A stretch of 32,000 bases of DNA, from NCBI RefSeq assembly GCF_000400465.1, contig NW_008806281.1, forward strand, positions 390,001-422,000. Direction: 5' to 3'. How positions within the stretch are numbered: position 1 is the first letter of the stretch; each line of letters begins with the position of its first letter. Below the pieces are notes generated by a model. It was not told the origin of the DNA. It made no database searches and saw nothing but the letters and a program-made list of their open reading frames with translations. The position numbers were made by a program, and so were the translations under genes. Positions 1-32,000 of the stretch are shown one piece after another. The DNA comes from Wallemia ichthyophaga EXF-994 (Eukaryota; Fungi; Basidiomycota).

Positions 1-1382
1 CGACAGCTTCGTCTTGGAGGAAGGCCATGAGTTGAGGCATGTTCCCGTGGCTTACAAAACTTGGGGTAAGCTCAACGACAACAAGGATAACGTTATGATT
101 ATCTGTCACGCTTTGTCCGGCAGCGCAGACGTCGAAGACTGGTGAGTTACTCACTTTAAACACCCACAAACCTAAAGTCCCTCTTCCTAGGTGGGGTCCT
201 CTTATGGGCGCGAATAAGGCTTTTGATCCAAGCCGTTACTTTATTTACTGTGGCAATGTCATCGGTAGTCCTTACGGAACTGTCTCACCTGTTTCCGTAA
301 ATCCAGACACTGGGAAGCTATACGGCCCTGAATTCCCTATCAGCACCGTCCGTGATGATGTCCGTCTTCATAAGCGAGTACTCGACGGTATGGGTGTCAC
401 ATCAGTAGCTGCTGTTATAGGTGGTTCAATGGGTGGTATGCAAACAATCGAATGGGGCATGTCTTTCGGCAGTCCCTACATCCGCTCTATAATACCAATA
501 GCTACGTCCGTCAGACACAGCGCTTGGTGCATAAGTTGGGGTGAAGCTCAGCGCCAATCTATCTACTCAGATCCTGCCTATTATGATGGCTTTTACTACG
601 AGCACCCAGACGCAAGTGAGAGAGCTGGTCCTATTTCCGGTTTAGGAGCTGCGCGTATGGCAGCCATGTTGACATACAGATCCAGAGACAGCTTCGAAGC
701 ACGTTTCGGTCGTAAGCCACAGCTGGGGCAGGCAGGTCGCAAGTTGTCCAATGCCACTGGTGACGACAGCGTATCAAATGACTCAAACTCATCGTCATCT
801 CGCCCTTCTAGTCCTGCAGACGAAGCTAGGGATGCACATAATGATGGAAATATACGCTCGCGCAGCAGCACATCAGTACCACGCCCCAAAAACCTCTTCA
901 CAGCGCAGTCCTATCTTCGTTACCAGGGTGATAAGTTCACTTCGAGATTTGATGCAAACTGCTACATACACCTCACACGCAAAATGGACACGCATGATAT
1001 AGCAGCTGAGTTTTACATGGATGATGAAGGTGCCAGACACCGATCAGCAGATCTGACGATAGAGGAAGCATTAACACAACTGCCTAAGAATATACTAGTA
1101 ATTGGTATTGAATCTGATGGACTGTTCACTCCATATGAACAGCGCCAAATCGGTACAGCACCTAATGCGAAACTTGTGATGATTCCATCACCAGATGGAC
1201 ACGACGGCTTCTTGTTAGAGTTTGAAGCCATCAATGAGTACGTTGTTGAATTTCTCAAAGAGGCGCTGCCTGAAATTTACTCCTCACCACCTCTACTCAA
1301 TCTCGAGGAGATCAAATCATTTGACACGCAAAAGACGAGCGTATTTGGAGAAGCTGAAGCGAATGACATTACAGCTTGGTGA
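1..1382 (+). CDS. MET2: Homoserine O-acetyltransferase (5' partial; intron 142..190)
   Basis: Frame 2 from the window start reads DSFVLEEG...VAYKTWGKLN...ICHALSGSADVEDW. Splicing GTGAG..CTAG (142..190) joins it to WGPLMG. Alpha/beta-hydrolase motifs are present: GGSMGG (nucleophile Ser), GIESDGLF (Asp), DGHDGFL (His), plus RFDANCY. Confidence 0.95.
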
Positions 1383-2147
1383 GAATGTTGGTATAGAAAA
1401 TTTGTATTAATGCACGATTCGCACGATTTCTCAATATTGGTGTGCATGTCTCAAACCGCGGCAATCTTTGCCGTGCCGTATGTGTGAATAAATGACATGT
1501 GTCAATTAATGCGCGTGAATGAGGGAGATGTGAATGATGCGTTGATGATAACGTAGACACCTAACGAATATTCCAGTTACATCAATCTCCTTGTTATGCT
1601 CGATTTGGAAGGTGAGGGAGAAAATTTTCACAGACCAGTCTAAAGTCAGATTAAAAAAAGAATGCAGTGCATAAGGTGTGAATGACTGCGTATATCAAAT
1701 ATACAGGCTATTATATGCATGCGAAAGGGTGCATTGACAAGCGTGGTATAGTGCGAAATCTTATTAAAATTTCGCTGCAAATTAAATCGCGGAGGAAAAT
1801 GAGAATATGAGGTGATATGCGGGTAGTCATGCATAAATGAGCAGCCTTAGAAGGTACTAACTTCTCCAATCATATAAAAGTCTGCCGAATTAAGTGGCAT
1901 TAAAGCCATTTGAGGCGACTGATGATGCAATACGACTGCGCCTGCCTATTATGGCAAATCTGACACAAATTGCAAGACTGGATATAGGATACTGCGGGGC
2001 CAGGCCTGTTTTAGAAGTTTAAGAAAATTTCAGCCTACCTTTCTTCTTTACGTTGAGTCCGAAAAAAACGACCAATTTAATCGGAAGTTAGGAACTACTT
2101 AGAAGAATAGGATAAAGTTTAAGTGCAACATTCAAGAGGAACTTCAA

Positions 2148-2555
2148 ATGATTGGAACTATACTGCGTATTGAAGCATTGACATTAACAAAGTTTGAGAG
2201 GAGCACGATGACTATTGATCGGAGTCCAAATAGCCTACGCAAGCATGTTTTGTTGAAAGGCTCATTTCACACGTTGCAAGAAGTCAAAGGTGTTGTTATG
2301 AGGCAAGAAGAGCGTGTAGACGAGGAAAAGAAAAGCAATGTTTTTGGTAGGAGAAAGTCGATACCAATGGTCCAAGTAAAACACTTTGATAGCTTAGATG
2401 GCCGTAGCGATGATGTCATTTCAAATGCTCGTCAATGCCATTACAACGATGAAGAAAGTGAAGATAGTGTTTCAAGTGACTCAGATGAACAAGACAGCGA
2501 TGATGACGATTTTGGAAGTGTGAACACCAGTTTTTCAAGTAGCATGATTAGGTAG
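2148..2555 (+). CDS. Small hypothetical protein (135 aa) with SERTA/Ecm13-like helical motif and acidic tail
   Basis: Intronless ATG-initiated ORF. It contains LTLTKFERS...PNSLRKHVLLKGSFHTLQE followed by a D/E/S-rich C-terminus. The family link is inference from remembered motifs. Confidence 0.6.
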   Translation: MIGTILRIEALTLTKFERSTMTIDRSPNSLRKHVLLKGSFHTLQEVKGVVMRQEERVDEEKKSNVFGRRKSIPMVQVKHFDSLDGRSDDVISNARQCHYNDEESEDSVSSDSDEQDSDDDDFGSVNTSFSSSMIR

Positions 2556-2766
2556 ACGATTAATAGAGCTATTATCGTAAAAAGTCTTGGCCCCAGCAGA
2601 CACGTACCGTGACTAAAAGAAAGTTGGTCATCGACCAACAAAACGGATAAGCTAGAGTAAAAGACGCGCGTATCCAAATTTATATTTTAAGATATTGTAT
2701 ATTTTGATGAACGCGTTTCGCGGCTGTTGGCACATGTATTCAAGTCTGTTGAACTGTTACAATCTA

Positions 2767-3789
2767 ATGATAAAAAATCGCAGTATAGAATTCAAGCTTT
2801 TGATTGACCAGTATAATAAATCTAAATCGAAGCAAGCTCAACCTGCGCAGCCCATCACGCGCTCCACCTTCTCAACATTGAGCTTTAAAGTTTCAAGAGA
2901 TATTCAATCAACGACGTCAAAGCTGCAGAAATTAACTCAATTGATAAATAGAAAGAGCTTATTCGATGATAAGCAGCTTGAGATAAACGTACGTTGGGCT
3001 GAGTTTCATGCGTTTGACGTGGTCTAATCAAAGCTAAAGGAACTCACTTACATTATAAAACAAGATTTAGCAGATCTAAACTCTCAAATATCTCAACTAC
3101 AATCAACGTTGAATCAGTCTAACCAGAACTCGCAACACTCACAACATCAATCGAATGTAGTCATCTCACTTCAGAACACTCTAGCCAACACTTCCTTCTC
3201 CTTTAAAGATGTCCTGGAGCTAAGGACTCAGAATATTAAAAAGTCTAAGCAAAGGACTGAAAAATTTTCAACCATATCCAACAAGGATACGAATCAAGAT
3301 TTTAAACAATCTGATTCACCTTTATATACTAACAATATACCCTCTTCGTCGACTCACAAAAGAAGACAACGAAATTCAGACGTTTTAGCGTTGGATCTTG
3401 ATGAACCCAACACCACAAATCAACAGTCTCAGCAAATGTCGATGATTGGTAGACAGGACAACTACCTCAATGAGAGATCATCAGCTATTGATACAATAGA
3501 AAGTACTATCTCAGAACTTGGACAGATATTTAGCCAGCTGAGTTCGATGGTGGCTATTCAAGGCGAAACTGTGCAAAGGATTGACGCAGATGTGCATGAT
3601 ATAAGTGACAATGTATATGGAGCACAATCTGAGTTATTGAAGTACTACGAATCGATCAAATCGAATAGAATGTTGATGTTCAAGTTATTTGGAGTTATAA
3701 TAATCTTTGTGGGTTGAAATAAGCAGACAAGAGTAAGCAACTAACAATAAGCAATCATATAGTTCTTAGTATTCATACTAGTAACTTAA
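2767..3789 (+). CDS. SED5: cis-Golgi Qa-SNARE syntaxin-5 (introns 2989..3039 and 3709..3762)
   Basis: N-terminal KNRSIEF motif, Habc segments (LQKLTQL..RKSLFDD, ELTYIIKQDL), SNARE motif ERSSAIDTIESTISELGQIFSQLSSMVAIQGETVQRIDAD, and C-terminal TM (spliced GVIIIFFLVFILVT*). An alternative in-frame acceptor exists at 3033. Confidence 0.93.
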
Positions 3790-3929
3790 ATAAAACTACA
3801 AACAACTTGATCAAACCAATCAAACAAAAAACTCAGAAACAGTGCATTGTATAGTAATTGAATAGGAATGAATATTAATACCTTTAACAAAATACCTAGA
3901 CTATTATCATAATAATTCTCAATTAACAT
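3786..3929 (-). CDS. Possible small hydrophobic protein (47 aa from ATG 3929; frame open from at least 3974)
   Basis: Stop-free frame in a region of about 27% GC (hand count). Its stop overlaps the SED5 stop in a TTAA palindrome. No homology recognised, and it may be a composition artefact. Confidence 0.25.
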   Translation of the reverse strand: MLIENYYDNSLGILLKVLIFIPIQLLYNALFLSFLFDWFDQVVCSFI

Positions 3930-3995
3930 TTTCTTGTCATCAAAAAAATTCTCGTAATTCTCCCTTGAGCTCAAACTCTAACAGCACACAACGAA

Positions 3996-5410
3996 ATGCT
4001 GCACGAATACGTCGCAAGCAACAACATACAAGAAATCCAGCAAGCTCCGTATGAACAAATTGATTTAGTGGATGATAGTGGCTTGACTCCACTTGCATTA
4101 GCGGTCAAGTTGAGCAATATCCAAGCGGTGGATATTTTGCTTTCAAAGAGTGAGTTGCATATTTTCAACCGAGATTGAAGCTTACAAGGATTTCAATTTC
4201 AGACGCTAATCCTTACTCTGCTCTACCTCACGCGACAGACGGTCAAATGGCTCAAAAACTTAACGCGTCAATCCAACCGCCACCATTTTATCCACCACCA
4301 ATGCAACAATTCTATCATTATCCTCCACCTATGGATATGCAAATGTATTATCCAGAAGATCAGCAGCATTCAAACCAAATTGGCACCTTACCACCACCAG
4401 ATATCGCAAGAAATATTCCTTGCAGGTTCTTCCCTGGTTGTCGTTATGGCAATGAATGTATCTTCATGCATCCACAGCCAGCAATGTACTTACCACCACC
4501 ACCTCAATTACCTCCTCAATTTGAGCCTATACCACAGCCACAATCGCATGCTCATCATCCCTTCTATCAATTGCCTCCACAAATGGTTCCTCCTCCATTC
4601 GCTGCTCCACCACCACCAATGCCACCAAATTCAATCCCTGCAGATCAATCACAGCATCCTATTGATGATGCTAGCTCGCCTATTAAATCTCAAGAAGAAA
4701 GCTCTTTTCATTCTCAACAAGCTCCCCCATTCATGCAACCTTTGATTCCACAAGATGCTTATATGATGCCACTTGCTCCACGTCCACCACCAATGATGGT
4801 ACCAAATCCACAAGAATTCCGTAATAATCGTAATATTACAAGAGCTTCATCAATCTCAAAGCGTGGTAAGGATGGTCAACTTCCTCCTTGTTACTTTTTC
4901 CCAATGGGTAAATGTAGAAATCAAGATAGTTGCGCTTTTCCACATTTACTTGCAGATGGTACTGATGTACGTGATCCTGCACTTAGAGGCACAGCTCCAA
5001 TTAATTCAAACAACTCTCACAAACGTCAATCATCACGTTCTAATAACTTTGATAATAAAAAGTTTGCAAATGGTTTGTCTCAGTTGAATTTTAATCAACA
5101 ATCACCTAGTTTTAGTGGAAATAAGATTCCACCATCAATGCCTAAAGCTCAAGCACAAGCTGTGGCGAGTCGTACTCATTCACCTGCACAACGTGTACCA
5201 ACACAAGATGATTTTCCTAGCTTGTCATCAAATGTAAGCTCATCTTCAGATAATGGGAATTACAGTAGCGTAAAGGAAGCTCCTTCAACTGCTCAGACTA
5301 CGCCATCTTCTAGTTTAGTTTTAAATAACATAACAAATAATGTTACTAAGGATTTACCACAACAATCATTCGCGGCAGCTGCTTCTTCCACGCTGGCCGT
5401 GGGCGCATAG
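3996..5410 (+). CDS. Ankyrin-repeat plus two CCCH zinc-finger, Pro/Gln-rich putative RNA-binding protein (intron 4150..4202)
   Basis: Exon 1 gives DDSGLTPLALAVKLSNIQAVDILLSK and the splice restores KNANP, a typical ankyrin end. Fingers are CRFFPGCRYGNECIFMH and CYFFPMGKCRNQDSCAFPH. Confidence 0.85.
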
Positions 5411-5769
5411 ATAATAACAAACAAGAAGAAGAAATAATTCACAGTTCAGTTGGTTTCTCAATCGATTTCAAGTTAATTTGATTTTCTTGGTATAATTTCA
5501 ACTCTATGATACTCTATGGTTACAAATACAAGTACTATTTAAGGTGCTATTTCAAAGTACTATCTCACTTATACTATCTCACCTATCTACTATTTCACCA
5601 CTAGACACCACTTATCCACGCTACTTCCACGCTTTCTACGTCCTCAAGCATATAAATCTCAGTTATTATTCTTTTTTAAATATAAAATATAAATTAATAT
5701 TGCATTGTTATCTCTTAATGTCTGAACCATCTCAACCATCATCATTGTGAGCGTCATTGCTATCTCAAT

Positions 5770-8700
5770 ATGAAACACACGCTGTTGCTGCTGCCAATCC
5801 TGTTATGCAGCGCTAGTGCTGGATATATTGACAACGATGAACCAAATTGGGCAACACGTGAGTATTACAAGGTACAAAATATAGCTCACTTACGTAGTAC
5901 ACAGCCTACTATGAAGGTCCTTGGATACGCACTCAGATTGGTTTAGCTTTGTTGATTGGATTGCCTTCTTTCTTGTTGTTTTGCAGCCTTAGAAGGAATT
6001 CTACCGTTCTGTTCGCTCCGAGGACCAAATTGAAGGGTGCGATTTGATTGATTTATTGGTGTTCGATCATTAATATATATATCAATAGGATTCTCACCAC
6101 ATGAAGCTCACGATACTAGCTCCTTCTTTGGCTGGATTCTCCCCACGCTACGTACTTCTGAGTACACGGTGCTTCAAATTGTTGGATTAGATGCAGCTGT
6201 GGTGTGTTTTTTTTTGTTCTATACAGCTCCAACCACTCAAGCTACTCTCACAGCTTCTCAACTTTCTCAAAATGAGCTTCTGGTTCTTCTCTGTTGCAGC
6301 GGCTATCACTTGTCCAATTTTAGTGCCAATAAACTACAAAGTATGGTCATACACTCATCAATTCATTAATCCTAACAATATACTTTAGAAATATGGCACT
6401 TGGGAAGCTTCAGACGATTCAGACGAAGGTGATAACTCTAGTACTCTCCAATCAAATTACGTCACAATCGCAGAAACTCTGTCTAGAATATCATCAAACG
6501 ACCCTTGGGACGCTTTACGTGACAATCAAGGCAAGTGGAGAAAAGTAGTGGATGTTTTTGTGTTATCAAACACTGATCCTTATTTGGGTCTACAACTAAT
6601 TTTCACTTTCTTCTTGTCTATTTTGGCACTCAAGTTTGTACATAAGAACTACTTGAGGTTCACCAGACAGCGCCAACTCTTCAGTCTCGAGTTGGTCCAT
6701 GCTATCAGCGCACGCACTGTGATGATTGAATCACTACCACTTCATCTCCGCGATGAAAAGGCTTTAACTGAATATTTTGATAGCATCAGTCTTCAAGTTG
6801 AGAGCGTTAGTTTGGTTAAGGATGTTGAATCCCTCGATGAACTACTCTCCAGACGCACCAAAGCTTTACTAGAATTGGAGGCTGAATGGTGCAAATACCT
6901 CGGCAATCCAAGTCGCGCTACCTATTTAACCCCAACTAGTGATCTCGAAACCCCTTCTTCACTGCTCACTGTTCAAGGAAAGTCACGTCCCACTACAAGA
7001 TCTGGTTTCATGGGTTTTAGTGGTATTAAAATAGATAAGCTGCGTATGCTCGAAAGACGTTTTGAAAATCTCGATACCATAGTCAAAACTTCTCGCAAAT
7101 CAGAGTATAAAAATACTCATGTCAGTTTCGTTACATTTGAGAACGCGTCAAGTGCTCAAGTGGCATCACAATGCGCAAATTACCCTGAACCAGGCCAGGT
7201 GGTTACCAACTTAGCACCTGAACCTCGCGACGTAGTGTGGGAAAATGTGGCTTTAAGTACACGTGCTATTATTAGCAAGAGATTGTTTGTGTATAGCACA
7301 GTCATAACATTATTGCTGACTTGGGCAATTCCCGTTACTGTACTTTACACACTACTCCAGTACAGTGAAATATCAAAGCATCTACCAGCACTTGCTAGAT
7401 TACTAGAGAAATATCCATCACTAAGAGCATTAGTGCAAACATCTTTACCACCATTAGCATTAGTTTTATTTAACGCTACTCTACCTCTATTCTTGCACTT
7501 TTTGTGTAGTATTCAAGGTCACAAAGCACGCAGTCATATCGAGTATTCCCTTATGAAGAAGTACTTCCTTGCGCTCTTCATGACTGTTGTTTTCGCTAGA
7601 ATCACTACTGCTACTATATCAATGGTGAGAGAGTTGGCTGACGCGCCCCTCAAGATACCCGACAAGTTAGCTCAATCACTTAAATCATCAACTTCGAGGC
7701 ACTTTTTCGTATCTTATGTCATTCTTCAAGGTATTGGTATCCTTCCGATGCATCTACTTCAACTGAATCAGGTCCTGCCGCATATCTTCCTGCGCCCGTT
7801 CACCAAGACCCCACGTGATTATGCAGAGTTGAATGCACCACCTGAATTGAACTACGGGTCAGTTTATCCACAGGCTATTCTGGTCTTTGTGATTGGGTTG
7901 CTTTACAGCATCATGTCGCCGTATATTTTGATCGCTGCTGCCGTTTACTTTGGTATGGCTTATCTGGTGGGCTGGATTTTTTCAACAAGGTTTCAACTAA
8001 CAAAATTAGGTATATAAATACAAATTGCTGTTTATCTTTTACAAACCTTGGGAGAGCTCTGGTCAAGCGTGGCCCATCACCTACGCTAGATGCTGCTGGG
8101 GAGTTGTTCTATTCCAGGTGTTCATGCTTGGTTTGTTTACTCTCCAGGGAGCTTTCTTATATTCGTCGGTGCTGTTGCCCGTCATTGCGGGTACAGTCTC
8201 GTGGGCATTCAGCACGGAGAATAAATTCCGAGGGTTATCTCAACACGTGAAGTGAGTGCAGGGTGCGATTATTTTGAGGTCTATGCTTACTTGAGTAGTC
8301 TTAGCTCACTCCATGAAGCTCAACGTGGCACATTGCCGACCGAGATAGTAGGCTTACGCTATGACCAGTCAGTGCCACGATCACAGAGGTGAGTGAGGGT
8401 TACAGATGGGAGATACACCCGCTAACCATATACTCTAGCAATCTAAATAGAAGGAGATATGCGATGAATGATGCAGCACTCTACGTAGCGCCTGAGAGTG
8501 ACAAGACTGACTACTCACAACCACCAATGCGCTATTGGTATTATGGTGTACTCAACACGGGTAGACGGCGGTATGGACATCCAGCACTGACTGGAATTCT
8601 ACCAGAAATGTGGTTACCACAGCAGCAAACTGTGTCAACGCAACGCAATAGTGCGAGGAATAGCACTTATGGTGGAGTAAATGATGGACGTGTGCTTACA

Positions 8701-9126
8701 TTGCGCAAGAGATGGTCTACAGTTAAACGTGATGCGCGGGATGTGCTCAATAGGCGTGGCAGTGGTAGTTTTACTAGTAGAGGTGGAAGGAATAACGCAG
8801 CTCGCAACGTAGCTAAACGTTCATCACAGAACTCATTCGCTGATCCTTATAATCCTGCTAATCCATGGGTACGTGTGGATGAAGCGGATGTGGATGCTGG
8901 TGATAGAGCTAGGACGGTATCTTATGATGGCGCTTCGGGAGTGATTGCGTTGCCTGAAGGAGAGCTATTCAGTGATGAGGATGATGAAGATGATGAGGAT
9001 GATGAGGTTGTCGATGAAAATCATGATGAAGATGCGAATGATGATAACGATAACGATGAAGATGCGCCTGAAAGCACGGAAAGTAATGGGAATACAAACA
9101 CGATACAATATACTTCTAGAGAATAA
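5770..9126 (+). CDS. CSC1/OSCA/TMEM63-family (DUF221) calcium-permeable channel, multi-exon
   Basis: Introns 5858..5904, 6037..6088, 6202..6253 and 6341..6388, plus three more near 7.97-8.44 kb, give an open frame. It includes LFAPRTKLKGFSPHEAH, VGLDAAVLLNFLKMSF, FVTFEN, APEPRDVVWEN, YLVYKYKLLFIF and multiple TM segments. The N-terminus is signal-peptide-like and the C-tail is acidic. Confidence 0.9.
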
Positions 9127-9209
9127 GATAAAATGAAATATTTAAATATAAATTTATAATTTAACTTAACCAATAAGCACTTACGAGTCCCTTCTGACGC
9201 AACCGCGAA

Positions 9210-10649
9210 ATGCCAGAAGAAGTAAAGCAGCTTGAAGACTATACCAAAGAAGTGGATTCCTTGGTTGAAGATATAAATGAAAATTCTGATGTTAGTGGAT
9301 TGCTTGTTGAGTTACCGCGATTCTAATAAAGCCCAGATTACTCAATCTGTGGATAGAATATCAGTTTTAGAGAAAAAAGCGAGAAATGTAAGTTTGCATG
9401 TGTTTATTATATCGCCCAACTTACTCTACAGGCCAACGACTTGAAATCTACAAGCAGACTCGTCGTAAAAGCAGTCGATTTGGCAGTTAACCAGAAGAAT
9501 CTCGATAAATTGAAGGAAATAGTGCATGGATTCTCAAAGAAGCACGGTCAAATGCGTACTGTTATCATTGAAGCAGTTAGAGCCGCTTCTGGTATTTGTG
9601 ATGAAGACGTCGCTCATGTGTACACGCTCCAAGGTCAACAAAGAGAAGATTTGATCCAATCACTCAGGGCTATTACAGAGGGAAAGATGTTCCTCGAATC
9701 TGAAAGAGCTAGATTGACTTATATTCTCGCACACGTACTGCTATCACGTAATGAAACACGTAAAGCTAGAGACGTTTTGAGTGAATTGTCAGTTGAAACA
9801 TTTGGATCACTTGATAGACGCCAGAAGACAGATTACTTGCTTCAACAAGCACTCCTTAACGCTCAAATTGGCGATTGGGTTCAAATGAAGATAGTTACAA
9901 ACAAAATAAACGTTAAATTCTTTAAAGAGGAGAACACACAGGAGCAAAAGTTGAGATACTACGAATACCTCATTAGATACGCAGTTCACAATGATGAATA
10001 CTTGAACGCGTGTAGATATTACAGAGAGGTTTATGATACCGATGTCATCAAATCTGATCCATCAAGATCAAAGGTAGTACTTGAAAATATAGTCTACTTT
10101 GTTTTATTAGCTCCATTCAACCACGAACAACATGACTTATTGCATAGAATATTTACTGATCAAACTTTTAACACCCCAAAGTTACAATATCAGTACAACC
10201 TCTTGAAATGTTTCACTACACCTGAGTTGATGAGATGGGCCGGTTTGGAAGCTTTATATGGTCAGATACTCAAATCGACAGATGTATTCAGCAATCGTTC
10301 TACAGACGGTAAGGGTCAGACAAGGTTTAATGAGTTCCATAAGAGAGTTTTGGAGCACAATGTTAGAGTAATATACAAGTACTACACTAACATTACGCTC
10401 AAGAGACTGCAGTCATTCTTGGAAGTTGATGAGAGGCAAGTTGAAGAAATACTCAGCTCGTTAGTTGAGAATGGAACTATTTATGCCAAGATTGATAGAC
10501 CAGCAAAGATGATCACATTCACCAAACCCAAGAGAACGGATGATGTGCTGAATGACTTTACCAACAACATTTCAAAGCTCTTGTCGCTCGTCGAGACTGT
10601 TAATTATCAAATTGAGAAAGAGAAGGCTGTACAAGAGGCGTTTAAGTAG
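9210..10649 (+). CDS. RPN5: 26S proteasome lid subunit Rpn5/PSMD12 (introns 9291..9336, 9388..9431)
   Basis: Motifs VLEKKARN, KKHGQ, EGKMFLESERARLT, VETFGS and the PCI domain (RVLEHNVRVIYKYYTNITLKRL...IYAKIDRP). Confidence 0.95.
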
Positions 10650-10679
10650 GTTGTATACTGATACATGTTGAATTATAAA

Positions 10680-11153
10680 TTAGTATCGCTGTTGTTGGGA
10701 ATTTTCTTCTCTCTTGACGTCATTCTCGTCATCGTCGTCTTTATCTTCATTCTCGCCATTCTCGTCACGTTGAAGCGGTTGGTGGAGATGTTCTGTGTGA
10801 TTTGGATGAATGACTTGGTTAGCAGCAGCAGAAGGATCTGTTGTGTTTATGGTATTATCATGTACGCCTTCTTCTACCTCCACAGCTTCCGCAGTGGGTG
10901 AATTGGCTTGTGTGTTGTTCGATTGAGTATTTGGATCACTCTCATCAATGTTAATGACCTCATCAACATGCTCATCATCGCTTAAATCAAGCGTCAAATC
11001 ATTATTGTGGACCCAGCGCTTTAGTTTTAACTTTGAATTTGGTACTGTAGTTATAGGCGCCTCAACTTTCTCAAAATTGTGACAAGGTGAATTGAGCTGC
11101 TGATTTAGATTATAAAATTGCTTTTGCATGTTCTGTAAATGCCTGCTTGTCAT
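10680..11153 (-). CDS. Hypothetical acidic protein (157 aa) with BCL7/Rtt102-like N-terminal motif
   Basis: Intronless ORF. FEKVEAPITTVPNSKLKLKRWV is followed by a disordered D/E/N-rich tail. Family resemblance is inference. Confidence 0.65.
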   Translation of the reverse strand: MTSRHLQNMQKQFYNLNQQLNSPCHNFEKVEAPITTVPNSKLKLKRWVHNNDLTLDLSDDEHVDEVINIDESDPNTQSNNTQANSPTAEAVEVEEGVHDNTINTTDPSAAANQVIHPNHTEHLHQPLQRDENGENEDKDDDDENDVKREENSQQQRY

Positions 11154-11171
11154 TCTTCTTGGACGTAATCA

Positions 11172-12348
11172 ATGAACCAAATACAACAACAATACGCTCA
11201 ATTAACTCCGATAAGAGAATTTTCTTGGTATTTTGATCATTTGTCGCTTTATAATAGGCAGCAAGATATAATCGATACCATTATTGAGGATAGAACTTTA
11301 TCGAGATTCCCTCCTTGTCCGGAGTATCGATTTAGCTTTCTAAAAATGCTCATTTCTAAACTTGAATCCGTTCTTGATGGCGATGAAATGGTCCGTGTTT
11401 TTTGTCTTGGTTGTGCCGTTGGAATTACCGCTTAAACGAGGCATTTACAGGAAGTTAGACAAGAAATTTATGATGCATTCGTAGATGCTTTATCTCTATC
11501 CAAGTGTGGTGATGGGTTTGTTGGTGTTTGACGCACTCGCTCATTCTCACCGCTCAAACAGCCCACCGCAATCAAGTTATAAGACGTACTACTACAACCA
11601 AGACCCACTCACTCTGTACGAAGATCAGACTACTATTAGTAAAGGCACAACAGGGCTAGTAACTTGGTTCGTTGGTTTGAGATTGCACTACCTATCTAAT
11701 CATAATCATGTCATCATGTCATTCTAGGATTTCAGCTCAGTCTATGGCTCGTGACATATACAATCCTGATACAAAACTCCACAAGCACCTTGCATCAGCT
11801 TCAAAAGTGCTAGAATTGGGCGCTGGTTGTGGATTGGTGAGTATGGTAGTGAGTAAGCTATTCAATAGCACAGTATACGCGACAGATGTGGATGAGAATG
11901 TACTTCAAAGGTTAGAAAGAAATGTTAATCTGAACAATCTTTCCACCAGGGTCGTTGGATTGGATTGGTTCAACGATCGAGACGTTGTAACGAACATTAT
12001 CCCAGATGTAGTCGTCGCAGCTGACGTAGTCTATGACGATTACCTCTTCTCTCCCCTGCTTACCATCCTCCAGGAGTGTTTGAGGATGAATCATCAGTGC
12101 AAAATTTACATAAGGGGTGTTATTCGTAATGAGCGTACTTATCAGAAATTCATCAGTATGTTGCGGGAAGATATTAAACGTGAGTATTCATCTCCTGGAA
12201 TGTACAACCAATTTCGCCAAGCTCACACATTCGTACCTCCTCAGATGACATCAATATCATGCAAATCAAAAATGAATGTACTCAAATCCGCAACCCGGCT
12301 TCGAACAATCGACCAAATGAGGACATGTACGAGGTTTTGATTGGGTGA
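11172..12348 (+). CDS. EFM3: Protein-lysine N-methyltransferase of FAM86/EEF2KMT (Efm3) type (introns 11391..11450, 11504..11561, 11667..11727, 12180..12244)
   Basis: FAM86-like N-domain (FPPCPEYRFSFLKMLISKLE), TTISKGTTGLVTW, SAM-binding VLELGAGCGL, ATDVD, LDW and AADVVYD. Confidence 0.85.
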
Positions 12349-12349
12349 T

Positions 12350-12783
12350 ACGCGTCTGTATTTCTAGGACTCAATGTATTTATCACTAGTGAATTACGTT
12401 GGACGCGTTAAAATGAAAAGTTTCATGTCTATTCTCGTACCAGAAGATTTTAACCGGGGAGCTGTGTTTCGCTTAAATTAAGGATTCAAGGGGTAAGGAG
12501 GGATATATGAAAGCACAGCAATAAACCGTCTTGCAAATAAATAACGATGATTACGATGAAATCGAATATAAGAAATAAACGCGTTAAGAAGAATCTGCGG
12601 GTCAGGTTCCTACTCGATCCGTCAACGGACAGGTCAATACATGTCGGAGTTAGTGATGAGCGGTGCATTACATTGCATTTAGCTGACAATCGATAGTATG
12701 ATAAAGGTGGATATGATAATAAGCGTCGGGCAGTAAATACGTCTGTATACACCCATGCTCCCGCTGCATACTCGACGACGCGT
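12350..12783. promoter_or_regulatory. Cluster of four ACGCGT (MCB-like) hexamers
   Basis: Exact ACGCGT at 12350, 12403, 12579 and 12778. Function is not demonstrated. Confidence 0.3.
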
Positions 12784-13038
12784 TCAAGATGCTACATATG
12801 CGACAGTTATAGGCGCGGAACTAGCAGTGCAGGATCACTGAGCAGCAGTTCACAGTCACACAAACGGAGTGCAGGATCATCCATCGGTGGCAGTCTGGGC
12901 AATCACAGCAATCACAACAGCTTTTACAGCCATATCAACAATAGTGCAGGATCACTCAACAGAATACCACCATACTACGATTACTACACTGGCATCGTCT
13001 CGAGTCTGACACCGCAGATGCACGTATACTATTGCTAG
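12547..13038 (+). CDS. Spliced hypothetical protein (147 aa; intron 12649..12696), absent from the ORF track
   Basis: ATG 12547 gives a 34-codon exon. The intron GTTAGT..CTGAC..TAG (48 bp) is followed by a 114-codon exon in frame, ending at TAG 13036-13038. Confidence 0.6.
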
Positions 13039-13087
13039 AAGCGATGGTCTATTTATTCAACGATATTTAAGTCAACGTACTTGTAAA

Positions 13088-13933
13088 CTATTTGTTTCTC
13101 ATTAAGCGCAAACCTTGTGTGCGTTTGGCTAGCCTGTAGAGCAACCCAGTAGTGAACAAGCTGAGGGAGAACCACGTGAATGCGTAAACAGCATGCTGAT
13201 TGCGCAGTTCAATTTTGGATGGTCTACCAACAGGCACACCTTGTGCCAATCTAGAGCCAGGCAAACCATCGTAAATCTCGTCAATCAGAACGTTTTCGAT
13301 GGGAGTGTTAGTGAGTGAGGAAAGATGTGTTGCTATAGCAGGTACATCGACCCAGAGCCAAACATTATCAGCGGGGATGTTATCGGGGGTGAACATGTTT
13401 CTCTTCTGGGAGACTCTGAGCATGCCGACAATGTCTACATCCGTGCTGGTGTTCCCGAGTGAGCTAAGAAAGCTATCGAGATTGTCATTGTGTATGAAAC
13501 CTCTATTGACGAGTACTGTCTGTCCGTCGTGTCTTAGTAGTGGCTGTATAACATGCACACCAATCTCGCCATCAAGTGTACGTGGACCGACGGCTATGGC
13601 GTGGTTTAAGAGAGTGCCACCAGCTGTAACCTTCCTATACTCAAATTCTGGGAGGACCGAAGTATCAATGTGCTTCGGAAGAGGTAGTGGATCTTGACCA
13701 AGCTTATCATCCAATTCTGCGATTAGATTTAATTTCCAGTCTAATCGCCGCACTTGCCAGAAACCAAGATAAAGAGTGAAAATCGGGATGGCAGATAGTG
13801 CTAGCAAGCCAGCAGTGGGAAATTGGAAAGACTTTTGGTTCTTATACTTTGGCGGAGATTGATATCTAATTGGTAATTTTGCGTTATTTAGAGTACGAGT
13901 TGATCGCAACGCTGCTCTAATCATACCGGCCAT
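13088..13933 (-). CDS. SHY1: SURF1-family cytochrome c oxidase assembly protein
   Basis: Arg-rich presequence-like N-terminus, then LYLGFWQVRRLDWK, EFEYRKV, VLVNRGFI, FTPDNIP, ELRNQHAVYAFTWFSLS. Start is at 13933 or at 13924 (Met4). Confidence 0.93.
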   Translation of the reverse strand: MAGMIRAALRSTRTLNNAKLPIRYQSPPKYKNQKSFQFPTAGLLALSAIPIFTLYLGFWQVRRLDWKLNLIAELDDKLGQDPLPLPKHIDTSVLPEFEYRKVTAGGTLLNHAIAVGPRTLDGEIGVHVIQPLLRHDGQTVLVNRGFIHNDNLDSFLSSLGNTSTDVDIVGMLRVSQKRNMFTPDNIPADNVWLWVDVPAIATHLSSLTNTPIENVLIDEIYDGLPGSRLAQGVPVGRPSKIELRNQHAVYAFTWFSLSLFTTGLLYRLAKRTQGLRLMRNK

Positions 13934-14453
13934 GAACGGAGCAGAAAGCGAGACGAGTAATGACGCAAAAGCGGTGCAGACGTTTAGAGAGGTGGGATTG
14001 AATGCGATTTGACGCGTACACTCACATGCGTACTTGTAGGCCTTTAGACTGATCGATCACGATAACGATTCAAAACTGAGTTATACGGATATAGAGAATA
14101 CACTTTCTTCAGTGGGAATTGGATTGGATGAAGGATTCACAACAGAATTATTAAACTCGCGTCCTGACAAATCAAACAGCCAAGAGCTTACGTTTCCAGT
14201 GTTTCTGACTATGTTCAAAGAAAAACTCGATAAAATGGACAATAGCGGAGTGTTAGCCGAGAGCTTTGAAAGCTTCGATGGGGATTTCAAAGGCTATTTA
14301 AATGCAAATGAGCTGCTGAGGGCGGTAGAGGAGTTCGGTGATGTGGGTGAGCTTTCCAAGCTAATTGAATCAGGCACTTTCACCGATAGAATGGGTAATT
14401 TCCATTATAGCAAGTGGATAGAATCAATGAGCGTGAATCAATCAACTCAATAG
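13932..14453 (+). CDS. EF-hand calmodulin-like / myosin regulatory light chain-like protein (157 aa; intron 13992..14039)
   Basis: The splice gives VQTFREAFRLIDHDNDSKLSYTDIENTLSSVG, then ELTFPVFLTMF, FESFDGDFKGYLNANEL and GNFHYSKW. Confidence 0.85.
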
Positions 14454-14500
14454 TAACACTGCAACTTGTATCGATAAAAAACGCGTATAAATATTGTATT

Positions 14501-15040
14501 CTAATCAGTAATCAACTCCTGACACTGCCAATCCTCATAACTACCATCTGGCAAGTATCTTCTCACAATCAACGGGACTTTCTTAGATGACAACTCTTTT
14601 ATTGCTATTTGCAGAGGATCAGTCTCACCAGCCTCAATTGGAACGAGAACAGGTGCGTTCATAGAAATTTGCAATGCACGTGTACCTAGAATACGTGCCC
14701 TTTCGTATTTAGTCATATATGGAGTTGTCACTCTGTCTTCATTTGCGACTGTAGCCGTGGATCCAGTGATCGCAGCACCAGAGGTAACAACATTTGAATC
14801 ATCTTCCATTGGCGCAACGTTATCTTCCTCTTCCTTGAAACATTTTAGTCTTTCTCACTTCAATTACGCGTACAAACCATTCCAGCATCCTGATAGAAGC
14901 TTGTAGCCTTTAGAGAGAGCGTTCACGTATTCAAAGACTACTCACTCTTGTCCTTCATCTACCTATTAACATTAATCAGCTATGTTCCCCCCGCAATTCC
15001 TTACTCCCACCATTCCATCCACATCCTCGTTATCTGACAT
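14501..15040 (-). CDS. RPB6: RNA polymerase I/II/III shared subunit Rpb6 (three short upstream exons)
   Basis: [27 protein letters not shown]...[12 protein letters not shown]. The upstream ATG gives MSDNEDVDG, matching the usual acidic Rpb6 start. Micro-exon boundaries (about 36, 17 and 22 nt) are inferred. Confidence 0.95.
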
Positions 15041-15096
15041 AATGATAGTATTTACTCAAGGAATTCATGGATAAAAATACAATCTAATAAATATAT

Positions 15097-16923
15097 TCAA
15101 ACATTTTCACTCTTATTTACACTCTTGCGTACGCTAAACAACCTCCTCAACTTGCTTCCCATCTTTGAAGTTTTTCTCTCCAGTTTCTTTGGTGGGTTTG
15201 AAGGTGTTGGCGGTGTTGAGGGTGTTGAAGGTGCTTTGTTTGTATTAAAGGCTGCGTTTGTAACACCCACAGGTGAAACAGGCGACATACTCCTGTTACG
15301 CAGTGAAGTCGTCTTCCCTTCACTATCAGTAACTTTCAACGCCGGAAAGGGCGATAACTTGGGATCACTATCGTAAAACTCCTTATTCGATTGTATTGAT
15401 GGCTTGTTTTTTATTATTCTGAATGATCCAAATGATCTCTGTGATTTTACCTTTTTATGCTTCCCCTTACCCATCTCTGACTGTGCCAACTTTGATTTTG
15501 GTAGTGTTGTCATTGATCTAGTAAGCATAGCCTGTGACTTTGCATTATCGGCGTTGCGTGCTGCCAAATGTATTTGTGGTTGTGGCTTTAACTCTGAAGA
15601 TTTGCGTGTTGCACTGTATGCACCGTTTATTTGTTCAGTCAAGGGTATATCTTCATCTATAGTTGGTTGTATTGATTGCATTGGTTGTATATCCGAGGTG
15701 TTAGTTGGCTTTTCTTCATTTTCCTTTCCGTTTCCTTTGTCTGTCTCTATCTCTTTAAAACGATCACCTTGGTCCTCCTCTTCCTTATGCTCCTCCATAT
15801 CACCCATTCCGATTCCAAATTCATTAACAAATTGAGGTCCGAGTAACTGAGCCAACCTGTCAGGACCTAAAGTCTTGCGCAGTTCATTTATATATGCTGA
15901 AGAAGTGAAATGAATCTGTCTTCTACGTCTTTGTGCTGCTTTGTTTGAAATTTCAGAGTTAATTATATCAAGTTGATCAACTTTATCAACATGATCAACC
16001 TCCTCAACTTCCTCATAAGTGATATCATCATCACTATCCTCAATATCACTATTGGCGGGTGATAAACGTGTTGAAGTGTTTAACATTCTCTCATACTCAA
16101 ATTTATCACCATTTCCAGCAGATGAAGGTGAACCTATAGAATTTGTGGACTCTAAGCTTTGCTTACGTTCCCTTTTTGGAGTGGGTGGAACAAGAAGAAG
16201 GTTTGAAGGGAGAATTTGAGGAGGCTTAGAAGAGTTGAGGAGGTTATCAAAGTTGCTCAAGTCAAGGTCACCCAATGAACTTCTCCTCTTTTGAGTAGTT
16301 TGTGTTGGTGGTTGTCTACGACTACCTAAACGCTTAAGCATGTTAGCTCTTGCAGCTTGTCTAGAATCATCTCTGCTACCACGACCACCAATTGCACCAG
16401 TGACGGTGTTACTCCTCAGTAAGCGAGAATTTTCATCATTGTTGAGTAAAGCACCATTAACGAGCTTGTTGAAGGCGTTTACTCTTGCAGTTGCACTGTT
16501 TGATCTAGATAAAAGGGAGTTACCATGTTTTGATAGCAATTGATCTTGTAATTGAGTGAGAGTGAGTAGTTGTTTCTTAGTAGGCTTTTGAGGGGAGTGA
16601 GGGTTGACGAGTTGGAGAGTGAGTGAGTTATCTAAGGTTTCTGGATTTTCTGCTTTATCGTTATCGCCTTGCTTGTCATCTTCACCGTCGCTGTTTGTGG
16701 ATTGTACACTATCCAACACTGGTTCGTAGATAGTGGGTGAATAGGGTGAGTTTGGAGCGAAATTGCTAGTATCTAATCTACTATCATTACTAGTATCTTT
16801 ACTAATATCCCTACTAGCATCTAAATTACTATCATTGCTACCACCAGAAACATTCCTCCTAGGAATAGAAGCAGCCCTTCTAAGCTTATCAACAGCTAGC
16901 GCTCTAACATTCTTGTTATCCAT
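15097..16923 (-). CDS. Hypothetical low-complexity Ser/Asn/Lys-rich protein (608 aa)
   Basis: Uninterrupted 1.8-kb ATG-initiated ORF. No domain recognised. Confidence 0.8.
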   Translation of the reverse strand: MDNKNVRALAVDKLRRAASIPRRNVSGGSNDSNLDASRDISKDTSNDSRLDTSNFAPNSPYSPTIYEPVLDSVQSTNSDGEDDKQGDNDKAENPETLDNSLTLQLVNPHSPQKPTKKQLLTLTQLQDQLLSKHGNSLLSRSNSATARVNAFNKLVNGALLNNDENSRLLRSNTVTGAIGGRGSRDDSRQAARANMLKRLGSRRQPPTQTTQKRRSSLGDLDLSNFDNLLNSSKPPQILPSNLLLVPPTPKRERKQSLESTNSIGSPSSAGNGDKFEYERMLNTSTRLSPANSDIEDSDDDITYEEVEEVDHVDKVDQLDIINSEISNKAAQRRRRQIHFTSSAYINELRKTLGPDRLAQLLGPQFVNEFGIGMGDMEEHKEEEDQGDRFKEIETDKGNGKENEEKPTNTSDIQPMQSIQPTIDEDIPLTEQINGAYSATRKSSELKPQPQIHLAARNADNAKSQAMLTRSMTTLPKSKLAQSEMGKGKHKKVKSQRSFGSFRIIKNKPSIQSNKEFYDSDPKLSPFPALKVTDSEGKTTSLRNRSMSPVSPVGVTNAAFNTNKAPSTPSTPPTPSNPPKKLERKTSKMGSKLRRLFSVRKSVNKSENV

Positions 16924-17111
16924 TTTAATAGCAATTGTTTATAGCCAACACTATAAACATTTACTAGTAACTCAATTGATTGTTCGAGAATAAAATGCGC
17001 AGCAAGTAAATTCAAGTAAATTGCGTAATAATCCAGTTGAAATTGATTTGACTAGTAAAATTCAAATCAGCTTCAAATGTTCAAGTTTAACCTTCTATTA
17101 TTTAGACCACC

Positions 17112-18191
17112 ATGGACCCCATTGAGCCGGGAACTTCAATCAAACCAGAGGATATCTCAGAGGTATTTATACGTTATTAGGGTATTTACTATAGCTTAAA
17201 GTATGCAGGATATTGGTACTGAGGTGTGTATATGGTGATAATACCCAATTCACTCAAACATTTCCAAGGTCTTCGCAGATGAATCTATAAACCTCGATGA
17301 CGATGATAATAAGGTGTGGCTGATAAAGGTTGGTTGTAAATTTCCACTCTCCTCCCTTCAAACCTCCCTTAGATTCCTAAATTCCTCAAAGAACGCTGGG
17401 AGAAAGTTGAGCAAGATGCTTTGGAGTTGGGTACTCTACGCGTCTACAACGACAACTCTGTAAAAGTTATTCTACCTCCAGAACATACAGATCAAATCAC
17501 TCAAGACCTTCCCAGAGAATACACTCTCAATGTACACAAACATTCTAGCGAGAATAATTACATATTCGCTGAAAAAGATGGTGATATTACACCACAGCAA
17601 TCTCAACTCGCTGCTTCTGGCGCTTTTTCCCGTGTCAATCACCCAATACATACGCGTTTATCCGGTAGGATTCACCACGAAGGTGCTCTTATCCCAGATC
17701 TCAATGACAGCTACAAAAGTATTATGAAAGCTAGACATATTTCTGCTTCACAGCCAAAACGTACTGCTAAGATTCTCGAACCACAAGATACAAAACTACA
17801 GCATGGATTCAACACTGCCTCTCGTTTCTCCTCCTTCGTTAAAACCGATAAAGGCAAGAAAGCTGGTGCTCAATTTGAACGCGCTGCTCGTATGCCCAAG
17901 AATGAACTACTTGACCTCCTCTTTAGCCTGTTTGAGAGGAATAAATATTGGAATATGCGCGATTTGCGTGCTAGAACTCAGCAGCCACTTACTTATCTCA
18001 AGGAAACTCTCATGACTATAGCACATTTAGCTAACAAAGGCCCTTATCATGGTCATTGGTATTTGCAGGATGTCTATCAGAGAGAACACCACGATAAGGT
18101 CAAACAGCACGCAGAATTTGAACGAGAAGCTAGACAGAATGATGACGATGATGATGATGTTATGGATGACAATAATGATAGCAATGCATAG
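17112..18191 (+). CDS. TFG2: TFIIF beta subunit (RAP30) (introns 17163..17208, 17224..17268, 17329..17372)
   Basis: Spliced VWLIKIPKFLKERW, ELGTLRV, and C-terminal winged helix RAARMPKNELLDLLFSLFERNKYWNMRDLRARTQQPLTYLKETL. Confidence 0.93.
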
Positions 18192-18203
18192 ATGTAACGA
18201 TTT

Positions 18204-21200
18204 TTACACTTCTTTCTTCATGTTGGCGGTAGTACTATTATTGAATTCCAACGCAACTACCGCATTAGAGAATACGATGAGTATCTGTGTATCTGATATT
18301 GCTTGACAGGTGAGTATCCGGGAGGTGGGGATGATAGCATGTGTCATTGGTGTGCTCGACACACCCCTTCGTCGACCTAGCGACTCTAAGCGCGGTCTGT
18401 TACTGCTTCTATGAGCACTAATACTACCACTGCTATGTGTACTACCGGCAAACTCGCTTCTGACACCTCGCACATCGCGCACATGACCCACTTCAAACGA
18501 CCTTCTCTCCACGACGGCATCTTCGCAATGCGATAACGCGACGCGCCACGCCTCCCAACTGCGACCATTGCGACAAACACCGACGACGCAGTCGGTGAAT
18601 GTTGCGCAGGTGTTAAATCGCGCGTCCAAATGTAGCGGTGAAGTGTGTGAGGGGAGTGTAAGTGGGTGTGTATGTGTGCACGTCGAGCAACCTGCAAATA
18701 AAGTTAGTCAACTCTTACCAACCCACTAAGCAAAAATGTATCTTACCATCGCCATTTTCACCTTTCGCTGCACTCACCCGTCGTGAGAACCCATGGTTAG
18801 CTAACGGGTACCCAACTCCCTCCTCAGTCTGGCTGTGGCTGCTGGTTCCTGCGCCACCCTTACGCGATCTGTTTCGGAGCAGCATTGGTGTTGGTGTGCT
18901 GGTATTGGTGTTGGTATTGCTTGCGTTACTAGCATCCTTTACATCCTTTGCATCACTCAAGTTGGTGCTTGGGACATCCCCACTCATGCCAACAGTCAGC
19001 ATATCCAACGAGACAGAATGCAGGGTGCATCTGAGCACATGCACAGCAATCGCATCATCGCTGCACGCGCACGTGCACAATCTCGGTTTGACTATTTCAA
19101 CATGAGTGAGAGTGGGAGTGTCTGAGAGTATTCCCTCCAACACTCCAATGACTTGGCTGCACTCTCCCCCCACATCCACAGCGCGTATGGCACCTTGGGA
19201 TGATTGAAAGAAAACCACTTTCTTGCGTCCCATCTCAACGAGGTCGATGAGAGTGTCTTGATTGCCTCCTTTTTCATGGGCATCTTCATCCCAGTACCGC
19301 TGCAATTTGCCCCATAAAATCTTGGACTGTCTGTGGCAATCGTAGGTGAATATGCTCAGTGTATTTGTATCTCCCTGTGCACCCCTCACACCAACGAAAA
19401 CTTGCGGCTTTGACAAAAAGACAAATTGTGCGTGATGAGTGATGGTGAAGCTGCGATAATCAACTAAGCGCCAAAACAAAGCGGATTGATTAGAGTATAC
19501 GCAGACCAACACGTCCGCAGCGGAGGCGGAGTTGCCATCGTTATCATCATTGACATGGTTAGCATCATTAGGGTCATTACCATCGCTAGCATCGCTAGCA
19601 TCGCCAGCAACTCCGCAACTGCTTCTGAATTCCAATGCAGATACGGGGACAGGCGAGATAGGCGAGGAAGAGTCCACAGACTCTCCATCTTCACCACTAC
19701 GCAGACCTTCGAGGTGACGTGGAACAGGGACACCGCTGCGCATATCCCACAATATCACTGCCCCATCGGTCCAACCAACGGCGATCAGAGAATTGCTCGC
19801 CACCAGCGCAGTCACTTTGGCAGTCGCAACCGGGCCATTAGCTTCATTGTTAGCCTCAGATTGCGACGGAATAGTCAGAAGGAAGCGTTGGCCGCAGTGC
19901 ACCACATTGACATCATCAAGCACCGTACACCACGCCAGCAGAGATGGTGTGGATGCGACGTGGGCGATGTCGACGCTATCTACCACTTCAACGGAGGCAT
20001 TGATTTGTAGAGAGTGTGATTTTGAGCGAGGGTTTGATTGTGAGTTTTCCTCCCTTCTATGCGGTTGCAGCTGCTGATGCTCGCTCGGGGGCTGCGCATC
20101 AATATTACTACCACTCCCACCCCTGCTCATGCCCACACTCTCGTCGAGTTTGCTCCGCTGCAGCTCATGGAGCTCCTTATCTTTAAGCAGAAAGAGGAGG
20201 AGGCAGTAGAGGGCGACGAGAGAAGATCCAATGGGGAGAACGACAACCTTGACCGACCATAGAAACGCGCGTGTGCGCGGTGCAAATAGCTCCTGCTGCT
20301 CAAGCGCGTCAAGTTTTTCCTGAGACGCATAAGTAGTGAGGAAAGTAGGTGGATTGATGTGAATATTCACGAACGCATGCGCCCCATCCTCTGAGAGGAT
20401 CGACCAAACGTGTTGTGAGAAGGTGAAGGTGGGCGAGTGGTTGTAGTTGTGTTCGGGTGCGTCCAAGTGTGATTGGGAGTGTGCGTGTGAGTGTGAGTGT
20501 ACTTGCGATGGCAGCGTCATGTAGTAGAGTGTGCTCATTATCAGTATCAGCTGCATTGGTCGTCAGCTTACACTACTCTCAGTCAATACACCAACCACCC
20601 TTTCCCCTACTCTCCACTCACCACTAACAAACTCGCATTGCGCGTTGAGCGCGCTTTCCACACTGCCTTTGTAGCTATTATCAGCGGATTCGAAGTGAAG
20701 GTGTGCTTCTTGGGGGTATCGGAGGGACTGTGAGTATGAGCATGGGCAGGGGCCGTAGCACCTGGCTGAATACCTTGATGAATGAGGTCGGAGAGCTGCG
20801 ATACTTGTCAGCCAACCCCGAGCAGCCAATCAAACGCACCTCTAATCGCTGTATATCCACCGAAAGAATAGTAATGAAAAAGGTGGACTGCAGAAAGTAG
20901 TCAATCACACTAACGACAGAGGCGAAAATGCAGAATTCTCTGATCATCCCCGGCAGCAGATAGCCCGCAATAGCGAGTAGAGTGAGGTCCGAAAGAACAG
21001 TCATACCGATAACTGGACCGACTTTAGCCATGCCCTGACCAACACGTTCAGGTACAGGGAGCGAGATTGATGTAGATACCACTGCACGCGCAATTGTGAG
21101 CATGTTCTCTACACCAACGACAACAATCACGAATGGGACTACGGTCCATGGAATTAGGCGCAGTCTCCAGTCGCACAACTCGAGGAGAGATATTGACATG

Positions 21201-21949
21201 ATGGTAGATACACAGAGCTGTGCTATGCCTGTAATAGCTAGACCGAAGCGCGAGTGGACCTGATGAAGACGGGAGACGGATATGGACAAGTAAATGATGA
21301 AGAGAACGTAGGCTATACCGAAGATGTAAGGGAGTGATGAAGGGTACGCAGAGTGTGGGTTTCGATGGATGGAGATTTCCTTGTGGGGGGATTGAGAGGG
21401 TACAGCATGTGCGTCAAGCGCGCTAAGATTCTGGAAGAAGAGGGAGTGATCGTGAGAGTCGTGGAACAAGATGGTAGTGATAGCATATGGGAGCTGGTTG
21501 AACTGTGCAATAGTGCTCGCAGAATCGTTGTATAAAAGAGAGAATGGAGAGAGAATGAAGCAGTCTTGATCGAATTTGAGGCAATGGTGATCGGATATAG
21601 ATGAAATGTTATCTAATAGCGATTGGTAGTTATCGTCTAGAGGTGACACAACCAATTCAGCGCTGTAATTGCTTCCGAACCCATTATGCCCAGCAGTGAA
21701 TGAAAAATGGTTATCCCACATGGAATAAAAATCTGCGTTATTGAAATTATTCGAATTTATATCTAAATTCCTCTTATCGTGCTTTGTCCACAGCAACAGT
21801 CCAAACGCCGGATAGAATAATGACGTTATCGCAAACCCACAGAGCAGCACCGTTGATATTTGATTCCTAGCGCATCTCTTGCCTTGCAAATAATTCAAAT
21901 GTCTTGCTAACGAAATTATTCTATCGGCAACTTGACTGATTAACGTCAT
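18204..21949 (-). CDS. SCP1: SREBP cleavage-activating protein (SCAP/Scp1)-like: sterol-sensing domain plus degenerate WD40-like C-terminus (introns 20796..20839, 20551..20621, 18692..18746)
   Basis: SSD: SRFGLAITGI...PFVIVVVGVENM...ERVGQGMAKVGP...EFCIFA...DYFLQSTFFITILSVDIQRLE. Also FLWSVKVVVLP, LYCLLLFLLKD and WD-like LIAVGWTDGAVILWDM. Confidence 0.82.
19581..19607. repeat. 9-bp tandem repeat (CATCGCTAG x3, last copy imperfect) in the SCAP CDS
   Basis: Read directly from the sequence. It encodes a DAS-type repeat on the minus strand. Confidence 0.85.
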
Positions 21950-22029
21950 GGTTACATTCCAACTAAGTAATTATCATGTCATTTTAGCTTTTCATCTTTT
22001 TCATCGCTTTTTTCACGATGATCTGTGCT

Positions 22030-23494
22030 TTATTCGCAGCCCTATGAAGACGCTTTAGTTGGCTAAACAACTACATACGTCCACTTACAGGACATACATG
22101 CAGTGTATCATGACAATACATGTCACATTCACCGCAAAAGTCATTTCTACACTTGGGACAGCGATATCTCCCAGTGGAACTGACACCGCCACTAACGTTT
22201 GCAGCTGTAGGTGTATGTGTTGTCATGCCCCCCACAACAGGCGGAAATGTCAACCGACATCCAAAACATCTGGTAAAACTTTCATCTGTCACCCCTTCAA
22301 CACCCACAGCCAGCCAATCTGCAACTGGAAACAAGTGGTGATATGATCTGGCTAGATGTGGACTACTAACAACAACCAAATCACAAACAGCGCAATCTGT
22401 TGGTATCTCACATAGCTTACTACCGCATCTCGGACATAGATAGCCTTCTCGACGTAATTCACTGTGACATGCGCATAGTGTCAGTGGGGCTGTAAATGGT
22501 AAACGAACAGCGAAACCCATTTGCATGAGATCAGCAGTATTTGATGTGTTTGATGTGTTTAATGTATTTGGCGTGTCGGCTTTGTGTATTGCTGGTGGCG
22601 GAATAGTCTCAAATAGAATATCTTTATAATGAACTTCATCGAGGGCAACGTAGAATGTACCTGTCATGTCATTTAGCGTGTTTGATAACGGTGTATCAAC
22701 ATACCACCAGTTTTCTCAGCAATTTCACGTAATATTCTAACTTCTGCTGCTAAAGATATTATATTAACTCTAACTTTGTCATTCATAAGTGAACGTAGTG
22801 TGTCATGAATATTTCCAGGGTCGCAAGTGGTGAGTGCGCCATAAACGATGACAATTTCCTTTGATGCGTGTGTAGGGAGGTGGCTATAGAATGTCAAGAG
22901 ATGAGAGAAATACTAGAACCACCTAAAAACCCACGTCATAGACGCTCTTCCCATCTCCAAAGCATTCTGTAGGGAAGGCTCACCAGAAGGCTCAAGTTTA
23001 TTCTTGTTGGTTAACGCTTTGGTGATATCGTGTGCACTTCCAGTCATTTTAGAAATCCATTCGGCCACGCCATTGCGCATAGCAATACAACCAAGCTGAC
23101 CGATTGGATTCTGGTCAAAGTATTCGCGTGCATATTCGCGTGCATATTCGAGAGATAGCAGATAACGATTAGGACGCATATCCCTATCGCTCATAGCGCT
23201 GCTGAGGTCTAAAACGAGTAGTGTATGTCTGATGATAGCGCGCTGTATAGCTTCACCACCAAGTCGCCGCCTGCGCTTATTACGCTCAATAAAAGCATTA
23301 ACAGAGGTAGTGAGTGAACCTGATTCGTCCTCTGCGACGACATCCCAGCTCCGTTTATACTCAGATTCCCAGCTATAACCAGTATCCTTCTTAGGCGGTT
23401 TTGATGGTTTACCACTTGAATAATCCCCGTCATCAGCGTCGAGAATATCACTATCTTCAGAATTGTCATCGTACTCCTCACGTTCCAATGACAT
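22030..23494 (-). CDS. SSL1: TFIIH subunit Ssl1/p44 (introns 22884..22934, 22661..22704, 22042..22088; alternative ATG at 23530)
   Basis: GYSWESEYKRSWD, vWA domain (IIRHTLLVLDLSSAM...FDQNPIGQ...GEPSLQNAL), GYLCPRC...CDLVVVSSPHLARSYHHLFP, and a C-terminal Cys/His domain ending HVCPGCE* after splicing. Confidence 0.95.
22540..22566. repeat. 9-bp tandem repeat (TTTGATGTG x3, last copy imperfect) in the SSL1 CDS
   Basis: Read directly from the sequence. It encodes the NTLNTSNTSNT insertion. Confidence 0.8.
23121..23150. repeat. Perfect 12-bp tandem repeat (TATTCGCGTGCA x2.5) in the SSL1 CDS, encoding EYAREYAREY
   Basis: Read directly from the sequence. Confidence 0.9.
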
Positions 23495-23602
23495 GGCTGT
23501 GGCTGTTGCTGGTTGAGATAAAACAACCATCAACGATATGTGAGTTGAGTGTTTTCAGAGGAATTCCCGCTGAATTATTCCACAAGGACTCGCATTACAA
23601 AC

Positions 23603-24523
23603 ATGGGCCGCAAGAGAAATTACGTAGACGCTGGGTTTGAGGGTGCGCTTGGTGCTGATACAGCCGATACAGCCAGCGTACCTGAGAATAGCCCAGAGAC
23701 CAACACAGAAACCCCTCAGCAACCTCCTAAGAAGAAACGTATACGCAAATCTGCAAAAAAGTATAAAAAAGCTGCCCAACACGAAGCTGAAGGGAAGAGA
23801 GAAGACACGGCAGATAATGATGGCGATAAGACGGGCGATAAGAGTGGCATTCCCAGCAATTCAAACAAATCCTCAGCTACTGGCGCTAATGCAACCACAC
23901 CCCAACCATCTCAGCCATCCCAACCATCAGAAAAGAAGGCAGCCAAATTGGAGAAGACAGCGGCCATAAAGAAGCACAAATCAAACAAGCGTCGTGAGGA
24001 CCGTATAGCTCAGCGCCAGTCAGACACTCTCTGCTACGGCTGTCGACAGAAAGGACATAGCGTCGACAAGTGTCCTCAGAACGATGGAAAGAAACAATCC
24101 ACGTTATGCTACAGATGTGGATCTACAACGCACTCTCTCAAGCTGTGTAGAAAGCCCAAACCAAAGGACGGCGTTGAGCTGCCCTACGCCAGCTGTTTCA
24201 TTTGCAACAACAAAGGTCATTTGGCTGGACAATGCGAGCGTAATCAACGAGGCGTTTACCCTCGCGGCGGTGAATGTAAGATTTGCAAGAGCGTTGAACA
24301 CCTCGCAAAAGATTGTCCTGTGCGTTCTGACCAGGAGAAGGAGGCTAGAAGACCTCCTCTTATCGTTGGAACGGGTGAGACGGGCGGCAATGCAGATGAA
24401 GACGACTTCCACGTTCTCACTGCGCGTAAAACTGACATTGAGATGAAGGAGAAGGCCATCAAGAGTGGTAAAGGTGGATTGGCTACTCCAAAACAACCCA
24501 ACAAGAAAGTTGTTGGATTTTAG
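23603..24523 (+). CDS. Four-CCHC zinc-knuckle protein, ZCCHC9-like
   Basis: CYGCRQKGHSVDKC, CYRCGSTTHSLKLC, CFICNNKGHLAGQC, and NQRGVYPRGGECKICKSVEHLAKDCP. The N-terminus is Lys-rich and it ends in KKVVGF. Confidence 0.88.
   Translation: MGRKRNYVDAGFEGALGADTADTASVPENSPETNTETPQQPPKKKRIRKSAKKYKKAAQHEAEGKREDTADNDGDKTGDKSGIPSNSNKSSATGANATTPQPSQPSQPSEKKAAKLEKTAAIKKHKSNKRREDRIAQRQSDTLCYGCRQKGHSVDKCPQNDGKKQSTLCYRCGSTTHSLKLCRKPKPKDGVELPYASCFICNNKGHLAGQCERNQRGVYPRGGECKICKSVEHLAKDCPVRSDQEKEARRPPLIVGTGETGGNADEDDFHVLTARKTDIEMKEKAIKSGKGGLATPKQPNKKVVGF
23901..23927. repeat. 9-bp tandem repeat (CCCAACCAT-like x3) in the zinc-knuckle CDS
   Basis: Read directly from the sequence. It encodes PQPSQPSQPS. Confidence 0.75.
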
Positions 24524-24621
24524 AACCTCGCTAAAGTTTAATAGATGCATTATTTATAGATTCACGTAAATCATGGTATATCTTGTCTTTCTCCAGCTGC
24601 TCCAGCTTTTTCCAGCTTTTT

Positions 24622-25368
24622 TCATCCAAGGTAAAACCAAATGGCAAACATGACGAGAAGAGTGCAAGCAGCACCGATATAGAAAAGGAGGATATCCTTA
24701 GCGCTGCATGATATATTAGTGAGCGAATATCGACACAAACCCAAGCAAACAACCCACGATCGTCTCTCAATAAACCCAATTGCAGTTCTACCAAGACCGA
24801 CGCCATTGGCAGCGTCGAGCAGTCTTGTTTTAGTCCCCTTGAGCAACCCTCTCTGATCGCGCATGTTTTCTAATATACTGCTTCCGTGTGCGAGGAATGA
24901 ATCGAGTTGAGAGTTAGCGTTACGAGCGAAATCGTTTTCTCTGACGGCGAGATCATCCCAATGAGGAGTGTTAGGGGTGTTATGGCGAGCATTTCTATTC
25001 GGCTGGAAAAGGGGATCGTTGCGAGTTCGTAGTTGATGATCACCACTCCCTCCAATGAGATCAGATCTGAGCGATGTCGTTGCCCTCTCGCCCGCTTTCG
25101 TTTTGGATATTTCGAAACGCTGTCTGAGTGCCTTTGCTTCCTTGCGGAGATCGGCGGAGCGAGATAGTGCTTTTTCCTGCTTGGCGCTGTTCAACTCTCC
25201 TTTAGCTAGCTGCTCGTAGTCGTCAATCGTCCGATTGAGCGCTGCTAGCGACGCCGCCATCTGCCCCGTCAGCGCATTCGACAGCTCCCCTTTGTCGTTG
25301 TCCAATTTTGAAATATCTTCATTCAGCTTGTTTATCTGTCGCGTGGCTTGCGAGCTCACTGCATTCAT
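24622..25368 (-). CDS. BOS1: ER-Golgi Qb-SNARE Bos1/membrin (GOSR2) (intron 24704..24757)
   Basis: Helical N-domain, SNARE segment RENDFARNANSQLDSFLAHGSSILENMRDQRGLLKGTKTRLLDAANGVGL...IERR, then a C-terminal TM. Confidence 0.88.
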   Translation of the reverse strand: MNAVSSQATRQINKLNEDISKLDNDKGELSNALTGQMAASLAALNRTIDDYEQLAKGELNSAKQEKALSRSADLRKEAKALRQRFEISKTKAGERATTSLRSDLIGGSGDHQLRTRNDPLFQPNRNARHNTPNTPHWDDLAVRENDFARNANSQLDSFLAHGSSILENMRDQRGLLKGTKTRLLDAANGVGLGRTAIGFIERRSWVVCLGLCRYSLTNISCSAKDILLFYIGAACTLLVMFAIWFYLG

Positions 25369-25721
25369 CTGCCCGTTTTCTTATCCTTTATCGTGGTGGT
25401 GTTGGTTAGAGAGACGCGATGAGGCTCTGAGGCGAAGTGGGGGAGACACGCATGGCACGCAAGAAACGCACAAGATAATTTTATTTGCATTTACTTGGAT
25501 TGCTACGACTATAACAACCACACGACTGAACAACTGAACAACTATACAACTACACAACAACTACAACGAAACAATCTTTTCACCCTTTCAATCCGTTGGC
25601 GATCGTCGTAGACATCGTCTTGGGATGCAACCGTGCACCATGCACCATGAACCATGACAGACCAAGGAAACGGATCGACAGTGACACTGACACAGGCACA
25701 CCCTCCACACTCTCCAACACT

Positions 25722-28700
25722 CTAAAACTCAGTAAAAGCCTGCGAAGTAGCACCTGAGTAAGAAGACTGCATATCGTCAGCAAGCTCATCCTTATATCCG
25801 CCAACAGCCATGGAGTTTGAAGCGTCGCGCAGACGGTCTGACTGGGAGTAAGCGACGGAGGAAGATATGGTAGAAGGTGCAACGCTGCCCAGATCACTGC
25901 CGAGGTCTTGTGACAGTACGGAGCTAGCGTAGTTGGCATAACCACCGCCATTCTGCTTCATCATTCTACCAAATGTAGGAGGTAACCCTCCAATACCCCC
26001 ACCAACTCCAACTCCTCCACCCTCAAATCCATCCTGCTTGTACGCGCTTATGCTGTTCATATCGTATGTCGAAACATCACCAAGCTCTCCGAAACCAGTC
26101 GTAGGCGTTCGCGCTCCTGTAGCTGGTATACCCGCTCCCAGTGCTTCTCGGGCGTTGATCTCAAATCTGCGCGAAAAGGGGTCGAGAGTGGCTTTGTTGA
26201 GTGGCTGCCTTGGCTTATTGAATCGTATCATAGATTCTTGCAAGTTGTTGAGAGGCCCTTCTACCAACGTCTTCTTCTCCTTGAAGTGCGTGAGCAGATG
26301 ATGCCAGAGCGGATGCTTGGACAGTATCTTTGGGTTACCGAGAATGACGCTGCCGAATTTAGCCCTCGTCATTGCTACGTTGAGACGACGTGGGTCTGAC
26401 AGAAACCCAATACCTTGGTGCTCGTTGGAACGCACGCACGATAGTATGATGTAGTCCTTCTCACGTCCTTGGAACGCATCAACTGATGCCACCTCCACTT
26501 GGTTGTATAGCTCCTTCTTGAGCGCACCGTTGAACTGCATGTAGTTGACTATATACGAACGCTGTCCCTCGTATGGCGTAACAATACCTATCTGTGCAGG
26601 CACAACACCCGCCTTAAAGAATTTGGTTACTATCTTCTCACAATTGCTAGCCTCAGTTCTGTTCAAGAAGGACGTCCCAGATGACGATATTTCCTCCTGA
26701 CCGAGATTCTGATAGAAGAACATTGGTGTGTCTGGTATAGGCCATGGGAAGTCGACGTTCTTTCTCAGACGCTCAGGCGCAGTCACACCATTTTGCAGCG
26801 TACCTTCGTAAAACATATTCGAAGGGAACTCTGACAAACATGGATGCATACGATATTGAACTTGTAATCTGATAGGTCTGTTGCCAAGCATGACTAACCT
26901 TTCGAACAAAGACTGAGTCAAACCAGCTCTAGCAGCCTTCTTGTTCATGATGACTGGACCGAGTTGCTGGTGGTCACCAACTAGCACCGCCTGCTTACAT
27001 CCCATGATTAATGGTATTGTGCACTCAGGCTCAGCAGCTTGAGTAGCTTCATCAACTAAGACCGTACGGAATTTTAACTTGCTCAATCTCGGATCACCAG
27101 CACCAACACAGGTGCAACAAATAACATCTGCTGCATTAAGTATCTCCTTCTCACATGCCCTCGTTAACGTTTTGAATTTACGTTCGTCAGATGACGACAA
27201 TTCACCTTGCTCGTTTTTGAGCAATATCAGCTTCTGTAGTTCAATGTGATGGGTTGAGTTGGTTACCTGTTCATGTAGAGTGAGGAAAGTGATTGGAGAT
27301 TCAACTGTTTCTCTCGATTTGGCTGTAAGTCTCACAGTCTTGAGGCCAGTCAAGTGTATCTTTTCACACAACTGGTCAACTGCAACGTTTGAAGGAGCAC
27401 ATACGAGAACCTGACCAGGATTCATCTTGGATAGGTGGTATACTATTGACGCAGATGTAACGGTTTTACCTGTACCAGGCGGACCCTTTGTATAATGTAA
27501 GCAGACAGCAAAATGTGAGATTCAAACAACTCACCTGAATTAAGCTAAGAGGCTTTTGTAAAACACTCTTGACAGCATACATCTGTGAGTGGTTAAGTTC
27601 AGGGAGAAAAGGTGCCGAGAATCTTGATTGATGAGGTGAGCAATGAGTGTGAGTGTGGAGAAAACTCACTTTTTAGGCATCTGAGTGCGTACAACTTGGG
27701 GTTCAAGTTCGTGACCAAGAAGTTTGTGATAGATGTAGCCACTGACAGACTGCTCATCAACAGCAAAAGTCTTCATAGCCAACTGCATACGATCGTACGA
27801 GGTGCTCTTCCAGACAAAGTCAGCTTCGAAGCCATGAGTCATGTCAATCGGGACAGCATCTTGTCTGCGCAATTCGAGAGCAATCTCGTCAGAGACGTTG
27901 TTTGGAATTTTAACTACGTGTCCGATACCGGACCACTGCCTGTCACCGCGATAACTCAAGCGCAGCTCATCACCGACAGCGAGCTTGACTTCACCAGACT
28001 CTAACTTGGGCATTGCGAACCAAGCAACACGCTTCTGATTAAGACCAATATCCCAACGGACGACTAAATCGGGCTGGGATTGAGATTCCTTTAGACGCTT
28101 ATCGTAGTCAGCTTCGATTTTAACCAAAGGACCAAAGATATTTTGATATTGATAAGCGTCTTCGTAGCGGAGGAGGATAGGTTGGGGTTCTTCATCAACG
28201 CCAGGTCTGTCGAGGTCTTGGAGAGTGGCGGATTTGTTCTCTTTCCAGAGATCTTCTAGTCTGTTAATTTGATGGTAGGAGATTTGCCTTGCGCGTAATT
28301 GCTCAGATTCGGAGGGAACCTTGACCAACCAAGTAAGAAAGCTGCGATCTTGAATGAGAGGGGACCATTGGGAGGTGTCCCAAACGATATCGCGTGTACC
28401 AGTCATAGCGGCGCACGGTTGTCTGCATAGAAGGACGACAACGGTATCAGATTTGGCGGGGATGAAGCCAAGGATGAAAACGTTCTTCGAGCCGCAGTTG
28501 TAGCATTCAGGCTGAGTTTCACCGAGTGGGGATTCTTGGTGTAGGACGACTTGCTTATGTTTACTTCTAACGAGGTGGTTTACAATGTGTGAGCCGGAAG
28601 TGGAACCTCTTGCGTTACAAAACCATTTCAAGCAAGTCTGGCATTTAACGACGCACGCTGGGTTGTGTATACCGCAGTAACTACACGCGTGTTCAGGGAG

Positions 28701-28886
28701 ATCACCCTTTAAATCATCAAGAACGAGATCATCGTCGTCGAGTTGTTGTGGCAGTGGCTGTGACTGCTGCAAACTTAAATCATTGAAATTGCTCAAATCA
28801 TTAAAATTCAATTCGTTCAAATCATTTTCCAGGTTATTTGTACCGTAACTGTAGCTGGATTGTAACTCGAATTGATCCAAGTCCAT
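25722..28886 (-). CDS. UPF1: Nonsense-mediated decay SF1 RNA helicase Upf1 (introns 27623..27669, 27486..27534)
   Basis: CH domain (HACSYCGIH...[23 protein letters not shown]), spliced [53 protein letters not shown], and an SQ-rich tail. Confidence 0.98.
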
Positions 28887-28967
28887 TGATGGTGTTGGTT
28901 CTAGTTGAACGAGCGTGTTATCTTTGAATTTACAAATATTCTCAAATATTCTTTAAATTTACTCAAA

Positions 28968-29899
28968 ATGTCAAAATCAAAGAATTTTAAATCATTTTAC
29001 GCTGTCAAGAAGGGTAGGAATCCTGGCATTTATACGCTTTGGTCTGAGTGTGAATCTCAAGTTAAGCAATATCCTGGCGCTATATTCAAAGGCTTTAAAA
29101 ACGAACAAGATGCTATTCAATTTCTTGATATTCCCTGCAGCAAAGACAACACCAACAAAATCCCTCAGAAACGCAAATTAGATTCATCTACAGATTCTCA
29201 AAAGAAACCAAAACCTCAACCATCTCCGACTCCCCCTCCTCCTCCTGTCCAACGGGATAGAGCTGGTTTCTACCACAACAAAGCTGTCGTTTACACTGAC
29301 GGCGCTTGTACAAGCAACGGCAAATCTAACTCACAAGCTGGTTGCGGCGTATTTTGGGGTGAAAATTCTCACCTAAACGTGTCTGGAAAACTTCCTGGTC
29401 CAATTCAAACAAACAACAGAGGTGAGATGTTAGCTTTAATACGCGCTTTGGAGAGTTGCCCACGTGATGTTAGACTTTTGAATATCTTTTCTGATTCGGA
29501 GTACACTATAAACTGTGTGTCTTGTTGTCCCATCTTCCATAATTTAACAAACATAAAAGGTCTCACTAAATTCAGAGCTGGCATTGAAAAACGCGAATTT
29601 AAAGCCTCTGGTAACAGTGAAAAGCCCATCAAGAACGTTGACATGATCAAATACCTATACGCGTTATTCGATAACCACACTGCTGCTATTAAACTCAATT
29701 GGGTCAAAGGACATGACAGTGGGTGTTTAATCTTTCTTTTTTTATCTCGTCACTAACCACCCAATCAGATCATCCTGATAATGAGGCTGCTGATGCCCTT
29801 GCAGTTCAAGGTGCTAAAATGCCTATAGTCCCTGACGACGTCGATTGGGAATCACTTGCGATCCTACAATCTTCAAACGCAGATGATCTATTCTCTTAA
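28968..29899 (+). CDS. RNH1: Ribonuclease H1 (introns 29515..29559, 29719..29768)
   Basis: Hybrid-binding domain FYAVKKGRNPGIYTLWSECESQV...FKGF, and catalytic residues VYTDGAC, TNNRGE, SDSEY, WVKGH, NEAADALA. Confidence 0.95.
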
Positions 29900-30262
29900 A
29901 CGTATTTCCCTTTTGTATTTATATTCTTATGTAATTTTGCCAATACTAAAGCCAGCTTATGTCATATCGGATCGCAAGCAATCGCAACCAGCAATTGTCG
30001 GAAGTTGAGATTTTAAAGATATTTTTGGATATATTTAATCACCTCGGCTTGAATAACGCGTAACATCCACTGCAAAGCCTTCGGAAGCCTTCCATTGCTT
30101 TTGCGGAATTTTCGTGTTTTCGTCGCCAAAACACACGACAGCAACGAGAATTAAGAGATATAAACCGTCATATATTTTTGAACAGCATCCACACTGTAAT
30201 CACATCAGAATATAAGAATCTAAGCAGACAAGCACCCTTGAACCAATACCGTCATCATCGAA

Positions 30263-32000
30263 ATGGTTTGTAGGGATGAGCACCTATCCAAGCTATTTAA
30301 CACACGTTCCAGTCATTCCCAGTAGATCTCTCTAAATTCCAAAGCTTAAAATTAGACTATACGTGAGTGATTTGTTTCCGCTTACTAAATCGTCTGACAA
30401 ATGACGATTCAGACGCCCAAATCTCTCTGAGCAAGAGAAAAGCGCTCTTTTAGCCAACATCAACATCTTCCGTGATGCCATCGTCGCATTCTCTGCCACT
30501 GGTGCGTCATTGATGCGTACTCCAACGCGACTCCCGCTTACGTAGCCATCCAGGTGCCGCAAGAGGTGTGTCTGGCCACACTGGTGGACCATTCGACACT
30601 GCCCCAGAAGTCTGTATCCTCCTCGCTCTCATTAACGCAAACCCTGAAAAGTTCATCGACACCTTCTTCGATGAAGCTGGCCACCGTGTAGCAACCCAAT
30701 ACCTTCTCTCCACTCTCGACGGACACATCGATCCAGAGCACCTCCTCAACTACCGTGAAGCCAACTCGAAGCTCCCTGGTCACCCTGAGTTAGGTCTCAC
30801 TCCAGGTGTAAAATTCTCTTCTGGTCGTCTCGGACACATGTGGGCTATGATCAACGGTGTTGCTCTCGCCAACAAGGACAAGAATGTCATCATGTTGGGG
30901 TCTGACGGTTCCCAGCAAGAAGGTGACGATGCCGAAGCTGCTCGTCTCGCCGTCGCCCAAAACCTCAACGTCAAATTGTTCGTTGACGACAATGACGTCA
31001 CTATCTCTGGTCACCCATCAAAATACATGAAGGGCTACTCTGTTGCAAACACCCTCCAAGGTCACGGCTTGAAGGTTGTGCGCGCTGAAGGTGAAAACAT
31101 CGATTCTCTCTACAAGGCTGTCTGTGAGGTCGTTGCGCACGATGGTCCAGCTGCCGTCGTATCTTCAAGAAAGATCGCTCCGGAAATCGAGGGCATCGAA
31201 GGTGAATCTCACGCTCACGATGTCATCCCTGTCGCCGTTGCCAAGAAGTACCTCACCAAGCGTGGCTATTCTGAAGACCAGCTCAAGTTCTACGACAACA
31301 TCAAGCCAAAAGCTTTCAGCTACGAATACAAGGGTGCCACCTCCGACAAGGGCGCCAACAGAGTCATCTTTGGTGAGGCCGTCAACTCTGTCCTCGACAA
31401 GCTCTCAAAGGAGGAAGCTGCCAGACGCGTAATGGTTATCGACTCGGATCTTGAAGGCTCAACTGGTTTGAAGGGTATCCACTCTGCCCACCCTGAAGTT
31501 TTCGTTCCATCTGGTGTCATGGAGCGTGGTAACTTCTCTGCTGCCGCTGGTTTCGGTTTCGGTGGTAACGGTGAGCGTCAAGGTGTTTTCTCTACCTTCT
31601 CAGCTTTCTTGGAAATGTGCTTGTCTGAAATGACCATGGCTAGACTCAACCACTGTAACGTTCTCTGCCACTTCTCTCACTCTGGTGTTGATGAAATGGC
31701 TGACAACACCTGTCACTTTGGTTTGAACCACTTCTTCGCCGACAACGGCTTAGAAGACACCGCACCAACAAGCCTCTACTTCCCAGCTGACGGTGAGCAA
31801 ATGAAGGCTATCGTCAACACCGTTTTCTGGAACGAAGGTATTAGAATTGTCTTCTCTACCCGTTCAAAGGTTCCATATATCCTCAAGCAAGGCACTCAAG
31901 ACAAGCTTTTCGGCGGTGACTACAAGTTTGTTCCAGGAAAGGAAGAAGTTGTAAGAACTGGTTCAGCTGGTTACGTCATCTCATTCGGTGACATGTTGCA
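30263..32000 (+). CDS. Thiamine-diphosphate-dependent transketolase-family enzyme, non-canonical type (3' partial; introns 30266..30312, 30363..30412, 30502..30553)
   Basis: GHTGGPFD, DEAGHRV, LPGHPE, SSGRLGH, ThDP motif SDGSQQEG-...-DDND, DSDLEGS, GVMERGN. The frame stays open to the window end and is rich in C-ending codons. Confidence 0.9.

What the first reader, a model, noticed from the sequence alone, without database searches (positions are those of the whole stretch)
13922..13934. Divergent SHY1 and EF-hand genes start from one palindromic CATG
Seen: CATG at 13931-13934 is the SHY1 ATG on the minus strand (13933..13931) and the EF-hand gene ATG on the plus strand (13932..13934). It is the only in-frame ATG for the EF-hand exon 1 back to an in-frame TGA at 13860, and exon 1 is needed to form the FREAFRLID EF-hand. 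Even if SHY1 starts at Met4 (13924), only 7 bp separate the start codons. Inference: there is no intergenic promoter, each promoter and 5' UTR lies inside the partner's coding sequence, and the mRNAs must overlap head-to-head. This implies transcriptional interference, mutually exclusive firing, or near-leaderless mRNAs.
Basis: partly seen in the sequence, partly recalled or inferred. Interest (0 to 1): 0.72.

Follow-up and report, generated by a model that had tools for sequence, protein, structure and literature searches.

The report
Two fungal genes starting back-to-back
In the salt-loving fungus Wallemia, a mitochondrial assembly gene (SHY1/SURF1) and a myosin light-chain gene point away from each other with start codons 0-11 bases apart in every relative examined, so each gene's control region must lie inside the other; this is a real, extreme case of a known arrangement, and how it is transcribed is still unmeasured.

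Summary
CATG at 13931-13934 holds the first ATG of the SHY1/SURF1 ORF (minus strand, 13933..13931) and the ATG of a two-exon EF-hand gene (plus strand, 13932..13934). The window matches Wallemia ichthyophaga, a basidiomycete with a very compact genome.

The EF-hand gene is a myosin regulatory light chain. Its 157-aa spliced model is confirmed by the intronless W. mellicola orthologue.

The near-zero spacing is conserved in five lineages:
- CATG overlap in W. ichthyophaga, W. hederae and a Logan relative.
- 7-10 bp in W. mellicola.
- 11 bp in a distant metagenomic relative, where in-frame stops with no AG before either ATG exclude upstream coding exons.

Two outgroup basidiomycetes lack the pairing. 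Other divergent pairs nearby are 81-192 bp apart.

The most likely reading is an interlocked head-to-head pair with crossed, overlapping 5' ends, an extreme product of genome compaction. No transcript data could be reached, so interference, mutual exclusivity and leaderless mRNAs all remain untested.

One new lead: TACGCGT is the only motif of 6 or more bases shared by all four EF-hand first introns. It lies about 80 bp upstream of the SHY1 ATG.

This is a new member of a known kind, of moderate interest.

The parts
13931..13934 (.). CATG shared by the two start codons (SHY1 ATG 13933..13931 on the minus strand; EF-hand ATG 13932..13934 on the plus strand)
   Evidence: The same overlap occurs in L006/L007/L008 (W. 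ichthyophaga strains), L005 and L001.
13088..13933 (-). SHY1/SURF1 coding sequence, 281 aa, with no intron in this species
   Evidence: Pfam SURF1 E=1.9e-47 over residues 49-259. It is 78% identical to W. hederae SURF1-like protein and 63% to W. mellicola. GenBank models are 281 aa or 278 aa.
13922..13924 (-). SHY1 Met4, the alternative start; the Met-Ile pair aligns with the W. mellicola start (MMIF/MIF)
   Evidence: It has a purine at -3 (G here, A in W. mellicola), whereas Met1 has T at -3 (read from the sequences). It is used as the start in the annotation of GCA_004918895.1.
13932..13991 (+). EF-hand (myosin regulatory light chain) exon 1, 20 codons: MNGAESETSNDAKAVQTFRE
   Evidence: Residues 11-20 align to the first helix of RLC and calmodulin structures. 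The N-terminus is conserved in L005 and W. hederae. Three of the 23 differences from another strain over 8.5 kb fall in this exon.
13992..14039 (+). EF-hand intron 1, 48 nt, GTGGGA...TAG, with an in-frame TGA at 14010
   Evidence: An intron sits at the same position in L005 (48 nt), W. hederae (47 nt) and L009 (61 nt). It is absent in W. mellicola, where FRETFRLID is contiguous.
14012..14018 (.). ACGCGTA (reads TACGCGT on the other strand), an MluI/MCB-like motif about 80 bp upstream of the SHY1 ATG and 80 bp downstream of the EF ATG
   Evidence: It is the only k-mer of 6 or more bases shared by the four introns, in either orientation. A shared 6-mer arose in 12 of 20000 shuffles. It lies 22-28 nt from the 3' splice site in all four introns.
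14040..14453 (+). EF-hand exon 2, through the stop codon at 14451-14453
   Evidence: The spliced 157-aa product is 99% identical to GenBank E3P77_02665.
13860..13862 (+). In-frame TGA that closes the EF-hand frame upstream of its ATG
   Evidence: The equivalent stops lie at -36 (L005), -72 (W. hederae), -135 (W. mellicola) and -18 (L009).
14501..15040 (-). RPB6 (RNA polymerase subunit) gene, tail-to-tail with the EF-hand gene; 47 bp between stop codons
   Evidence: In W. mellicola the two coding sequences overlap by 15 bp at their 3' ends.
12547..13038 (+). Small gene tail-to-tail with SHY1; 49 bp between the coding sequences
   Evidence: Gene tables.

Best explanation
This is a real, anciently fixed, interlocked head-to-head gene pair in the Wallemia lineage. 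SHY1/SURF1 (cytochrome oxidase assembly) and a myosin regulatory light chain gene diverge from start codons 0-11 bp apart.

Shown: both genes are intact and under purifying selection, neither has room for an upstream coding exon, and the spacing is conserved across five lineages.

Inferred: no DNA lies between the coding sequences, so each gene's transcription start and core promoter must sit inside the other's transcription unit. For the light-chain gene that is the weakly constrained presequence-coding part of SHY1. For SHY1 it is the light chain's N-terminal exon 1 and intron 1, where a conserved TACGCGT lies. The two start sites are then crossed and the mRNAs overlap antisense over their 5' leaders, probably by tens of nucleotides.

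Also inferred: the arrangement is the extreme end of the general compaction of this genome. It persists because any break or insertion at the junction would cut both genes from their promoters.
For: Gene models
- SURF1 domain, E=1.9e-47.
- A profile of the five Wallemia EF proteins hits myosin regulatory light chains best (E=2.3e-24, against 3e-19 for the best plain calmodulin chains).
- The reference genome names the gene 'putative myosin regulatory light chain'.
- The intronless W. mellicola orthologue reads QSFRETFRLID, which proves the splice.

Functionality
- EF pN is 0.13-0.19 against pS 0.65-0.8.

Conserved junction
- Overlap or 7 bp in W. ichthyophaga, L005 and W. hederae.
- 7-10 bp in W. 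mellicola.
- 11 bp in L009.

No upstream coding exon
- L009 has in-frame stops at -18 (EF) and -30 (SHY1) with no AG before either ATG.

Lineage-specific
- In Auricularia and Rhodosporidiobolus the upstream neighbour of SURF1 is more than 1 kb away, and no EF gene is present.

Compaction context
- Other local divergent pairs are 81, 108, 188 and 192 bp apart.
- Convergent neighbours are 47 and 49 bp apart.
- Only 56 bp separate the upstream gene's stop from the RPB6 ATG.
- In W. mellicola the EF gene overlaps RPB6 by 15 bp at its 3' end.
- Coding sequence covers 73.6% of the genome (PMC3849046).

Candidate element
- TACGCGT is the only shared intron motif.
Against: - No transcript evidence of any kind was reachable. 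The GenBank strain annotations used no RNA data (PMC6738226).
- Synonymous divergence shows no dip in SHY1 codons 1-45 or in EF exon 1. Any embedded promoter there is therefore not sequence-specific enough to leave a footprint.
- EF exon 1 is a local polymorphism hotspot.
- Upstream-AUG depletion next to the junction is not significant (P=0.17 and 0.89).
- W. mellicola has lost the intron. Its only nearby ACGCGT is about 250 bp into the EF coding sequence.
- ACGCGT is generally over-represented in this genome (17 against 4.5 expected).
Confidence: 0.6

Rival explanations
1. Near-leaderless or very short-leader mRNAs. The two start sites are back-to-back within, or a few nucleotides either side of, the 0-11 bp junction. 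The transcripts then barely overlap, and ribosomes initiate on leaders shorter than about 12 nt.
For: The geometry allows it. Spacing is kept at 0-11 bp in all lineages. Both genes have a second nearby option or a reasonable context: SHY1 has two close ATGs, and the EF ATG has G at -3. Very short leaders are known in other compacted eukaryotic genomes (own knowledge).
Against: Neither start matches the mammalian short-leader element TISU. By inspection, -3 is T or G rather than A, and only 3-5 of 9 flanking positions fit. Short leaders normally cause leaky scanning in fungi (established knowledge). Nothing is known of such mRNAs in basidiomycetes.
Confidence: 0.15
2. Overlapping transcripts that exclude one another. 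Only one promoter fires per template at a time, giving toggle-like, anticorrelated expression.
For: Crossed start sites within about 100-200 bp would make the two initiation complexes and the polymerases compete (inference). The two gene functions, respiration and cytokinesis, are unrelated, so co-regulation is not expected.
Against: There are no expression data. Overlapping head-to-head pairs are a recognised class elsewhere, and both correlated and mutually exclusive expression have been reported for head-to-head pairs (PMC1487180). Both genes are housekeeping-type and both are under purifying selection.
Confidence: 0.12
3. SHY1 is transcribed from a remote promoter. Either a non-coding 5' exon lies beyond the EF gene, so that the EF gene sits inside a SHY1 5'-UTR intron, or SHY1 is made by read-through from RPB6. 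Only one promoter would then be near the junction.
For: The frame antisense to the EF gene is open for 41, 157 and 125 codons upstream of the SHY1 ATG in three lineages. MAKER produced 1016-aa fusions of the upstream 608-aa protein, RPB6 and SHY1 in several strains.
Against: The fusion model cuts off the conserved RPB6 C-terminus and adds unconserved Ser/Leu-rich antisense sequence. The antisense frame is open for only 9 codons in L009, with no AG acceptor before the ATG. Those annotations used no RNA evidence. A purely non-coding upstream exon cannot be excluded from sequence alone.
Confidence: 0.07
4. Annotation artefact. The EF-hand gene starts elsewhere or is decaying, so there is no true start-codon clash.
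For: The reference genome annotates a different 145-aa model that starts at ATG 13960 in another frame. The gene is not called at all in the W. hederae and W. mellicola loci fetched.
Against: The 145-aa model lacks the first EF-hand helix. The 157-aa model aligns from residue 11 to RLC structures. Its start Met is at the homologous place in five lineages, the splice is confirmed by the intronless orthologue, and pN is far below pS.
Confidence: 0.03

Closest known systems
Mammalian SURF1-SURF2 bidirectional pair of the surfeit locus
   Same: The SURF1 homologue is again one partner of a very tight, evolutionarily conserved, divergently transcribed pair (PMC1487180 cites it as a classic conserved case).
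   Different: The partner here is a myosin light chain, not SURF2. The pairing arose independently within the Wallemia lineage, since outgroup basidiomycetes lack it. Here the start codons themselves abut or overlap, whereas in mammals it is the transcription starts that lie close together (own knowledge).
[quoted passage not shown] 2006, PMC1487180)
   Same: Divergent orientation, conserved linkage, and transcripts expected to overlap at their 5' ends.
   Different: In vertebrates the overlap is of UTRs or first exons, with start codons usually far apart. Here the coding sequences start 0-11 bp apart, so promoters must lie in the partner's coding sequence or intron. Transcript overlap is inferred here, not observed.
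Overlapping transcription in compacted eukaryotic genomes (microsporidia, nucleomorphs)
   Same: Intergenic DNA is lost until the control and UTR sequences of one gene lie inside its neighbours. The local context here fits: convergent gaps of 47-49 bp, a 56-bp tandem gap, and a 15-bp 3' coding overlap in W. mellicola.
   Different: Wallemia is a free-living basidiomycete with a 9.6-Mb genome and normal intron numbers (PMC3849046). This pair is an outlier even in its own neighbourhood, where other divergent gaps are 81-192 bp. The comparison rests on my own knowledge of that literature, not on a test here.
MluI cell-cycle box (ACGCGT) bound by MBF-type factors in fungi
   Same: The conserved intron motif contains the exact ACGCGT core and is palindromic, so it could serve both genes.
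   Different: No evidence of binding or of cell-cycle regulation exists. The motif is over-represented throughout the window, including in coding sequence. Its constant 22-28 nt distance from the 3' splice site could instead point to a role in splicing.

Membership tests
Head-to-head (bidirectional) gene pair | Adjacent genes on opposite strands in divergent orientation | tested here: met
   SHY1 is on the minus strand and the EF gene on the plus strand, diverging from 13931-13934.
Head-to-head (bidirectional) gene pair | Transcription start sites no more than 1000 bp apart (definition in PMC1487180) | not testable with these tools
   No TSS data are available. The start codons are 0-11 bp apart, so start sites more than 1 kb apart would need leaders longer than either neighbouring gene allows (inference).
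Head-to-head (bidirectional) gene pair | Overlapping subclass: the two transcripts overlap | not testable with these tools
   No RNA-derived contigs or expression tables for these genes were found.
Head-to-head (bidirectional) gene pair | Linkage conserved across species | tested here: met
   Five lineages keep the pair and the spacing. It is absent in two outgroups.
SURF1/Shy1 family | SURF1 domain over most of the protein | tested here: met
   PF02104, E=1.9e-47, residues 49-259, profile positions 2-205 of 205.
SURF1/Shy1 family | Conserved N-terminal and C-terminal membrane segments flanking the domain | tested here: met
   The alignment with fungal Shy1 proteins shows invariant residues in IPIFTLYLGxWQVxRLxWK and in RNQHAVYAxTWFSLS. 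No transmembrane predictor was run.
Myosin regulatory light chain | Four-EF-hand-fold protein closer to regulatory light chains than to calmodulin | tested here: met
   In the profile search the top seven chains are all RLCs (89.8-86.7 bits). The best calmodulin-containing chain scores 81.5 bits and plain calmodulins about 73 bits. The FLTMFKEKL segment matches RLC FLTMFGEKL.
Myosin regulatory light chain | First EF-hand loop is the metal site, with Asp at loop position 12 | tested here: met
   The loop reads DHDNDSKLSYTD in the sequence. It aligns to DQNRDGFIDKED of the RLC. That this is an RLC hallmark is from my own knowledge.
Myosin regulatory light chain | Binds the second IQ motif of myosin II; phosphorylatable N-terminal Ser/Thr | not testable with these tools
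   Ser and Thr are present in exon 1 (ESETS), but there is no alignable site, and the N-terminus varies between lineages.
MCB/MBF-regulated promoter | ACGCGT core near the regulated start | tested here: met
   The motif is at 14012-14017 and is conserved in four introns.
MCB/MBF-regulated promoter | Cell-cycle-periodic expression dependent on the site | not testable with these tools
   No expression data are available.
TISU-type short-leader mRNAs | Match to SAASATGGCGGC around the start codon | tested here: not met
   By inspection: SHY1 reads GTTCATGGCCGG (5 of 9 flanking positions, T at -3) and the EF gene reads GGCCATGAACGG (3 of 9).

The most novel reading that the evidence does not exclude
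The pair is a conserved interlocked-promoter switch. Each start site lies inside the other gene's first 100 bp, so the two initiation complexes compete for the same DNA. The conserved palindromic TACGCGT in the light-chain intron acts as the shared control element. The result would be anticorrelated expression of a respiratory-chain assembly factor and a cytokinesis light chain, or else efficient translation of near-leaderless mRNAs in a basidiomycete.
Probability: 0.12. Interest if true: 0.6.

Novelty: new member of a known kind. Interest (0 to 1): 0.36.

Why it matters
It is a clean natural test case for how RNA polymerase II promoters work when no intergenic DNA is left. Two essential-type genes have kept start codons 0-11 bp apart while synonymous sites between the lineages became saturated, and one partner's short first intron offers the only non-coding space.

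There is also a practical consequence, because the junction defeats gene predictors. GenBank holds at least five different models for these two genes:
- EF gene of 145 aa and of 157 aa.
- SHY1 of 278 aa and of 281 aa.
- A 1016-aa fusion.

The light-chain gene is not called at all in the W. hederae and W. mellicola loci fetched. Curators of compact fungal genomes should expect such cases.

Tried and rejected
- **Upstream coding exon for either gene:** rejected. In L009 in-frame stops lie at -18 and -30 with no AG before the ATGs.
- **Reference 145-aa EF model (ATG 13960, other frame):** rejected. It lacks the first EF-hand helix.
- **1016-aa and 720-aa fusion models:** rejected as MAKER artefacts made without RNA evidence.
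- **DNA-level constraint beyond coding near the junction:** none found. There is no dip of synonymous divergence in SHY1 codons 1-45 or in EF exon 1.
- **Upstream-AUG depletion as a proxy for leader length:** not significant.
- **ACGCGT enrichment in non-coding sequence:** not significant by a crude open-frame proxy (4 of 17, p=0.23).
- **Search for transcript evidence:** nothing usable.
  - The cluster members include no RNA-derived forms.
  - The supplements of the genome paper hold no entry for these genes beyond a Pfam count.
  - One metagenome scan with the W. mellicola junction 20-mer gave a single unrelated chance hit, L014.
- **TISU-like context:** not matched.
- **Bacterial promoter and terminator scan:** not run, because it does not apply to a fungus.

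Full report
**1. The observation**

The window reads ...ATCATACCGGCCATGAACGG... with CATG at 13931-13934.
- On the minus strand an ORF of 281 aa runs 13933..13088. It has a full-length SURF1 domain (E=1.9e-47). Upstream of its ATG the frame stays open for 41 codons with no ATG, GTG or TTG.
- On the plus strand the ATG at 13932 is the first in-frame ATG after the TGA at 13860. The frame reads MNGAESETSNDAKAVQTFRE and then meets GTGGGA, with an in-frame TGA at 14010.
- Removing 13992-14039 (48 nt, GT..AG) joins it to AFRLIDHDND... and gives a 157-aa EF-hand protein ending at 14453.
- SHY1 Met4 lies at 13924..13922, 7 bp from the EF ATG.

**2. Organism and gene identities**

- The spliced protein is 99% identical to a GenBank protein of Wallemia ichthyophaga.
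- The SHY1 ORF is found exactly in three W. ichthyophaga assemblies, including the reference strain EXF-994.
- The window is identical to two of those assemblies, including the reference, over +-300 bp around the junction.
- W. ichthyophaga has a 9.6-Mb genome in which coding sequence covers 73.6% (PMC3849046).
- A profile of the five Wallemia-lineage EF proteins hits myosin regulatory light chains best (E=2.3e-24, 89.8 bits). The best plain calmodulin chains score about 73 bits.
- The metal-binding loop DHDNDSKLSYTD and the FLTMFKEKL segment align to RLC counterparts.
- The reference genome also calls the gene 'putative myosin regulatory light chain'.

**3. Is the gene model right?**

GenBank holds competing models:
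- EF gene of 157 aa that overlaps a 281-aa SURF1 by 2 bp (GCA_004918625.1).
- EF gene of 157 aa with a 278-aa SURF1 starting at Met4 (GCA_004918895.1).
- EF gene of 145 aa in the reference, starting at ATG 13960 in another frame.
- Fusions of 1016 aa that run from the upstream 608-aa gene through RPB6 into SHY1, treating most of the EF gene as an intron.

The strain annotations were made with MAKER and used no RNA evidence (PMC6738226).

Comparative data settle the question. In W. mellicola the orthologue has no intron and reads MDESGKTKQIQSFRETFRLID. This is exactly the join predicted for the 157-aa model. In a distant relative (ENA contig L009) the intron sits at the same codon boundary. The EF gene is under purifying selection, with pN 0.13-0.19 against pS 0.65-0.8 between the three closest lineages.

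**4. Conservation of the junction**

| Lineage | Arrangement at the junction |
|---|---|
| W. ichthyophaga strains | CATG overlap |
| Logan-assembled relative (L005) | CATG overlap |
| W. hederae (L001) | CATG overlap |
| W. mellicola (L002-L004) | CAT CAT CGACGTT ATG: 7 bp from the first SHY1 ATG, 10 bp from the second |
| ENA contig L009 | CAT TGACGTTGATA ATG: 11 bp |

Further points:
- The JGI model of W. mellicola uses the first SHY1 ATG (267 aa). The strain annotations use the second (266 aa).
- L009 SHY1 is 44-48% identical to the Wallemia species, and the contig keeps the RPB6 - EF - SHY1 - methyltransferase order.
- L009 is the cleanest case. The EF frame is closed by a TGA at -18 and the SHY1 frame by a stop at -30. 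No AG dinucleotide lies between either stop and its ATG, so no upstream coding exon can be spliced in.
- In two outgroup basidiomycetes, Auricularia subglabra and Rhodosporidiobolus ruineniae, the upstream neighbour of SURF1 is more than 1 kb away. No EF-hand gene is detectable there by tblastn.

The pairing therefore arose within the Wallemia lineage and has been kept since. The conserved feature is the near-zero spacing. The palindromic overlap is its form in one sub-clade.

**5. Context**

- Other divergent pairs in the annotated neighbourhood have start-to-start gaps of 108, 188 and 192 bp. One more is about 81 bp by ORF calls.
- Compaction is general. The stop-to-stop gap is 47 bp between EF and RPB6, and 49 bp separate the SHY1 coding sequence from its downstream neighbour.
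- Only 56 bp separate the 608-aa gene's stop from the RPB6 ATG.
- In W. mellicola the EF coding sequence overlaps the RPB6 coding sequence by 15 bp at the 3' ends. There the EF gene has no private flanking DNA at either end.

Control regions lying inside neighbouring genes must therefore be routine in this genome. This pair is the extreme.

**6. Where could the promoters be?**

I looked for footprints.
- Synonymous divergence shows no dip in the first 45 SHY1 codons or in EF exon 1.
- Within the species, 3 of the 23 differences between two strains over 8.5 kb fall in the 60-nt EF exon 1.
- Upstream-AUG-free runs next to the junction are no longer than expected from the rest of the antisense sequence (P=0.17 and 0.89).

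Whatever promoter function sits in the coding parts therefore leaves no detectable sequence-level footprint.

There is one exception. The four EF first introns are otherwise unalignable, but all contain TACGCGT/ACGCGTA. It is the only k-mer of 6 or more bases that they share. A shared 6-mer arose in only 12 of 20000 shuffles. Here it lies at 14012-14018, about 80 bp upstream of the SHY1 ATG, and 22-28 nt from the 3' splice site in all four introns.

ACGCGT is the core of the fungal MluI cell-cycle box (own knowledge), and it is palindromic. The caveats are these:
- The hexamer is over-represented throughout the window (17 against 4.5 expected).
- It is not clearly enriched in non-coding sequence.
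- It also occurs in RPB6 intron 3.
- W. mellicola lost the intron, and its nearest copy is about 250 bp into the EF coding sequence.

It is a lead, not a finding.

**7. Mechanism**

- Shown: two functional genes, start codons 0-11 bp apart, no upstream coding exons, conserved across the lineage.
- Inferred: crossed transcription starts with 5' leaders that overlap antisense. The EF promoter would lie in the SHY1 presequence-coding region. The SHY1 promoter would lie in EF exon 1 and intron 1.
- The pair would be locked together because any break severs both genes from their promoters. This fits the reported conservation of head-to-head pairs (PMC1487180). It also fits the finding that short intergene distance is the strongest predictor of conserved linkage in yeasts (PMC2258174).
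- Rivals are near-leaderless mRNAs, mutually exclusive firing, and a remote SHY1 promoter with a non-coding 5' exon. None can be excluded without RNA data, and none was reachable.

**8. Comparison and verdict**

The closest known things are:
- the classic SURF1-SURF2 bidirectional pair, a coincidence of partner since the Wallemia pairing is independent;
- overlapping transcription in compacted genomes.

This is a new, well-conserved and unusually extreme member of that kind. One GenBank strain annotation already shows the 2-bp overlap implicitly, but I found no discussion of it in the papers searched. The inference of no intergenic promoter is sound. The claims of interference or exclusivity are untested.

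Noticed in passing
window 14012-14018; also 14481-14486, 14866-14871, 12350-12408; L005 3267-3272 and 3772-3777; L001 3920-3925; L009 2159-2164: ACGCGT occurs 17 times in the window against 4.5 expected (0 of 100 shuffles reach 17). Besides the conserved copy in EF intron 1, copies lie in RPB6 intron 3, in the EF/RPB6 3' spacer (also present in L005), and twice upstream of the small gene at 12547. Whether it is a transcription-factor site, a splicing signal or a codon-usage effect is open.
   Followed up: partly
window 13088-16923; GenBank W. ichthyophaga strain annotations (P0124, P0126, P0139): Gene predictors disagree at this locus. Models include fusions of 1016 aa (608-aa protein + RPB6 + antisense of EF + SHY1) and 720 aa (608-aa protein + RPB6), and a mis-spliced 145-aa light chain in the reference. 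The light-chain gene is not called at all in the W. hederae (L001) and W. mellicola (L002-L004) loci fetched.
   Followed up: yes
L004 3586-3600 (W. mellicola): The light-chain coding sequence (3990..3586, minus strand) and the RPB6 coding sequence (ending at 3600, plus strand) overlap by 15 bp tail-to-tail. In this species the light-chain gene has no intergenic DNA at either end.
   Followed up: yes
window 13941, 13957, 13970 (EF exon 1), compared with L006: Three of the 23 differences between two W. ichthyophaga strains over 8.5 kb fall in the 60-nt exon 1. Two change amino acids (A4T, S9N). The light chain's N-terminal extension therefore looks weakly constrained.
   Followed up: partly
window 13088-13933, compared with L005 2258-3194, L001 4001-4931 and L004 4001-4846: SHY1 has no intron in W. 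ichthyophaga. It appears to have two short introns in L005 and W. hederae (931-nt gene for 280 aa) and one in W. mellicola (846 nt for 266 aa). Intron content has turned over while the junction stayed fixed.
   Followed up: partly
window 13934-14056 minus strand; L005, L004 equivalents: The frame antisense to the light-chain gene, continuous with the SHY1 ATG, is open for 41 codons here, 157 in L005 and 125 in W. mellicola, but only 9 in L009. It encodes unconserved Ser/Leu-rich sequence. It is probably a codon-composition by-product, and it probably explains why predictors fuse genes here.
   Followed up: yes
SHY1 N-termini: window 13799-13933; P0143; P0006: The segment before the first membrane helix shrinks from about 75-90 residues in outgroup fungi to about 45 in W. 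ichthyophaga, about 30 in W. mellicola and about 10 in L009. The presequence may have been trimmed as the junction tightened. How the shortest form is targeted to mitochondria is unclear.
   Followed up: no
window 15041-15096: Only 56 bp separate the stop of the 608-aa gene (15097) from the RPB6 ATG (15040) on the same strand. The RPB6 promoter must also lie inside its upstream neighbour. RPB6 has three short introns in its first 230 nt.
   Followed up: partly
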